From contig CAWEZH010000002.1 in NCBI GenBank assembly GCA_963813535.1, positions 704,001-768,000 on the forward strand: 64,000 bases of DNA. Direction: 5' to 3'. The notes below the pieces were generated by a model. That model was given only the letters and a program-made list of their open reading frames with translations. It was not told the DNA's origin and made no database searches. Numbering within the stretch: the first letter of the stretch is position 1; each line of letters begins with the position of its first letter. The stretch is from an uncultured Chloroflexia bacterium (GTDB lineage Bacteria; Chloroflexota; Limnocylindria; Limnocylindrales; CSP1-4). Below are positions 1 through 64,000 of this stretch, in pieces. Position numbers and translations under genes: made by a program.

Positions 1-41
1 CACTCGAGCTCGTCGAGGAGGTCCGCGCCGCCCTCCCCTGA
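1..41 (+). CDS. 3' end of an upstream gene (partial)
   Basis: Reading frame ...LELVEEVRAALP-TGA with typical GC3 bias; truncated by the window edge. Confidence 0.5.
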   Translation, partial: LELVEEVRAALP

Positions 42-139
42 GCGTGCCGCCGTCACAGAGCGGTGCGCCGCGGCGTCTGTCCCGAGGCGGCCGCCCAAGT
101 CCGGTCGTTCACGAACCCTATGCTATCGTGCGGGCTCAG

Positions 140-2839
140 ATGCAGACCACCCTGGCCAGGCGGCAGCGTCATCGACGCTCGCTGGATCGTCGGCCGACCG
201 GGCGAAGCGGAACCATCCTCCGCGGCATCCTCATCGCCATCCCGATCGTCATCATCCTTGTGACGGTCCTGACCGCGGGCGCTGGGGCGCTGTTCACCGT
301 GGCCGCGTACAACTTCTACGCGCAGGGCCTGCCCGACCCCGGGGCGGCACTCAACGATCTCCGGTTCGAGCAGCAGACCATCGTCTACGACCGGACCGGC
401 AAGGTCGAGCTCGCACGACTGGGCACGCTGCGGCGCGAGGTCACCACGTTCGCGAACATCCCCGATGAGATGCTCGATGCGACGACGGCCATCGAGGACC
501 AGGGCTTCTGGACGAATCCCGGTTTCGACCCATCGGCCATCGTCAGTGCCGGCCTCGACACGCTGGCCGGCCGGCCGCGTGGCGCGTCGACCATCACCCA
601 GCAGCTCGTCAGGGCGCGGCTCCTGCCCCCCGAGGCGTTCGCCGATACGACGTACGAACGCAAGATCCGCGAGATCATCCAGTCGATCCGGCTGACCGAG
701 GCGTATCCCGGCGACAAGGGCAAGCAGGACATCATCACCGCCTACCTGAACCAGAACTTCTACGGCAACCAGACGTACGGCGTGAAGGCGGCGGCACGCG
801 GGTACTTCGGGAAGTCGCTCGACGAGCTGAGCCTCGCCCAGTACGCGATCCTCGCGGCGATCCCACAGTCACCGACCAGGTTCGACCTCATGCGCAATGC
901 CGAGGAGGTCTGCCTCGACGAGAAGCCGCCGGACCCCGACTCCGAGGAGTCGTGCAAGAAGCTCCAGCTCGAAGTGCCGGCGACATCCGAGATCGTCCAG
1001 CGCCGCAACTACATCCTCGACCTGATGCGGACGCGCAGCCCGCTCAGCGGAGCCCGCCACAACGACGCGGAATTCGACGCGGCAAAGCTCGAGCCGGTCG
1101 TCATCAAGCCGCAGGCGCCCGCGACGTGGCGCGCCGCCCACTTCGTCTGGCAGGTGCGCGAGGCGCTGACGACCATCCTGTGCCCCGACGAGCCGACCGA
1201 ATGCGAGAAGGTCGACACCGGGGGCTATCGGGTCACCACCACGCTCGACTGGAAGATGCAGAAGGTCGCCGAGAAGTGGACCTACGTCGCCGCGCGAGCC
1301 CCCCACTCCAGCAACCCGCGCAAGATCCTGCGGCAGTACAAGATCCCCGCCCGGGAATGGAGCTGGATCCTCAACCTGCGCGGTCGCAACATCCACAATG
1401 CCGCCTCGGCGGTGACGGACTACCGCACCGGCGAAGTCCTCGCGTATGTCGGCAGCGCCCGATACACGGGCAAGGGCAACAAGAAGTTCCAGCCGCAGTT
1501 CGACGTCCTGTCGGACGGCTGGCGCCAGCCGGGATCGTCGATCAAGCCGATCGACTACGCCATCGGCATCGACGACGAGACGCTGACCGCGAGCACCATG
1601 TTCATGGACGTCACGACGAATTTCGGGCGGGGCTTCACGCCGACCCAGGCCGACAAGAAGGAACGCGGCCCGGTCCGGCTTCGCTCGGCGCTCCAGTTCT
1701 CGCTGAACATCCCGGCCATCAAGGCCACGCTCATCCAGGGTCTCGATCACACGTTCGAGCGCAGCCAGGACTTCGGGCTGGTGTTCCCGCCGTCGGCGAT
1801 CCCGGTCACCTCGATGGGCATCGGCACACTCGAGACGCACCCGATCGACATGCTGTCGGCGTACGGGGCGCTGGCCAACGGCGGCGTTCGGATGCCCCGC
1901 CAGCTGATCACCAAGGTCGTCGACGAGAACGGCGTCCAGGTCTGGCCACAGGATGATGACACCACGGCCGAAGGCACCGAGGTCGTGAGCCCGCAGGCGG
2001 CCTACATCGTGTCCGACATCCTGGCCGGCAACACGGTCATGGGCGTGAACCCGTATTGGGGCAAATTCGCGGTCTACTCCAAGAACGGCCGGCGTCGGCC
2101 CGCCGCGTACAAGACCGGTACGACCAATGACAACCGCGACGTCCACGCCTACGGCTTCCTCGCACCGCCCGCCAACAAGAAGCAGCCGGCCCTCGCGGTC
2201 GGCGTGTGGATGGGCAACAGCAACAACCAGCCGAACAACGGCAGCCTCTCGCTCGACTCGTCCGCGCCGTTGTGGTCGGCGATGCTCGAGGAGCTCAGCT
2301 CCAAGTACCCGGTCGCCAGCTTCAAGGCGCCGGGCGGTCTCACGACCGCGACGGTCGACGCGTTCACCGGTCTCAAGCCGGGCCCGTTCACGAAGAAGAC
2401 CGTCAAGGAGTTGTTCATCAAGGGCACGGCCCCCAGGGAGCGCGAAACGTTGCGCGTGTCCCGCGAGGTCGACCAGGCATCCGGCCTGCTGTGGCGGACC
2501 GGTTGCGTCGGCCCGAAGGTCAGCCGGGGCTTCTTCAACCTCAACGAGGTCGAGAGCAACTTCCCGAACTGGCAGAAGGCGAACCGGAACTGGGCGTCAC
2601 GCGCCGCCCGCGGCGCGGGGACACGCGGGGGGCCGGAGGGGACCCGGACCTCCTACTTCTATGACGGTGCCTTCACGCCGTTCGGCAAGTCGTGGGGTGC
2701 CCCGTTCGCGCCGAGCGGCAGGTGCCCGATCGCACCCGTCGCGACACCGCCGCCGTCGTGCGATCCATTGCTCCCCGAGCTGTGTCTTCCGCCCGAACCA
2801 CCCAAGCCCGACAAGACCAAGCCACCCAAGCCGCCGTGA
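140..2839 (+). CDS. Class A penicillin-binding protein (transglycosylase/transpeptidase, PBP1A-like)
   Basis: N-terminal TM; GT51 motifs IED, GASTITQQL, RKIRE, YLN; transpeptidase SxxK (SSIK), SxN (SLN), KTGT; Pro-rich tail. ATG at 140 preferred over GTG at 44. Confidence 0.93.
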   Translation: MQTTLARRQRHRRSLDRRPTGRSGTILRGILIAIPIVIILVTVLTAGAGALFTVAAYNFYAQGLPDPGAALNDLRFEQQTIVYDRTGKVELARLGTLRREVTTFANIPDEMLDATTAIEDQGFWTNPGFDPSAIVSAGLDTLAGRPRGASTITQQLVRARLLPPEAFADTTYERKIREIIQSIRLTEAYPGDKGKQDIITAYLNQNFYGNQTYGVKAAARGYFGKSLDELSLAQYAILAAIPQSPTRFDLMRNAEEVCLDEKPPDPDSEESCKKLQLEVPATSEIVQRRNYILDLMRTRSPLSGARHNDAEFDAAKLEPVVIKPQAPATWRAAHFVWQVREALTTILCPDEPTECEKVDTGGYRVTTTLDWKMQKVAEKWTYVAARAPHSSNPRKILRQYKIPAREWSWILNLRGRNIHNAASAVTDYRTGEVLAYVGSARYTGKGNKKFQPQFDVLSDGWRQPGSSIKPIDYAIGIDDETLTASTMFMDVTTNFGRGFTPTQADKKERGPVRLRSALQFSLNIPAIKATLIQGLDHTFERSQDFGLVFPPSAIPVTSMGIGTLETHPIDMLSAYGALANGGVRMPRQLITKVVDENGVQVWPQDDDTTAEGTEVVSPQAAYIVSDILAGNTVMGVNPYWGKFAVYSKNGRRRPAAYKTGTTNDNRDVHAYGFLAPPANKKQPALAVGVWMGNSNNQPNNGSLSLDSSAPLWSAMLEELSSKYPVASFKAPGGLTTATVDAFTGLKPGPFTKKTVKELFIKGTAPRERETLRVSREVDQASGLLWRTGCVGPKVSRGFFNLNEVESNFPNWQKANRNWASRAARGAGTRGGPEGTRTSYFYDGAFTPFGKSWGAPFAPSGRCPIAPVATPPPSCDPLLPELCLPPEPPKPDKTKPPKPP

Positions 2840-2869
2840 TCGACGGGCGGCACCGTCGAGCCCGACCGA

Positions 2870-5230
2870 TCAGAGGCTGACGACCGTCGCCCCGTCCCCA
2901 CCCTCGCCACGTTCGCCGGGTCGAGCCGACCGAACGAGCGGATGTACGGCGGCGGCTTCCCGGACGGCGTCGCGGAGCGCGCCGGTCCCGAGCCCGTGGA
3001 TGATCGTGACCGAGCCGAGACCGGCCACGGTCGCGTCATCGAGATAGCGGTCGAGCGCCTCGAGCGCCTCCTCGACCCGGGCACCACGCAGGTCCAGCGA
3101 GGAAGCGACGCTGCGGGCACGCTCGAGGCGGAGTGATGCAGCATTCGAGGTCGCCGCGGGGTTCGAGCGTCCGGCCGACGCGCCGACGGCCGTCGGCGCA
3201 CCGATCGCCGGGACGAGGTCGTCCACCTCCACGGTGACGCGCATGCCACCCGCCTCCAGGGTGGCCCGTCGGCCGCCCTTCTCCAGCGACGCGATCCGTC
3301 CCTCCCAGCCCCCCGTCCGGCTCCGGGCGCGGTCGCCGACCGTCCAGTCACGCCGCTCGTCCGGCTCCGGCGAGAGCTCGGCGGGCTCGCTGGCCGGCAG
3401 CCGGTCGGCCACCGCCTCGGCGCGCGCGAGGGCCGCGTCGACCGACGCCGCCGTGACGGTCTCCCGTTCGAGCATCCGGCGGGTCGAGGCCAGCTCGGTG
3501 CGCAGGTCATCGACGATGCGGTCCGCCTCCTCGCGGGCAGCCCGGACCTGCTCGTCGCGCTCGCGCCGCGCGCGTCGACGCTCCTCCTGGGCCGTGCGCA
3601 GCGCCTCCGCCGCACGCACCTCGGCCGACCGCGCCCGCTCGAGCGCCTCGCTCGTCTCCCCTTCGGTCGCTCGGATCGACGCCAGGGTCGCCTCGAACGA
3701 CAGCTGCGCCTCGGTCAGGCGTGATCGGGCGTCGTCCACGATGGCCTCCGGGAGCCCGAGCCGTTCGGCGATCGCGAAGGCCTGGCTGCCCCCGGGCAAC
3801 CCGATCGTCAGCTTGTACGTCGGCGACAGGGTGTCCAGATCGAACTCGACCGCCGCGTTGCGTGCCCCGGCAGTCGTGTGCGCGTATGCCTTGAGCTCGG
3901 CGTAGTGGGTCGTGGCGGCCACGATGGCTCCGGCACGGATGAAGTGGTCGAGCAGCGCCTGGGCGAGCGCCGAGCCCTCGGTCGGATCGGTCCCGGCACC
4001 CAGCTCGTCGAGCAGGACCAGCGTGTCGGGTCCGGCCTCCGCCACGATCGCGGTGATGCGGCGGAGATGCCCCGAGAACGTCGACAGCGACTGGGCGACC
4101 GACTGCTCGTCCCCGATGTCCGCGAACACGTCGCGCCAGACCGGCAACCGGCTGCCCGCCTCGGCCGGGACGTGGAGCCCTGACTGATGCATCAGGCTCA
4201 GCAGCCCCAGGGTCCGGAGGGTGACCGTCTTGCCGCCCGTGTTGGGGCCCGTGACGACGAGCGCCGTGTAGCCATCGCCGATCCGGATGTCGATCGGGAT
4301 CACCCGGCCGGTCAGACCCGGATGACGCGCCGACAGCAGGACGACCTCCGGACGATCGGCGGTCTCGGCTCGGGTCGCGTCCATCTCGGCGGCCAGCGCC
4401 GCCTTGGCGGCCCACAGGTCGAACCGCGCCAGCGCGTCGAGCGTCTCGCGCAGGGCCGTGGCGTTGACCGCGATGAGCGCCGATAGCTCGTCGAGGATGC
4501 GGGCGACCTCTTCCTGCTCGGCCGCCTGTGCCTCCCGCCAGGCGTTGCCGAGCTCCACCGCCACGAGCGGTTCGACGAACAGGGTCTGACCGCTTCCGGA
4601 CGCGTCGTGGACGATGCCCTTGACCCGCGATCGCGCCTCGGCCTTGACGGGGACGACGTACCGACCATTGCGCAACGTGACGATCGGCTCCTGGAGCGCA
4701 TTGCCGAGCTCGGCCCCGACCAGCGAGTCGAGCCGGCGGCGCAGCCGGTCATAGGCGACGCGGACCGCGGCCCGCAGCCCGCCGAGGCGTGGCGAGGCGG
4801 TGTCCAGCAGCTCACCGACGGGGTCGAAGCTGCGCGCCAGCGTGCTCCGGACGGCAGGCAGCGGATGGAGCTCGCGCCCGAGGTCGCGCAACAGCGGGCG
4901 ACGCTCGTCGGCGAGCGACGTCGCCAGACGGGCGGCCGCGTCGAGCGTGTCCGCGATGGCCAGGAACTGCTCCGGCTCCAGACGGCCGCCGCGGGCCGCC
5001 CGTTCGACGGATGGCTCGATGTCGTGCGCGCCGCCGACACCGACCCCGGCTCGATCGGCCAGGAGCGCGCGCGCCTGATCCGTCTCGTCGAGCCGGCGCG
5101 CGACGACGACGGTGTCGGACGACGGCTCGAGCGCCTCGGCCAGGCGACGTGACGGCGGGAACGAGGTCGCATCGGCGAGGCGCTGCCGGACGAGCGGGAA
5201 CTCGAGGAGCGCCTGTGAGCGAGCGTCCAC
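2870..5230 (-). CDS. mutS2: Endonuclease MutS2
   Basis: TGPNTGGKT Walker A, DIGDEQS, LLDELGAGTDP, coiled coil, C-terminal Smr domain (LDLRG...IIHGLGTGAL). Confidence 0.95.
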   Translation of the reverse strand: MDARSQALLEFPLVRQRLADATSFPPSRRLAEALEPSSDTVVVARRLDETDQARALLADRAGVGVGGAHDIEPSVERAARGGRLEPEQFLAIADTLDAAARLATSLADERRPLLRDLGRELHPLPAVRSTLARSFDPVGELLDTASPRLGGLRAAVRVAYDRLRRRLDSLVGAELGNALQEPIVTLRNGRYVVPVKAEARSRVKGIVHDASGSGQTLFVEPLVAVELGNAWREAQAAEQEEVARILDELSALIAVNATALRETLDALARFDLWAAKAALAAEMDATRAETADRPEVVLLSARHPGLTGRVIPIDIRIGDGYTALVVTGPNTGGKTVTLRTLGLLSLMHQSGLHVPAEAGSRLPVWRDVFADIGDEQSVAQSLSTFSGHLRRITAIVAEAGPDTLVLLDELGAGTDPTEGSALAQALLDHFIRAGAIVAATTHYAELKAYAHTTAGARNAAVEFDLDTLSPTYKLTIGLPGGSQAFAIAERLGLPEAIVDDARSRLTEAQLSFEATLASIRATEGETSEALERARSAEVRAAEALRTAQEERRRARRERDEQVRAAREEADRIVDDLRTELASTRRMLERETVTAASVDAALARAEAVADRLPASEPAELSPEPDERRDWTVGDRARSRTGGWEGRIASLEKGGRRATLEAGGMRVTVEVDDLVPAIGAPTAVGASAGRSNPAATSNAASLRLERARSVASSLDLRGARVEEALEALDRYLDDATVAGLGSVTIIHGLGTGALRDAVREAAAVHPLVRSARPGERGEGGDGATVVSL

Positions 5231-5242
5231 GCTGGCCCGCCC

Positions 5243-5932
5243 TCAGCGGGCGCGCGGGCCCGAGACCGACGGATGGCCGGCGATCGAGAACCGCCAGGGC
5301 CGTGCCGCCCACTCCGGGCCGGCGTACGCGACACCGATCCGTGGCGTGACGGCGACCCGATCCGGCTTGACCCTGTCAGCGCGGTCGTGAGGGTCCCGCT
5401 CGAGACGTAGCACCGAGGTCGGGTCACACAGGTCCGTCCCGGTGCGGCTCGTGTCGATGCCGAAGGCAGCGGCGACCAGCCCGGGACCGCTGGCCAGCCG
5501 CTGGATGGGCACCCGCGCCAGCCTCGACCGCGCCATGGTCATGCCGTCAGGGGTCCGTGCGGCCTTGCGCCGTCCCTCGACGACGAGGCGGTCGCGCCGC
5601 ATCTCGGCCAGGCCGGCAAGCGGCTCGACCGCACGGATCAGGACCGCGGCCGGGGCGCCCTCCGTCCCCGTCACCACGTTGAGGCAGTCATACATCCCGT
5701 AGACAAGGTACACGTACGCGATACCGGGCAACCCGGCCATGACCTTGTTGCGCCGCGTGCTGCCGAACCGGGCGTGGGACGCCCGGTCGTCGGGGCCTCC
5801 GTAGGCCTCGACCTCGACGATGCGTGCGACGCGGCGTCCGGTGTCGTCGTCGCGGACGAGCCGCGCGCCGAGCAGGTCGCGGGCGACGTCCGGCGTGGCC
5901 CCGGCCAGGCTCCCTCGATCGAGGACGCTCAG
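5243..5932 (-). CDS. DNA-3-methyladenine glycosylase (MPG/AAG family); probable CTG start
   Basis: VARDLLGARL, IVEVEAY, ASHA, YVYLVYGMY, AVLIRAVEP, SGPG, RIGV. The conserved N-terminal part lies in frame upstream of the first ATG (5740), back to a CTG overlapping the cvpA stop. Confidence 0.9.
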   Translation of the reverse strand: MSVLDRGSLAGATPDVARDLLGARLVRDDDTGRRVARIVEVEAYGGPDDRASHARFGSTRRNKVMAGLPGIAYVYLVYGMYDCLNVVTGTEGAPAAVLIRAVEPLAGLAEMRRDRLVVEGRRKAARTPDGMTMARSRLARVPIQRLASGPGLVAAAFGIDTSRTGTDLCDPTSVLRLERDPHDRADRVKPDRVAVTPRIGVAYAGPEWAARPWRFSIAGHPSVSGPRAR

Positions 5933-6516
5933 GTGGCGCCGCCCGGGTACATCGCCTTGAGGTTGCTCGGGATGAACAGACCCACCAGGACGAAGAAGGC
6001 CGGGATCAGCGTGTCGCGGAAGATGTCGACGATCCTCGACGTATCAAGGAAGGTCCACAGATCGCGCAGGAACCCGAGCTCCGTCGACCGCGGTTCCTGC
6101 CCGAGGCGATAGTACGAGTCGAGGATGATGATCAGCGCACCAAGGATGACCGCCGCCTGGACCAGTCCGAGCAACCCGCCGATGATCTCGTCGAGGAAGC
6201 GCGCTTTCTGGAAGAGCGGCTGCGGGTGATAGAAGCCCTGGGCGACGATCGCGAACGCGAGCGACGCGGCGACGAACACGGTCAGGAACCCGATCATGTA
6301 GCTGTAGGCCGGATTCTGGTCGGTCCAGTTCGAGCGCAGGAAGGTGGCCAGCGGTTCGGCGACGTTGGCCGCGAGCAGGAACGAGAACGTGACTGACGCG
6401 AGTCCGATCAGCCGTCGGATCGTGCCCTGGGCGAAGCCCAGGACGAAGAAACCTCCGAAGAAGATGACGATCAGCCAGTCGGCGAACGGGACGCCGGCGA
6501 GATCCCCGAGATCCAC
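5929..6516 (-). CDS. CvpA (colicin V production) family membrane protein
   Basis: Four TM helices, D..I...GF.QG.IR, LDEIIGGLLG; usual neighbour of pheT/mutS2. Confidence 0.85.
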   Translation of the reverse strand: MDLGDLAGVPFADWLIVIFFGGFFVLGFAQGTIRRLIGLASVTFSFLLAANVAEPLATFLRSNWTDQNPAYSYMIGFLTVFVAASLAFAIVAQGFYHPQPLFQKARFLDEIIGGLLGLVQAAVILGALIIILDSYYRLGQEPRSTELGFLRDLWTFLDTSRIVDIFRDTLIPAFFVLVGLFIPSNLKAMYPGGAT

Positions 6517-6640
6517 CGAACCTCCTTGGTGACGGTTCGAGCCGGTGATCCGGCGCGAGAGCCGCGCAAGGGTAGCAGCGGCTTCTCGCGCGTCGCAAGC
6601 AGCCCGCCGCGCGCGCCGTCCGGTACTTTCGGGCTAGGCG

Positions 6641-9127
6641 CTAGGTCCTGAGTCGGCCCCCGACGTCGCTCGCGAGACCCGCCGTGATGTCTGCCACGGC
6701 GTTGTCTGCCTCGTTCTCGACCAGCGTCCGGTCGTCCGCCCCGAACGCCAATCGATACGCGAGGCTCTTCTCCTCGTCGCCCAGTGGCCGCCCGCGGTAG
6801 ATGTCGAACAGGGTCACCGTGCGCAGGAGCGGACCTGCGTGGCGCCGGATCGAGGCCACGACCTCGCCCGCGGGGGTCGCGTCCGCGACGATCACCGCGA
6901 GATCGCGGTCGACGATCGGATGGCGAGACGGGCTCGAGACGCGGGGCGTGTCGGGTTGCCCGCCCGACAGGCCCGCGACGGCCAGCTCGGCGACGAGGAT
7001 GCGGTCCACGCGCAGCTCGAGCTCGTCGATGACCGATGGGTGCACCTCGCCCACCCGGCCCGCGATCTGTCCGTCTGCGATGACCCGCGCCGCCCGGCCC
7101 GGATGCAGGTTCGGGTCGTCCTCGATGGGCGAGTAGCTGGGTCGCGCGAAGCCCAGCCGCTCGGCGATCAGCTCGATGATGCCCTTGGCATCGTCGAGGT
7201 CGTACGGTCGCGCCGGGCGGTCCCAGGTCGGGACGTCGGCCGCGCCGGTCAGCGCGAGGCCGAGACGCCACCATTCGTGGGTCGAATCGCCCTCCTCGGT
7301 CGCGCCGTAGCCCTTGCCGACCTCGAAGATGGCGACATCCGGTCGTCCGAAGCGCGTGTTCGTCGACACGACCTCGAGGAGACTCCCGATCAGGCTCTGG
7401 CGGAGCACGGAGTGCTGGCTCGACAGGGGGTTGGTGACGGTGAGCGGTCGACCGCCAGCCTGGCCCTCCCCCGGCACGAGAGCGTCGGCGATCGGACCGA
7501 AGCGCTCGACCATGGCCGGCGACACGAGGGCGAACGTGACGGCCTCGGACAGCCCGATCCCCGCCAGCGTCTCCCGGACGGCATCGCGGATGCCGAGGGG
7601 CGAGTGCCGGTAGGGCGGCGATGGCGTGTCCGGCAGGATCTCGGGGATGGTGTCGTACCCCCGGATGCGCGCCACTTCCTCGGCGATATCCGCCTCGATC
7701 AACAGGTCTCGCCGCCAGGTCGGCACGGTCGCGACCAGGGTCTCGGCCTCGCCAGGGTCGATCTCGAGCGGCTGGGGCGCCGCCGCGACGAGGACTCGCA
7801 TGCCAGGACCCGCCGCTTCGGTCGAGACGCCGACACGCTGGAGCACGTCTGTCTGCTCGGCCGGTGACGACGAGGTCCCGAGCAGACGATCGATACGCGC
7901 CGGTCGGAAGGCCACCTTGATCGGCAGCGGCTCGGTGGCGTTCGTGTCGACGGCACCGACCGCGACCTGCCCCCCGGCCCACTCCGTGATGAGCCGTGCT
8001 GTGCGGTCGGCACCAAGCTTCGCGAGCCGGTGCTCCTGGCCCTTCTCGAACCGGAGGCTTGCTTCGGACCGGAGCGAGTAGCGGAAGGCCGTCCGCCGGA
8101 TGCTGATCGGGTCGAAGATCGCCGACTCGACGACGACGTCGTGCGTCTCCGGTCCGATCTCCGACTCGGCGCCACCCATCACGCCGGCGATGCCGATCGG
8201 ACCCTCCGGGTCCGCGATGATCAGCGTATCCGGCGTGAGCTCGCGAACGATGTGGTCGAGCGTCTCCAGGCGCTCGCCCTGGCGGGCGAGGCGCACGACG
8301 ATCCGGCCGTCGTTGACGGCTGAGGCGTCGAACGTGTGGATCGGCTTGCCGAGTTCCAGCATCACGTAGTTGCTGACGTCGACGACGTTGCTCACCGGCC
8401 GCTGTCCGGCGGCCAGCAGCCGCATCTGGACCTGATCCGGCGACGGACCGACGGTGACGCCACCGACCCAGCGGCCGACGAACCTCGTGCACAGGCCGGG
8501 TTCCTCGACGTCGACGCGGAGCCGCTCGGCGATGGGTGGCCCGGTCTCGGGCGGGTCCGTCTCCGGGAATCGGACGGACGCTCCGGTGACGGCCGACACC
8601 TCGCGCGCCAGGCCGACGAGGCTCAACGCATCGCCCCGGTTGGGCTTGACGTCGACGTCGAGCACGATGTCGCCGTAGAGATCGGTCAGGGCCGCGCCGA
8701 GCGGTGCATCGGTCGGCAGGATGAGGATCCCATCCGCGTCGGTCGTGAGACCCAATTCGTCACCCGAGCACAGCATCCCGTTGCTGACGACACCCATCTT
8801 CTCGGTGCGCTCGATCCGTCGACCGCCCGGGAGCACGGCACCCGGGAGCGCGACGGGGACACGTTGACCGACCGCGATGTTCGTCGCGCCGCACACGATG
8901 TCCAGCACCTCGCCGTCTCCCATCCGCACGCTCGTGAGCGACAGGCGATCGGCGTTCGGGTGTTTCTCGACCGTCAGGAGCTCACCGACGACGACGTTCT
9001 GCCAGTCCGAGCCCCAGCGCTCGACGCTCTTGACCTCCATGCCGAGCAGCGTCAGCCGCTCCGCGAGCTGCTCAGGCGTGAACTGGACATCGACGTAGTC
9101 GCGGAGCCAGGACAGCGGGACCCTCAT
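6641..9127 (-). CDS. pheT: Phenylalanine--tRNA ligase beta subunit
   Basis: MRVPLSWLRDY, HPNADRL, IVCGATN, SNGMLCS, NRGDALS, RFEKG, PTWRRDL, C-terminal FDX-ACB. Confidence 0.98.
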   Translation of the reverse strand: MRVPLSWLRDYVDVQFTPEQLAERLTLLGMEVKSVERWGSDWQNVVVGELLTVEKHPNADRLSLTSVRMGDGEVLDIVCGATNIAVGQRVPVALPGAVLPGGRRIERTEKMGVVSNGMLCSGDELGLTTDADGILILPTDAPLGAALTDLYGDIVLDVDVKPNRGDALSLVGLAREVSAVTGASVRFPETDPPETGPPIAERLRVDVEEPGLCTRFVGRWVGGVTVGPSPDQVQMRLLAAGQRPVSNVVDVSNYVMLELGKPIHTFDASAVNDGRIVVRLARQGERLETLDHIVRELTPDTLIIADPEGPIGIAGVMGGAESEIGPETHDVVVESAIFDPISIRRTAFRYSLRSEASLRFEKGQEHRLAKLGADRTARLITEWAGGQVAVGAVDTNATEPLPIKVAFRPARIDRLLGTSSSPAEQTDVLQRVGVSTEAAGPGMRVLVAAAPQPLEIDPGEAETLVATVPTWRRDLLIEADIAEEVARIRGYDTIPEILPDTPSPPYRHSPLGIRDAVRETLAGIGLSEAVTFALVSPAMVERFGPIADALVPGEGQAGGRPLTVTNPLSSQHSVLRQSLIGSLLEVVSTNTRFGRPDVAIFEVGKGYGATEEGDSTHEWWRLGLALTGAADVPTWDRPARPYDLDDAKGIIELIAERLGFARPSYSPIEDDPNLHPGRAARVIADGQIAGRVGEVHPSVIDELELRVDRILVAELAVAGLSGGQPDTPRVSSPSRHPIVDRDLAVIVADATPAGEVVASIRRHAGPLLRTVTLFDIYRGRPLGDEEKSLAYRLAFGADDRTLVENEADNAVADITAGLASDVGGRLRT

Positions 9128-9209
9128 GAACGGCCACCCTCAACGGGGTACGGGCACTCGCCCTCCGAAGGCGGAGGCGACGCCCATGCGAGCCATCCGA
9201 CTGAGGATC

Positions 9210-10250
9210 TCATCGGAACTGCTCCAGGAAGCGGAGGTCGTCCTCGAGGAAAAGCCGGAGGTCGGTGATGCCGTGCTTGAGCATCTTGATCCGCTCCGGG
9301 CCCATCCCGAATGCGAAGCCCTGGTAGCGCTCGGGGTCGAGGCCGCCGTACTGCAGGACGACCGGGTGGACCATCCCGGCGCCCAGGATCGTCATCCAGC
9401 CGGTCCGACCGCAGGCGGGACAGCCGACACCACCGCAGACGAGGCACTCGACGTCGAACGCCACGGACGGCTCGGTGAACGGGTAGTAACCCGGTCGGAA
9501 GCGGGTCTTCTTGTCTGACCCGTACATCGCCTTCGCGAACTGGTCGAGGAGGCCCTTCAGGTCGGCCATCGTCGTCCCCTCGTCGACCATCAGGCCCTCG
9601 ACCTGGAAGAACTCGGAGCCGTGACTGGCGTCGATCGATTCGTACCGGAAACACCGACCGGGAAGGAGCGCCCGGATCGGCGGCGTCTCGGTCTCCATGA
9701 CCCGGATCTGGCCGGGCGAGGTGTGCGTGCGCAGGAGCCGGCCCTCGACGTCGACGTAGAGCGTGTCCCACAGGTCGCGCGCGGGATGATCGGGCGGGAT
9801 GTTCAGCATCTGGAAGTTGGTGACGTCGTCCTCGATCTCGGGGCTCTCGTAGGACACGAACCCGAACTGCCCGAAGATGTCGGCGATCTCGCGCATCGCC
9901 TCGATGCTCGGGTGCAGGGTGCCGCGACGGATCGGGCGGCCGGGCGTCGTGACATCGACCGACTCTGCCCGCAGACGCGTCTCGAGCTCGCTGCCCCGGA
10001 GCGCCGTGCCGCGCTCCGCAAGCGCCGCTTCGATCGACGTCCGGACCGCGTTCGCGATCGCACCGACCTTGGGTCGATCCTCGGCCGGGAGCGACCCGAT
10101 GCCACGCAGGACGGTCGTCAGCCGGCCCTTCCTGCCCAGGATGTCCAGCTCGAGCGCCTCGAGCGTGGCAGCGTCGTGCGCGGCCGTGACCGACGCCAGC
10201 GCGTCGGCCTGGAGTCCTTCGAGGTCGCGGGTCAGGTCGGCGAGGTCCAC
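9210..10250 (-). CDS. pheS: Phenylalanine--tRNA ligase alpha subunit
   Basis: HPARD.WDT, LLRTHTSPGQ, F.QVEGL, FPFTEPS, GAGMVHP, GFAFGMG.ER. Confidence 0.98.
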   Translation of the reverse strand: MDLADLTRDLEGLQADALASVTAAHDAATLEALELDILGRKGRLTTVLRGIGSLPAEDRPKVGAIANAVRTSIEAALAERGTALRGSELETRLRAESVDVTTPGRPIRRGTLHPSIEAMREIADIFGQFGFVSYESPEIEDDVTNFQMLNIPPDHPARDLWDTLYVDVEGRLLRTHTSPGQIRVMETETPPIRALLPGRCFRYESIDASHGSEFFQVEGLMVDEGTTMADLKGLLDQFAKAMYGSDKKTRFRPGYYPFTEPSVAFDVECLVCGGVGCPACGRTGWMTILGAGMVHPVVLQYGGLDPERYQGFAFGMGPERIKMLKHGITDLRLFLEDDLRFLEQFR

Positions 10251-10286
10251 GGTCCCTCTTGCGTGCGGGTGTCGGGTCCCGGAATC

Positions 10287-10322
10287 ATGAACCCTCGAGC
10301 GTCGACGACGTCGAGGGTTCGT
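10287..10322 (-). terminator. Hairpin after rplT (possible terminator or attenuator before pheS)
   Basis: Inverted repeat GAACCCTCGA / TCGAGGGTTC; U-tract is weak. Confidence 0.45.
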
Positions 10323-10353
10323 GTAGGACTCGGGTCGTCGATCGACGCGGCTG

Positions 10354-10704
10354 CTACGCGCCCTTGGCCGCTTCGGCGATCCGCCCGAACGTCGCGCTGT
10401 CGCGGATAGCCAGGTCGGCCAGGATCTTGCGATCGATCTCGATATCGGCGCGCTTCAGACCGCTGATCAGCTGGCCGTATGTCATGCCGTTCTGGCGCGC
10501 CGCCGCGTTGATGCGGACGATCCACAGCTCGCGCATCTGGCGCTTGCGCTGCTTGCGGTCGCGCGTCGCGTAGGCGAGCGCGTGGAGCAGCGCCTCGCGG
10601 GCGGGCTTGATCAGCTTCGAGCGCGTGCCGCGGCGACCCTCAGCAGCCTTGAGCAGCCGCTTGTGGCGCTTGTGGGCGGTGACGCCTCGCTTGACTCGTG
10701 CCAT
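10354..10704 (-). CDS. rplT: 50S ribosomal protein L20
   Basis: [37 protein letters not shown]. Confidence 0.98.
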
Positions 10705-10717
10705 GGGTGAGGGGCTC

Positions 10718-10915
10718 CTAGAGGTACGGCAGCAGGCGCCGGACCTGCTTGGCGTGCTGGGGCTTCATCAGGGTCTTGCCCGCGTAGCGCCGGGTGCGGC
10801 GCGACGACTTGATCTCCAGGTGATGGCCACGCCACGCATTGACCCGGATGACCTTGCCGCTGCCGGTCACGCCGATGCGCTTCTGGGCCGCCTTGTGGCT
10901 CTTCATCTTCGGCAC
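10718..10915 (-). CDS. rpmI: 50S ribosomal protein L35
   Basis: GTG start, [12 protein letters not shown]...TGSGK...RLLPY; lies between infC and rplT. Confidence 0.96.
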
Positions 10916-10922
10916 GCTGGCC

Positions 10923-11792
10923 TCACTCTCCTGCTTGAACGGGCTCGGGCTCCTGGGCGGCCGGCGCCTTTTGGGCGGGGGCGGCTGGTCGGGGCTCGAC
11001 GGTCTTCTTTGGTGCAGCCGGCGTCTCCGCCGGTGCGTCCGGTGGCGTTTCGGCCGGTTTGGCCGCGACGGCCTTCGTGTCCGCCGCTTCCGGCTTTTCT
11101 GCCTCCGGCTTTTCTGCCGCGGCCGGCGTCTCCGCCGGTGCGTCCGTTGGCGTCTCGGTCGTCGCATCGGCCGGTTGGGCCACGACGGTCTTCGTATCTG
11201 GCGCGGCCGGCGTCTCCGCCGTCGCGTCGGCCGGGATCACATCCGGCGCGTGCTTTCGGTCCGGTGCGTCGTGGCTCTTGGGCTTGTGGAGCGATGCCAT
11301 CGTGATGTGCATCGACTTGCCCTCGAGCAGCGGCGTCCGTTCCGCGACTCCGTGCTCTTTGACTCGATCCACGAACCTGGCGATCAGGTTCCGGCCGATC
11401 TCCGGGTGGGTCAGTTCCCGACCCCGGAAACGCACCGTCACCTTGATGCGGTCACCGTCCTCGAGGAACTCGACCGCGCGGTGGACCTTGGTATCGAAGT
11501 CGCCGACGCCGATCTTCGGTGTCAGGCGGACTTCCTTGAAGGTGATCGAGCGCTGCTTGCGCTTGTTCTCCTTCTCCCGCTTCGTCAGTTCGTACTTGTA
11601 CTGACCGAAATCGAGGAACCGGACCACCGGGGGCTGCGCCATCGGAGCGACTTCGACGAGGTCGAAACCTCGTTCCTGCGCCATCTCGAGGGCCTGCGGC
11701 GTGGGCATGACACCCAGCTGGGCACCCTCTTCGTCGACTACCCGGACCTGTGGGATCCGGATCATCGTATTTACACGCAGGTCTCGACTGAT
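10923..11792 (-). CDS. infC: Translation initiation factor IF-3 with an Ala/Pro/Glu-rich C-terminal extension; ATC start
   Basis: VRVV...QLGVM, DLVEVAP...PPV, KEVRL.PKI, RFRGRE..HPEIG; in-frame ATC at 11792 follows an SD-like GAGGGG. Confidence 0.95.
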   Translation of the reverse strand: MSRDLRVNTMIRIPQVRVVDEEGAQLGVMPTPQALEMAQERGFDLVEVAPMAQPPVVRFLDFGQYKYELTKREKENKRKQRSITFKEVRLTPKIGVGDFDTKVHRAVEFLEDGDRIKVTVRFRGRELTHPEIGRNLIARFVDRVKEHGVAERTPLLEGKSMHITMASLHKPKSHDAPDRKHAPDVIPADATAETPAAPDTKTVVAQPADATTETPTDAPAETPAAAEKPEAEKPEAADTKAVAAKPAETPPDAPAETPAAPKKTVEPRPAAPAQKAPAAQEPEPVQAGE

Positions 11793-11863
11793 GGTTCACC
11801 CCTCTTGGTGCTGGATATCGAACCGACCGGCACGGGCAAACTGCCCCTACCGGGCGAGCGGGC

Positions 11864-11893
11864 AGGATAGCACAGGCCCTTTGAGACCGACAA
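11864..11893 (-). promoter_or_regulatory. Sigma70-type promoter of infC-rpmI-rplT
   Basis: TTGTCG-N18-TATCCT with extended TG. Confidence 0.65.
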
Positions 11894-11917
11894 TGAAATG
11901 GCCACTCGGAGGGTGCA

Positions 11918-12430
11918 GTGCGAACCATCGACATCCTGGCGCTGTTCGACTTCACGTACTGGGCAGATCGGCAGCTGCTCGATGCCGCAGCGGCCGTGCC
12001 TGCCGACGATCTCGTCCGGCCCGCCTCGATCACATATCGGAACCTGCGAGACACGCTCGTTCACACCCTCGATGTGGAACTGACCTGGCGCCGACGCCTG
12101 CGCGGCGAGCCCAAGGAACTCTGGGACGTCTCGCTCGAGGTCGATGACTACCCGACGATCGGAGCGCTCCGTGAGCACTGGACGGCGGATGAAGCGGAGA
12201 TGCGAACGTGGCTTGGGTCGTTGGCCGACGAGGATCTTGTCGCCATCGTCGACGTCGGCAACAGCGATCGATTCCCGCTTTGGTACTACCTCGTCCACAT
12301 CGTCACGCACAGCGAACAGCAGCGCCGCGACGTCCAGATCCTGCTCAGGGACCTCGGCCACTCGGTGCCTGATCTGGAGTTCCTGTACTACGCGGACTCG
12401 GTCGAATCCGCTGCCGAGGACGCCCGATAG
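11918..12430 (+). CDS. DinB family protein
   Basis: LFDFTYWADRQLL, LRDTLVH, W.RRL.G, HIVTHS (third His position is Q). Confidence 0.8.
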   Translation: MRTIDILALFDFTYWADRQLLDAAAAVPADDLVRPASITYRNLRDTLVHTLDVELTWRRRLRGEPKELWDVSLEVDDYPTIGALREHWTADEAEMRTWLGSLADEDLVAIVDVGNSDRFPLWYYLVHIVTHSEQQRRDVQILLRDLGHSVPDLEFLYYADSVESAAEDAR

Positions 12431-12548
12431 ACCTGGCCGGCGCGCAGCGACCGCGACGTGCGCTCCCTGCCCGCCCTGAGCGTCTCTTGGAACATGACAT
12501 GTTACGAGCGACCGCCGAACACTCGGGCCAGGGGAGCTTGGCTGTCAC

Positions 12549-12572
12549 CTGGAACATCACGTGATGTTCCAG
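12549..12572. repeat. Perfect 24-bp palindrome between convergent genes
   Basis: CTGGAACATCAC-GTGATGTTCCAG; related shorter palindrome AACATG-A-CATGTT at 12491-12503. Confidence 0.8.
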
Positions 12573-12610
12573 ATGCCGCTGGCGGCGGACCGTGGAACCC
12601 CCCCCGACTA

Positions 12611-13180
12611 TCACGTCCTGCGTGGCAGGCGGCTCACGAGCACCGCCGCGACCGTTCCCCCGATCAGCCCCAACGCGAGGTCACCGAGCGTGTCCGCGTA
12701 GGCGGTCGCAGCCTCGGGTGAGTCGGGGACGAATGCCACGTACTCGGCGAGCTCCCAGAGGACGGCGGTGCTTGCCGCCCAGCCGACACACAGCGCCGCG
12801 CGGGTCCACGGTCCCCAGGGTCCAGCCCGGAGCAACAGGCCGATCGCCGCCGTGTGGAGCGCCCAATTGACCAGGTGATTCGCGTCGTCCCACCACGCGA
12901 CCGTGTCGTACAGGTCGAGGGCGTTCCCGCCGACATCGATGAGGAACGGGAGACCCAGCAGGATGTCGGCGGCGACCGGGTATGGGAACGCCCGCGGCCG
13001 GCCGAGCACCCACCATCCGACCGGCAGGATCACTAGCGCGATGGGGTACACGAGCGCTCGCCCCGCGAACGCCTTGCCGGTGAACTGCGGCAGATCCGGG
13101 CTCAGGACCGCCCAGGCGAGGAGGACGACTGCCGCGACCTTGATCGCGACATCGACCGCGACGAGGCGGCGATCCGGCAC
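12611..13180 (-). CDS. Hypothetical multi-pass membrane protein (DUF2238-like motifs)
   Basis: Several TMs; LYD...WWD...H, LWE..EY, DTL.DL motifs. Confidence 0.7.
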   Translation of the reverse strand: MPDRRLVAVDVAIKVAAVVLLAWAVLSPDLPQFTGKAFAGRALVYPIALVILPVGWWVLGRPRAFPYPVAADILLGLPFLIDVGGNALDLYDTVAWWDDANHLVNWALHTAAIGLLLRAGPWGPWTRAALCVGWAASTAVLWELAEYVAFVPDSPEAATAYADTLGDLALGLIGGTVAAVLVSRLPRRT

Positions 13181-13189
13181 GCGCCGACC

Positions 13190-15022
13190 CTACCCCACCC
13201 CCCGGGCTTGCGATTCGGCCGCCAAGCGATCTGCGAACGCCTCCCAGGGTTCGGCCGGCTGTTGCTCGCCGCCTCTCGTCCTGGGTGACGCTGTCCGCGC
13301 TTCGATCTCGCGATCGCCCAGCACGACCATGTAGGGCACCTTCTGCTCCTGTGCCGTCCGGATCTTGTACTGCATCCGGTTCGACGAGGCGTCGACCTCG
13401 ACACGCAGCCCACGCCCGCGGAGCACGTCGGCGAGCTCCGACGCCGCCTCGACATGCCGATCGGCGATCGGGATGACCACCGCCTGTACCGGCGCCAGCC
13501 ACAACGGGAATGCTCCAGCGAAGTGCTCGATGAGGATCCCGATGAAACGCTCCAGCGAGCCGTAGATCGCCCGATGGATGGCGATCGGGCGCTGCGGCTT
13601 GCCCTCCTCATCGATGTAGGTCAGGTCGAAGCGTTCGGGGAGCATCGTCAGGTCGATCTGGATGGTCGCCATCTGCCACTCGCGCCCGAGGGCGTCGTCG
13701 ATGTAGATGTCGATCTTTGGCGCGTAGAACGTGCCGTCCTTCGGCTTCAGCTCGTAGCTGATATCGGCGGCAGCGAAGGCCTCACGCGTGAGCTGCTCCG
13801 CCCGTTCCCACAGCGCCGGGTCGCCGATCGCCTTGTCGGGCTTGGTCGCGAAGGAGAACCGCGGCTCCAGTCCGAACCAACCGTATGACTCCCGGACCTC
13901 GCCGAGCAGCGCCACGATCTCGTCGGTCAGCTGGTCGGGGCGGACGTACAGGTGAGCGTCGTCCTGGATGAACTGGCGGACGCGCGTCAACCCTGACAGC
14001 GTGCCCGAGCGTTCGTTCCGGTGCAGCCGTCCGAACTCGCTGAAGCGCAGCGGCAGGTCGCGGTACGACCGCAGCGAGGAGCGGTAGATGAACGTCGACT
14101 CAGGGCAGTTCATCGGCTTGAGACTGAAGGTCTGGTTCTCGGACTCGACCAGGAACATGTTGTCGCGATACAGGTCCCAGTGGCCCGACTGGCGCCAGAG
14201 CTTCTCGGACACCACGATCGGCGTCGACACCTCCTGGTAGCCGCGTCGCTCCTGGAGCTCGCGCATGGCCGTCTCGAGCGTCCGCCAGATGCGCTGGCCC
14301 TTGGGGTGCCAGAACGCCGAACCGGGCGACACATCGTGGAACGAGAACAGATCGAGGGCGACGCCGAGCCGTCGATGGTCGCGCTTCTTCGCTTCCGCAC
14401 GACGCCAGAGATACGCGTCGAGCTCCTCCTGCGTGGCCCATGCCGTTCCGTAGACGCGCTGGAGCATCGGGCGTTTCTCGTCGCCGCGCCAATACGCGCC
14501 GGCGGTGCCGAGCAGCTTGAACGGACCGATCTTGCCCGTGCTCGCTACATGCGGTCCGCGACACAGGTCGATGAAGGGACCCTGCCGATAGAACGTGGTC
14601 GGCGGCATCGGCGTGCCGTCGCGCGTCGACGTCGTAGTCAGGTCGTCGATGATCTCGACCTTGAAGTCCTGACCCTGCTCCGCAAGACGTTCTCGGGCGA
14701 CCTCGGGGGTCTCCTCGGTGAGCTCGAACGGGTGGTCGGCGGCGATCGATTCGCGCATCCGCTCTTCGATCTTCGGCAGGTCATCAGGAGTCAGCGGCCG
14801 GGGCACGAGGAAGTCGTAGTAGAAGCCGTCCTCGATGACGGGCCCGATGCCGAGCTTCGTCCCAGGGAACAGGTCGAGGACGGCCTCTGCCAGGACGTGG
14901 GCGGCGCTGTGGCGCATGGGCCCGAGCTCGCCGGACGCGCCGTGGTCCATGAGCTCCGTCGCACTGCCGCGCTCCGGTGCGTCCAGGACCTCTTCGACCT
15001 CGATGTGCTCGTCGTCCGTCAT
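13190..15022 (-). CDS. thrS: Threonine--tRNA ligase (lacks the N-terminal TGS domain)
   Basis: HSAAH, DLCRGPH, GAYWRGDEK, RDHRRLG, KPMNCP, F.QDDAH, HRAI.GSLERF; SD AAGGAG precedes ATG at 15022. Confidence 0.98.
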   Translation of the reverse strand: MTDDEHIEVEEVLDAPERGSATELMDHGASGELGPMRHSAAHVLAEAVLDLFPGTKLGIGPVIEDGFYYDFLVPRPLTPDDLPKIEERMRESIAADHPFELTEETPEVARERLAEQGQDFKVEIIDDLTTTSTRDGTPMPPTTFYRQGPFIDLCRGPHVASTGKIGPFKLLGTAGAYWRGDEKRPMLQRVYGTAWATQEELDAYLWRRAEAKKRDHRRLGVALDLFSFHDVSPGSAFWHPKGQRIWRTLETAMRELQERRGYQEVSTPIVVSEKLWRQSGHWDLYRDNMFLVESENQTFSLKPMNCPESTFIYRSSLRSYRDLPLRFSEFGRLHRNERSGTLSGLTRVRQFIQDDAHLYVRPDQLTDEIVALLGEVRESYGWFGLEPRFSFATKPDKAIGDPALWERAEQLTREAFAAADISYELKPKDGTFYAPKIDIYIDDALGREWQMATIQIDLTMLPERFDLTYIDEEGKPQRPIAIHRAIYGSLERFIGILIEHFAGAFPLWLAPVQAVVIPIADRHVEAASELADVLRGRGLRVEVDASSNRMQYKIRTAQEQKVPYMVVLGDREIEARTASPRTRGGEQQPAEPWEAFADRLAAESQARGVG

Positions 15023-15039
15023 GTTCGACTCCTTGGAAT

Positions 15040-15262
15040 CACGAAACCCCTCGTCCACTGCCAGGACGAGAGGCATCTCCCGCGGTCCCACCTGCGTTCG
15101 CCGGCTCGAGCCGACGCGCTTTGCTGTCGCGCTATCGGGCGACTCCCGGACCGGTTCGCCGGTCGCTCACGGGTGGTGCGGGTTCGGGGTTCGGTCTCCG
15201 GGCTCCCAGCCATGGCCCAGCTCTCTGTGGACGTTCCCCGAGACGCGTGTCCCGATCGATGC
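15040..15262 (-). promoter_or_regulatory. Thr-specific T-box riboswitch with terminator
   Basis: Stem I with GA-motif arms, AGAGAG and GCTGGGA motifs, specifier ACC; T-box AGGTGGGACCGCG; terminator CCTCTCGTCC/GGACGAGGGG followed by TTT; -10 TACCAT at 15305-15310. Confidence 0.88.
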
Positions 15263-15370
15263 GTATGGTTCAGACCCGCCGGAATGGCCCGACGACAGAC
15301 ATGCATGGTAGCAGCCGAGCGTCCGCCGGCTCCGGCGACGCCTCGTTGGCGAACGGCTCGGAAAGGGATC

Positions 15371-15447
15371 TGGTGGGCGACACTGGACTCGAACCAGTGA
15401 CCTCTTGCATGTCAAGCAAGTGCTCTAACCAGCTGAGCTAGCCGCCC
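15371..15447 (-). tRNA. tRNA-Val(GAC)
   Basis: Cloverleaf GGGCGGC...CTTGC TT GAC AT GCAAG...GGTTCGAGTCC...CCA. Confidence 0.97.
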
Positions 15448-15567
15448 GGATCACGCGGGGATCACCCTGATGACTGCACAGGAGCTCACCCGTCGCGGCC
15501 GTCAATCTAGCAGAGGCACCCGGACTCGTCACGCCTGTCGACCTGGGCGACTCCTCGCGCCCACCGA

Positions 15568-17157
15568 ATGATGCGCGGCCTCGCGTTGCGCCATCTCGCC
15601 GTAGCATACGGGGATGTTCAACGGAGATCGCCCCGGGCCGCACTCCTGACACGGATCCCGCTACACCCGCTCCTGTTCGCCGCGTATGCGGTCCTGTTCC
15701 TCTATTCCGCGAACCTTGCCCTGGTGCTGCCCATCGATGCGCTCGCGCCGCTGGCACGCGCCGTCATCGCTGCCGCCATCCTGACCGCGGTGCTCGCGCT
15801 CGTGCTCCGCGACATCCGCAAAGGGGCGATCGTGGCGTCGGCGATCGTGATCGCGTATTTCGGGTTCGGGCACGTCGCGGGGTTTCTCACCGGTCTCGGT
15901 CTCGGCGACGTGGCCCAGCTCGGAGTGTGGGCCGCGGTCGTCGTCGTGACGTTCGTCCTCGCCGTGCGCGGGTCAGCGAGAGTGCCGCAGGCGACTGCTG
16001 GCCTCAACGTCGTCTCCATCGTCCTGGTCGTGATCGCCGCCGCGACGATCCTGCCGTACGAGGTCACGCGGGCAGGTCAGGAGCCGGTCTCGCACGCGGC
16101 CCCCGTCCTGGCCGGATCCGACGCCGCGCCCGGGCGTGACATCTACTTCCTGATCTTCGACCGATACGGCTCGGCCGACGCGATCGAGCGCCGCTTCGAC
16201 ATCACCGACAACGAGATGTACGGCTGGCTCGAGGAGCGCGGGTTCCAGGTCCCGTCGAACAGCCACGCGAACTATCGGGCAACGGACTTCTCCCTGGCCG
16301 CGACCCTCAACATGCAGTACCTCGACAACCTGACGCGCGACATCGGCCGCACATCGGATGACCGGACGCCGGCACAGGACATGATCCGGGAGCACGAGGT
16401 CGGCCGCTTCCTGAAGTCGGAGGGATACCGGTACTACCAGATCGGGTCATGGTTCGGCCCCACCCGCTCCGTCACGATCGCCGATGAGAACCTCGCGTAC
16501 GGCGTCGCCAGCGAGTTCGAGACGGTCCTGAACGACCTGACGATCATGCCGGCGATCGACCGTGTCCGCGGCGTCGTGAGCGCCGAGCCGACGGAGCGCG
16601 ACCGCCATCGGGAAGGAAGCCTGTTCGGGTTCCGGCAGCTGCGCCGGGTCAGTACTGCCCCGGGTCCGAAATTCGTCTTCGCCCACATCCTCCTGCCGCA
16701 CGATCCGTACGTCTTCAAGGCTGATGGCTCCCCGCTGTCCGAAGCCGACGCGAAGGCCGCGCCGGAGGCTCGGCTCTATGCCGACCACCTGGAGTTCGCG
16801 AACACGCAGATCAAGGAGATCGTGGGGTACCTGCTTTCCGGTCCCGAACAAACCCGACCGATCGTGATCATCGAGGGCGACGAAGGGCCGTTGATGTGCC
16901 AGTCCCTCGACTGCGTGAAGAACACGCCCGAATACCTGCGGATCCGTCTGGGGAACCTTGTCGCGATGTACCTGCCGGGCGTGGAAGCGGTGCTGCCCGA
17001 CACGTTCACGTCCGTGAACACGTTCAGGGTGGTATTCCGCGAGTACTTCGGCGCCGACCTCGAGCCACTTCCCGACCGTAGTTTCACGTGGCCCGACAAC
17101 AAGCACATCTACGACTTCAAGGACGTGACCGAGCAGCTCATCGTTCCGGGTGAGTGA
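15568..17157 (+). CDS. Membrane-anchored sulfatase/alkaline-phosphatase superfamily hydrolase or transferase
   Basis: About 5 N-terminal TMs, then DIYFLIFDRY, NY..T, H.LLPHDPY, IIEGDEG; start codon uncertain. Confidence 0.75.
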   Translation: MMRGLALRHLAVAYGDVQRRSPRAALLTRIPLHPLLFAAYAVLFLYSANLALVLPIDALAPLARAVIAAAILTAVLALVLRDIRKGAIVASAIVIAYFGFGHVAGFLTGLGLGDVAQLGVWAAVVVVTFVLAVRGSARVPQATAGLNVVSIVLVVIAAATILPYEVTRAGQEPVSHAAPVLAGSDAAPGRDIYFLIFDRYGSADAIERRFDITDNEMYGWLEERGFQVPSNSHANYRATDFSLAATLNMQYLDNLTRDIGRTSDDRTPAQDMIREHEVGRFLKSEGYRYYQIGSWFGPTRSVTIADENLAYGVASEFETVLNDLTIMPAIDRVRGVVSAEPTERDRHREGSLFGFRQLRRVSTAPGPKFVFAHILLPHDPYVFKADGSPLSEADAKAAPEARLYADHLEFANTQIKEIVGYLLSGPEQTRPIVIIEGDEGPLMCQSLDCVKNTPEYLRIRLGNLVAMYLPGVEAVLPDTFTSVNTFRVVFREYFGADLEPLPDRSFTWPDNKHIYDFKDVTEQLIVPGE

Positions 17158-17222
17158 TGCGGATCGCCCGCCGGCGCTATCCTCGGTGGCCCGAGATCCC
17201 GACGTTGCCGAGGAGGGCACGC

Positions 17223-17405
17223 ATGATCCCGCTCCTTGCCTATATCGACCCGGGTTCAGGTAGCCTCATCATCCAGGCAGCGATCGCTGCCATCATCGCC
17301 ATCCCGATCTTCTTCCGCACACAGATCGCCCGGGCGATGCGGGCGATCCGGCGCTCGGACGACCACGAGCCGACGGGCGAGGATGACGCGGCCACCAGGC
17401 TCTGA
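17223..17405 (+). CDS. Small single-TM protein with AYIDPGSGS motif
   Basis: Strong SD AGGAGG; 60 aa, MIPLLAYIDPGSGSLIIQAAIAAII... Confidence 0.8.
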   Translation: MIPLLAYIDPGSGSLIIQAAIAAIIAIPIFFRTQIARAMRAIRRSDDHEPTGEDDAATRL

Positions 17406-18822
17406 CCTCCAGGATCCCGGCGCGCCGCACGCTGTCGGCATCGCCGACGGGCGCGACGCCGGGTCATTCCGCGATCCGAGCGGATTCGTCTTCTGGCGTG
17501 ATGGCCAGCCGTACCGCCAGATCCAACGAACGTTCGCGACCGAGTGGGACGGGTTCGAGGCGAGCCCGCTCAAGCGCCGCCTCCTCGACCAGCGACGACT
17601 GATCCCGTACGAGCCGGTCGGGCTCGACTTCGCGACCACGTCCGGCGCCCACGCGGTCATTCGACCGGAGCGGATCGAGTTCCTCAGCTATCCCTACGAG
17701 TGGACGTTCGGCGAGCTACGCGAGTCGGCGCTGCTGACGCTCGACATCCAGCTCGAAGCGATCGGCGCCGGGTGGACCCTCAAGGACGCGTCGGCCTTCA
17801 ACATCCAGTTCCACGACGGCCGCCCGATCCACATCGATTCGTCGTCGTTCGAGCCCCTCGAGGAGGGCGCGCCGTGGGTCGCCTACCGCCAGTTCTGCGA
17901 GCAGTTCCTGGCGCCGCTGGCGCTGGTTGGACGGCGCGACGTCCGGCTTTCCGATCTCCTCAGCGTCGAACCTGACGGGATCGCGCTCGACCTGGCAAGC
18001 CGGCTGCTGCCGCGGCGGACATGGTTCGACTTCGGCCTCCTTTCCCACGTGCACCTCCATGCCAGAGCCCAGCTCCGTCACGCGGGAGGAGACGACGATG
18101 GACGTGCGGCGCGGCGCACCCGCATCCCGCGGGCCCGCCTGGAAGGGGTGATCCGGAGTCTGCGCTCGACCGTCGCTGCGCTCGACTGGCGCGCAGGCGG
18201 CACGGAATGGGCTGACTACGCCGAGCACACGAGCTACGGCGAGCGGGCGGCGGCGGACAAGGACCGACTTGTCGACAGGTTCGTGCGCGAGCTGCCGGGA
18301 CGGCGCGTGTGGGACCTCGGCGCAAACACCGGTCGCTTCAGCCGGATCGCGGCCGAGGCGGGCAAGCGAGTCGTCGCCCTCGACATCGATCCGGCCGCTG
18401 CCGAGCGACACTTTCGCGCCGTCCGCGAGGCCGGGCGGACCGACATCCTGCCGCTCGTCGTCGACATCGCCAACCCGACCCCGGCGCTCGGCTGGGCCGG
18501 GCGCGAGCGGCGCTCGCTCCTGGAGCGGGCAGATGCAGATGCGATCCTCGCGCTCGCCCTGGTCCACCACCTCGCGATCACCCGGAACGTGCCGCTGCCG
18601 ATGCTTCTCGACCTGTTCGCGGAGCTTGCCCCGTGGGCGCTCGTCGAGTTCGTGCCCAAGGACGACCCGATGGTCCGGCGGCTCCTCGCCACGCGACGGG
18701 ACGTCTTCGCCGACTACGACCTGGACAGCTTCCGCGCGGCTGCGGGGATTCGCTTCGAGATCGTCCGCGAGGAGCGGATCGCTGACAGCACGCGGGTGCT
18801 CTTCCTCCTGCACCGACGCTGA
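17383..18822 (+). CDS. NoeA-like protein: kinase-like N-terminal region plus class I SAM methyltransferase
   Basis: SFRDPSGFVF, SYPYEW, LKDASAFNIQF..IHID, WDLGANTG, LALALVHHL. Confidence 0.8.
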   Translation: MTRPPGSDLQDPGAPHAVGIADGRDAGSFRDPSGFVFWRDGQPYRQIQRTFATEWDGFEASPLKRRLLDQRRLIPYEPVGLDFATTSGAHAVIRPERIEFLSYPYEWTFGELRESALLTLDIQLEAIGAGWTLKDASAFNIQFHDGRPIHIDSSSFEPLEEGAPWVAYRQFCEQFLAPLALVGRRDVRLSDLLSVEPDGIALDLASRLLPRRTWFDFGLLSHVHLHARAQLRHAGGDDDGRAARRTRIPRARLEGVIRSLRSTVAALDWRAGGTEWADYAEHTSYGERAAADKDRLVDRFVRELPGRRVWDLGANTGRFSRIAAEAGKRVVALDIDPAAAERHFRAVREAGRTDILPLVVDIANPTPALGWAGRERRSLLERADADAILALALVHHLAITRNVPLPMLLDLFAELAPWALVEFVPKDDPMVRRLLATRRDVFADYDLDSFRAAAGIRFEIVREERIADSTRVLFLLHRR

Positions 18823-18844
18823 CGGAGGCGACAACGTCCGGGGC

Positions 18845-19010
18845 ATAACAAGGCCCACGACGGATACCGCCGTGGGCTTCGTTACGGGCGACCGAAGCCG
18901 CCCGCGTCGCCGGTCCCTCGAAGGTTCGTGGCCGCCGACCGGTGGCTCACGGATGTTCCACGTCCGTGCCGAATCGGATGCCCCAGCAGTCGAGTCGCCA
19001 GCGGCCCGGG
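18845..19010 (-). ncRNA. Candidate structured ncRNA (rod with central bubble, 3' hairpins)
   Basis: TGnTAGGAT -10 at 19012-19017; end-to-end pairing; TTCG-loop hairpin; terminator-like hairpin at 18850-18879. Confidence 0.45.
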
Positions 19011-19072
19011 AATCCTACCAGAGGGTGCGCCAGAGGGACGAACCGAGGGCTGCCCTCCGCCCGATCGTCCGG

Positions 19073-19207
19073 TCAGTAGGCGGGGGCGACCGCAGAGGGG
19101 GCGGCAGACGGAGCCGGGGCGCCGCTCGAACCGCCACCGGACGGCGAGCACGCGCCGAGTGCGCCGGCGAGCACCAGGATCAGCGCAACGATCGATCGAC
19201 GGACCAC
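19073..19207 (-). CDS. 44-aa lipoprotein with Ser/Pro/Ala/Gly tail
   Basis: SD AAGGAGG then GTG; signal peptide with lipobox LGAC. Confidence 0.7.
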   Translation of the reverse strand: MVRRSIVALILVLAGALGACSPSGGGSSGAPAPSAAPSAVAPAY

Positions 19208-19281
19208 GCGAGACCTCCTTCTCACTCCTGCCATGGGATTCGGCGGACCCCTGCCGACCGGTTTCCCGTGATGATGGCCCC

Positions 19282-20094
19282 ATGGAGGGCTACGAGTTGA
19301 TCGATGCCGGAGCCGGTCGCCGTCTCGAACGGTTCGGTGCGCACGTGGTCGACCGTCCGCATCCGGGTGCCGACGACCATCGGCGCGCACCCGCGCGTTG
19401 GCAAGACGCGGATCTTGCGTTCGACAGAGACACGGGCTGGAGCGGCGACGGTCTGGCGACGGCCCGGTCTGGCTGGGATGTGGACCTCGAGGGTCTCGGA
19501 TTGGAGTTGCGCCCGACCGAGACCGGCCAGGTCGGCGTGTTCCCAGAGCACGCGGTCACGTTGCCATGGCTCCGCGACCGCATCGACGCGGCACCAGAGC
19601 GGCCCGACGTCCTCAACCTCTTCGCGTTCACCGGCCTCGCCACCCTCGCGCTCGCCCGAGCCGGTTCAGCCGTCGTCCATGTCGATGCGGCTCGGCCCGC
19701 CGTCGAGTGGGCACGCCGGCACGCGGCGAGGAACGGCCTCGAGGACCGACCGATCCGCTGGCTCGTCGATGACGCACGAGCGTTCGTCGCCCGAGAGGTC
19801 CGTCGCGGTCGCCGCTATCACGGCGTCGTGCTCGACCCACCGACATACGGGCACGGGCCGTCCGGCAAGGCGTGGCGGCTGTCGCGTGACCTCCAGCCGT
19901 TGCTGGACGACGTCCGTCGCCTGCTGGTGCCGGGCGCGTTCATCCTGCTGACCGCTCACGCGGCCGATCTCGACCCGGGTCGACTGGGCGGCTACCTGGG
20001 CGAAGCGGCGGAGGTCGGCGACCTGGTCATCACGGCGACATCGGGAGCGACCCTGCGGCTCGGTGCCTACGCCCGCCTGGGCCGCGCATCATGA
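19282..20094 (+). CDS. Class I SAM-dependent methyltransferase (RlmI/RlmK-like)
   Basis: YELID.G..RRLERFG, GVFPE, VLNLFAFTG, HVDA, LDPPTYG. Confidence 0.85.
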   Translation: MEGYELIDAGAGRRLERFGAHVVDRPHPGADDHRRAPARWQDADLAFDRDTGWSGDGLATARSGWDVDLEGLGLELRPTETGQVGVFPEHAVTLPWLRDRIDAAPERPDVLNLFAFTGLATLALARAGSAVVHVDAARPAVEWARRHAARNGLEDRPIRWLVDDARAFVAREVRRGRRYHGVVLDPPTYGHGPSGKAWRLSRDLQPLLDDVRRLLVPGAFILLTAHAADLDPGRLGGYLGEAAEVGDLVITATSGATLRLGAYARLGRAS

Positions 20095-20921
20095 GCTCGA
20101 TGCCCAGCAAAACGATCGCCAGCCCGTCGAACCCCCAGATCAAGTCGGTCGCCCGGCTGCGAGATCGGCGACAGCGCGATTCGACCGGTCTGACGCTGGT
20201 CGACGGGGCGCGCGAGGTGCGCCGTGCGCTCGATTCGGGGATCGAGGTCGTCGAAGCGTTCGTGTGCGAGCCGATGCTCGCTGGTGAGGATGCCCGTGCC
20301 GCGCTCGACGCCATGGCGGCGCGCGGCATCCCGTCGGTCAGCACGACCGAGGCGGCGTTCGCCAAGGTGGCGTTCGGCGATCGGGCCGACGGGCTGATCG
20401 CGGTCGTTCGCGTGCCAGGGCTACTCCTCGATGACCTCGAGCTCCCTGCTGATCCCTTGATCGTCGTCCTCGAAGGCGTCGAGAAGCCCGGCAACCTCGG
20501 CGCCGTCCTCCGGAGCGCCGACGGTGCCGGCGCGGATGCGTTGATCGCCGCCTCGCCGCGGACCGACCTGTTCAATCCGAACGCCATCCGGGCGAGCGCA
20601 GGCACGATCTTCTCGATCCCGATCGCCGCCGCGCCACGTCCGGACGTCGTCGGTTGGCTGCGCGAGCGATCGATCCGGATCGTCGCTGCGAGGGTCGATG
20701 CCGATGAGCTCTATACCGCCACTGACCTGACCGGCCCGCTCGCCGTCGTGTTCGGGAGCGAGGCCGACGGCCTGACCGATGCCTGGGATGCCGCCGACAT
20801 CGCCGCCGCCCGGCTCCCGATGCGGGGCATCGCGGACAGTCTCAACGTGTCGGTGTCGGCCGCGGTGGTCCTGTACGAGGCGAGACGGCAACGCGACCGC
20901 AAGGCGCACACGCCAGACTGA
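20091..20921 (+). CDS. TrmH/SpoU family RNA methyltransferase
   Basis: EKPGNLGAVLRSA, FGSEADGL, LPMRG..DSLNVS. Confidence 0.93.
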   Translation: MSSMPSKTIASPSNPQIKSVARLRDRRQRDSTGLTLVDGAREVRRALDSGIEVVEAFVCEPMLAGEDARAALDAMAARGIPSVSTTEAAFAKVAFGDRADGLIAVVRVPGLLLDDLELPADPLIVVLEGVEKPGNLGAVLRSADGAGADALIAASPRTDLFNPNAIRASAGTIFSIPIAAAPRPDVVGWLRERSIRIVAARVDADELYTATDLTGPLAVVFGSEADGLTDAWDAADIAAARLPMRGIADSLNVSVSAAVVLYEARRQRDRKAHTPD

Positions 20922-20925
20922 CGCG

Positions 20926-22308
20926 ATGGAATCGACGTTCGATCTCATCATCATCGGCGCCGGGCCTGGCGGTGAGGCGGCAGCCCACAAGGCTCGAGGC
21001 CTCGGAGCGACCGTCGTCATCATCGACCGGAAGTGGTTCGGCGGCAGCTGTCCGCACGTCGGCTGCCTGCCGTCAAAGGCGCTGCTCCACGGGGCCGCCG
21101 AGCACCACGCGAACCCGCGAACCTACGACTGGCCGCATGCATCGAAGCATCGCGACTTCATGATCAATCGCGCGCCCGACAAGCCGGAACCGGACGACAC
21201 TAGCCATATCCGAGCGCTGGAGACGGCGGGCGCGGTCTGCTATCGAGGCGATGCGCGGATCACCGGGCGGGGCCGCGTGACCGTTTCCCACGAGGGTGTC
21301 CGCCACGAGCTGTCGGCCTCAGACATCGTCATCGCCGTCGGCTCGCACTCGCGCGCGATCCGCATCCCCGGGATCGACGGCGTCGACGTCTGGACCAATG
21401 AACAGGCGACCCTCAGCAGGGAGCTGCCGCGGAGCATGCTGATCCTTGGTGGCGGGCCGACAGGCTGTGAGCTGGCACAGGTGTACGCCCGATTCGAGGT
21501 GCCGGTCACCATCGTCCAATCGGGCCCGCGGCTCGCACCGACCGACCACCCGCGCAATTCGGACGTCGTCCGCGCGACCCTCGAGGCGGATGGCGTCACG
21601 ATCCGCACGGGCGTCCGGGCCGTTGCCGCTCGCGCCGGCGCGGGTGCCGATGGCGCACACGTCGTCGATCTCGATGACGAATCGTCGGTCGAAGGTCACG
21701 TCGTGCTGGCCGCGATCGGCCGCGAGGTGCCACTCGACGACCTCGGTCTCGAGCACTACGGCCTCGATCTCAGCGGGCGGACGCCGCCCTATCCGCGTGA
21801 CGGGCGGATGCGGATCGCGGACGGCCTCTACGCCGTCGGTGATGCCGCCGGCCCGGAGCTGCACACTCACCAGGCCCACTACCAGGGCGAGCTGGCCGCG
21901 CGGATGGCTCACGGCGAGTCGGTCACGCCGGATTACCGCGCGTTGCCGCGTGCGACCTACACCGACCCGGAAGCCGCGTTCGTCGGTCTGTCGCTCGAGG
22001 GCGCCCGCGAAGCGGGCCTCGACGCGTTCGAACAGGTCGCCGACTTCGCCGAGAGCAGTCGCGGCTACGCCGTCGAGGCCAAGCTCGGGCACGTGACGAT
22101 CGTTTTCGACCGCGCCACACGACAGCTGGTCGGCGCGGCGATGGCCTGCCCCGACGCATCGGCGGCGATCCACGAGTGTGTGCTCGCGATCAAGGCCCGG
22201 ACGCCGGTGGACGTCCTGGCCGACACGATCCATGCGTTCCCGTCCACGTCGCGCATCTTCAACGGTCTCTTCGCGGACGCCCTCGCTGAGCTCGACCGCC
22301 CGGCCTAG
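20926..22308 (+). CDS. Pyridine nucleotide-disulfide oxidoreductase (dihydrolipoamide dehydrogenase/mercuric reductase-like)
   Basis: GAGPGG, GGSCPHVGCLPSK, GGGPTGCE, YTDPE, HAFP. Confidence 0.85.
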   Translation: MESTFDLIIIGAGPGGEAAAHKARGLGATVVIIDRKWFGGSCPHVGCLPSKALLHGAAEHHANPRTYDWPHASKHRDFMINRAPDKPEPDDTSHIRALETAGAVCYRGDARITGRGRVTVSHEGVRHELSASDIVIAVGSHSRAIRIPGIDGVDVWTNEQATLSRELPRSMLILGGGPTGCELAQVYARFEVPVTIVQSGPRLAPTDHPRNSDVVRATLEADGVTIRTGVRAVAARAGAGADGAHVVDLDDESSVEGHVVLAAIGREVPLDDLGLEHYGLDLSGRTPPYPRDGRMRIADGLYAVGDAAGPELHTHQAHYQGELAARMAHGESVTPDYRALPRATYTDPEAAFVGLSLEGAREAGLDAFEQVADFAESSRGYAVEAKLGHVTIVFDRATRQLVGAAMACPDASAAIHECVLAIKARTPVDVLADTIHAFPSTSRIFNGLFADALAELDRPA

Positions 22309-23945
22309 ACCTCGAACACGACCTTCCCGTCCATCAGGACGATCTGCGGGCGGGTCGTCGAGAGCGGTCCGCCGGGACTCACCGGTTCGTCGATCGCGGC
22401 GGCCGGGATGACCACGACGTCGGCGCGCTGACCGACCGTCAACCGGCCGCGGTCCGTCTGGCGCGCCGAGATCGGACCATCGATGCAGTTCGCCCGCAGC
22501 GCCCGGTCGAGCGTGAGCGACTGCTCCGGCGCGTACTCGGGCGTACCGCTCGGCCACCGGGCATCCTCGCGCCGGACGGCCAGCGCAAGACCGGGCCACG
22601 GGTCGTATGGCTCGACGGGCGCGTCCGTCCCGAACGGCATGACCGCCCCTGTGTCGGCGATGGCCTTCCAGGTGTAGCCCTCGGACTCCGCTCGATCGCC
22701 CCACAGCTTCCAGGCCTGCAGCGCATCGGAGCCGAGGTGGACCGGCTGGACGCTGGCCGCGATGCCCGCCGCTGCGAACCGGGGCCGGTCGTCCGGATGG
22801 AGCATCTGGGCGTGCTCGATCCGTGGCATCAGCGGCGAGGTCTGGGCGAACGGCGTCAGGACGTCGAGCGCGGCGCGCACGGCCGCGTCCCCGATCGCGT
22901 GGATCATCGTGGCGATCCCGCGGGCGGCCGCCCGCTCCACTCGCTCGCGCAGACCGTCCGGTTCGGTCATCCAGACGCCCCGCCGAAGCACGGGTGCCAA
23001 GGGCCGCTCGGGCTCGGCCTCGATGTCCTCCAGGAGCGCTGCCGTCCGCGATCCGAGCGAGCCGTCGGCGAAACATTTCTGCCAGCCGACGACCGCCCGC
23101 CCATCCGGCGCGGCCCCGAGTGGCGTGCCGCTTCGATAGCCGCGTTCGATCGCCGTCGCGACCGCGTCGTCGCGCATGCACGCGTGGACCCTGACCGGTA
23201 GTCGCCCGGACTCCGACAGCCGTGCATAGGCCGGGAACGAGTATTCCAACGACGGGTCGGGCGCGACACCGCCCGGGTCATGGCACGCCACGACGCCCAG
23301 CCGGACGAGATCCTGACCGACTTCGGTCAGCGTCTGGTCCAGGTCCGCCGCGGCCGGTGGCGGGACGTGGATCGTCACCAGCCTGGTCGCCGCTTCGTAC
23401 AGCACGCCTTCGGGCGACCCGCCGGCGGCACGGCGGATCACGCCGCCGGGAGGATCGCCCGCCGGGAGATCGGCTTCACGGATCGCCGCGTGACTCGCCC
23501 AGAGCGCGTGATGATCGTGCGCCCACAGGGCGGCGCGCCGGCCCGGCGCAACGGCCTCCAGGGCGTCGGCGGTCGGCCAGCCGCCCCATCGATCGGAGTC
23601 CCAGCCGTGGCCCTCGAGCCACGCGTCGGAGTGCAGCCGCTCGTGGGCGTCTCGAAGCCGCGCGAGCCCCTCCTCCAGCGTCCACGCATCCCCGAGGTCG
23701 ACATGCCGCGACGCGAGCGCCGCCTGCGCGAGGTGGAGGTGCGCATCGGTCAGTCCAGGGATCGCGACCTGATCGGGCTCCAGCGTGATCCGCACGGTGA
23801 AGGGGTCGGCACGGGTCTCGAGATCGATCTCCGACCCGGCGAACGCGACCCGGCCGTCGCGGATCCCGATCGCTTCGACCCAGCCGAAGCCGGAATCACC
23901 GGCGAGGGTCGCGATACGGCCGGTGATGAGCGTTTCGAGTGGCAT
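22305..23945 (-). CDS. Amidohydrolase (YtcJ-like, Amidohydro_3)
   Basis: PGLTDAHLH, K.FADGSLGSRTA, HAIGD, RIEHAQ, FGTDAPVE. Confidence 0.9.
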   Translation of the reverse strand: MPLETLITGRIATLAGDSGFGWVEAIGIRDGRVAFAGSEIDLETRADPFTVRITLEPDQVAIPGLTDAHLHLAQAALASRHVDLGDAWTLEEGLARLRDAHERLHSDAWLEGHGWDSDRWGGWPTADALEAVAPGRRAALWAHDHHALWASHAAIREADLPAGDPPGGVIRRAAGGSPEGVLYEAATRLVTIHVPPPAAADLDQTLTEVGQDLVRLGVVACHDPGGVAPDPSLEYSFPAYARLSESGRLPVRVHACMRDDAVATAIERGYRSGTPLGAAPDGRAVVGWQKCFADGSLGSRTAALLEDIEAEPERPLAPVLRRGVWMTEPDGLRERVERAAARGIATMIHAIGDAAVRAALDVLTPFAQTSPLMPRIEHAQMLHPDDRPRFAAAGIAASVQPVHLGSDALQAWKLWGDRAESEGYTWKAIADTGAVMPFGTDAPVEPYDPWPGLALAVRREDARWPSGTPEYAPEQSLTLDRALRANCIDGPISARQTDRGRLTVGQRADVVVIPAAAIDEPVSPGGPLSTTRPQIVLMDGKVVFEV

Positions 23946-23951
23946 GGCCGG

Positions 23952-24943
23952 TCAGCGTACCGGGTCGGCGAGGAGCTCCACGAGATCGTCCCGCCCGAGC
24001 CCAGCGCCGAGACCCAGCGCGACCGCGACCCGAGCCTTGATGGCGCACAGCGTGCCGACCGGGATGGCACCGGCCCGCGCCCATGTCGCTCCTCCGCCAG
24101 GGAAGGCATAGGCCGTCGAGATCGCGCCCGAGGGGCAGCGCGAGGCCAGCACGACCGTGACGCCGTCGGCCATCGCCCGCTCCGCCGCCGCCAGCATCGC
24201 GGCGGACGTGTTGCCGGCGCCTGTCGCCGCCACGACGAGGCCGCGTGCGCCGGACCCGACGGCGCCGTCGATCATGGCCCCGTCAGAGCCGATCCCCGCC
24301 TGCACCAGCTCAACGCGAGCGCCGTCAATCGGCACGGGCCGGAGGCGACGTCGCGCACTGCGCTGGCCGCTCCAGCACGACCTCGCCGCCCTCCCCCACC
24401 CGGCCGAGCGACCCACGATTCGGCGAGCGGAACGTGTCGAGCGCCGTGGTGTGCATCTTGGTGGCGTCATCCGCCGCTTCGATCGTGCCTGCAAGCGACA
24501 CCACGACGCCTGCATCCCGCAGCGTCGGCGAGGCGGCCACCGACACCGCCCGGCGCAGGTTATCCGGGCCCTCGTAGCCCTCTTCGTGCGACGCCCGCAT
24601 CGCGCCGGTGACGACGACGGGCTTGGACGAGTCCAGGACGAGGTCCCACGCGAAGGCCGTCTCCTCGATGGTGTCCGTGCCCTGGACCACGACGACGCCC
24701 TCGATCGCCTCGTCGTCGAGCGCCTCCTGGACGACCCGGCCGAGCGTCATGAGGTCGGCGAACGTGAAGTGGCTGGCAGGCGTCAGCCCGCGGTCGATCG
24801 GGACGACATCCGCGATGGCATCGAGGCCCGATGTCCGGGACAGGATCGCCGCACCGTCCAGCGCTCGGAACGTTACCGCCAGCGATCGGGTCGAAGCCCA
24901 TGCTGATCGTCCCGCCCGTGAACACGGCGGCGACGCGTGCCAC
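23952..24943 (-). CDS. L-asparaginase, split by two frameshifts (~24866 and ~24361)
   Basis: FTGGTISM, VQGTDTIEETA, VVTGAMR, DGP.NL-like motif, ATGAGN, spread over three frames. Confidence 0.85.
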
Positions 24944-24944
24944 C

Positions 24945-26471
24945 TCAGTCCCGGTCGGCGGGATCGGCCGGCCCGGACGGTGCCCAGGGTGGCGGCACGG
25001 GCGGCGGCGGTTCGGCGGGCGTGGCGGACGACTGTCCGCGCCATGACGGTCGATCGGCACCGAGCGCAGCCGCGAGCGGATCCTCGACGTGCGGGTCGGC
25101 CGTCGCACCGGCCGGTATGAGGTTCGGGTCACGGAGCAGGACGCTCGCGACACCGGCCAGCATCACGGCGATCGCCACGGTGAGCATCACCGTCGCCGTG
25201 CCGATGAAGTCGGAGATCGGCCCGACGACGATGATCGGCACGAAGCTCGACACCGACACCAGCATGAACAGGACACCGAAGACGCGGCCCCGCACGTCTT
25301 CGGGCAGATCCTCCTGGAGCTGCGTCTGTGCCGGGATCGCCACCGCCGAATAGGCGATGCCCGCGATGAAGGCGATAAAGACCACGATGGCGAGCAGGGA
25401 CGTGATCGCGGACAGGTCGAGCAGGTCACCGGCCCGGTCGACCCGCTGCAGGAACTGGCTGATCGGTCCGGCCACCGACAGCAGCGCGAGCATCACGCCG
25501 AGCAGGATCAGGCCGCCTTCGATGACCCGCCGACGCGGCAGGAACTTGCCATACGAGTTGAGCAACAGGATGCCCATCACGATCCCGAGGCCCAGCGGCA
25601 GCACGATCACCGCGATGTCCTTCGGGCGCAGCCCGAGGGCAGATTGCGCGAAGTCCGGACCAAGAACGCCCAGCACACCGACGAGCGACGCCGTAATACC
25701 GAGGTACAGCAGGGACCACGCGATCGACCGATTCGACCTGATGATCGCGAAGCCCTCGCGGAGCTGGACCAGCGTCGATTCCACCGCCTGCTGGGTCTCG
25801 CCGACGGTCGTCCCCTGCCCGTTCGCTCGGGCGGGCGGCGGCGACGTGGGGAGGGTCCAGCAGAACACGGCGGCCAGGAAGTACAGGCCGGCGACGACGA
25901 GGATCACGGCCTGCGGCCCGGCGATGCTGATCACCAGCGGACCAAGCAGCGCGAACCCCAGCGCGAATGCGGCGTTCAGCGTGAGTGTGAAGACGCCGTT
26001 CGCAGCCAGGAGCTGCTGCCGCGGCACGACCTCCGGGATCATGGCCGCCTCCGCCGGAGCGAAGAAGACCGTCACCGTCGACACGAACAGGTTGAGCAGC
26101 AACAACAGCAGCAGGTGATCGCCGACCAGGAAGATGCCGATCATCGCGAACCCGCGCAGCACGTTGGTCGCGATGAGGACCAGTCGCCGGTCGATCCGGT
26201 CGACGTAGACCCCGGCGACGGCCGAGAAGAGGACGGCCGGGACGAGGAAGGACAGGATCAGCAGGCTGACTGCCGTGTTGGGGTTGTTCTCCGATACGAC
26301 GACCGTCAGCCCGAACAGCACCATGTTGCCGCCGATCTGGGTCGCGGCCTGCGACAGCCAGAGACGGAGGAACGGCGGGTTGCGGAAGACGGCGAGGGGG
26401 CCCTCGCCGGTGCCGGGCTCGGTGCCCGACTCGATCGCGTCGGACTCGAGCGGCACCCCGGAGTCGGTCAC
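24945..26471 (-). CDS. MFS transporter (H+ antiporter-3 like)
   Basis: About 12 TMs, FLRLWLSQ, GVYVDRIDRR, FFAPAEAAMIP, RGRVFG. Confidence 0.88.
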   Translation of the reverse strand: MTDSGVPLESDAIESGTEPGTGEGPLAVFRNPPFLRLWLSQAATQIGGNMVLFGLTVVVSENNPNTAVSLLILSFLVPAVLFSAVAGVYVDRIDRRLVLIATNVLRGFAMIGIFLVGDHLLLLLLLNLFVSTVTVFFAPAEAAMIPEVVPRQQLLAANGVFTLTLNAAFALGFALLGPLVISIAGPQAVILVVAGLYFLAAVFCWTLPTSPPPARANGQGTTVGETQQAVESTLVQLREGFAIIRSNRSIAWSLLYLGITASLVGVLGVLGPDFAQSALGLRPKDIAVIVLPLGLGIVMGILLLNSYGKFLPRRRVIEGGLILLGVMLALLSVAGPISQFLQRVDRAGDLLDLSAITSLLAIVVFIAFIAGIAYSAVAIPAQTQLQEDLPEDVRGRVFGVLFMLVSVSSFVPIIVVGPISDFIGTATVMLTVAIAVMLAGVASVLLRDPNLIPAGATADPHVEDPLAAALGADRPSWRGQSSATPAEPPPPVPPPWAPSGPADPADRD

Positions 26472-26740
26472 GATGGACGGTCGGGCGGGATCCCTGCGTT
26501 CGAGGGATGGTCGGGGGTCACAGCGGCCGTGATCGTCGCGTCCCCCCGCTCGACGAACCCGTCGAGCCGCCGCTCGAGCGTCGCGCGCTCGATCAGCACG
26601 TGCCGACCGCAGGTCCGACAGCGCAGCCCGATGTCCGCGCCGAGTCGGTCGACGAGCCATGTGTCGCCACCGCAGGGATGCGTCCGACGCAGGCGGAGGA
26701 CATCGCCGAGCAGCAGGTCGAGGATGGGACGGTCCGGCAC
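26468..26740 (-). CDS. DUF951 domain protein
   Basis: GDVLRLRRTHPCGGDTW...GADIGLRC..CGR. Confidence 0.88.
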   Translation of the reverse strand: MPDRPILDLLLGDVLRLRRTHPCGGDTWLVDRLGADIGLRCRTCGRHVLIERATLERRLDGFVERGDATITAAVTPDHPSNAGIPPDRPS

Positions 26741-26753
26741 GGCGGGCAGGGTA

Positions 26754-27428
26754 TCAGAGGCGCGGGTGACCATGGCTCGGCACCAGGTCGCGTTCCGTCG
26801 CGGGCACGCCGATGCGATCGAGCGGGGTCACCTCGACGAGCACATCGGGCTGGGTGGCCGACAGCTGGGCGATGATGCCGCCCGGCCGGGTCAACGAACC
26901 GGTGAGCTTGTCGGGGGCACCGATGGCGCTCAGCGTGAACAAATCCTCGAGTGCGACGCCGTCCAGGATCACGGCCCCGGCCGCGCCGACGGCGACGACA
27001 CCGGGGACGAGCCGGAGGTCGTCGATCGCCATCGCCTCGGCGCCGGCGTTGCGCAGCTCGTTCACGAGGTCCTCGACGCCGGGACCGTCGATCGGTCCGC
27101 GCACAGTGATCGAGACACCCGGGCCCATCGCCGGGTCGGTGCCCGCGTAGAGCCGGACGCGCCGCAGATCGGCCCGCAGCTCGTCGACCGACGCGTCGCC
27201 TCGATCGGTGTTCTGGGCGAGGACATCGAGCTCGCGCTCGAGGGTCGCGACCTCGGTCCGGAGCTGGTCGTTGCGGTCGTCGAGGTTGGCCACGAGGACG
27301 GTGAGGTCCTGCGAGGACAGACCGGCGAACGCGGTGCTGCTCGCCTGGGTGCGGAGCTGGATCACCACGAGCAGGCCGAGCAGGAACGTGACCGCGGCGA
27401 TCGTGACCTGGTTCCGGCGGCGACGCAT
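26754..27428 (-). CDS. DUF881 family protein
   Basis: N-terminal TM plus coiled coil, AG..P..GPGV, LVNELRNAGAEAMAI. Confidence 0.88.
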   Translation of the reverse strand: MRRRRNQVTIAAVTFLLGLLVVIQLRTQASSTAFAGLSSQDLTVLVANLDDRNDQLRTEVATLERELDVLAQNTDRGDASVDELRADLRRVRLYAGTDPAMGPGVSITVRGPIDGPGVEDLVNELRNAGAEAMAIDDLRLVPGVVAVGAAGAVILDGVALEDLFTLSAIGAPDKLTGSLTRPGGIIAQLSATQPDVLVEVTPLDRIGVPATERDLVPSHGHPRL

Positions 27429-27430
27429 GG

Positions 27431-28180
27431 CTAGGGTGCCGGCTCAGGGCGCGCGTAGCGCAGCGTGACCGTGCCGGCGAACGCCGGGATATCGACCGAC
27501 TCGGGCTCGGCGACCGACACCTGGATGCCGAACCCCTGGGCGCGCGTCCGGATGAGATCGACGAAGCCGGGCGACCCCCCGAGTCGCGGATACAGGTCGT
27601 CCGGCCCGATCGCGGTCACCTGGTACGGCCCGGCCAGGTACGCCGCGTTGACCAGGATCGACGGACCGACATCGATGATCGCGGTGGTCGGCGTGATGCG
27701 CTCACCGTTGACGGCGATGGCCTCGGCCCCGGCAGCCCACAGCTCCTCGACGACCGATCGCACGTCGCGTGCCCGGACGAGGTAGTCGGCCTGGTCGGCA
27801 CCGGGCCCGACCGGCTCCATGGAGTCCGCGAGCTGGAGGACGATGCCGGTGCCGGCGAGCGGGATCAGACCGGCGGCGATGCGTGCGTCCTGGAGCTCGT
27901 CGTTGAGCTGGCGGACGAGCTCGGCCGACCCCTCACCGGCCTGCTCCGTCGACTGGATGCTGGAGCGCAACTCGAGGATGCGCGCCTTGAGCTCCTCCTG
28001 GCGTCGCTGGAGCTGGGTCGCCGTCTCGACGAGCGGAGAGCGCTCCTGCGTCGTGTACCGGACGCGCGGTCCCTCGGCGGCGAGTTGCGCCGCGATGAGG
28101 AAGCCGAGGCCGAGCAGGGCCGCTCCGAGGGTGATCTGCCAGCTCGGGATCGACCGCAGGCGTGCCGTCATCGAGGTCAC
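27431..28180 (-). CDS. DUF881 family protein
   Basis: TM plus coiled coil, AGL.PL.G.G, VEELWAAGAEAIAVNGERI; start is 28180 (GTGA overlap) or 28171. Confidence 0.88.
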   Translation of the reverse strand: MTSMTARLRSIPSWQITLGAALLGLGFLIAAQLAAEGPRVRYTTQERSPLVETATQLQRRQEELKARILELRSSIQSTEQAGEGSAELVRQLNDELQDARIAAGLIPLAGTGIVLQLADSMEPVGPGADQADYLVRARDVRSVVEELWAAGAEAIAVNGERITPTTAIIDVGPSILVNAAYLAGPYQVTAIGPDDLYPRLGGSPGFVDLIRTRAQGFGIQVSVAEPESVDIPAFAGTVTLRYARPEPAP

Positions 28181-29508
28181 CGCTCGGCGCGCCTCGACCG
28201 CGCCGCCACCAGCAGTACGACGCCACCGATCACGACGACGAAGGCGATCCACAGGCCGATCGACGGGACCGACGAATCTTGGGGAACGGCCGGGCCGCTG
28301 ACCGCCGGTGGCGGCGTCGCGACCGTGCCAGGGGCGACCGATGGTGCCGTGCCCCAGTCGGCCGGCCGTGGTCCGGTCGGCGCGGGCTGGGGGCCGTACT
28401 TCACGGGTTCCTTGGCACCGAGGTCCGCCAGCCACGCATCGTTGAACGCCGCGACGTCCATGCCGATCGCTCCCTCGAACGCCTCGTCGTCAGTACGCCC
28501 ATCGGCATACGACCGGACCAGCGACACGAGCGTGTCCTGGCCGTGTTCGCGAACGAGGTAGTCGATCGCGCTGACGCTCTCGGAATAGGCGAGCCCGAAC
28601 CCCGATCCGGTCGGGAACTGCGCGACGAGGCCATCGAGCGGGATGAGCTCGCCAGAATCGCCGGCGTTCTCGACGGCCGCGCGGTCACCGGCGTCGAAGC
28701 CGACGCTCAAGTACACGGCGAGACCCTCGTTCAGCCAGCGCGGCGGGAAGTGGTACGGGTTGTCGACCGCGGTGTCGAACACCATGTGGATGAGCTCATG
28801 CGGGACGACGTTCTCGACCCAGGGGTCGTCGATGGATGACGGCTCGATGTTGGCGAACAGCGTCCGGATCTCGGCATTCGCCTGGCCGCCCACGTTCTCA
28901 CGCGTGCCGGGGCCGAGCGCGTCATAGAACGCGGAGGTGTCCGCGTAGATGAAGAAGTCGACGGGTTCGGTCTCCTCGACGCCGAGCAGCTTGGCGGTCT
29001 CCTCGACCTCCTGCTCGCCGATACGCAGGGCGCGTTCGCCGAAGGCCTGATCGCCCTCGTACCAGTGGACGCGGACGACGTCGCCCCGCAGCGTCTTCCA
29101 GTCGAAGCGCTCGTCGCTCACGACGGTCCGCGCCTCCGGGCCGGTCCGGACGACGCCGTCGGTCGTGATCCGCCAGCGGACGCGGACCGGGGTATTGGGC
29201 AGGATATGGGCGTCCGGTCCACCCAGCGTGTGCCTGAGCGTCGTCTCGCCCGAGCCGGATGGCACGGACACCTCGCTGACCAGCGGTGCCGGGCTATCGG
29301 CCATCGTCACGAGGACCTCGATGCGCTCGGGCGCGCCGTCGAGCGTCACCGGCTGCGTCGCGACGACGCCTGCGTCGAATGACCCTTCGATCGACGGCCG
29401 CCCGAACTCGACGTTGGCGGCTCGGACCGGCAGCGTGATGACGCCCGACAGGCCGAGGGATAGCGCGACGACCGTGACGGCACGCAGAGGTCGCAAGGGA
29501 GCCCTCAT
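28177..29508 (-). CDS. Secreted, membrane-anchored peptidase MA-like zinc metallohydrolase
   Basis: Signal peptide, HELIH, PRWLNEGLA, AYSES, C-terminal TM. Confidence 0.82.
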   Translation of the reverse strand: MRAPLRPLRAVTVVALSLGLSGVITLPVRAANVEFGRPSIEGSFDAGVVATQPVTLDGAPERIEVLVTMADSPAPLVSEVSVPSGSGETTLRHTLGGPDAHILPNTPVRVRWRITTDGVVRTGPEARTVVSDERFDWKTLRGDVVRVHWYEGDQAFGERALRIGEQEVEETAKLLGVEETEPVDFFIYADTSAFYDALGPGTRENVGGQANAEIRTLFANIEPSSIDDPWVENVVPHELIHMVFDTAVDNPYHFPPRWLNEGLAVYLSVGFDAGDRAAVENAGDSGELIPLDGLVAQFPTGSGFGLAYSESVSAIDYLVREHGQDTLVSLVRSYADGRTDDEAFEGAIGMDVAAFNDAWLADLGAKEPVKYGPQPAPTGPRPADWGTAPSVAPGTVATPPPAVSGPAVPQDSSVPSIGLWIAFVVVIGGVVLLVAARSRRAER

Positions 29509-31062
29509 GGCGCTTCCCACGCCAGCCCGGCGAAGCGCACGGAACCGAGGCCGTTCTGTCCGGCGCCGAGGAGCCCGTCCTTCGCCAGGGCCCAGCCGGT
29601 GCCGTAGCTCATCGCGACCACCGGAACGTCGCGCTTGACGACATCCTCGGCCCGATCGAACGCGGCTCGTGCCGCGGCCTCGTCCGACGATGCACCCGCG
29701 TCGGCGATCGCGGCATCGAAATCGGGCGAGCTCCAGCTCCCGTAGTTGTTGGCGGAACCCGACCGGAGGAGCACGCCGAGGAAATCGTTCCGGCCGGGAT
29801 AATCGGCGACCCACGAGAGGAACCACATCTGCGGTGGATCCGTGTCGAGGCGGTCGAAGTACGACCCGAAGTCCATCGTCTCCTGGTCGATCGCGACGCC
29901 GAGCTCCCGCTCGAGCTCGGCGACCACGGCTTCGTCATACGGACTGCCGCCCGTCACCAGCGTCACCGGCGGGAAGCCCCGGCCGTTGCGGTAGCCCGCC
30001 TCGGCAAGGAGCGCGCGAGCGCCATCCGGGTCGTGATCCGGCAGGCGATCGGCATCGCTGCGGTCCGGGATCCCCGGCGGAACCATCGATGTCGCCACGG
30101 CCGCCGGGTCGTCGACCGCAAGCCGGGCGATGCGGCGCCAATCGACCGCCGCGCCGAACGCTCGGCGCACGCGCACGTCGTCGAACGGTGGCTCGATGGT
30201 GTCGAAGCCGTAGTAGTCGGTCGACATCGCGGGCGTCGTTCGCAGCCGGGGTCCGAGCGTCGCGTCGTAGGCGATCCATGAGGCGTCGGAGCTGCCGATC
30301 GGTGCGTAATCGAGGTCGCCGGCCTCGAACTCGTCGACCGGGCTCGCACCGCCGAGCCCGGTCACGACCGTGACCGTGCCGATCGCCGGCGGACCGGCCC
30401 AATACTCCTGATTCGCCTCGAGCGTCATGGTGTCGGCGTCCTCGGAGGCGAGTCGGTACCCGCCGCTCGCCACGAACCCGTCGCCGGCGCTCAACGCGTC
30501 GGATCGGTCGATGCCCACCGGGACGACGGCCAATGTCGGGCTCGCGGCGATGGCCGGGAAGTCGGCGGCACGCTCGGTCGAGCTCGACGACGATCTCGTT
30601 CGTCCCGTCGTCCGCGGTCAGCCCGACGTCGCTCGTCGAGCCCTCACCGTCGGCGTACGCCGTCGCGCCGCGCACATCGGCCAGCAACGAGGCAAGGGGC
30701 GAGGGTGACGCCGGGTCGATGACGCGGAACCAGCTCCGCAGGACATCGGTAGCGTGCAGGGGCGATCCGTCGCTGAAGCGCAGGTCGGGGCGCAAGCGGA
30801 AGACGACGCGCCGCCCGTCATCCTCGACGCGCCACGACTCGGCGAGTGCCGGCCTCAGCTCGAGTGACTCGTCGAACGTCGTGAGCGTCTCGAATAGCTG
30901 CGAGACGATCGCCGAGCTCTGCGCGTCACCGGTCCGTGCCGGATCCAGATCCGACGGCGCCTCGAGGGCGATGCGGACGGAGCCCTCGGCGGCGCCAGCC
31001 GGTCGCCCTCCGCAGGCGCCGACGAACAGGCAGATGAGTAGAAGGGACACCCGGCGCCGCAT
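29505..31062 (-). CDS. Peptide ABC transporter substrate-binding lipoprotein (family 5), frameshift ~30570
   Basis: Lipobox VGAC, LFETL, PALAESW, FSDG.P, PPFDDVRVRRAF, W.ADYP. Confidence 0.85.
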
Positions 31063-31142
31063 CGGCCGGAGTATACGGGCGGTACCCATCTGGGCCCTGT
31101 GAGCCGTCCGGGATCTGCACCGCGGGCCTCTACGATGTCGGT

Positions 31143-32681
31143 ATGACGTTGCGCATCCGGAACACACTGACGCGGTCGGTGGAGGCGGTCGAGCCGCTCG
31201 AACCCGGCCGCGTGCGGATGTACACGTGCGGCCCGACCGTATACCGCTTCGCGCACGTCGGGAACCTGCGCTCGAACCTGCTGGCCGACCTCATCCGACG
31301 CGTGCTGCTGTACCACGGCATCGAGGTGTTCCACGTCAAGAACATCACCGACGTCGGACACCTGCGCGAGGACGAGTTCGACCGCGGCGAGGACCGGATG
31401 CTGGTGCAGGCCGGTCTCGAGCACAAGTCGACGGCCGAGATCGCCGATGCGTACGAGGCGGCGTTCCATGCCGACGAAGCCCTCGTCAACATCCTGCCGG
31501 CACACGTCTTCCCACGGGCGACCGAGCACATCGACGAGATGATCCAACTCGCGGAAGAGCTCGAGGACCTCGGACACGCCTATGCCTCCGAGATCGGCAA
31601 CGTGTACTACGCGGTCGGCTCCTTCGACGGTTACGGCAGCCTGTCTGGCAACTCCCTGGCGGACCTGCGGGCCGGTCACCGCGGTGAGGTCGAACCCGAC
31701 AAGCGCGACCCGGCCGATTTCGCGCTCTGGAAGGGCGCCGGCCCTCGCCGCTCCCTGAAGTGGCCGACCCCGCGGTGGGGCGACGGCTTCCCCGGCTGGC
31801 ACCTCGAATGCTCGGCCATGGCTCGGCGCTACCTCGGTGACCGGTTCGACCTGCACACCGGCGGCATCGACAACATCTTCCCCCACCACGAGGACGAGAT
31901 CGCCCAGTCGGCGCCGCTCGTCGGCGGTCCGCCCGCCCGCGTGTGGGTCCACGGCGAGCATCTCCTGATGGCCGGCCGGAAGATGGCGAAGTCGGCCGGC
32001 AACTTCCAGCGGGTCACGGAGCTGATCGACGAGGGCATCGACCCGCTCGCGTTTCGCTACCTCGTCCTGACCTCACGCTACGGCCACAAGCTGAACTACT
32101 CCGACGAGTCGATCGGCGCCGCGTCGTCCGCATTGGCGTCGCTCCGCGGCCGGCTCGCGGCCTTGGGTCCGCCACCCGAGACCGGGCCCTGGACGGCGCC
32201 CGCCGTCCTGACCGCGGGGTCGGCCGGCGACCGGCCGGCGGGCTCGGCGAGCGGGCCGAGCGGCTTCGGCGGCGCGGACTACGTGCGCGCCGATCGAGCC
32301 CACGCGCCGTCCGCCCGGCTGTCGACCGACGGTAGCGCGTTCCACGATCGATTCGTGGACGCGCTCGACGACGATCTCGATCTTCCCGCTGCGCTCGTGA
32401 CGATCCGCGAGGTCCTGCGAGCCGACCTGCCCGCCGATGAGCGCCGCTGGCTCGTCCTGGACGCGGACGCCGTGCTCGGACTCGATCTCCATCGCGTCTG
32501 GGAAACCTCGGACGACGTCGTCGAGGTGCCGGCCGAGGTCAGCGCCCTCGTCGCCGAGCGTGACGGCGCGCGACGAGCGCACGACTACGCCCGGGCTGAT
32601 GCCCTTCGGGACGAGATCGGGGCGGCGGGCTTCGACGTCATCGACGACGCCTCGGGTTCGACCGTCCGTCCGCGCCGCTAG
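31143..32681 (+). CDS. cysS: Cysteine--tRNA ligase
   Basis: CGPTVY, HVGN, NITDV, PGWHLECS, FPHHEDEIAQ, KMAKS. Confidence 0.96.
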   Translation: MTLRIRNTLTRSVEAVEPLEPGRVRMYTCGPTVYRFAHVGNLRSNLLADLIRRVLLYHGIEVFHVKNITDVGHLREDEFDRGEDRMLVQAGLEHKSTAEIADAYEAAFHADEALVNILPAHVFPRATEHIDEMIQLAEELEDLGHAYASEIGNVYYAVGSFDGYGSLSGNSLADLRAGHRGEVEPDKRDPADFALWKGAGPRRSLKWPTPRWGDGFPGWHLECSAMARRYLGDRFDLHTGGIDNIFPHHEDEIAQSAPLVGGPPARVWVHGEHLLMAGRKMAKSAGNFQRVTELIDEGIDPLAFRYLVLTSRYGHKLNYSDESIGAASSALASLRGRLAALGPPPETGPWTAPAVLTAGSAGDRPAGSASGPSGFGGADYVRADRAHAPSARLSTDGSAFHDRFVDALDDDLDLPAALVTIREVLRADLPADERRWLVLDADAVLGLDLHRVWETSDDVVEVPAEVSALVAERDGARRAHDYARADALRDEIGAAGFDVIDDASGSTVRPRR

Positions 32682-33031
32682 GCGCCCCACCAGTACCGGA
32701 TGTTCCGACCGTCGTCGCGCTTCCATGCGATCGCGGCCCGAGCCAGGTCCCGCCACGCGTCGTCTTCGGTCGTGCCCCGTCCCTCCAGGAGGGTCCGGCC
32801 ACCGTCGACGAGGCCGACGGCCACGATGTGCGCCGGCGGACCGGCGTCGACCGACTCGACCAGGATGCCGACGCCGAGGAGTTCGGCCAGTTGTGCGATC
32901 GCGCCGGGGCCGGGCGGCGGGATCCGGCGTCGGGTCGCTGCGCGCCGCGACCGAGCCACCGGCCGGATCGCCAGCAGGATGACCACGGCCACGATCGCGA
33001 CGACGATCGGCACCGAGGCATCGTTGATCAC
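32678..33031 (-). CDS. Hypothetical single-TM protein
   Basis: GTGA overlap with the upstream gene; N-terminal TM. Confidence 0.65.
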   Translation of the reverse strand: MINDASVPIVVAIVAVVILLAIRPVARSRRAATRRRIPPPGPGAIAQLAELLGVGILVESVDAGPPAHIVAVGLVDGGRTLLEGRGTTEDDAWRDLARAAIAWKRDDGRNIRYWWGA

Positions 33032-33996
33032 GTCCCGTCTCGCTCGCTGACCAGGAGGTCGCGCCGCGACCCGAACCGGTCGATGATCCGGTAGAAGTTG
33101 CGCTTCGACTGCCGCGTCCGTTCCTCGTCGGGCAGGCTCGCCCAGCCGCGATGCTCGTGGCGGACGGCCGGGACGTCGGGAACGCGGACGGCACGCCGAG
33201 ACGTGCTCCCCTCCCCTTCATCGCGAAGGGCGAGGCTCCACCAGATGTCGAGGTTCCGGTAGAAACGGAACCGCTCGTCCAGTGGGCCCCGGTCGGCGGC
33301 GTCTGCCCGGCGGAAGGCCATGAGGTATCCCTCGATCGCATCGACGTCGCCCGCCGGCGCGTCCTCGAACGTGCGGAGATCGCGCGAGGTGATGCCCCAG
33401 CCGCCGGCAACAGCGACGGACTGGTCGTCCAGGGCCCGAGCCAGCGGCGTGATGACGTCGCCGGTCGGTTCCACGCTCGTGTCCATCAGCACGACCATCG
33501 GAGCACTCGCCCGACGGATACCGATGTTCGTTGCAGCGCCCTGTCCGAGCCGCTCGGTGGTCCACGTGACGTCGACATCGTCGGTGTCGCGATCGAGGGC
33601 CTCGAGCGCCGCGGCCTGCTCATCCGAGGGAGCGTCCGCGACGACGACGATGGACGTACCCGCAGGCGATGTCGCGCGGACCGCATCCACCGCCCGCTGG
33701 ACATCCGACGGCCAGTCCGTGGCCACCAGGAGCACGCTGGCCACGCCGACCGGCGGCTCCTCGAGACGTGATGGCACGTTGCGCGACGCCCCGAAACGGA
33801 GCCGGCTCCCCTCCTCCACGTCCGGTGGAGCGGCGGGTGACAGCGCGAAGTCCGTGCCACGGTCGACGACCGTCCAGCCGGCGGACTCGATCTCGGCACG
33901 GAGGCGGTCGGCCGTCGCCCAGTCGCGCTCGGCGCGTGCCTTCGCTCGCTCGTGCGCGGCCGTGAGGACCTCCTCCGGGATCCGCTGGCGCGTCAT
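33028..33996 (-). CDS. GT2-family glycosyltransferase fused to a CysRS C-terminal-like domain
   Basis: N-terminal ER..AR...DW..AD.LR.EI...GW.V.D, then a GT-A fold (IVVVAD, LG.GAA.N.G, DAIEGY.MAFRR, FY..LD). Confidence 0.8.
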   Translation of the reverse strand: MTRQRIPEEVLTAAHERAKARAERDWATADRLRAEIESAGWTVVDRGTDFALSPAAPPDVEEGSRLRFGASRNVPSRLEEPPVGVASVLLVATDWPSDVQRAVDAVRATSPAGTSIVVVADAPSDEQAAALEALDRDTDDVDVTWTTERLGQGAATNIGIRRASAPMVVLMDTSVEPTGDVITPLARALDDQSVAVAGGWGITSRDLRTFEDAPAGDVDAIEGYLMAFRRADAADRGPLDERFRFYRNLDIWWSLALRDEGEGSTSRRAVRVPDVPAVRHEHRGWASLPDEERTRQSKRNFYRIIDRFGSRRDLLVSERDGT

Positions 33997-34014
33997 GGGC
34001 GCGTGATCGTCGCG

Positions 34015-34719
34015 TCAGCCGCTTCGACGCGCGAGGGTGAGGTAGTAGAGCAGCGTCAGGATCGCCGTCACGGCGGCGGCAAGGTAGGTCAGGGCTGCCG
34101 CCGTCAGCATCGACTTGGCCCCATCCCGCTCTTGAGGAGTCGTGATGACACCCGTCGATCCCAGCATCGCCAGCGCCTTCTGGCTCGCCTGGATCTCGAC
34201 GGGAAGGGTCAGGACGGAGAACAGCACCGCAAGCCCGAACAGCAGGATGCCGAGCGTCAGCAGCCCGGTCATGTTCAGGATGATCCCGCCGATGATGAAG
34301 ATGTAGGCCACGCTGGGGCCGACGCTGACGGCCGGGACGAGCACCGAGCGGAGCTGCATCAACGCGCTGCCCTCGGCGACCTGCGCCGCATGGCCCACCT
34401 CGTGAGCGGCGATGGCCATGGCCGCGACCGACGGCTGCGTCGCGACCGCTTGCGAGAGGCCGAGTGACCGGTCGCGCGGATCGTAATGGTCCGATAGCTC
34501 GCCGGGCACGACCTTGATCTCCGTGATCGCCTCGGTGCCCGGCCTGTCGCCGAACGTCGCGTGCGAGCGCAGGTGCGCGGCGACCTCGGCACCGGTCAGG
34601 CCGGCTGCGTTCGGGACTCGGCTCCACCGCCCGTACGTCGAGCGGATGTAGAGCTGCGCGCCGCCCGAGATGACGAGCGTCGCGATGATGACCAGGAGGT
34701 AGAGCGGATCGAAGAACAC
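34015..34719 (-). CDS. Membrane zinc metallopeptidase (Zn_peptidase_2/YugP-like)
   Basis: GELSDHYDP, AAHEVGHA.Q, TLPVE..AS, AALTY. Confidence 0.92.
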   Translation of the reverse strand: MFFDPLYLLVIIATLVISGGAQLYIRSTYGRWSRVPNAAGLTGAEVAAHLRSHATFGDRPGTEAITEIKVVPGELSDHYDPRDRSLGLSQAVATQPSVAAMAIAAHEVGHAAQVAEGSALMQLRSVLVPAVSVGPSVAYIFIIGGIILNMTGLLTLGILLFGLAVLFSVLTLPVEIQASQKALAMLGSTGVITTPQERDGAKSMLTAAALTYLAAAVTAILTLLYYLTLARRSG

Positions 34720-34850
34720 GGGAGACTCCAGGGTGTGTGGCGATGCTCACATCGTATGACGTCGTTCGTGAAGCATCGATAGCGGCAATATCAAGAACAT
34801 CCAACTATCGCGGATGCGACGTTCGCGGTCGACTCCCGAGGGATGGGCGG

Positions 34851-35069
34851 TCAATCCGGTGGCTGCTCCCCTGCGGCGACCTTGGCCACGATCCAGCGGA
34901 TACCGTCCTCCCACGAGTCGGCGCTCGGTTCGAGTCCGCGCCGGTCCGCCTCCGCTTCCCAGGCGTCGCACCAGCGACTGACGGCGAAGCCAGGGACCTG
35001 CATCGACAGCAGGCGGGCCTTCGTGAGCATCCGCAGGGCCGTCTCGAGTCGATCCTGACCGTCCGACAT
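34851..35069 (-). CDS. Small hypothetical protein (72 aa)
   Basis: GC3-biased frame; TACCAT -10 seven nt before ATG. Confidence 0.6.
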   Translation of the reverse strand: MSDGQDRLETALRMLTKARLLSMQVPGFAVSRWCDAWEAEADRRGLEPSADSWEDGIRWIVAKVAAGEQPPD

Positions 35070-35131
35070 CCCAGCGATGGTACGTCGAGGCGTTAGGCTC
35101 GGCGGAGGCTCATGGCGTTGAAGGAGGGACG

Positions 35132-35593
35132 ATGAACGCCGTCGACATGCTGATGTACGGCCAGCGAACCGTCCGAGCGACGATCGACCGGTATGGACCG
35201 GCCGATTGGGATCGGATCGCGCTGGGCGTATGGACCGCCAAGGACCTGCTCGGTCATCTCGGGGCGTTCGAGGTCCGTTTCGCGGACCAGCTGGCCCCAT
35301 TCGTCGGTGCACCGACCGAGAGCGAGCTGCCGTCGGCCGACCCGAGCACGTTCAACGACGACCAGGCGGCGATCCGCAAGGATTGGCCGGTGGCCGAGGT
35401 CCTCGCCGAGTTCCTCGATGCACACGAACGCGTCATGCGCCACGCGCGAGGCATCGAGCCCGAGGTGTGGCGGCAGGTCGGGACCATCCCGTGGTACGGC
35501 CCCGACTACTCCCTCGACGATCTTCTCGTCTACCAGATGTACGGCCACAAGCGGGAGCACGATCCACAGTTGAGCGCCGCGCTCGAGCGCTGA
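35132..35593 (+). CDS. DinB/DfsB-like four-helix bundle protein
   Basis: WTAKDLLGHL, H.REH; SD AAGGAGG. Confidence 0.8.
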   Translation: MNAVDMLMYGQRTVRATIDRYGPADWDRIALGVWTAKDLLGHLGAFEVRFADQLAPFVGAPTESELPSADPSTFNDDQAAIRKDWPVAEVLAEFLDAHERVMRHARGIEPEVWRQVGTIPWYGPDYSLDDLLVYQMYGHKREHDPQLSAALER

Positions 35594-35611
35594 AGAGGTC
35601 GACGGCCGGGA

Positions 35612-36064
35612 CTAGGTCGTGACCGGTGCCCCTGGGACCTGACCGGCCTCCAGGCGCGCGAGCGCGTCGATGATGGCCCTGGACACATCGGGAGTCGCCG
35701 CGGCCGGCAGATCGAGGCGGATCGCCGCGGATTCGGTGAGCATCGGGTTGTAGGCGCCGGCGTTTCCCGCAAGCGTGCGGAAATCGGTGCGGACGAGGAC
35801 GACGGGCTTCTTGCACCCGAACGCGTAGCCGACCTCCCAGCACGTGCCGGAATCCGGATCCGGGCCATCCATGATCGCCACCAGGCCGTCGGCCCAGTCG
35901 ATGCCGCCGACGTCGACGGCGAAGATGCCCGCGGCGTCCTTGCCGGGCTCCTGCTCCTGCGGCAGGAAGATCTCATGGCCCGCGTCACGCAGGGCGGCCA
36001 CGACCTCCGCATTCCAGGCTCGCTCGGGGGTCGTGAACAGCGGACCGGCGAAGTACAGCTTCAT
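35612..36064 (-). CDS. Nucleoside 2-deoxyribosyltransferase family
   Basis: LYFAGPLF, FLPQE, DSGT.WEVGYA, NPML. Confidence 0.88.
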   Translation of the reverse strand: MKLYFAGPLFTTPERAWNAEVVAALRDAGHEIFLPQEQEPGKDAAGIFAVDVGGIDWADGLVAIMDGPDPDSGTCWEVGYAFGCKKPVVLVRTDFRTLAGNAGAYNPMLTESAAIRLDLPAAATPDVSRAIIDALARLEAGQVPGAPVTT

Positions 36065-36105
36065 GTCCCGAGTATCGCGGAGGGGATGTCGGCCCGCTGG
36101 GCCGC

Positions 36106-36775
36106 TCAGGCTCCTCCGAGTCGGTCCCGCAGGAAGGCGACCGTCCGCTCGAACGCGAGCTCCGCGGCTTCGGGCTTGTATGCGTCGCGCGACGGCTCGG
36201 CGAACCAGTGCCCGGTGCCCGGATAGCGGTACGTCGTGATCTCACGACCCGCGTCGCGGAACCCCGCCTCGAGCTGGCTCACCTCGTCGTCCGTCGTGAA
36301 CGGATCCTCCTCGGCGAAGTGGCCGATGAGCGGCGCCTTCGACCGCTTGAGGAAGTCGTCGGCCCAGGCGCCGTAGTAGACGACCGTCGCGATGACCCGG
36401 TCCCGCTCTGATGGAGCCCAGATCGCGTACGCGGCACCGAACGACCAGCCGAGCGTGGCCAGCGGCGCGTCCGGCCCGAGCTCCTCGGCGAAGCCGATCC
36501 ACGGCGGCGAACGAGATGGAATCGGCGCCACCGGCGTCGCCCTCAGCCGAGAGCCGTTCGGCGTCCTCGACCTCGGTGGCGACCTGGCCGCGGAACATGT
36601 CCGGTGCGATCACGGCGAACCCGGCGTCCGCCAGACGATCCGCGTAGGCGATCACGTCGTCGTTCAGGCCCCACCACGCGTGCAGGACGACGACGCCGGC
36701 GCGTGCCCCGTCGGGGATCCGCAGGTATGCACGCGCCGTCGTGTCGCCGACGGCGATCTGGGTGAAGTCGGTCAT
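36106..36775 (-). CDS. Dienelactone hydrolase family, frameshift ~36491
   Basis: HAWWGLN, APDMF.G, GWSFG, YYG, GHFAE.D, YPGTGHWF. Confidence 0.85.
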
Positions 36776-36792
36776 GGCGCTCCTCGGTGGAC

Positions 36793-37549
36793 CTACGGTC
36801 TGGACGGAAGTGCTGGCAAACCGCTGGGCGTCTGATCGGGGGATGCAGGGCCATGGGCGCCCTCCGCATCCTCCGGCACGCTCGGCGCCGATACGGCGCG
36901 GTCCTCTGCCAGCGCCAGCTGGCCGCGTGGTGACAGGGCGTAGACGCCACGGCCCACGCGTTCGAACCAGCCGTAGACGTTGGTCTGGAGGATGCGGGCG
37001 GCGTGCGGCACGTCACCGCGCCCGGCGGATGTCGCGGATCGGGGCTTGACCGGCCTCGAGCCGTGCGGCACAACGGAGCGCCTCCTGCCGATACGCGGTC
37101 ATGATCGGGCGGCGGACCGAGCCACCGACGCTCGGATCGCCGACCCGCCGCCGATGCTCGTCGAGGAGCCGACCGGCTCGGCGTCGGTTCTTGCGAGGCG
37201 CATACGGCAGTGGGTCGAGCAGGACCTCGGCACGGCCGTGCGTGACAACGATGAGACCGAGACCCACGCGCCGGCACAGCCGACGCACGTTGGCGAGCCG
37301 ACGTGGCCAGGCGCCGACGGCGAGGTACACGGCATCGGTGAGGGCCAGCCGGTCGATGCCTTGGATGACCAGGTCGAGTCCGAACTTCCGCTTCAGTTCG
37401 ACGATGACCGGCGGTTCGTCACCACGGACCGCGACGACGTCGCAGCCGACGATCTCACCCTTGACGTCGTATCCCTGGGCTTCGAGCAGTGCCTTCACCG
37501 GCCCGTACAGCTCGACTTCCGGCGGGGACGCGGATCGCGGCGAGCTCAC
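36793..37549 (-). CDS. DUF2161 family putative PD-(D/E)XK phosphodiesterase, frameshift ~37019
   Basis: ELY.PVK..L..QGY.VKGEI..CD, ELK, LCRR.GLG, MTAYRQ.AL, N.YGWFER. Confidence 0.85.
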
Positions 37550-37606
37550 GCGGTAACCATGCCACGTCGGGCTGCTGCGAAGTCGAGCGTGAACGACTTG
37601 GTCCGA

Positions 37607-38209
37607 TCACCCGACGAGCACGGACCTGTCCCTGGGCTGTCGGCCGATGTAGGCCAGGAACCGGTCCTCAGGGCCGGCGTCACCGGAGACGGCGATCTCG
37701 GGCGGGAAGATCCCCATCTTTCGAAGGAGGTCGCCATTCTGCGTCGCGATCGCGTGGATCGCGTGGATCGTCTCGTCGGGCACATTCGGCTCGAGGCCGG
37801 TCAGAGCCGCGGCATCGTAGAGGGCCATCGTCCGGTTGAGCGAGATGTCGGACAGGTAGCCACTGGCTGGGACGTCCGCGTATGACATGTGGACGGTCCG
37901 ATCGAGATCGGCGTGGGCACGGACGGATGCGTTGGCCTCGGAGGCGAGGCGCTCATAGTTGCCTGCCAGATCGTTGCCGAGCAGGTCGCCATCGAACTCC
38001 GGGTTCGTCGTCAGTCCCGTCTCGCCTGCGAGCACCTTCGGGACGCACAGGTTCTCGTAGGCCATCAGGTTCAGTGAGGTGCGAAGCGTCTGGCCGTCGT
38101 GGAAGCGCGAATACGAAGCAACTGGGAGCGCCAGATGTTCCGGCCGGACGCGCAGGACCAGGTCGGTCAGGGCGCTGTTCGCGGCGAGGAAGGTGTCTTT
38201 GATGTCCAT
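37607..38209 (-). CDS. TIGR03086/MDMPI-like protein
   Basis: Overall motif pattern incl. LDRTVH.SY and DR.LAY.GR. Confidence 0.6.
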   Translation of the reverse strand: MDIKDTFLAANSALTDLVLRVRPEHLALPVASYSRFHDGQTLRTSLNLMAYENLCVPKVLAGETGLTTNPEFDGDLLGNDLAGNYERLASEANASVRAHADLDRTVHMSYADVPASGYLSDISLNRTMALYDAAALTGLEPNVPDETIHAIHAIATQNGDLLRKMGIFPPEIAVSGDAGPEDRFLAYIGRQPRDRSVLVG

Positions 38210-38289
38210 CGTCGTAGCGTGATGGTCGCACCGTTGCGGGCGCATAAAGCGGATCACGGATCGGTCGATGACGACGCCTGCCTCGGGTG

Positions 38290-38365
38290 TGGCGCCCCCG
38301 GACGGATTCGAACCGCCGACGCAGGCCTTAGGACGGCCTCGCTCTATCCACTGAGCTACGGGGGC
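38290..38365 (-). tRNA. tRNA-Arg(CCT)
   Basis: GCCCCCG TA GCTCAGTGGATAGAGC G AGGCC GT CCT AA GGCCT...TTCGAAT...GCCA. Confidence 0.95.
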
Positions 38366-38709
38366 GTGGTCGACATCGTACTCCGAGGGATTCGTGGCGA
38401 CTGGGTCTCCCGCGAGATGGTCGCCCACGTCCGATCCTGGCCATACGTGCATGAGGCACACCTTGGGGCCGGTTTCATGCCGATGACGCCCCATCGGACC
38501 GCATCCATGGAGCGATCCGTGCAGGGCTGAGCGTGAAACCGACCCCGACCCCGGCGCGAAATCAGCCGCTACGGGCGGCCGAAGGTGCACAGGGTGCACG
38601 CAAGGCACAACCGGGCTGGGCCGGGGCCTCGGCACAGGGCTCCCTCGGGGCGCCGGAACTGCCCTGACCAAACGGGGAACCGCCACGCCACGCCCGCCGT
38701 CACCAACCC

Positions 38710-38737
38710 AAGCCGTCGCGCCTCCCTGCGACGGCTT
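38710..38737. terminator. GC-rich hairpin in the tRNA-Arg/glutaredoxin intergenic region
   Basis: AAGCCGTCGC / GCGACGGCTT inverted repeat. Confidence 0.45.
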
Positions 38738-38784
38738 GCTCTCATCCGGGTCCAGAGGCGCTCGCCCCTACAATCAGGCACACG

Positions 38785-39084
38785 ATGGCCGACACTCCCC
38801 TCCCCGATCTCATCCTGTACGGCCGTCCCGAGTGCTCCCTGTGCGATGAGGCTCGCGCGCTCCTCCACGCGATCCTCGACGAGCGCGCGCGCAACGGCCT
38901 GTCGACGCCGACCATGATCGAGCTCGACATCGAGGCCGACGACGAGCTCCAGCGGGCCTTCTTTGCGACGATCCCGGTCGTGGAGCTTGGCGATCGCCGC
39001 CTCGAGCTCGCGACGAGCGCGGCCAAGCTCCGACGACTCCTCGCCGAGGTCCTGGACGGGAGCCCGCAGACCGCCTCCGCATGA
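38785..39084 (+). CDS. Glutaredoxin-like protein (DUF836)
   Basis: LYGRPECSLCDEA, IPVV; TACAAT -10 upstream. Confidence 0.85.
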   Translation: MADTPLPDLILYGRPECSLCDEARALLHAILDERARNGLSTPTMIELDIEADDELQRAFFATIPVVELGDRRLELATSAAKLRRLLAEVLDGSPQTASA

Positions 39085-39905
39085 CCGCCGGAACCGACCT
39101 CACCATCCTCGTCGCGCTCGCGGCCGGCCTCATCAGCTTCCTCTCGCCGTGCGTCCTGCCGCTGGTGCCGGCGTATCTCGGTCAACTCAGCGCGATCGCC
39201 GTCGCAGGAGCGGAGACACCGCGACCGGACCGCTGGCTGGCCATCCGCCACGCCGTCGCGTTCGTGGTCGGCTTCACGGCGGTGTTCACGCTGCTCGGCA
39301 TCACGGCGACGTACCTCGCCCAAGGGCTCGTCGACATCCTGCCCCTGCTCCGTGTGGTCGGTGGCGTGATCCTCATCGTCATGGGTCTGAGCCTGGCGGG
39401 CATCCTGCGGATCCCTGCCCTCGAGCGAACGTGGCGACCGCTCGATGCGGGCGCCGCCGGCAGCCTCGCCACGGCGACGGGCTCGATCGCGCTGTCGACC
39501 GGCGGGCCCGATGCGCGCCCGACGCTCGGCGACCGGCTCGGCGGTCGGTTGGTCGGGTCGGGCGGCGGGTTGCTGGCGTCGTTCGGCCTCGGCTCGATCT
39601 TCGCCATCGGCTGGACACCGTGCATCGGGATCATCCTCGGCGGCATCCTGACCATGGCCGCGACGAGCGGCACGGTCACCCAGGGCACGCTGCTCCTGGT
39701 GGCCTATTGCCTCGGCCTGGGCGTGCCGTTCCTGGTCATCGCCCTTGCGTACGACCGCGCCCCGCGCTTGATCCAGCCACTCCTCCGGCACGGACGGACG
39801 GTCTCCCTGATCGGCGGGTTGCTGGTGTCGGCGATCGGTGTGGCGATGGTGCTCGACCTCCTTCGCCTGCTGCCGCGCTATTTCCAGTTCCTGACGGCGA
39901 TCTGA
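39081..39905 (+). CDS. ccdA: Cytochrome c biogenesis protein CcdA
   Basis: AGLISFLSPCVLPLVPAY, GWTPCIG.IL, GLGVPF. Confidence 0.93.
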   Translation: MTAGTDLTILVALAAGLISFLSPCVLPLVPAYLGQLSAIAVAGAETPRPDRWLAIRHAVAFVVGFTAVFTLLGITATYLAQGLVDILPLLRVVGGVILIVMGLSLAGILRIPALERTWRPLDAGAAGSLATATGSIALSTGGPDARPTLGDRLGGRLVGSGGGLLASFGLGSIFAIGWTPCIGIILGGILTMAATSGTVTQGTLLLVAYCLGLGVPFLVIALAYDRAPRLIQPLLRHGRTVSLIGGLLVSAIGVAMVLDLLRLLPRYFQFLTAI

Positions 39906-39909
39906 TCCC

Positions 39910-40604
39910 ATGACGATCGAGACCGAGCGGCCGACGTTCACCCACAAGCGCGCCCGCCATGGGCTGATCGGGCCGTTCAGCGGCCGCCAGCTGCTCGCAG
40001 GTGCGATCGCCGTGCTCGTCGTGGCGATCATCGGGGTCGCGGTGACCACGCCGCTCGGCAACACGGCGAATCCGCCCGACCTCGTCGACCCGCTGGCGAC
40101 GCCGTTCATCATCGGCGACGAACCGGCACAGGGCCTCCAGGCGGGCACGACGGCACCCGAGCTCACGATCGACCTCGGCGACGGTAGACCTACCAACTGC
40201 AGGATCTCGACGGCAAGCCGGTCACCCTCGCTGCCCTCCGGGGCAAGGTCGTGTGGCTGAACTTCTTCGCCTCGTGGTGCCCGCCGTGCCAGCAGGAGAC
40301 CCCGATCCTGCGCACGCTGGCGGATGAGTACCGCGATCGCGGTCTCGAGGTCGTCGGCGTCAGCGTCCAGGAGACGACCGCCGCCGACGTGAAGGCGTAC
40401 GCCGATCGATATCGACTCCGCTACACCATCGGCTTCGACGGCTCCGGGCATGTCCTCCGTGAGTACCGCGTCTTCGCCCTGCCGACCCAGTTCTTCATCG
40501 ATGTCGACGGGGTCATCCGGCAGGTCGTCAGCGGTCCCGTCGACGAGCAGGGCGCCAGGGCGCTGATCGAATCGATGCTCAGCGAGGTCCCGGCGGCGTC
40601 CTAG
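39910..40604 (+). CDS. TlpA/ResA-like thiol-disulfide oxidoreductase, frameshift ~40187
   Basis: TM anchor, DLDGKPV.L..LRGKVVWLNFFASWCPPC, LPT.FFID. Confidence 0.85.
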
Positions 40605-41467
40605 ATCGGCTCGAAGCGGAACCGGTCGCGATCGCGGGTGATGTGACCGACCGGGTGCGTCCGCTCGTGGGACAGCGCGATGAGCCAGCCCTCGTCGGCG
40701 GCCTGACCGAACAGCTCGGCCTTCTGCGAGACCGAATCGAGCGGGAAATCGTCGAAGGCCGTGACCCAGCGGGGGTTGGCCGCCCATGGCCGCATGAACA
40801 GGTCGCCGAAGAAGACGAGGGTCTTGGCGCCGTCGCCGGTCCCGCGCGCGACGATCGCCTGGTGACCGGTCGAGTGTCCGCCGGTGGGGATGACCGTCAC
40901 GCCCGGAACCAATTCCTTCTCGCCGTCGGTCCAGCCCTGCTCGCCCCAACTCTTGACGAGCTCCAGCTCCGGCTGCACGTACGAGGCGACAAGGCGTGGG
41001 TTGTCACCGAGCGCGACCTCCCACTCGGCCTTCTGGGCGACGACCGTCGCGTGCGGGAACGCGCGCTCGCCATCGGCCCGCAACAGCCCCCCGGCGTGGT
41101 CGAAATGGAGGTGGCTCAGCGCGACGACGTCGACGGTCTCGGGGAGGAACCCGGCCGCCTCGAGCGCCGGCAGGATGGCCGGCCCCTCGTAGACGCGCAT
41201 GGCGCGGGTCTTCTCGTCGACCCGCTCGCCGATGCCGGTCTCGACCAGCACGCGCCCCGATGGCGTCTCGATCAGGAGGCAGTTGAGCGCCTGGAGGAGG
41301 CGGTTCTCCGGGTCGAGCTCGTCGGTCACGAGCTTGTCCCACAGGAGTCGCGGGACCGGTCCGAAGAGCGCCCCGGCGTCGGATCGGAACGTCCCGGCCT
41401 GGATCAGGGCGACGCGCGTGCCACCGCCGAGATCCGCGTGCCAATCGACCGCGTCATTGATCGCCAC
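40601..41467 (-). CDS. MBL-fold metallo-hydrolase (YtnP-like)
   Basis: D.GA.FG.VP, SHLHFDHAGG, GGHSTGHQ, FGDL. Confidence 0.88.
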   Translation of the reverse strand: MAINDAVDWHADLGGGTRVALIQAGTFRSDAGALFGPVPRLLWDKLVTDELDPENRLLQALNCLLIETPSGRVLVETGIGERVDEKTRAMRVYEGPAILPALEAAGFLPETVDVVALSHLHFDHAGGLLRADGERAFPHATVVAQKAEWEVALGDNPRLVASYVQPELELVKSWGEQGWTDGEKELVPGVTVIPTGGHSTGHQAIVARGTGDGAKTLVFFGDLFMRPWAANPRWVTAFDDFPLDSVSQKAELFGQAADEGWLIALSHERTHPVGHITRDRDRFRFEPI

Positions 41468-41471
41468 GCGT

Positions 41472-42047
41472 CTAGCGCTTCCCGTCGAAGTCCCGGTGGA
41501 ACGCCGATGCGGTCGGTTCCTTCTGACCCTGGTACCGGGAACGGAGCTCCGGGGAGCCGTATGGCCGCTCGACCGCGGAGGACATCTTGAAGAACGAGAT
41601 CTGGCCGATGCGCATGCCGTAGTAGAGCGCGATCGGCAGATTGGCGACGTTGGAGAGCTCGAGCGTCAGGTTGCCCTTCCATCCCGGGTCGACGTAACCA
41701 GCGGTCGAATGGATGAGCAGCCCGAGACGGCCCAATGAGCTCTTGCCCTCCAGTCTCGCCACGAGATCGTCCGGCAGCTCGACCCATTCGAGCGTCTGGC
41801 CGAGCACGAACTCACCAGGGTGGAGGATGAACGCCTCGTCGTCCTCGACGGTCAGCAGCTCCGTCAGGTCGGGCTGCGGCGCGCGGACGTCGATGTACGG
41901 ATAGCGGTTGTTGCGGAACACCCGGAACGCGCGGTCGAGGTGCAGGTCGACCGACGACGGTTGGAGATCCTGGGAGTCGTAGGGATCGATGCGGACCGAC
42001 CCCGCCTCGAGCGCCGCGCGGATGTCGCGATCGGAGAGGACGCTCAC
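41472..42047 (-). CDS. dcd: dCTP deaminase
   Basis: [38 protein letters not shown]. Confidence 0.96.
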
Positions 42048-42520
42048 GCGGCGTTGTGCCCGTCGCCCTTCTCGGCGTACAGGCTGTCGACCTCGCGCTT
42101 GAGGTCCTCGAGGTCCTCGAAGCTCTGGTACACGCTGGCGAAACGGATGTAGGCGATCTGGTCGAGGCCGCGCAGAGCCTCCATCGCCAGGGCCCCCACC
42201 CTCGACGACGGCACCTCGGTCATGCCCTCGGCACGCAACTCGGCCTCGATCCGGTCGGCCGCGACCTCGGCCGCGTCATCCGGCACGGGCCGGCGCGTCA
42301 GGGACTTGCGCAGACCCGTCACGAGTCGCTCGCGGTCGAACTCCTGGCGCGTCCCGTCGCGCTTGACGACGACGAGGCGCGCGGCCTCGATCCGCTCGTA
42401 GGTGGTGAAGCGCGTCGCGCAGACGTTGCACTCGCGTCGACGCCGGATCGTGGCCGACTCATCGAGATCGCGCGAGTCGACGACGCGGGTATCCCGGTCG
42501 CCGCATTGGGGGCAGCGCAT
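42044..42520 (-). CDS. nrdR: Transcriptional repressor NrdR
   Basis: MRCPQC...VVDSR...RRRREC..C..RFTTYE, ATP cone, YIRFASVY. Confidence 0.97.
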
Positions 42521-42540
42521 CGCTCTCCTGTCGATCGATA

Positions 42541-42587
42541 CCACTACACGTTGTGGTGTTGCGCGATGATACCACTAGATGGTGTGG
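42541..42587. promoter_or_regulatory. Tandem NrdR boxes
   Basis: CCACTACACGTTGTGG (42541-42556) and CCACTAGATGGTGTGG (42572-42587), 31 bp apart, resembling acaCwAtATaTwGtgt. Confidence 0.82.
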
Positions 42588-43166
42588 TCAGGGGCGCGTG
42601 GTGCCGGCCGGCGCGGACCCCTTCGCCGCGCCGTCGGGTTGGGCGACCTCGAGGGCCTCGGCGGCCAGGGCGTGGGCCGCGATGGCGTCGCGGGCATGGA
42701 TCAGGTTCAGGTAGCCGCGCTTGACCGACGTCTGGGCCTCGATCTCGCGTCCGCGGCGGCGCGACTGGGCCATGATCTTCGCGCCGTGGTCGACCATGGC
42801 GAGCGCGCGCTCGGCGCGCTCGAGCTCCTCGACGATGGCGTCGCGGATCGGCACGGCGGCCGGTGGCCCCTTGAGTGAGCGTGCCTCCTCGGCGTAGCGC
42901 GTCACGGCGTCGGTCGCGGCTTCGAGGGTCTGCCCGATCGCGTCGGCGCCGAGCTGTCCGCGGCGGACCGCATCGACTCGTCCTGCGGCCCCTTCCAGCG
43001 AGCGGTCGATCCGCGCGGACAGGTCTCGCACGGCCGATCGGAAATGCTCGACCTCGCGGGTCCGCGCCATGATCCGGCCGGCTCGCCGCAGGACGACGGC
43101 GACGGCAAGGGCCAGGGCGATGAACGCCGCGACCGGCAGGAGGATGGTGAGTTCGGCCACGCCCAT
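42588..43166 (-). CDS. Hypothetical membrane-anchored helical protein
   Basis: N-terminal TM, coiled-coil-like body; follows etfA. Confidence 0.7.
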   Translation of the reverse strand: MGVAELTILLPVAAFIALALAVAVVLRRAGRIMARTREVEHFRSAVRDLSARIDRSLEGAAGRVDAVRRGQLGADAIGQTLEAATDAVTRYAEEARSLKGPPAAVPIRDAIVEELERAERALAMVDHGAKIMAQSRRRGREIEAQTSVKRGYLNLIHARDAIAAHALAAEALEVAQPDGAAKGSAPAGTTRP

Positions 43167-43182
43167 CAGGCCGCGCACTCCC

Positions 43183-44163
43183 TCAGCTGGTCCGAGCTCG
43201 CAACTCGGCGAGCAAGGCGTTGCCGACCTCGACGAGGTCGCCGATCACGACCATGTCGGCGAAGTCCGCGATCGGGGCGTCCGGGTCGCGATTGACGGCG
43301 ATGATGGTCGATGCGGTCTGCATCCCGACCTTGTGCTGGATAGCGCCGCTGATGCCCATCGCGAGATAGAGCTGCGGCTTCACGATCTTGCCGGTCTGCC
43401 CGATCTGCTGGCTATACGGGATCCATCCGGAGTCGACCGCGGCCCGCGTCGCACCGACGGCGCCACCGAGCGCGTCGGCCAGTTCCTGGATGAGCCCGAA
43501 GCCCTCCGGACCGCCGACGCCACGACCGCCCGCGACGATGATGCGGGCGTCGTCGATCTGGGCCGCCTTGGTCTCGGCCGGGAGGCGCTCGACCACGGGC
43601 ACGGCCGGCTGCTGCAGCTCCCCGGTGGTGGTCGCCGTCTCGACGGCTCCAGTCGATGCGGCCGGCTCCGCCGTGATGCTGTTCGCGCGGACGGTGATGA
43701 TCCCCTTCCCGCCGGTCAGCCCGCTCTCGGTGATGAGCTTGCCGCCGAAGACGCTATGGGTCGCCACCGGACCATCTGCCGATCCCGTGACACCGGTCGC
43801 GTTGGCCAGGACGCCCCACCCGGTGAGCGCGGATAGCGCACCGGCGAGGTCGCGACCCTCGGCTCCAGCACCGGTCATCACGATGTCGGGGTCGTGGGTC
43901 TCGATCAGCGATGCGAGACGCTGCGCGACGATCATCCCGGCCGCGTGATCGCCAGTCGTCGGCTCCGTGACCGCGAGGACCTTCGGGACGTATCGGGCGA
44001 GCTCCGCAGCGGCGGCGGTCGGGTCGGACCCGATCACGACACCGGTCACCTCGGCACCACCGCTCTGTCCAGCCACGGTCCGGGCGAGCGTGGCGACCTC
44101 GGTAGTCAGTTTCGCGAGCGATCCATCGCCGGCGATCTCGCCATGGACCCAGATCCCGGCCAT
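43183..44163 (-). CDS. etfA: Electron transfer flavoprotein alpha subunit
   Basis: VAGGRG, GATRAAVD.GW, QIGQTGK, GISGAIQH. Confidence 0.96.
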   Translation of the reverse strand: MAGIWVHGEIAGDGSLAKLTTEVATLARTVAGQSGGAEVTGVVIGSDPTAAAAELARYVPKVLAVTEPTTGDHAAGMIVAQRLASLIETHDPDIVMTGAGAEGRDLAGALSALTGWGVLANATGVTGSADGPVATHSVFGGKLITESGLTGGKGIITVRANSITAEPAASTGAVETATTTGELQQPAVPVVERLPAETKAAQIDDARIIVAGGRGVGGPEGFGLIQELADALGGAVGATRAAVDSGWIPYSQQIGQTGKIVKPQLYLAMGISGAIQHKVGMQTASTIIAVNRDPDAPIADFADMVVIGDLVEVGNALLAELRARTS

Positions 44164-44954
44164 CAGATCAGCCGCCGCTCGGCCAGGAGGTCCGCGATCT
44201 GTTTCGCCGCTTCCTCGGGAGCGTCCCTCACGACACGCGTCGCCCCGCGCGGCTCGGGCGGCCGCGAATCGACGACCTTCGTGGTCGCACCGGTCAACCC
44301 GACCGTCGCCGGCTCGATCCCCAGATCCGCCAGCGACAGCGTGGTGATCTCCTTCGAGCGGGCCGCCATGATCCCCTTCAGCGACGGATAGCGCGGCTCT
44401 CCGAGCGCCTGCGTCCCGGAGATGAGGGCCGGCATCGGCGCCTCGAGCACATCGTAGCCGTCGGCCGTGATCCGCCTGACCCGCACGGTACGCCCGGCCT
44501 CGTCCGGCTCGATCGTCGCGGCATAGGACAGGTACGGCAGACCGGTCAGCGCGGCGACACCGGGCGCCACGACGCCGGCAGTGCCGTCGGACGTGTCGAC
44601 GCCGGCGAACACGAGGTCGAACTCGAGCGTCTTCAACGCGGCCGCCAGGATGCGCGTCGTCGCGACGGTGTCGGAGCCCTCGATCGCGGGGTCCGTCACG
44701 AGGACACCTCGGGTCGCCCCCATCGCGAGCGCCTTGCGCATGGTCTCGGGCGCCGTCGCCGGGGCCATCGTCAGGAGGATGACCTCGCCGTCACCGGCCG
44801 CCTCGATGAGCTTGAGCGCCTTCTCGAGCACGTATTCGTCATTGCCGTTGACGACGGCCGGGCTATTGGCCCGATCGAGCCTCCCATCGGGACCGAGTCG
44901 TTCGCCGCCCGAGGCGGGATCCGGGACGGGTTTCGTGAGGACGACGATGCGCAC
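44163..44954 (-). CDS. etfB: Electron transfer flavoprotein beta subunit
   Basis: K.VPD, RKALAMGA, D...T, EPRYPSLKGIM. Confidence 0.95.
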   Translation of the reverse strand: MRIVVLTKPVPDPASGGERLGPDGRLDRANSPAVVNGNDEYVLEKALKLIEAAGDGEVILLTMAPATAPETMRKALAMGATRGVLVTDPAIEGSDTVATTRILAAALKTLEFDLVFAGVDTSDGTAGVVAPGVAALTGLPYLSYAATIEPDEAGRTVRVRRITADGYDVLEAPMPALISGTQALGEPRYPSLKGIMAARSKEITTLSLADLGIEPATVGLTGATTKVVDSRPPEPRGATRVVRDAPEEAAKQIADLLAERRLI

Positions 44955-44987
44955 GAGCGGACGGAACCTCCTGGGCGCTCGCGGCGG

Positions 44988-46160
44988 TCAGCCCTTGCCG
45001 AGCAAGGATCGCGCGATGACGAGCCGCTGGATCTGCTGTGTCCCCTCGTAGAGCTGGGTGATCTTCGCGTCGCGCATCATCCGCTCGACCGGGAACTCGT
45101 CGATGTACCCGTAGCCCCCGAGCACCTGGACGGCGTCGGTCGTGACCCGCATCGCGGTGTCACCGGCGACGAGTTTACACATCGCCGACCATCGACTGGC
45201 GTCCGCCGCACCGGCGTCGATCTCGACGCACGCCTTGTACAGGAGCTGCCGCGCAGCCTCGGTCCCGGCGTCCATGTCGGCCAGCATCGCGCCGACCTGC
45301 TGGAAGTCGCCGATGCGCTGCCCGAACTGTTTGCGGTCGCGGGCGTAGGCCGCCGCCGCCTCGAGTGCGCCCTGGGCGATACCGACCGCCTGGGCTGCGA
45401 TGGCCGTGCGGCTCCGGTCGAGCGTGCGCATCGCGATGCTCCAGCCATCGCCCTCCTCGCCGAGCCGGTTCGAGGCGGGGACCCGCAGGTTCGTGAAGGC
45501 GAGCTCGGCCGTCGGGCTGCCGCGGATGCCCATCTTGTGCTCGATCCGGGTGACCGAGAACCCGTCACTCGGGACCTCGACCACGAAGGCGCTCAGGCGT
45601 TCGTGTCGCGGGGCGTCGGGCTTCGTCACGGCGAAGACGACGACGAGTTCCGCGACCGAACCCTGGCTGATGAACCGCTTGCCGCCATCGATGAGGTAGT
45701 CGTCGCCATCACGGCGCGCGGTCGTGCGCGCTGCGGCGGCGTCGGATCCGGCCTCGGCCTCGGTGAGGGCGAACGCGATGAGGTGCTCCCCGCTGGCCAG
45801 CTTCGGGAACCAGCGCGCCTGCTGCTCGGGCGTACCGGCCAGCGTGATCGGCAGCGAGCCGAGTTCCTGGACGGCGAGGATCAGACCGGTCGTCGCGCAC
45901 GCCCGACTCAGCTGCTCGACGGCGAGGCACACGGTCAGCAGCTCTCCCCCGAGGCCCCCGTGCTCGGTCGGGAACGGCAGGGCGAGGATGTCGTGGTCGG
46001 CGAGCAGCCGGCGCATGTCCTCGGGGAACTCGCCGGTCTTGTCGATCTCCGCGGCGCGGGGGGCGACGCGGTCGTCGGCCAGCACGCGGACCGCGTCGCG
46101 GAGCATCTGCTGGTCTTCCGTGAGTCGGAACGGGCCCGGGGCGCGGCTCGCGGTGGTCAC
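44988..46160 (-). CDS. Acyl-CoA dehydrogenase
   Basis: FALTE..AGSD, KMGIRGSPT, R.QFG, QVLGGYGY, RDAKITQLYEGT. Confidence 0.95.
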   Translation of the reverse strand: MTTASRAPGPFRLTEDQQMLRDAVRVLADDRVAPRAAEIDKTGEFPEDMRRLLADHDILALPFPTEHGGLGGELLTVCLAVEQLSRACATTGLILAVQELGSLPITLAGTPEQQARWFPKLASGEHLIAFALTEAEAGSDAAAARTTARRDGDDYLIDGGKRFISQGSVAELVVVFAVTKPDAPRHERLSAFVVEVPSDGFSVTRIEHKMGIRGSPTAELAFTNLRVPASNRLGEEGDGWSIAMRTLDRSRTAIAAQAVGIAQGALEAAAAYARDRKQFGQRIGDFQQVGAMLADMDAGTEAARQLLYKACVEIDAGAADASRWSAMCKLVAGDTAMRVTTDAVQVLGGYGYIDEFPVERMMRDAKITQLYEGTQQIQRLVIARSLLGKG

Positions 46161-46184
46161 TGCCCGCATCGTACCGCGCGGTTC

Positions 46185-46362
46185 GGCGATCGCGGCGATG
46201 TCGGTCACCCGGCGACCGAACTGACGGTGGAATGACCGCGCATTCGCCCGTGGGGCCGATCGTTCGCTGGTTCCGTCACCCGGTGACGGAATCGACGGTC
46301 GAAGCGGGTCTCCGGGGTCCGCGCCGGCCGCTCGGTCGCCGGTTCGGTCACCCCGTGACCGA
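46185..46362. repeat. Degenerate ~71-bp tandem repeat carrying three 19-bp palindromes
   Basis: TCGGTCACCCGGCGACCGA (46201), TCCGTCACCCGGTGACGGA (46272), TCGGTCACCCCGTGACCGA (46344). Confidence 0.75.
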
Positions 46363-46372
46363 CCAGCCACCA

Positions 46373-47164
46373 TCAGCTCTTTCGCAGGCGCCAGATCTCC
46401 TCGGCCGGCCAGCGGCGCGCCCACTCCAGCTCCTCGGCATCGCGATACGAGCTGGTCGCGCCCTCCGCGGCCTGGAGCTCGAGCAGATCCTCCACGACGA
46501 AGCCGTTGTCGCGGAACAGCCGGAGCCACTCCCCGTACGGCAGCTGGAACGTGGTCGTCTCCCCGTCGTCGAGACGATGCATGCCGAAGTAGTCGACAAC
46601 GAACCGATCGGTGACCCGGTCCCCGTCCAGCGGCCACGCGATCGCTTCGATCGGCGTGTGGTGGTTGAACGCGAACGATCCACCCGATCGCAGCACTCGC
46701 GCGGCCTCCGGAACCGTCCGATACGGGTCGGCGAACGTCATCGCCCCGTGGTCGCAGAACACGATGTCGAACGACGCGTCCGGGAGCGGGATGCGTTCTG
46801 CGCTGCCGTGGATCAACGGGAAGTCGAGCCCGGCCTCGTCCATCAGGCGGCGGGCGTGCTCGAGCTGTCGATCGGACAGATCCAGCCCGACGGGCCGGGC
46901 GCCCAGCTTGGCCAGCGCGATCGACCATTGCGCCGCGCCGCACCCGAGTTCGAGGACGTCCTTGCCGGCGACGTCGCCGAGGATGTGCAGCTCAGCCTCG
47001 GGGATCTGGGTGGTGCCCCACGCGAGGCCCGCGCTCGACGCGAGTTGCGCGCCGTGGCTCGCCTGGTACCGATCGGCGTCGGCATTCCAGGAATCGCGGT
47101 TCTGGATCTCGTGGTCTGTCAGTCCAGGAAGATCCGCGTGGCCCGTTTCAGCGCGGTCTGTCAT
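46373..47164 (-). CDS. Class I SAM-dependent methyltransferase (Methyltransf_11)
   Basis: VLELGCGAAQ, GLDLS, AE.IP..D.SFD, EAARVLR.GG. Confidence 0.9.
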   Translation of the reverse strand: MTDRAETGHADLPGLTDHEIQNRDSWNADADRYQASHGAQLASSAGLAWGTTQIPEAELHILGDVAGKDVLELGCGAAQWSIALAKLGARPVGLDLSDRQLEHARRLMDEAGLDFPLIHGSAERIPLPDASFDIVFCDHGAMTFADPYRTVPEAARVLRSGGSFAFNHHTPIEAIAWPLDGDRVTDRFVVDYFGMHRLDDGETTTFQLPYGEWLRLFRDNGFVVEDLLELQAAEGATSSYRDAEELEWARRWPAEEIWRLRKS

Positions 47165-47414
47165 GTGGCAATCATGCGATACGTGGATGAGGGCAGCCGT
47201 ATGGCGACCGTACGGTCCCCAAGGCGCCGATCGGACGTCTCGACGACAGCGCGAGGTCCCTTTCCGTGCGTGACCACAGACTCAGGGGCAAGAACTTTGG
47301 CCCGATCAGGGCCGGCTGTCGCCATAAGGCGGCCGTGATCCGCGTTATTCATGGTCGCGGACCGAGCGCGGGCGTCGCGGCCGCGGCGGCCCGGGCAGCG
47401 GCTCGCGGCCCCCG

Positions 47415-47753
47415 TCACCGCGTCCGCCGAGCCACGAAGGCCTCCGACTCGGTCGCGAGCGACCGCCACTCGCTCGGATCCCCACCCGTCACGGAGAGCC
47501 ACTCCTTCTGGATCCGGCCGTGACCCGGATCGAACCGCTGCCCCACCCCGGCCTCGACCAGCTCTTCCACGCGTTTCGCCGGCAGCTTCACGACCAGTCG
47601 CTCCTTCACGAGCATCGCGAAGATCTTCCCGTCGGTCTTCAGTGACGTCGCGCCGAACGCCCGTTCCGGGCCGCTCTCGTTGCCATACGTCGCCGAGCCC
47701 TCGCCGAGCACCTCGCCGACGAGCGCCTCCCAGCGCTCCGCCGCGCTCCCCAT
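47415..47753 (-). CDS. TfoX/MmcQ-like small protein
   Basis: FG...L...GKIFAM, LVVKLP..RV.EL, FDPG.GR..KEW. Confidence 0.7.
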   Translation of the reverse strand: MGSAAERWEALVGEVLGEGSATYGNESGPERAFGATSLKTDGKIFAMLVKERLVVKLPAKRVEELVEAGVGQRFDPGHGRIQKEWLSVTGGDPSEWRSLATESEAFVARRTR

Positions 47754-49885
47754 CACACGACCGGTAGCCGCCGGTCCTCCGGCACCGACGCCAGACGGGC
47801 GGCGAGGACCTCGCTGATGTCCATGGCGTTCACCGCCGTCCCGCCGTCGGCGGCCGCCAGACCGTCGGTCATCATGACCATGCAGAACGGGCAGGCCGTC
47901 GCGACCGTCGAGGCGCCTGTCTCGAGCACCTGGCGCGTCCGTTCGACGTTGATGCGCGTCCCGCGCGTCTCCTCCATCCACATCCGACCACCGCCGGCGC
48001 CACAGCAGAAGGTGTCCTTGCCGCTCTTGGCCATCTCGGTGACGGCGATGCCGGCCGCGCCCAGCACCTCTCGCGGCGCCTGGATCACGCCGTTGTAGCG
48101 GGCGAGATAGCACGAGTCGTGGACCGTCACGCTGCCGGGTCGATGGTCGCCGGTCGACGATTCGGCATCCTCCGGCAGCGTCGCGAGACGTCCGGAGGCG
48201 ACGAGCTCTGACAGGTACGTCGAGTGGTGGACGATGCGGAACGAGCCGCCGAGCTGCCCGTATTCGTTGCCGATCGTGTTGAAGCAATGCGGGCAGGCGG
48301 TCACGATCGTCCGCTCGCCCATCCCGTAGCGGTTCAGCGTCTCGACCGCCCCGGAGGCGAGGATCTGGAACACGTAGTCGTTGCCCATCCGTCGGGCCGG
48401 GTCACCCGTACACGACTCTTCCTGGCCGAGCACCGCGAATGACACGCCCGCCGCGTGCAGACACGTCGCCACCGCCCGAGCGACCTTCTGGTTGCGGGGA
48501 TCGAATGCCGCTGCGCAGCCGACCCAGTAGAGGACCTCGAGGTCGTCGATGCCACCATCGGCCGCGAGCGACGCGACCGTCGGCACCTCGAACGGCAGGG
48601 GCTTGGTCCAGTCCATCCGTTGCGAGGCCGGCTGACCCCAGGGATTGCCCTGCCCCTCCATCGAGCGGAAGGCGGCGGTGAGCTCCTGCGGGAAGCGTGA
48701 CTCCTCGAGCACGAGGTTCCGGCGCAGGCCGACGATCTTGTCGACGTGCTCGATCAGCACCGGGCAGGCCTCGACGCATGCACCGCAGGTGACGCAGTCC
48801 CACACCGCGTCGTAGGGGATCGCGTCGTCCACGATCGGCTTGGCCAAAGCGGTCGCGGCGGGTCGCGCATCGTCGAGGCCGTACGTCTCGCGGACGATCG
48901 GCGAGTTCGGGATGAGGTTGAGGCCGTGCTCGGCTTCGACCGACATGTCCCGGATGCCCATGATGAAGGTCTTGGGGTTGAGCGGCTTGCCGGTGTTCCA
49001 GGCCGGGCAGGCCTCCTGGCAGCGGCCGCATTCCGTGCAGGTGAACCCGTCGAGCAGGTCCTTCCAGCCGAGGTCCTGTAGTGACTTCAGGCCGAACGTC
49101 GCGTTCTCGTCCTCGAGGTCCATCTGCGGCAGCTCGCCGCGCGGCGCGAGCTTGCGGAACCAGATGTTCGGGAAGCTCGTGGCGATGTGGAGGTGCTTGC
49201 TGAACGGCAGGTAGATCAGGAACGCCGCGACGAGCGCGATGTGCGCCCACCAGAAGACCGCGAACAGCGTCTCCAGCGTTTCCGGGGCGAGGGCGGCTCG
49301 CAGTGGCGCGGCGAGCGCCGCGGACACGAACGCACCGGGTTGGTCGCCGTGGGCCGCAAATTCGAACGCCTCGGCGAGGAGCTCGGTCGCGACGACCCCG
49401 CCGATCATCGACAAGATGATCAGGGCGTCGCGGTTGTACGTGAGTCGCCGCGGTTTGGTGATGAGCCGCCGGACGAACGCCCACCCGATCGACACCAGGA
49501 CGATCACGGCCACGACGTTCTGCATCGCGCTCACGAGCGCCCACAGCAGCCCGTCGAACGGGATCGACAGGATCTGCTCGAGGAGGCCGCCGGTCACGAT
49601 GTTGACGGTGCCGATCGTGAGGAGGACGAAGCCCCAGAAGATGCCGGCGTGCATCAGCCCGGCGCGCCAGTCCTTGAACATCTTGGTCTGGACGAACGCG
49701 TACTCCATCAGGCCGACGACGCGGCGTGGAAATTCGGAGAACGGGTTCGGACCTTCGGCGCGCACCGCGGCGAACACCCGGAGGTGGCGCGCCATCGCCA
49801 GGACGAACACGGTCGCCGCGCCCCAGAACAAGGGGAATACGAGCGGGTAGTACGGGACCTCGGTGAACGGCCCGAAGAGGGTCAT
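47753..49885 (-). CDS. Membrane Fe-S oxidoreductase (FadF/heterodisulfide reductase-like; candidate ETF:quinone oxidoreductase)
   Basis: N-terminal TMs with His residues (cytochrome b-like), two CxxCxxCxxxCP, two CCG domains (CTGD, CPHC, HDSC, CCGAGG, CPFC). Confidence 0.9.
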   Translation of the reverse strand: MTLFGPFTEVPYYPLVFPLFWGAATVFVLAMARHLRVFAAVRAEGPNPFSEFPRRVVGLMEYAFVQTKMFKDWRAGLMHAGIFWGFVLLTIGTVNIVTGGLLEQILSIPFDGLLWALVSAMQNVVAVIVLVSIGWAFVRRLITKPRRLTYNRDALIILSMIGGVVATELLAEAFEFAAHGDQPGAFVSAALAAPLRAALAPETLETLFAVFWWAHIALVAAFLIYLPFSKHLHIATSFPNIWFRKLAPRGELPQMDLEDENATFGLKSLQDLGWKDLLDGFTCTECGRCQEACPAWNTGKPLNPKTFIMGIRDMSVEAEHGLNLIPNSPIVRETYGLDDARPAATALAKPIVDDAIPYDAVWDCVTCGACVEACPVLIEHVDKIVGLRRNLVLEESRFPQELTAAFRSMEGQGNPWGQPASQRMDWTKPLPFEVPTVASLAADGGIDDLEVLYWVGCAAAFDPRNQKVARAVATCLHAAGVSFAVLGQEESCTGDPARRMGNDYVFQILASGAVETLNRYGMGERTIVTACPHCFNTIGNEYGQLGGSFRIVHHSTYLSELVASGRLATLPEDAESSTGDHRPGSVTVHDSCYLARYNGVIQAPREVLGAAGIAVTEMAKSGKDTFCCGAGGGRMWMEETRGTRINVERTRQVLETGASTVATACPFCMVMMTDGLAAADGGTAVNAMDISEVLAARLASVPEDRRLPVV

Positions 49886-50388
49886 CGGTCGGCGACGCCG
49901 GCGGCCGGTTCGGCCTCGTCGTGATCGAACGGGCCCGCGAGCGTCTCGAGCGCATGGTCGAGCACGGGCTCGATGGCTGCCAACGATTCCAGCGCGCCGC
50001 GGGGACTGCCCGGCAGGTTGACGACCAGCGCTCGTCCGATGACGCCGACCACGCCCCGCGAGAGGTCGGCGAGGGGCGTCGACTGCCGGCCGGCCGCGCG
50101 CATCGCCTCGGCGAGGCCGGGCACCTCGTAGTCGATCGCGTCGCGCGTCGCCTGGGGGGTCACGTCGCGCGGGGTCAGCCCGGTACCGCCGGTCGTCACG
50201 ATCAGCTCGTTCTTCTGAGCTGACGAGTGGAGGATCTCGGTGAGCGCCGCTCGCTCGTCGGGCAGGACCTCGCGCTGGACGGAGAACCCGAGAGCTTCCA
50301 GCCGCCGGCCGACCCCGGCGCCGGATGTGTCCTCGCGGGCGCCGTGGGCGACGCCATCGCTGGCGGTGATCACGAGCGCGCGCCTCAC
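49882..50388 (-). CDS. MogA/MoaB molybdopterin adenylyltransferase
   Basis: [27 protein letters not shown]. Confidence 0.93.
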
Positions 50389-51017
50389 GTCGGTCGGCGT
50401 CCGCCGCCGCGCGAACCCTGCCGTGGCGGTTTGCCGATGCGTCCCGCGGCGCGGGCTCCGGGGCGGTGGGTGCGCGACGCGCTCGGCGGATCGGTCTCCT
50501 GGCGCACCCAGTCGCCGCTCTTGCCCCCGCTCTTGGCGATCAGCCGAACACCGCCGATGGTGACGCCGCGCTCGACGCCCTTGACCATGTCGTACACGGT
50601 GAGGGCGGCGATCGACACGGCGGTCATCGCCTCCATCTCGACGCCGGTCTGACCGGTCGTGGCTGCCTCGGCGCGGATCCGAAGCGCACTGCTCGCCCGG
50701 TCGGGCGTGATCGTCACCTGGAGGTCCGTGAGCGGGAGCGGGTGGCAGAGCGGTATCAGCTCGCTGGTCCGCTTGGCGCCCATGACACCGGCGAGCTCGG
50801 CCACACCCAGGACATCGCCCTTCGCGCCGCCGCCATCGATGACGAGGCTGAGGGTCTCGTCCGACATCGACACCATCGCCTCGGCGACCGCACGGCGGGC
50901 CGTCACGGGTTTCCCGCTGACATCGACCATCCGCGGCCGACCGCTGCGGTCGACGTGCGACAGCCGTCGCCGCTCCGCCCGTGGTGCCGGCGTTCGTCCC
51001 GCCTTGGGATCCATCAC
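50385..51017 (-). CDS. moaC: Cyclic pyranopterin monophosphate synthase MoaC
   Basis: MVDVS.K, KGDVL, LIPLCHP, TGVEMEA, YDM.K, KSGGKSG. Confidence 0.96.
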
Positions 51018-51066
51018 GTCCCGAGGATACCGGCCCGCCGGGCCACAGGAGCGCTGCGTCGACGCC

Positions 51067-52431
51067 TCAGGCCCGGTCGATCCACCAGAGCTCGACCTCG
51101 GCGCCAGCTGAGAGGGTGTCGTTCGCCTCGGGGATCACGGCCAGCGCATCGGCCGTCGCCAGGGCCGACAGCACGTGGCTCCCCTGCCCGCCCGCACCGC
51201 CGGACAGGTGGACCGTGACACGGCCCCGGTCGTCGCGGCGAGGGGTTCCATGCTCGTCGCGATCGGCCGTGACGCGGACGAAGCCACGTCGTCCGGTCGA
51301 CTTCGTGACGTCGTCGGCGAGCACGGCACGGTCGACCGGCCGGAACAGCGCGTCGTCGCGATGTCCCGCGAGCCGGCGCAACGCGGGCCGGACGAACAGC
51401 TCGAAGGTGACGAAGGTCGACACCGGGTTGCCCGGCAGCCCGAAGAGCAGCGTGGGCGGCCGGTCCGGGTCGGTGCCGTCGTCACCCGGGGCTCGGGCCG
51501 TGCCGAAGGCGAACGGCTTGCCCGGCTGGACGGCGACGCGCCACAGGTCGATCTCGCCGAACTCGGCGAACGCGGCGCGGACGACGTCATATGGACCGAC
51601 CGAGACGCCGCCGGACACGATGATCGCGTCCGCCCCACCGACCAGACCCGCACAAAGCCGGGAACGCACGTCGTCGAACCGATCCGCGGCGATGCCCAGC
51701 GCGTCGGGATGGCCGCCTGCGGCCTCGACCATGGCCATGAGGGCTGGGCCGTTCGCGTCGGGGATCCCGGCAGCCCCGAGATCGGCACCGCGGGTCCGCA
51801 CCTCGTCGCCCGTCGCGAGGATGCTGACGCGCGGCCGGCGATGGACGTCGACCGTCTCGAGCCCGACGCCGGCAGCGAGACCGATCACGGCGGGGGTCAG
51901 TACCGTGCTCGGCTCGATGATCGGCGTCCCCGCCGACAGGTCGCTCCCCATGGTCCGGATCGACCCGCCGGCCGGGATCCTGGCATGTGCCGCGATCCCC
52001 GCGGGCAGCGGCCCGGTCGCATCCCGGCCGCGCTCACCGGCGACCGCCCCGCTCGCATCGAGCGGCGTGGTCTGCTCGACGGGGATGACGGCATCGGCCC
52101 CGGGCGGGACGGGTGCACCGGTCGCGATGCGGACGGTCGTGCCGCGCCGGACCTCGGTGTCAGGCGGCTGGCCTGCCGCGACCTCGCCGATCACCTCGAG
52201 CGTGGCGGGCGTGTCCTCGGAGGCGTCGGCCGTGTCACCGGACCGGATCGCGTAGCCGTCCATCGCCGAGTTGTCCCACGGTGGGAGGGCGATCGGGCTC
52301 GTCACGCGCGCCGCCGCAACCCGGCCGAGTGCCTCGGACAGCCAGGCCACTTCCGTCGGCGTCGGACCCGCGATCGCGGCGAAGACGCGCTCGCGCGCCT
52401 CCTCGACGCTGAGCAGTCGGTCACCGCTCAC
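51067..52431 (-). CDS. moeA: Molybdopterin molybdotransferase MoeA
   Basis: [41 protein letters not shown]. Confidence 0.95.
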
Positions 52432-53126
52432 GGGCGCGTGCCCTGCAGCGTGGCCGCGGCCGGCACGGATCGAGCGCTCTGCGTGAGTCGGCGCGTGGCC
52501 ACGGCGGCGACGACCGCCGCCACGACGATGGACACGGCGCCGACCGCGATCGCGGTCTCCTGCCAGAACTGGAACGGGAAGAGCTGGACGAGCCTGTCCG
52601 TGGCGGGGTCGAACGTGTAGGAACCGCCCGCGAAGAACAGTCGATGGAAGGTCTCGAACAGCGCGTCGAACGCCACGAAGGAGAGGACGCCCCCGACCGC
52701 GAGGAGCACGATGAGCCCCACCGCCCCAGCTCGCACGGCCCGCCACGACGCCACGCGGTCGTCGCCTCGTCTCCGGGCGGCGACCAGAAGCCCCGTCGCG
52801 CCGACGAGGATGGCCAGGGCGAAGAAGCCCATGAACACGCCTCGGACGTCGCGCATGTGGCCCCGCTCCCGTTCATCCAGGACGGGCGCACCGCCGACCG
52901 CCGCGTCGAAGTCGGGCGGCCCGAAGACCAGGTCGGCCAGGATCGAGTCGGTCGCCTGCCGGAGGTCCGGTTCCGTGAACCCCGTCCACGCCGAAGCCTG
53001 GGCACGACCCTGCTCGAACGCCACCCACACGGGGTTGAGGAACAGCGGGATCGTCAGCGCCACGATGGCGAGACCGGTCGCGACCGCGATCCAGACGTCA
53101 CCGATCCGGCTCAGGGGCGTGCGCAC
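52428..53126 (-). CDS. DUF1461/TIGR01906 membrane protein (lipoprotein intramolecular transacylase Lit-like)
   Basis: E..HM.DVR, F..LF..FH.LFF, F.P..D.L..LFP..F. Confidence 0.78.
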   Translation of the reverse strand: MRTPLSRIGDVWIAVATGLAIVALTIPLFLNPVWVAFEQGRAQASAWTGFTEPDLRQATDSILADLVFGPPDFDAAVGGAPVLDERERGHMRDVRGVFMGFFALAILVGATGLLVAARRRGDDRVASWRAVRAGAVGLIVLLAVGGVLSFVAFDALFETFHRLFFAGGSYTFDPATDRLVQLFPFQFWQETAIAVGAVSIVVAAVVAAVATRRLTQSARSVPAAATLQGTRP

Positions 53127-53152
53127 CCGGGCATCGTAGCCCGAACCGGGCG

Positions 53153-53542
53153 CTACTCCTCTTCGAGGGTCTTGGCTTGCTCCCACCAGCCCGACACGGT
53201 CATGTCGTCAGGTGGCTCTCGCTTCAGCTCGGTGGCCGCACGGTGGATGCGCTCGCCGAACGCGTCGAGCGACAGGCTGAGGATGTCGCGGAGGCCGTCG
53301 ACCTCGGCCTGGATCATCAACTGGTGGTCAGCAGGACCGAAGCTCGCGAGGTTGAGCATCAGCGCCTCGTCGCGCCATTCGTTGACGTCATTGATCGTCG
53401 CGTCGACCTGGTCGGCGAGGTACTGGCGCCGGGTCGGCGTCTCGGAGCGCTCGAGCAGCAGGCCCGTCGTGAATGTGCCCTGCTTCTCGAGACGCGCGAG
53501 GTGGGCGGGCTCGATGCGGGTGAGCTCGTTGATCGGCGGCAT
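53153..53542 (-). CDS. DUF4332-like protein
   Basis: I..L..I.P....L...G..T...LL, C-terminal P....V..W..QAK; leaderless-type start. Confidence 0.7.
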   Translation of the reverse strand: MPPINELTRIEPAHLARLEKQGTFTTGLLLERSETPTRRQYLADQVDATINDVNEWRDEALMLNLASFGPADHQLMIQAEVDGLRDILSLSLDAFGERIHRAATELKREPPDDMTVSGWWEQAKTLEEE

Positions 53543-53613
53543 GGCGGCGATGATACCGGCGCGGACGACCCCCCCGTGACCGACGGCGGCCCGGCCCAAC
53601 CCCAGGGGGATGA

Positions 53614-54220
53614 TCAGCGGCGGGACTGGGGACCGCGCATCGGGCCGACCGGCTGACCGGCCGCGGACGCCTCGATGAGCGCGTCGACCCGACGAGCACG
53701 CGTCTCGGGCTTCTTGGCACTTGCGACCCAGTACGTGATCGTCCGGCGGTAGCCACGGCGGGCGACGCTCCCAGTCGGCCCACGCTGCGTCGTCTGCCTT
53801 GAGCCGCGCGATCTCGTCGTCGCTCAGTCTCGCCTCGTCACGCTCGTACGAGTAGATCGCCGTCTTCTCCGGATCACGCGCCTCGTACGCCGCCAGCCCA
53901 GCCGGTCGCATCCGACCCTGCTTCCTGAGTTCGGCGACCTTCGCGACGTTGATGGCGCTCCAGATGCTGCGCTTGCGCCGCGGCGTAAACCGTTGCGCCG
54001 AGCGCTCCCCGTCGATCGAGTAGCGCACGCTGTCGATCCAGCCGACGCAGAGCGCCTCGTCGACCGCCTCGGACCAGCTGACGGTCGGGCGCCCGGTCGA
54101 CTTCTTGTGGTAGCCGAGCCAGAGCTCGTCGGCGGTCGCATGGTTCGCGTCGAACCAGTCGCGCAGGGCATCGGTCGACTCGAGGAAGAGGACGTCGTCC
54201 GGGTCCGGTCGCGAGGTCAC
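53614..54220 (-). CDS. YdeI/OmpD-associated family protein, frameshift ~53755
   Basis: W...H....LW.G..K, EALC.GWIDS, FTPRR..S.WS..N, SAKKPETR.RR. Confidence 0.85.
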
Positions 54221-55650
54221 GTGCCGACGCTACTGCGCGCCGCCTGGCGGAGCAGCTCCCAGGCCCGCTCGACATGGCGTGGCTCCGTGCGCAGGTTCCC
54301 GACCGACAGCCGGATCGTGAACCTGCCCGCGAGTCGGGTATGCGACAGGAACACCTCACCGGTCCGGTTCACGGCGTCGATGATCGCGGCGTTCCGCGCG
54401 TCGAGCTCCTCCTCGGTCACGCCCCGACCAGGGTTCCAGCGGAAGCAGACCGTCGCGAACGGAACGGGCGACAGCCGCTCCCACGCCGGATCGTCGTCGA
54501 CCCAGCCGGCGACGTCCTGGGCCATCCCGATGTGCCGCTCGATCCGACGCCGAAGCCCATCGAGCCCGAACCAGCGGAGCTGCAGCCAGAGCTTGAGCGC
54601 TCGGAACCGGCGCCCCAGCTGCGGCTGGTACTCGGTGTAGTCGCGGACCGGCGTGTCGCGATCGAGCGTGCGCAGGTATTCGGGCACGAGGCTGAACGCC
54701 GACCGCAGGTCGGCCATGCGCCGGGTGAGGAGCAGCGACGCGTCGAGTGGCGTGAACAACCACTTGTGCGGGTTGACGACGATCGACTCGGCACGTTCCC
54801 AGCCGTCGAACGGTGCTCGACGCTCCGGGATCAAGGCCACGGCCCCGGCATAGGCCGAGTCGACGTGGAGCCACAGCCCGTGCCGTTGCGCGACGTCGGC
54901 GATCTGGGCGACGGGGTCGATCGCGGTCGACGAGGTCGTCCCGATCGTGGCGACGACCGCGATCGGCAGCCGGCCGGCTCCTCGATCGGCCCCGATCGCG
55001 GCGTCGAGCGCTTCCGGACGCATGGCGAACGCGTCATCGACCGGGATCCGGACGAGGCCCTCGCGGCCGATGCCGAGCGTCATGCACGCCTTCTCGATCG
55101 AGCTGTGCGCCTCCTGCGAGGCGTAGACGCGGATCGGTGGGACGTCGGGCCGGCCGGCCAGCCCGCGCGCCGCGATGTCAAGTCCCGTCGCTTCGCGTGC
55201 CGCTGCGAGCGCGATCAGCGACGAGGTCGATGCTGTGTCGGTCAACAGACCATCGAACCCGACGGGCAGCCCGAGCCCCTGGCGCAGCCAGTCGACGACG
55301 ACCTCCTCGAGCTCGGTGCCGATCGGCGACGTCCTCCAGAGCATCGGGTTCTGGCCGAGCGACGCGGTCAGCATCTCGCCGAGGATGCCGGGCCCCGACG
55401 CTGTCGTCGCGAAGTACGCCATGAAGCCCGGGTGCTGCCAGTGCGTCGCATTGGGGACGACCAGCCGGTCGTAATCCGCGAGGATCGCGTCGATCGCCTC
55501 GGCTGTCTCGGGCGGCTCGCTCGGGAATGTGGGTCGCAGCGAGCCGGGCTCGATCGGAGGGAAGACGGCGTGGTCCTCGACGTGCTCGAGGTACTCGGCG
55601 ATCAGGTCGGCGACCTGATGGGCGGCCGCCCGGAACGCGGCGGCATCCAT
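54217..55650 (-). CDS. PLP-dependent group II decarboxylase (aromatic L-amino acid decarboxylase-like)
   Basis: HWQHP.F.AYF, AHSSIEKA, HVD.AYAG, NPHKWL, LGRRFRALKLW; alternative CTG start at 55704. Confidence 0.92.
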   Translation of the reverse strand: MDAAAFRAAAHQVADLIAEYLEHVEDHAVFPPIEPGSLRPTFPSEPPETAEAIDAILADYDRLVVPNATHWQHPGFMAYFATTASGPGILGEMLTASLGQNPMLWRTSPIGTELEEVVVDWLRQGLGLPVGFDGLLTDTASTSSLIALAAAREATGLDIAARGLAGRPDVPPIRVYASQEAHSSIEKACMTLGIGREGLVRIPVDDAFAMRPEALDAAIGADRGAGRLPIAVVATIGTTSSTAIDPVAQIADVAQRHGLWLHVDSAYAGAVALIPERRAPFDGWERAESIVVNPHKWLFTPLDASLLLTRRMADLRSAFSLVPEYLRTLDRDTPVRDYTEYQPQLGRRFRALKLWLQLRWFGLDGLRRRIERHIGMAQDVAGWVDDDPAWERLSPVPFATVCFRWNPGRGVTEEELDARNAAIIDAVNRTGEVFLSHTRLAGRFTIRLSVGNLRTEPRHVERAWELLRQAARSSVGT

Positions 55651-55700
55651 GTCGACCAGGCCATCGACTTGGGCGGCGTCGAGGGCGGACTTGGACGTGG

Positions 55701-56579
55701 TCAGACGGACTCCCCGACTTGGGACAGGATCGAGCTCACCTGCGATCCGAGGAAGATGAGGGCGACGATGCTCAGCAAGGGGATCAGCAGGAGGATCAAG
55801 AGGATCACGACGCAGCCGATCGCGAGGCCATTGCCGGCGTTGACTGGTCGCACGACGGCAGAGTTGGCCAGTCGATCGTGGAGACCCTGCTTCGTCGGGC
55901 TCGCGGCCGTCGTGATGAGCAGGACCAGCGCCCAGAGGAAATACAGGCTGCTGGCGCCGGCCAGTCCGGGTACGAACCCGATCAGCCAGATGAACTCCCC
56001 GAAGCCGAGCCAGCGACGGATGGCCTGGTCCAGGGTGAGCGGCCGACCGTCGAATGCATTGCCGACCTGGATCTTGAGCAGACGCTGGCCGAGCGTCGCC
56101 CGCCGGCCGCCGCTCCATGACCCGATGAAGTAGAGCGCGCTGACCGCCAGACCCACGATGGTGAGCTCGTTCGCGAAAAAGAGCTCGTTGTAGTCGACTT
56201 GACTCGTCGGTGAGTCGAACGTGGTCGTGACCGCGGTGCCGACGCCGAGGATGCTCCCGATCACGGCTCCGATCAACGTCAGCAGAAGGCCGTCGATGAA
56301 CCAGGCAGCGACCCTCGGGATCGTGTCCGAGAACGCGAGTCCGGGCGCCACCTCCTGGCGGACAGGCGCAGGAGGAGCCCAGCCGACGCCAGGCGGAAGG
56401 CCACTGGCGGTCGGTTCGGGCGGGTTCGGCGCGGTCGCGGGCGCTGTCGGCTCCGGCGGCCCGCCGGTGGTCGTCGCGGCCACAGGTGGGGTGTACGGCG
56501 CGGTGTCGGCGCCCGGATCGGACGACGGTGGCCGATCGTCGGTCGGACGATCGCCTGATCCGGGCGGTCCGCTGGTCAT
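55701..56579 (-). CDS. RDD family membrane protein
   Basis: Pro-rich N-terminus, R.AAWFID, ATLGQR, QGLHDRLA. Confidence 0.85.
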   Translation of the reverse strand: MTSGPPGSGDRPTDDRPPSSDPGADTAPYTPPVAATTTGGPPEPTAPATAPNPPEPTASGLPPGVGWAPPAPVRQEVAPGLAFSDTIPRVAAWFIDGLLLTLIGAVIGSILGVGTAVTTTFDSPTSQVDYNELFFANELTIVGLAVSALYFIGSWSGGRRATLGQRLLKIQVGNAFDGRPLTLDQAIRRWLGFGEFIWLIGFVPGLAGASSLYFLWALVLLITTAASPTKQGLHDRLANSAVVRPVNAGNGLAIGCVVILLILLLIPLLSIVALIFLGSQVSSILSQVGESV

Positions 56580-57604
56580 ACCGGATTACTGGGCAGTGAC
56601 TCGATGTACTCCTGGATCTGCGGCATCGCTGCTGCGAAGAAGATCGTCGTCGCGACGAACCCGAGCAGGATGATCAGCACACCCCACACGAGGCAGCCGG
56701 CAAAGGTCGCCCCGTTGCCGCTCGTCACGGAGCGGATGACAAGGGAGTTCGCCCACTTGTCGTGGAGGCCCTGACGACGATCGTTCGTGACGGTCGTGAA
56801 GAACAGGAAGACCCAGAGCGCGAATTGGATCAGACCCTGCGATGCCTGCAACGCCGGGACAAGCGTGAGCAGGCTGAGTGGCCACCCAAGGGCGATCCAG
56901 CGTTTGGTCGCCTGGACGACGGTCAGCCCACCACCGCTGCCGGCATCGACGAGCCGCATCTTGAGCCCGATCATCCCCGGCGTCGCACGCCAGCGGCTGG
57001 TCCAGAACCCGACGAAGTACAGGTACTGGATGCCAAGCCCGATGAGGGTCACGAGGACGAGGTCGAGCGTGAGCGGGATCGAGTAAGCGGTGGTCGCGTT
57101 GAAGCCTCCGGTCGGGTCGCGTTGCGCCTGCTCGAGTGCGTCGGTGATGATCCGCGACCAGTCGATGAGGACGAGGCTGAGAGCGGCAGGCACGATCCCC
57201 GCGATCGTGATGTCGATCAGCCAGGCCACGAAGCGGGCGCCGACCCCCGCGATGACATAGCCGTCCTGCTGTGGCGCTGCTGCCGCGGCTGCCGGGACCT
57301 CCCAGCCACCTGTCGGGGCGACCGGCGGCGGAACGGCACCCTGGCTGGGCTGCTCCCAGCCGGAGGCTGGTGGCGTCGGGGTCGCGCTGATGATCGGGCC
57401 CGCAGCAGCTGCCGGCGGCACGTCGCCGGCCGGCGGCGGCGCGTCGGGCGTCGGCGGCTCGGCCGCGTCGCCCGGGCCGCCCTCAGCAGCCGGCTTCTCG
57501 GGTTCGGGCTCCGGCGGCGTCCACGCGACGGTCGGCTCGTTCTCGGGTCCGCCATCGCCCCCCGGCTGGTCCGGTCGAGGGCGGTCGTCGGGTGGTTGGG
57601 TCAT
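56576..57604 (-). CDS. RDD family membrane protein
   Basis: Pro-rich N-terminus, RFVAWLID, ATPG, QGLHDK.A. Confidence 0.85.
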   Translation of the reverse strand: MTQPPDDRPRPDQPGGDGGPENEPTVAWTPPEPEPEKPAAEGGPGDAAEPPTPDAPPPAGDVPPAAAAGPIISATPTPPASGWEQPSQGAVPPPVAPTGGWEVPAAAAAAPQQDGYVIAGVGARFVAWLIDITIAGIVPAALSLVLIDWSRIITDALEQAQRDPTGGFNATTAYSIPLTLDLVLVTLIGLGIQYLYFVGFWTSRWRATPGMIGLKMRLVDAGSGGGLTVVQATKRWIALGWPLSLLTLVPALQASQGLIQFALWVFLFFTTVTNDRRQGLHDKWANSLVIRSVTSGNGATFAGCLVWGVLIILLGFVATTIFFAAAMPQIQEYIESLPSNPV

Positions 57605-57644
57605 GGTCCTTCCCTTCCCTGCGAGGCCCCCATGATACGGACCG

Positions 57645-58391
57645 CTACGAGGGCCAGAGTTCCCGGATCTGCTCGGCGAAGTAGTCGAACGGGTTCGTCC
57701 CGGGCGGGAAGGCGTTCGTGTTGCCAAGGCTGCCGATGATCGAGAACAGCGCGACGACCAGCACCACCTCCACGACCGTCACGATGATCAGCAGCCAGAC
57801 GCAACCGACCGCCCATCGATTGCTCTGACCTGCTGGTCGGACCAGCGCCGACTTCGCGAACCGGTCGTGGATGCCTTGCTTGGTCGGACTCACGATCATC
57901 GAGATCACGAGGACGACCGACCAGACGAAGGACAGCGCGTACGCCGCGACGGCGACCGACAGGACGGGCAAGAGGACCAGCAAGCTGATCCACCATCCCA
58001 TCGCGAGCCACCGCTCGACGGCCTGGGTCGTCGTCAGCGGGCGTCCGTCGAAGGCGTTCGCCACCTGGATCCCGAACGCGCGCTGTCCCGGTGTGCCCCG
58101 TCGGCCGCCGCTCCAGAAGAACAGGAAGTAGGCCGCGTAGATCGCGAAGCTGAAGATCGACACGCCGACGAACGTCGCCCGCGGCAACGGCTCGGGCACC
58201 GACGCACTCGTGAAGGCCGTGTCGTACATACCCAGGACGGCCGGCGGGATCGACACGAGCGCGCTGAGCAAGACGCCGTCGAGGACATACGCGGCGATAC
58301 GAGAGGGCGTGTCGGCGAAGACGAGCCCGGGCGGCAACAACGTGGCCGCCGCGGGCGGCGCCTCGGGCAGTCGCTGCTCGTCAGCGGTCAC
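57645..58391 (-). CDS. RDD family membrane protein
   Basis: RIAAYVLD, GTPGQR, QGIHDRFA. Confidence 0.85.
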   Translation of the reverse strand: MTADEQRLPEAPPAAATLLPPGLVFADTPSRIAAYVLDGVLLSALVSIPPAVLGMYDTAFTSASVPEPLPRATFVGVSIFSFAIYAAYFLFFWSGGRRGTPGQRAFGIQVANAFDGRPLTTTQAVERWLAMGWWISLLVLLPVLSVAVAAYALSFVWSVVLVISMIVSPTKQGIHDRFAKSALVRPAGQSNRWAVGCVWLLIIVTVVEVVLVVALFSIIGSLGNTNAFPPGTNPFDYFAEQIRELWPS

Positions 58392-58455
58392 GGCAAACCG
58401 CTCCCCTCGTGTCGTATGAGACCTCGCCGACGGTCGGCGAGGTCGCCGTTCCCGG

Positions 58456-58716
58456 TTAGACCGCGGCGCGGCGGCCCATCACACCTCGATACAGCGCGAC
58501 CACGATGACGGCGCCGATCACGGAGACGATGATGCTCTCGATGTTGATGCCGGTGACGTCGGCCACCTTCAGGACCGTGCCGGCAAGAAAGCCACCCACG
58601 ACCGCCCCGATGATGCCGAGGAGGATCGTGGCGAGCACCCCGCCACTGCCACCCATGAGCAAGTTGGTGATGAACCCGGCGATCGCACCGAGCACGATCC
58701 ACGCGATGATGCCCAC
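58456..58716 (-). CDS. GlsB/YeaQ/YmgE family stress-response membrane protein
   Basis: MGIIAWIVLGAIAG...ILLGIIGAVVGG...VIGAVIV; SD AGGAGG. Confidence 0.92.
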   Translation of the reverse strand: MGIIAWIVLGAIAGFITNLLMGGSGGVLATILLGIIGAVVGGFLAGTVLKVADVTGINIESIIVSVIGAVIVVALYRGVMGRRAAV

Positions 58717-58880
58717 ACCTACCTCCTAGCGCGGACCAGGACAGCGGTCGTGTGACCGCGGTCGGGCGTCCCGGCTCCGTCTGGGGCGGATGGTACCTGC
58801 GCCAGGCGGTGTCTGCGACATTGCAGACTCGTCGCGGATGTCCGCCCCAGCACCCGGTGCAGCGACCGCAGGAAGGTCGG

Positions 58881-59528
58881 CTAGATCCTCGATCGGCTGG
58901 GGGTCGCTTCTGGCTGGGCAGCCTCGCTCACGGGGATGGTCTCCCGCATCAGCCAGACGCCGAGCCAGGCGATGGCGATGCCCAGGATGACGCCGCCGCT
59001 CAGGTAGGCAAGGCCGATGGGAACGCCCGACAACAAACCGCCGACCAGGATGGCGCCAGAGATCGCCGTCGGAAACACGTGAGCCCGGAGGCTGGCGGCT
59101 CCGAACAGGGCCCAGCCGATGCCCAGCACAACAAAGCTCGAGATGCCACCCAACTGCAGGCGGCCCCCAACGAAGGTCGGGATCGCTTCGGGAACGACCT
59201 CTGCGATCCGAGGCACGGCGAACGCCTCGTACCACCAATCCCCGGTCATGAAGATCGTGCCCAGCAATGCGGTCGCGAAGCCGATCAGGCCGAACCAGCC
59301 AGCGCTCGGCGCCTCGCGCTCGTAGATGGCGACGAGGGCGAGCACGAGCAACCCGAACGCCACGATCGTGACGACGCTGGTGATCGCATGCGTCGGGCCG
59401 AGGATGTATTCGGTCAGATCACCGCCAGTCAGGACGAGGAGCATGGTGGGGAGCCTGGTCGCCACGACCAATACGCCGGTGACGACTGCGAGCGGCCCCG
59501 CGATCCGCGATAGCGGTGACGTCGACAT
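58881..59528 (-). CDS. Hypothetical multi-pass membrane protein
   Basis: About 6 hydrophobic segments; SD GAGAGG. Confidence 0.7.
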   Translation of the reverse strand: MSTSPLSRIAGPLAVVTGVLVVATRLPTMLLVLTGGDLTEYILGPTHAITSVVTIVAFGLLVLALVAIYEREAPSAGWFGLIGFATALLGTIFMTGDWWYEAFAVPRIAEVVPEAIPTFVGGRLQLGGISSFVVLGIGWALFGAASLRAHVFPTAISGAILVGGLLSGVPIGLAYLSGGVILGIAIAWLGVWLMRETIPVSEAAQPEATPSRSRI

Positions 59529-59561
59529 CTCAACCCTCTCCGGACCGTGCCTGGACGATCC

Positions 59562-59717
59562 TTATGGCGCAGGCGACGGCGACGCGACCGACGGCGACGC
59601 GGCCGACGGCGACGCCGATCCAAAGACGTCGGAGTCGTCCAAGCGCGGGTCGCTCGCGGTGCAGCCGGCGGCCAGTGCGCCAAGGACCATTACGCCGAGC
59701 AGCAACGACTGGAGCAT
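59562..59717 (-). CDS. Small lipoprotein with ASPS repeats
   Basis: Hydrophobic signal plus AAGC lipobox; SASPSAASPSVASPSPAP tail; start uncertain. Confidence 0.6.
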   Translation of the reverse strand: MLQSLLLGVMVLGALAAGCTASDPRLDDSDVFGSASPSAASPSVASPSPAP

Positions 59718-60079
59718 CGGGTAGCGGGCGAGCGCCCGCTTCCTCTGGGTCTTCGACGGTCGCACCGGCGCACCTCCCACGTGGTCGTGTGCCCCCGAGT
59801 CTGACCCGACGGCGACAGTCGTCATGACGAGACGGTCATGTCGACCAGCGACGCCTCGATCGCCGTCTGAGGGGATGACGACCCGTCATACGCTCCGTCG
59901 CGGACGGCGCACACTGTTCGAGAGGCATTTCGCCGCGGAGGGGACCCTTCCTGGGGGATATGGGTCCCTCCGCGCGTGGCGCTGTACGGGGGAGGAACCT
60001 GCCCACCTGGCTTCAAGGCGAGACGGGCCGACGAAGAAGCGATGAGGCCCTCGATCGTCCAGCCAGAAGGGGAACACCC

Positions 60080-60553
60080 ATGACCCGCAACACCATGACC
60101 CAGGTGGGCACCGTGCTCGCTATCGCCGTCTTCGCGATCGCGGGGTGCAGTCAGGCCACCCCGGGCGCTTCGGCTGCCCCGACCGGCGCCGGCTCCTCGG
60201 CGGCCTCCGTAGCCCCGGGCTCGAGCGCCACCGCCTGCCAGGACCTGACCGCGTTCAAGACCTCGGTCGACGGGCTCCGAGCGCTCGATCTCGCGAGCCT
60301 TGCTTCCGATGGCGTCACGACCGCCGTCGCCGATGTCGAGTCGGCGGCCTCGTCGCTCGCTGCCTCCGCGAAGGCAGAGGCTGGACCGGAGGTCGATGCG
60401 CTGGAGACCGCGATCCTTGGCTTGAAGCTCGCCGTCGTGAACCTGACCAGTGAGGAGACGCTGGTTCAGAAGAGAGCCGAGATCAAGGCGGCCGTCGTCG
60501 GAGTGGACCAAGCGACGACGGCGCTGGCGACCGCGCTCACCGCTTGCCAGTAG
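60080..60553 (+). CDS. Hypothetical lipoprotein
   Basis: IAGC lipobox, Ala/Ser/Pro linker, helical domain flanked by two Cys. Confidence 0.75.
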   Translation: MTRNTMTQVGTVLAIAVFAIAGCSQATPGASAAPTGAGSSAASVAPGSSATACQDLTAFKTSVDGLRALDLASLASDGVTTAVADVESAASSLAASAKAEAGPEVDALETAILGLKLAVVNLTSEETLVQKRAEIKAAVVGVDQATTALATALTACQ

Positions 60554-60765
60554 GAGGCGTCCAAGATCTGCCGGGGGCGACCGGATCTGAACGTTCGACC
60601 GACCGTCGTCACGAAGGTTCCGGGATCGGAGCGAGGGACGGGAGCCAGGGCGATCGCGAGCCGACGCACCGGCGCTTCTAGCCGTTTGCCGTAACAAGCG
60701 CGTTCGAAGCGCGTGTACAGGGAGCGACCGGGCGGTCGCAGATCATCCTGTATGGAGCGGGAACG

Positions 60766-61239
60766 ATGGTGCGTCACCCAACGATCGGACTCGCCGGCTT
60801 GCTCGTCGTAGTCCTCGCAGCCTGCGGTATGACGCAGAAGCCGATCCCGCCTGATGCCCAGGTGCTGCACCTGGTCATCACGCCAGCCGAGATACGTCTT
60901 GACCCTGCGACCGCCCGGGCCGGGTATGTCTACGTCGTTCTCGACACGCCGAATACTGGCTACACCTTCGTGTCGACCGGGCTTGGGCCGGACGGGGAGA
61001 TTCCGTTGACCGACGACGATCTGGCTCGTCTCAGGCGGGGCGATCAACAGGGGATGTCATTCGCGTTCTGGGGTGGCGAGCAATGTTCGCTGGAGCAGAT
61101 CGCCGAGGGCCGCGGCAAGATGGGTCCGCCATGCGGGAACGTCGCGGAGATGAACTTGACTCCCGGCATGTACGCGTTCTTGATCGAAGCTGACGCGGGC
61201 CCCCCGACAGCGATGGCGATCCTCCAGGTCGAGTCGTAG
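60766..61239 (+). CDS. Hypothetical lipoprotein (cupredoxin-like features)
   Basis: LAAC lipobox; P.T.RAG and L.PG.Y.F motifs. Confidence 0.65.
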   Translation: MVRHPTIGLAGLLVVVLAACGMTQKPIPPDAQVLHLVITPAEIRLDPATARAGYVYVVLDTPNTGYTFVSTGLGPDGEIPLTDDDLARLRRGDQQGMSFAFWGGEQCSLEQIAEGRGKMGPPCGNVAEMNLTPGMYAFLIEADAGPPTAMAILQVES

Positions 61240-61280
61240 TTGCCTGAGTCACATAGTTCGGGTCTGTACCTGACGCGTCG

Positions 61281-62174
61281 ATGCATCGAGTCGTAGTCGA
61301 CAACTTCTTCCTGATCGCGTTCGCAGTATTCGCGGCAGCGTCGTTGGTGATCATCGGCTCGCCGCTCCGAAAGGGTCTGCGTGCGTCAGTAGCGGCCGAT
61401 CTGCCCGGGGTGATCCTTGGTCTTCTCGCAGGCGTCGTGTTTTCGGCGCTGCTCGCATTCGCCAATGCCGTCGTCGCCGTGGCTGCCCTTATTCCTACAT
61501 CTCGGGAGGGATTCTTCGTCCAGTACGTGCTGTGGCCTTTCCTGTATGTGGCCAGTCTCGTGTCACTGGTAGTGCTCGATGGCTTCGCCATTCGGCCGCT
61601 TCGCCCCGGGAAGCGTGCCGGCGCTGTAGGGCGTGGGTTCGTGAGCGGCTTTGCCGTGGTAGCCGTTGGTATTGCGGCGGCCGGGGCGGTTATGGCGGCG
61701 GCACAGGTGGCGGAGCAAAGAGCGCAGGCCGAGGAGGCTCAAGCCGTCGAGGTGCGCTCTGCGGGATTGTCGATGGTGATCACGGTCGTCGATGCGCGGC
61801 TCGGAAATGGGACGGTCAACGGGACGATCGTGTCGCACCTCACGCTCGACGTCACAGTCCGTTCGACGACGGAGATCCAACTTCGGCAAGCGGCGTCAGG
61901 TTTCCACTCTCACTGGATCAACCTGGCTCCTCCCGGGACAGGGTTCCCAGTCCAGCCCGAGGGGGGATTGGGCCTCCCGACGCACATCCCGGCGGGCTCT
62001 GATGTCACCTATCGGCTCGAGGTGCCTATCGACGAATTGCGGCTCGAGCCTGCGGACGAATTCACCGCCGGGACCTGGACGGCCTCCCTGTTCCTTGAAG
62101 GGAACGGCGGCGTCCCTGGATCGCCGCCCATGTACAAGGCCGAGACCTCGTTCATTGTTCCTGACGCGCCGTAG
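61281..62174 (+). CDS. Hypothetical membrane protein
   Basis: Four N-terminal TMs plus a beta-rich C-terminal domain; weaker GC3 bias. Confidence 0.65.
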   Translation: MHRVVVDNFFLIAFAVFAAASLVIIGSPLRKGLRASVAADLPGVILGLLAGVVFSALLAFANAVVAVAALIPTSREGFFVQYVLWPFLYVASLVSLVVLDGFAIRPLRPGKRAGAVGRGFVSGFAVVAVGIAAAGAVMAAAQVAEQRAQAEEAQAVEVRSAGLSMVITVVDARLGNGTVNGTIVSHLTLDVTVRSTTEIQLRQAASGFHSHWINLAPPGTGFPVQPEGGLGLPTHIPAGSDVTYRLEVPIDELRLEPADEFTAGTWTASLFLEGNGGVPGSPPMYKAETSFIVPDAP

Positions 62175-62247
62175 GCATGACCTCGCTTCGGGGGCCATCG
62201 GCCTGGGTATCCGTGGCGCTCGACGGTCTTGACGTAGGAGGTGGGGA

Positions 62248-62625
62248 GTGAAGCGGTGGCGTGTCCCGACTTGGTTGCTTTTGATCTGGACGGTCCTCTG
62301 CATTGCATGGATCGCGGCCGGCCCAAGGTTCTTCCCCTTCAGTGGAGGCGCAAACCCGATGGCCCCGTCGGTCGCGGTCGCGGGCATCTTCTTCTTCTGG
62401 TGCGTAGGCATGATCGTGCTCGGCGTGATCTGGTTCGTGACTCTGCCGCGCGCGGCGCCGGCCACCATCGGTCCGTTGCCGTGGGGACCGAACAGTTACC
62501 CGGGGGACCGGATGGCATGTGGGCGCTGCAACAAGCCGCTCAGCCCAGCCTGGCGCGGGAAGTGCATGCACTGCGGCGCGGCCTTCGCCGAATACAACCC
62601 GATCCCCCGCGACCCGCAGGTCTGA
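62248..62625 (+). CDS. Two-TM protein with C-terminal zinc ribbon
   Basis: SD AGGAGG, CGRC...CMHC. Confidence 0.7.
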   Translation: MKRWRVPTWLLLIWTVLCIAWIAAGPRFFPFSGGANPMAPSVAVAGIFFFWCVGMIVLGVIWFVTLPRAAPATIGPLPWGPNSYPGDRMACGRCNKPLSPAWRGKCMHCGAAFAEYNPIPRDPQV

Positions 62626-62741
62626 CAGAGCGGCTGTATGGGGTCGGGGCAGCGTTACGAAGTCCGGCGCTGACCTCGGTCCGGCCCGCAGCGGATCCGT
62701 CACTGCAGGTCGGTCGTCGGTCATCAGGCGGCCAAAGGTCG

Positions 62742-62770
62742 GGCCCCCGCCCGGACAAGCCGGCGGGGGC
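62742..62770 (-). terminator. Hairpin downstream of tRNA-Pro
   Basis: GGCCCCCGCC / GGCGGGGGCC inverted repeat. Confidence 0.6.
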
Positions 62771-62788
62771 CTTCTCACGTTCAGATAT

Positions 62789-62865
62789 TGGTCGGGGCGG
62801 CGGGATTCGAACCCACGACCACCAGTCCCCCAGACTGGTGCGCTACCAGACTGCGCCACGCCCCG
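62789..62865 (-). tRNA. tRNA-Pro(GGG)
   Basis: CGGGGCG TGGCGCAGTCTGGTAGCGC A CCAGT CT GGG GG ACTGG...GGTTCGAATCC...ACCA. Confidence 0.97.
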
Positions 62866-62906
62866 ACGGGGTGCCGAGTCTAGCACGGGGCCACCGCCCG
62901 GCCGCC

Positions 62907-63923
62907 CTACAAGAGGTCCTGCAACTCGTCCTTCGATTCGCGCGACAGCAGGTCGATGAGACAACGCTGCACGCTCTTGCCCTCGAACAGCGCGCGATGG
63001 ACCTCGCGGGCGATCGGCATCTCGACCCCGTGGCGATCGGCGAGCGCGAGCGCCGCATCGACCGTGTAGGCGCCCTCGGCGGTCCCTGGCAGCGTCGCCT
63101 CGATCTCCGCCCATGACCGGCCCTTGGCCAGCTCCTCGCCGAGTCGATGGTTGCGCGACAAGCGCGAGCCGCAGGTCGCGATCACATCGCCGATCCCGGC
63201 CAGCCCGGCGAACGTCAGTCGATTGGCGCCGGCCGCCGCCCCGAGCCGGATCATCTCGGCCAGGCCCCGGGTCATCAGCCCGGCCTTGCCGTTGTCACCG
63301 AATCCGAGACCGTCGGCTGCCCCGGCCGCGATCGCGATGACGTTCTTGAGCGCGCCGCACAGCTCGACTCCGAGGATGTCGTTGTTGACGTAGAGGCGGA
63401 ATTCGCGGCGGCCCAGTCGATCGGCGATCCGGTTGGCGAGATCGAGGTCGGACGCGGCGATGACGGCCGAGGCCGGCAATCCCCGTGCGATCTCGGACGC
63501 GAGGTTGGGACCGGACAGCGCGGCGATCCGTTCCGGCGCGATGCCGCCCGCGTCGGCGATCACCTCGCTCATCCGGAGCAGCGTGCCGTTCTCCAGGCCC
63601 TTGACGACCGACAGCACGTCCGCGGACGCGGCGATGGACGGCGCGACGCTACTCGCGACCGACCGGAGGTGCGACGACGGGGCCGCGAGGATCACGAGGT
63701 CGGTCGCGCCGACCACCGCGGCCGGGTTCGCGGTCGCGACCACGTCCTCGGGCAGGTCGATCCCTGGCAGCCGGCGCTCGTTCCGGTGCGTCGCGTTGAT
63801 CTCGTCCGCCACCTCGGCACGATGCGTCAGGAGAAGGACCGGTTCGCGCCGGGCGACGATCGACGCCAGGGTCGTACCCCATGCCCCGGCCCCGACCACC
63901 GCGACGGTCGGCGAGGCGGCCAT
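62907..63923 (-). CDS. gpsA: NAD(P)H-dependent glycerol-3-phosphate dehydrogenase
   Basis: GAGAWGT, KGLE, LSGPNLA.E, GALKNVIAIAAG, GLAGIGD..ATC, SRN, EG. Confidence 0.96.
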   Translation of the reverse strand: MAASPTVAVVGAGAWGTTLASIVARREPVLLLTHRAEVADEINATHRNERRLPGIDLPEDVVATANPAAVVGATDLVILAAPSSHLRSVASSVAPSIAASADVLSVVKGLENGTLLRMSEVIADAGGIAPERIAALSGPNLASEIARGLPASAVIAASDLDLANRIADRLGRREFRLYVNNDILGVELCGALKNVIAIAAGAADGLGFGDNGKAGLMTRGLAEMIRLGAAAGANRLTFAGLAGIGDVIATCGSRLSRNHRLGEELAKGRSWAEIEATLPGTAEGAYTVDAALALADRHGVEMPIAREVHRALFEGKSVQRCLIDLLSRESKDELQDLL

Positions 63924-64000
63924 CAACGGGCCCGGCGGGACCGCGGCGATGTGGTCCGACGCGTCGGCTTCGGGGGCGCGGAGCGGGTCTTTCGCCGCCG
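63923..64000 (-). CDS. 3' end of the gene upstream of gpsA (partial)
   Basis: TGA overlaps the gpsA ATG; truncated by the window edge. Confidence 0.4.
   Translation of the reverse strand, partial: RRRKTRSAPPKPTRRTTSPRSRRAR

What the first reader, a model, noticed from the sequence alone, without database searches (positions are those of the whole stretch)
15568..18822. Three-gene cassette: membrane sulfatase-like transferase + YIDPGSGS mini-protein + kinase/methyltransferase
Seen: three co-directional genes, the last two overlapping. The NoeA-like protein has LKDASAFN followed ~10 residues later by IHID, the spacing of a protein-kinase-fold catalytic loop (DxxxxN) and DFG-equivalent, fused to a SAM methyltransferase (DLGANTG). 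The upstream enzyme has LtaS/EptA-like topology (TMs plus an alkaline-phosphatase-superfamily domain, candidate Thr nucleophile, GDEG instead of SDHG). Known: WbdD uses kinase plus methyltransferase to cap O-antigen with methyl-phosphate. Inference: an uncharacterised envelope-modification pathway that makes and transfers a (methyl)phosphate substituent, with the mini-protein as adaptor, carrier or substrate.
Basis: partly seen in the sequence, partly recalled or inferred. Interest (0 to 1): 0.72.

Follow-up and report, generated by a model that had tools for sequence, protein, structure and literature searches.

The report
NoeA/NoeB-type kinase-methyltransferase membrane gene trio
This is a real three-gene unit (membrane phosphotransferase-like enzyme, 60-residue membrane mini-protein, kinase-fold/methyltransferase fusion) belonging to a widespread module first met as the Sinorhizobium nodulation genes noeA/noeB and described by bioinformatics in 2022, whose chemistry is still unknown.

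Summary
Three co-directional genes lie at 15568-18822, and the last two overlap by 23 nt.

- **C (479 aa)** is a full-length homologue of Sinorhizobium NoeA. Its N-domain folds as a protein-kinase-like domain, with D135, N140, D152 and R45 invariant in 95 diverse homologues. It is fused to a class I SAM methyltransferase.
- **A (529 aa)** has five predicted membrane helices and an outward alkaline-phosphatase-superfamily domain. T239 is invariant, there is no sulfatase signature, and A is related to NoeB.
- **B (60 aa)** has an invariant N-terminal Y-x-D-P-G-x-G-S-x3-Q motif, a 17-residue hydrophobic helix and a basic tail.

B sits directly upstream of C in 72 of 80 loci from many phyla. In a 151-genome phylum sample all 11 genomes with C also had A and B.

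The trio, including the kinase fold, is already in print (PMC9758233) and is present in the S. meliloti nodL-noeA-noeB operon. It is therefore a new member of a known but unsolved kind.

New here:
- Many B homologues carry a signal-peptide-like leader ending A-x-A just before the motif.
- A complex prediction (0.70, best control 0.00) docks B's motif into C's kinase cleft.
- The cassette occupies a variable slot beside tRNA-Val.

The parts
15568..17157 (+). Gene A: 529-aa polytopic membrane protein of the NoeB-like alkaline-phosphatase superfamily. It has five predicted TM helices (about 30-162) and an outward catalytic domain (163-529).
   Evidence: ORF. Hydropathy and positive-inside pattern. 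Pfam Sulfatase scores 18.8 bits, below the cut-off of 25. Family profile against solved sulfatases, best 6e-7. hhalign to S. meliloti NoeB gives prob 98.4, E 1e-14. Invariant D198, T239, D438; E439 stands where 22 of 32 relatives have His.
17210..17216 (+). Shine-Dalgarno-like GAGGAGG, 6 nt before the ATG of gene B.
   Evidence: Read directly from the sequence.
17223..17405 (+). Gene B: 60-aa single-pass mini-protein. It has an N-terminal motif A-Y-I-D-P-G-S-G-S-L-I-I-Q, a hydrophobic helix and an Arg-rich tail.
   Evidence: No Pfam or NCBIfam family. Atlas neighbours are unnamed clusters.
17383..18822 (+). Gene C: 479-aa NoeA homologue. Residues about 22-235 form a protein-kinase-like domain (R45, D135, N140, D152). 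Residues about 250-479 form a class I SAM methyltransferase (DLGANTG 311-317).
18853..18877 (.). GC-rich perfect hairpin (11 pairs), 31 nt after the stop of C. It is the likely end of the transcription unit.
   Evidence: scored there on the minus strand; the palindrome also reads on +. Sequence. Function not tested.
15371..15447 (-). tRNA-Val(GAC). It is the left border of the variable slot that holds the cassette.
   Evidence: Synteny with relatives.

Best explanation
The cassette is a complete copy of the NoeA/NoeB-type module. It is a self-contained, horizontally mobile, three-part machine that works across the cytoplasmic membrane.

- **C** is cytoplasmic (no signal peptide or TM). It couples an atypical ATP-dependent kinase-fold domain to a SAM methyltransferase.
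- **A** is a five-helix membrane protein. Its EptA/LtaS-like alkaline-phosphatase-superfamily domain faces outward and uses Thr239 as nucleophile to move a phospho-substituent.
- **B** is a single-pass protein that is an obligate partner of C. I read it as the subunit that couples the cytoplasmic enzyme to the membrane and to A.

The likely output is a phosphate-containing (possibly methylated) decoration on an envelope or secreted lipid or glycan.

Shown here: family membership, folds, conserved residues, gene linkage and patchy distribution.

Inferred: the topology of A and B (hydropathy, charge, leader peptides in homologues), B-C binding (prediction only), and all of the chemistry, substrate and acceptor.
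For: **Membership**
- C matches S. meliloti noeA at 36.7% identity over residues 23-478, E 9e-63.
- The S. meliloti operon also holds a 71-aa B homologue overlapping noeA by 23 nt, and NoeB. hhalign gives prob 98.95 for B and 98.4 for NoeB.

**Fold**
- The N-domain model has pLDDT 95.7.
- All 50 listed Foldseek rows are kinases or pseudokinases, best E 2.3e-5, including RioK1 and WaaP.
- All 50 VIA rows are kinase-fold proteins, best Rio2 1tqi with Z 9.6, rmsd 3.9, 147 aligned.
- The C-terminal half matches class I methyltransferases.

**Residues**
- D31, R45, D135, N140 and D152 are invariant in 95 homologues.

**Linkage**
- In 80 loci from many phyla, B lies directly upstream of C in 72, elsewhere in the cassette in 5, and is not found in 3. 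Two of those 3 are cut by a contig end.
- A lies within 6 kb in 53-54 of the 80 loci.
- I checked 10 genomes with no A near B-C. Nine have an A-family match elsewhere at E <= 1e-39: 6 as full open frames, 3 in pieces or with stops.
- In 151 genomes of the phylum, C occurs in 11, and all 11 also have A and B. Of the 140 without C, 2 have A-like and 3 have B-like matches.

**B-C binding**
- Complex prediction scores 0.70 with best control 0.00. That mark was reached by 116 of 157 solved complexes and 2 of 215 mismatched pairs.
- The runs agree in at least 85% of contacts, and partner pLDDT is 65-68.

**Topology**
- A has an N-terminus with 6 K/R, and its loops alternate in charge.
- B has a median of 4 K/R in the 15 residues after the helix and none acidic.

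**Precedent for the architecture**
- BcsE is a cytosolic protein, BcsF is a short membrane polypeptide that recruits it, and BcsG is a membrane protein that covalently modifies secreted cellulose in the periplasm (PMC7439463, passages read).
Against: - No substrate, donor or acceptor can be named.
- The window has no glycan-synthesis genes beside the cassette. Its neighbours are thrS, tRNA-Val and RNA methyltransferases.
- In other loci, surface-glycan genes recur only weakly: GT2 in 9, cytidylyltransferase in 8 and capsule synthesis in 6 of 80.
- The predicted B-C interface uses B residues 4 and 6-26, that is the motif and the first part of the helix. It does not use the basic tail. By charge and by the leader peptides of homologues, the motif should lie outside the cell, where C cannot be. 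So either the contact happens before B inserts, or the prediction is an artefact of a hydrophobic helix. It cannot be a simple anchor contact.
- B-C covariation gave no signal. Six of the 40 top pairs fall in the interface against 3.3 expected, from only 66 pairs.
- A's direct similarity to solved EptA-like proteins is weak (4kav, E 0.04).
- In this copy Glu replaces the His of the D-H metal motif, as in 10 of 32 relatives.
- A is absent from the 6-kb flanks in 26-27 of 80 loci.
Confidence: 0.6

Rival explanations
1. B is not an adaptor but the substrate, or a carrier. C binds the conserved N-terminal motif of newly made B in the cytoplasm, phosphorylates it (Ser14, Ser12 or Tyr7), and methylates the phosphate into a diester. 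B then inserts N-out. A uses the phospho-diester on B's exposed stub as donor for an outside acceptor, or removes it.
For: - The complex prediction places B residues 6-26 against the catalytic loop (134-135), D31-S33 and the P164-Q170 segment of C. Five of C's 18 invariant residues lie in that interface of about 37 residues, and all six invariant residues of B lie in it.
- Leader peptides ending A-x-A directly before the Tyr occur in homologues from several phyla, an archaeon and S. meliloti. Other homologues start M-Y-[LI]-D-P. Both place the motif at a free, outward N-terminus on the side of A's catalytic domain.
- Extra B copies sit next to extra A paralogues (G152, G126), and a B-A pair exists without C (G086).
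- None of the 270 C-family proteins held (120, 150) carries the motif. B is therefore almost never fused to C, although a fusion would be easy.
- EptA-type enzymes use phosphodiester donors (recalled knowledge).
Against: - Ser14 is never Thr. It sits where a helix N-cap would be, so it may be structural.
- Position 12 is A, F, V or W in a few homologues.
- No protein is known to carry a phosphoryl group across a membrane in this way.
- The prediction ignores the membrane and may simply bury a hydrophobic helix.
- Covariation was inconclusive.
- A few apparent B-C and B-A fusions exist, though most look like frameshifts.
Confidence: 0.2
2. A is a hydrolase (a phosphatase, phosphodiesterase or sulfatase that removes a group) rather than a transferase. 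The trio then recycles or remodels a phospho-compound instead of decorating the envelope.
For: - The only Pfam match is Sulfatase.
- The best solved-structure matches of the family profile are sulfatases, 6s21 at 6e-7.
- The alkaline-phosphatase superfamily contains many hydrolases (recalled).
- His-to-Glu at the metal site in this copy.
Against: - A contains no C/S-x-P/A-x-R formylglycine signature anywhere.
- The invariant nucleophile candidate is Thr, as in EptA/LtaS-type transferases (recalled).
- The five-TM plus outward-domain layout is that of the transferases.
- For the Legionella family member, HHpred gives EptA 5FGN at 3.2e-27 in the paper's supplement.
Confidence: 0.1
3. C is a WbdD-type terminator that caps an O-antigen-like polymer with methyl-phosphate in the cytoplasm. 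A and B are accessory.
For: - Kinase plus methyltransferase in one chain.
- The WbdD methyltransferase domain is among the best Foldseek matches to whole C (4azs, E 4.9e-8, 217 columns).
Against: - Domain order here is kinase then methyltransferase, and the protein ends with the methyltransferase and has no coiled coil. The paper describes WbdD as having kinase, methyltransferase and coiled-coil domains. It calls WbdD and its Lcin_0519 kinase-methyltransferase family clearly different, remotely related families, and it treats NoeA/Lani_1194 as a further separate family (PMC9758233).
- No ABC transporter or glycosyltransferase lies next to the cassette in this window.
- The Foldseek match covers only the generic Rossmann domain.
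Confidence: 0.05
4. The three genes are unrelated neighbours.
For: In this window nothing else links them beyond adjacency. A is separated from B by 65 nt.
Against: Adjacency and co-occurrence hold across phyla and in a 151-genome sample. The same trio occurs in S. meliloti. The whole cassette is absent as a unit from the same slot in relatives.
Confidence: 0.02

Closest known systems
Lani_1194/NoeA kinase-methyltransferase family with its neighbours Lani_1193 and Lani_1195/NoeB (Sci Rep 2022, PMC9758233; passages and supplement file 6 read)
   Same: The paper describes an atypical kinase domain (Arg in place of the beta3 Lys, conserved D/N/D) fused to a class I SAM methyltransferase. Its neighbours are a small hypothetical protein of about 65 aa, present in 65% of 816 neighbourhoods, and an alkaline-phosphatase-fold membrane protein, present in 38%. 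All of these features were re-found here independently.
   Different: - Gene order here is A-B-C, whereas B-C-A is commonest (33 of 80 loci have A directly downstream).
- The host is a high-GC Chloroflexota-like genome.
- This copy of A has D-E instead of D-H.
- The paper does not describe the mini-protein's motif, leader or topology. I did not fetch the Legionella sequences.
Sinorhizobium meliloti nodL-noeA-noeB host-range operon (Ardourel 1995, known to me only through citations)
   Same: C is a full-length NoeA homologue. The operon also holds a B homologue overlapping noeA by 23 nt, and NoeB, which is related to A.
   Different: NoeB is 460 aa and has fewer N-terminal helices. The rhizobial copy sits behind a nod box next to nodL. 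The window has no symbiosis context.
EptA/MCR-1, LtaS and BcsG: membrane phospho-group transferases of the alkaline-phosphatase superfamily
   Same: Several N-terminal membrane helices are followed by an outward catalytic domain. There is an invariant Thr after an acidic metal ligand, a P-H motif and a D-H/E motif. The residue equivalences are recalled, not superposed.
   Different: Sequence similarity is very weak (4kav, E 0.04; no phmmer hit). Donor and acceptor are unknown. Glu replaces the His ligand in this copy.
BcsE-BcsF-BcsG of E. coli-type cellulose secretion
   Same: The architecture is the same: a cytosolic protein, a short membrane polypeptide that brings it to the membrane, and a membrane protein that modifies a secreted polymer in the periplasm, all in one operon (PMC7439463). 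That BcsG belongs to the alkaline-phosphatase superfamily is recalled, not from the passages I read.
   Different: No sequence relationship was tested or is claimed. BcsE is a c-di-GMP sensor, not an enzyme pair. Here the predicted contact uses the mini-protein's N-terminal motif.
WbdD (E. coli O9a O-antigen terminator)
   Same: Kinase-fold and SAM methyltransferase activities sit in one polypeptide. Its methyltransferase domain is among the top structural matches.
   Different: The domain order is opposite, C has no coiled coil, the kinase family differs, and the genomic context differs.
Small atypical kinases Rio1/Rio2, WaaP, YihE, Bud32
   Same: They are the best structural neighbours of the N-domain.
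   Different: Identity is 9-17%, TM-scores are 0.3-0.5 and Z is at most 9.6. This shows a shared fold only.

Membership tests
NoeA / Lani_1194 kinase-methyltransferase family | Full-length sequence homology to NoeA | tested here: met
   tblastn against S. meliloti pSymA noeA gives 36.7% identity over residues 23-478, E 9e-63. There are 1831 representative clusters at E <= 1e-30.
NoeA / Lani_1194 kinase-methyltransferase family | N-terminal protein-kinase-like fold | tested here: met
   The model has pLDDT 95.7. All 50 listed rows are kinase-fold proteins in both Foldseek (best E 2.3e-5) and VIA (best Z 9.6, rmsd 3.9, 147 aligned).
NoeA / Lani_1194 kinase-methyltransferase family | Conserved catalytic Asp, Asn and Asp, with Arg instead of the beta3 Lys | tested here: met
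   D135, N140, D152 and R45 are invariant in 95 sequences. Their assignment to PKA D166/N171/D184/K72 follows the paper.
NoeA / Lani_1194 kinase-methyltransferase family | C-terminal class I SAM methyltransferase | tested here: met
   Pfam Methyltransf_12, Methyltransf_23 and FtsJ match near their cut-offs. Foldseek of the whole model matches ChlM, NodS and the WbdD methyltransferase at E 5e-9 to 5e-7.
NoeA / Lani_1194 kinase-methyltransferase family | Conserved neighbours: a small protein and an alkaline-phosphatase-fold protein | tested here: met
Mini-protein family (S. meliloti 71-aa ORF; Lani_1193 by description) | A 50-80 aa protein next to noeA that shares the profile | tested here: met
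   hhalign of the 66-sequence profile against the S. meliloti ORF gives prob 98.95, E 1e-17. Identity with Lani_1193 itself was not tested because the sequence was not fetched.
NoeB / Lani_1195 alkaline-phosphatase-fold membrane proteins | Homology to NoeB | tested here: met
   hhalign of the A profile against S. meliloti NoeB gives prob 98.4, E 1e-14 over 280 columns. Pairwise BLASTP is only 9e-7.
EptA/LtaS-type phospho-group transferases | N-terminal TM bundle with an extracytoplasmic catalytic domain | tested here: met
   Five hydropathy peaks and an alternating positive-inside pattern. This is prediction only.
EptA/LtaS-type phospho-group transferases | Thr nucleophile and an acidic / Asp-His metal site | tested here: inconclusive
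   D198, T239 and D438 are invariant. Position 439 is His in 22 and Glu in 10 of 32 sequences, and Glu in this copy. Equivalence to the EptA/LtaS residues is recalled, not superposed, because no structure of A was predicted.
EptA/LtaS-type phospho-group transferases | Detectable sequence similarity to solved members | tested here: inconclusive
   The profile matches 4kav (YhbX/YhjW/YijP/YjdB family) at E 0.04. Sulfatases score better. The paper's supplement reports EptA 5FGN at 3.2e-27 for the Legionella member.
Formylglycine-dependent sulfatases | C/S-x-P/A-x-R signature at the nucleophile | tested here: not met
   No such pattern anywhere in A. Pfam Sulfatase scores 18.8 bits, below the cut-off of 25.
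WbdD | Kinase and methyltransferase domains followed by a C-terminal coiled coil (domain set from the paper; the methyltransferase-first order is recalled) | tested here: not met
   The model shows kinase (22-235) then methyltransferase (about 250-479), and the chain ends there with no coiled coil.
WbdD | O-antigen ABC-transporter and glycosyltransferase context | tested here: not met
   The neighbours are thrS, tRNA-Val and the RNA methyltransferase families Methyltrans_SAM and SpoU.
BcsF-like membrane adaptors | Sequence or structural homology to BcsF | not tested
   Only the architectural analogy is used.

The most novel reading that the evidence does not exclude
The mini-protein is a trans-membrane phosphoryl carrier. 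The NoeA-type enzyme captures newly made B in the cytoplasm, phosphorylates its invariant N-terminal Y-x-D-P-G-x-G-S stub, and methylates the phosphate to a diester. B then inserts with the stub outside, with its leader cleaved at A-x-A where one exists. The NoeB-type alkaline-phosphatase-superfamily enzyme then uses this protein-bound methyl-phosphodiester as donor to decorate an envelope or secreted glycan. This would be a way to export activated phosphate without a lipid or nucleotide carrier.
Probability: 0.12. Interest if true: 0.9.

Novelty: new member of a known kind. Interest (0 to 1): 0.5.

Why it matters
The function of noeA and noeB has been open since 1995. A passage read here states that their roles remain unknown. 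The family is very large, with 1831 clusters at 50% identity at E <= 1e-30. It spans many bacterial phyla and some archaea.

This copy adds little on its own. The comparison it prompted gives three concrete handles.

1. The tiny gene is the most faithful partner of NoeA, and it is also present, annotated only as hypothetical, in the classical S. meliloti operon.
2. Its invariant motif is predicted to sit at a free outward N-terminus, yet it is also predicted to dock in the kinase cleft. That contradiction can be settled by simple mass spectrometry and topology mapping.
3. The cassette behaves as a movable unit in a variable slot.

If the carrier reading were right, it would be a new way of moving activated phosphate across a membrane.

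Tried and rejected
- **Sequence search against solved structures.** C gave only marginal methyltransferase hits, best E 0.039. A gave none.
- **NCBIfam.** Nothing above any cut-off for A, B or C.
- **Foldseek with the whole C model.** It returned only methyltransferases, so the N-domain was folded and searched alone.
- **Fused forms of B.** The 'longer' search gave 9 hits.
  - Most look like frameshifted read-throughs with Arg/Pro-rich junk.
  - P0392 looks like a clean in-frame B-C fusion until a frameshift near its end.
  - P0394 looks like a B-A fusion.
  - Each is a single-member cluster, so I gave them no weight.
- **B-C covariation.** Mutual information with APC on 66 paired sequences put 6 of the 40 top pairs in the predicted interface, against 3.3 expected. 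No conclusion.
- **Further conserved neighbours.** The three largest ORF clusters were shadow frames over C. Real recurrent neighbours (GT2 in 9 loci, CTP_transf_3 in 8, ABC_tran in 7, Capsule_synth in 6 of 80) are too rare to define a pathway.
- **Protein atlas for B.** Only unnamed Chloroflexota clusters.
- **Literature search for the motif strings.** Eight papers hold one of them. The 4 listed are unrelated (linkers, epitopes).
- **Promoter scan.** No sigma-70-like site. This is uninformative in this phylum.
- **Earlier scan notes by sequence.** None.

Full report
**What is there**

The window is about 70% G+C. Three + strand ORFs fill 15568-18822.
- Gene A runs 15568-17157 (529 aa).
- Gene B most likely starts at ATG 17223, 6 nt after GAGGAGG (17210-17216), and ends at 17405 (60 aa).
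- Gene C most likely starts at ATG 17383 and ends at 18822 (479 aa). B and C therefore overlap by 23 nt.
- A perfect GC-rich hairpin lies at 18853-18877.
- Upstream, on the other strand, are tRNA-Val(GAC) at 15371-15447 and a 633-aa ORF that I read by eye as thrS.
- Downstream are two RNA-methyltransferase-like genes, Methyltrans_SAM and SpoU_methylase.
- The closest database relatives are labelled Candidatus Limnocylindrales or Chloroflexia.

**Gene C**

Pfam sees only a class I methyltransferase near its cut-offs. NCBIfam finds nothing above cut-off.

The family is huge. There are 5945 representative clusters at E <= 1e-3 and 1831 at E <= 1e-30.

In an alignment of 95 members (35-52% identical to C), the invariant residues include D31, R45, W107, D135, N140, D152, S155, W165, Y168 and Q170 in the N-terminal half. 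D311, G313, N315 and G317 are near-invariant in the methyltransferase motif.

AlphaFold2 gave a confident model, pLDDT 94.0 and pTM 0.93. Searched whole, it matched only methyltransferases: ChlM, the WbdD methyltransferase domain, NodS and MePCE.

The N-domain folded alone (residues 20-240, pLDDT 95.7) matched only protein-kinase-like folds.
- Foldseek found 44 matches at E <= 0.001, best 2.3e-5. All 50 listed rows were kinases or pseudokinases: RioK1, RNase L, PknG, PAK1, WaaP, AceK.
- VIA-align over 48,161 chains gave 60 with Z >= 8. All 50 listed were kinase-fold proteins, headed by Rio2 1tqi (Z 9.6, rmsd 3.9, 147 aligned), with YihE at 9.0.
- The scores are moderate. The tool warns that best Z of 7-8 is common, but the uniformity of the list and the invariant D-x4-N...D triad make the fold assignment safe.

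**This is already in print**

A full-text search for NoeA plus methyltransferase led to PMC9758233 (Sci Rep 2022). I read its passages and one supplementary table.
- It defines the Lani_1194/NoeA family as an atypical kinase (Arg for K72; D166, N171 and D184 conserved) fused to a class I methyltransferase.
- It compares a sister family with WbdD.
- It reports two conserved neighbours in 816 neighbourhoods. Lani_1193 (65%) is a hypothetical protein whose remote-homology alignments span about 65 residues. Lani_1195/NoeB (38%) has the alkaline-phosphatase fold, with HHpred EptA 5FGN at 3.2e-27.

C is a true NoeA homologue: 36.7% identity over 95% of its length to S. meliloti pSymA noeA.

In that plasmid an annotated 71-aa hypothetical gene lies between nodL and noeA and overlaps noeA by 23 nt, as here. 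Its product reads MPIIMSVVGFLILSIVPAHA-YLDPGTGS... and matches the B profile (prob 98.95). The ORF after noeA matches the A profile (prob 98.4).

**Gene A**

Hydropathy gives five helices between residues 30 and 162. The N-terminus has 6 K/R and the loops alternate in charge, which places residues 163-529 outside.

Direct evidence for the fold is weak but consistent.
- Pfam Sulfatase scores 18.8 bits, cut-off 25.
- A 32-sequence family profile hits solved sulfatases, best 6e-7, and an EptA-family protein 4kav at 0.04.
- There is no C/S-x-P/A-x-R sulfatase signature.

Y193, D198, T239, N248, P380 and D438 are invariant. H373 and H378 are nearly invariant.

Position 439 is His in 22 and Glu in 10 of 32 sequences, and the Glu forms come from several phyla.

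**Gene B**

B has no Pfam or NCBIfam family. It has 427 relatives of mostly 58-60 aa in the word-indexed search.

Across 66 sequences from many phyla, Y7, D9, P10, G13, S14 and Q18 are invariant.

The distance from the motif to the first Lys/Arg has a median of 17 residues (range 17-22). It is followed by a median of 4 K/R and no acidic residues in the next 15.

Taking the nearest start codon upstream of the motif:
- 27 of 66 have at most 7 residues before the Tyr, and several begin M-Y-[LI]-D-P.
- 20 of 66 have a hydrophobic extension of 13 or more residues. These typically end A-x-A immediately before the Tyr, for example ...LQPAHA-Y, ...TGPAQA-Y, and ...PQSVSA-Y in an archaeon.
- Position -1 is Ala in 41 of 66.

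I read the extensions as signal peptides. The motif would then be a free N-terminal stub on the outer face, with the basic tail inside. This is inference from sequence.

No paper in the library holds the motif in this context.

**Linkage**

A pattern scan of one genome per species found 596 relatives of C. The best 80 loci were kept. I searched their six-frame ORFs with jackhmmer.
- B is directly upstream of C on the same strand in 72 of 80 loci.
- B is elsewhere in the cassette in 5: after C in L014, L031 and L046, and in B-A-C order in L056 and L069.
- B is not found in 3. In L038 and L049, C starts at the contig edge. L045 truly lacks it nearby.
- An A-family gene lies within the 6-kb flanks in 53 loci (at least 150 aligned residues) or 54 (any hit). 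In 33 it is directly downstream on the same strand. Nine loci have two or more.
- I checked 10 genomes with no A near B-C. Nine have an A-family match elsewhere at E <= 1e-39: 6 as full open frames, 3 in pieces or with stop codons. One has only 1e-6.

In 151 genomes sampled across the window's phylum, C was found in 11, and all 11 also have A and B. Among the 140 without C:
- A-like matches occur in 2 (G033, a fragment; G086).
- B-like matches occur in 3 (G029, G086, G122).

The 11 genomes fall in three families, so they are not independent. The cross-phylum loci make the same point.

Further details:
- G086 has B next to A without C.
- G152 and G126 have extra B copies next to extra A paralogues.
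- A reaches 7 matches in one genome.
- The window's own genome has one copy of each.

The second refutation test (no co-occurrence) also fails to refute.

**Mobility**

The same-genus genome G134 and the same-family genomes G089 and G098 lack all three genes. They keep the flanks.
- In G134 the interval between tRNA-Val (100% identical) and the downstream methyltransferase genes holds GNAT (Acetyltransf_6) ORFs.
- In G089 the interval is about 1 kb and holds a PAP2 phosphatase gene.

The cassette therefore sits in a variable slot beside a tRNA gene.

**How B relates to C**

One complex prediction (C and B, each with its alignment) scored 0.70 in three runs, against 0.00 for the best of three controls.
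- That mark was reached by 116 of 157 solved complexes and 2 of 215 mismatched pairs.
- The runs share at least 85% of contacts, and partner pLDDT is 65-68.
- No like complex is solved, to my knowledge.

The confident interface uses B residues 4 and 6-26, that is the invariant motif and the first part of the helix. On C it uses residues 31-33, 134-135, 164-170, 172 and 221-259. This covers the catalytic loop, the segment in the position of a kinase substrate-binding loop (my reading of the fold), and two flanking helices.
- Five of C's 18 invariant residues (D31, D135, W165, Y168, Q170) lie in this interface of about 37 residues.
- All six invariant residues of B lie in it.

This supports binding but does not show it. 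It also conflicts with the topology above, because a cytoplasmic enzyme cannot reach an outward stub. Three resolutions are possible:
- C meets B before B inserts (the substrate or carrier reading).
- B's motif completes or regulates the kinase site in some arrangement I cannot see.
- The model merely buries a hydrophobic helix.

Covariation on 66 pairs could not decide. None of the 270 C-family proteins in hand carries the motif, so fusion is at least rare.

**Conclusion**

The structural interpretation is right but has been published. The module's chemistry remains unknown.

My best reading (0.6) is a three-part, membrane-spanning phospho-modification module in which B is the obligate partner of C and links it to A. 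The BcsE-BcsF-BcsG arrangement is the nearest worked-out architecture.

The boldest reading that the data allow is that B itself carries the (methyl)phosphate across the membrane (about 0.12).

Papers: for PMC9758233 I read passages and one supplementary table. For PMC9048898, bioRxiv 10.1101/2021.11.23.469708 and PMC7439463 I read passages only. Ardourel 1995 I did not see.

Noticed in passing
window 15448-19300 compared with L088 (G134) and L089 (G089): The interval between tRNA-Val and the downstream RNA-methyltransferase genes is a variable slot. It holds this cassette here, GNAT (Acetyltransf_6) ORFs in the same-genus genome, and a PAP2 phosphatase gene in a same-family genome. All three are envelope- or lipid-related cargo.
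   Followed up: partly
L084 3760-3975 (S. meliloti pSymA CP140936.1): The classical nodL-noeA-noeB operon contains a fourth, 71-aa gene, annotated only as hypothetical, that belongs to the mini-protein family and overlaps noeA by 23 nt. The passages I read name only nodL, noeA and noeB.
   Followed up: yes
G086 C1:1292733-1294479; G152 C40:51039-52737; G126 C1:1355492-1358310: Mini-protein genes also occur next to A-family paralogues without an adjacent C. In G086 no C is found in the genome, and the A match there holds a stop codon.
   Followed up: no
window 19073-19390, minus strand: An ORF ends in a lipoprotein-like signal (…RRSIVALILVLAGALGAC followed by a Ser/Gly/Ala/Pro-rich tail) between the cassette's hairpin and the next gene. 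It may be a small lipoprotein gene. I read this by eye and did not search it.
   Followed up: no
L019 5720-6050: In this locus the mini-protein gene is split over two reading frames, with the motif in one and the helix and tail in another. This is a frameshift or an assembly error.
   Followed up: no
window 11918-12430 (+) and 12611-13180 (-): A DinB-family gene (E 5e-15) and a membrane ORF with a weak DUF2238 match (17.3 bits, below cut-off) lie upstream of thrS.
   Followed up: no
P0394 and P0392 (metagenome proteins): Single-member clusters read as mini-protein fused to an A-like protein (P0394) and to the N-terminus of a C-like protein (P0392). If real, both fusions put the mini-protein's tail on the cytoplasmic side.
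   Followed up: partly
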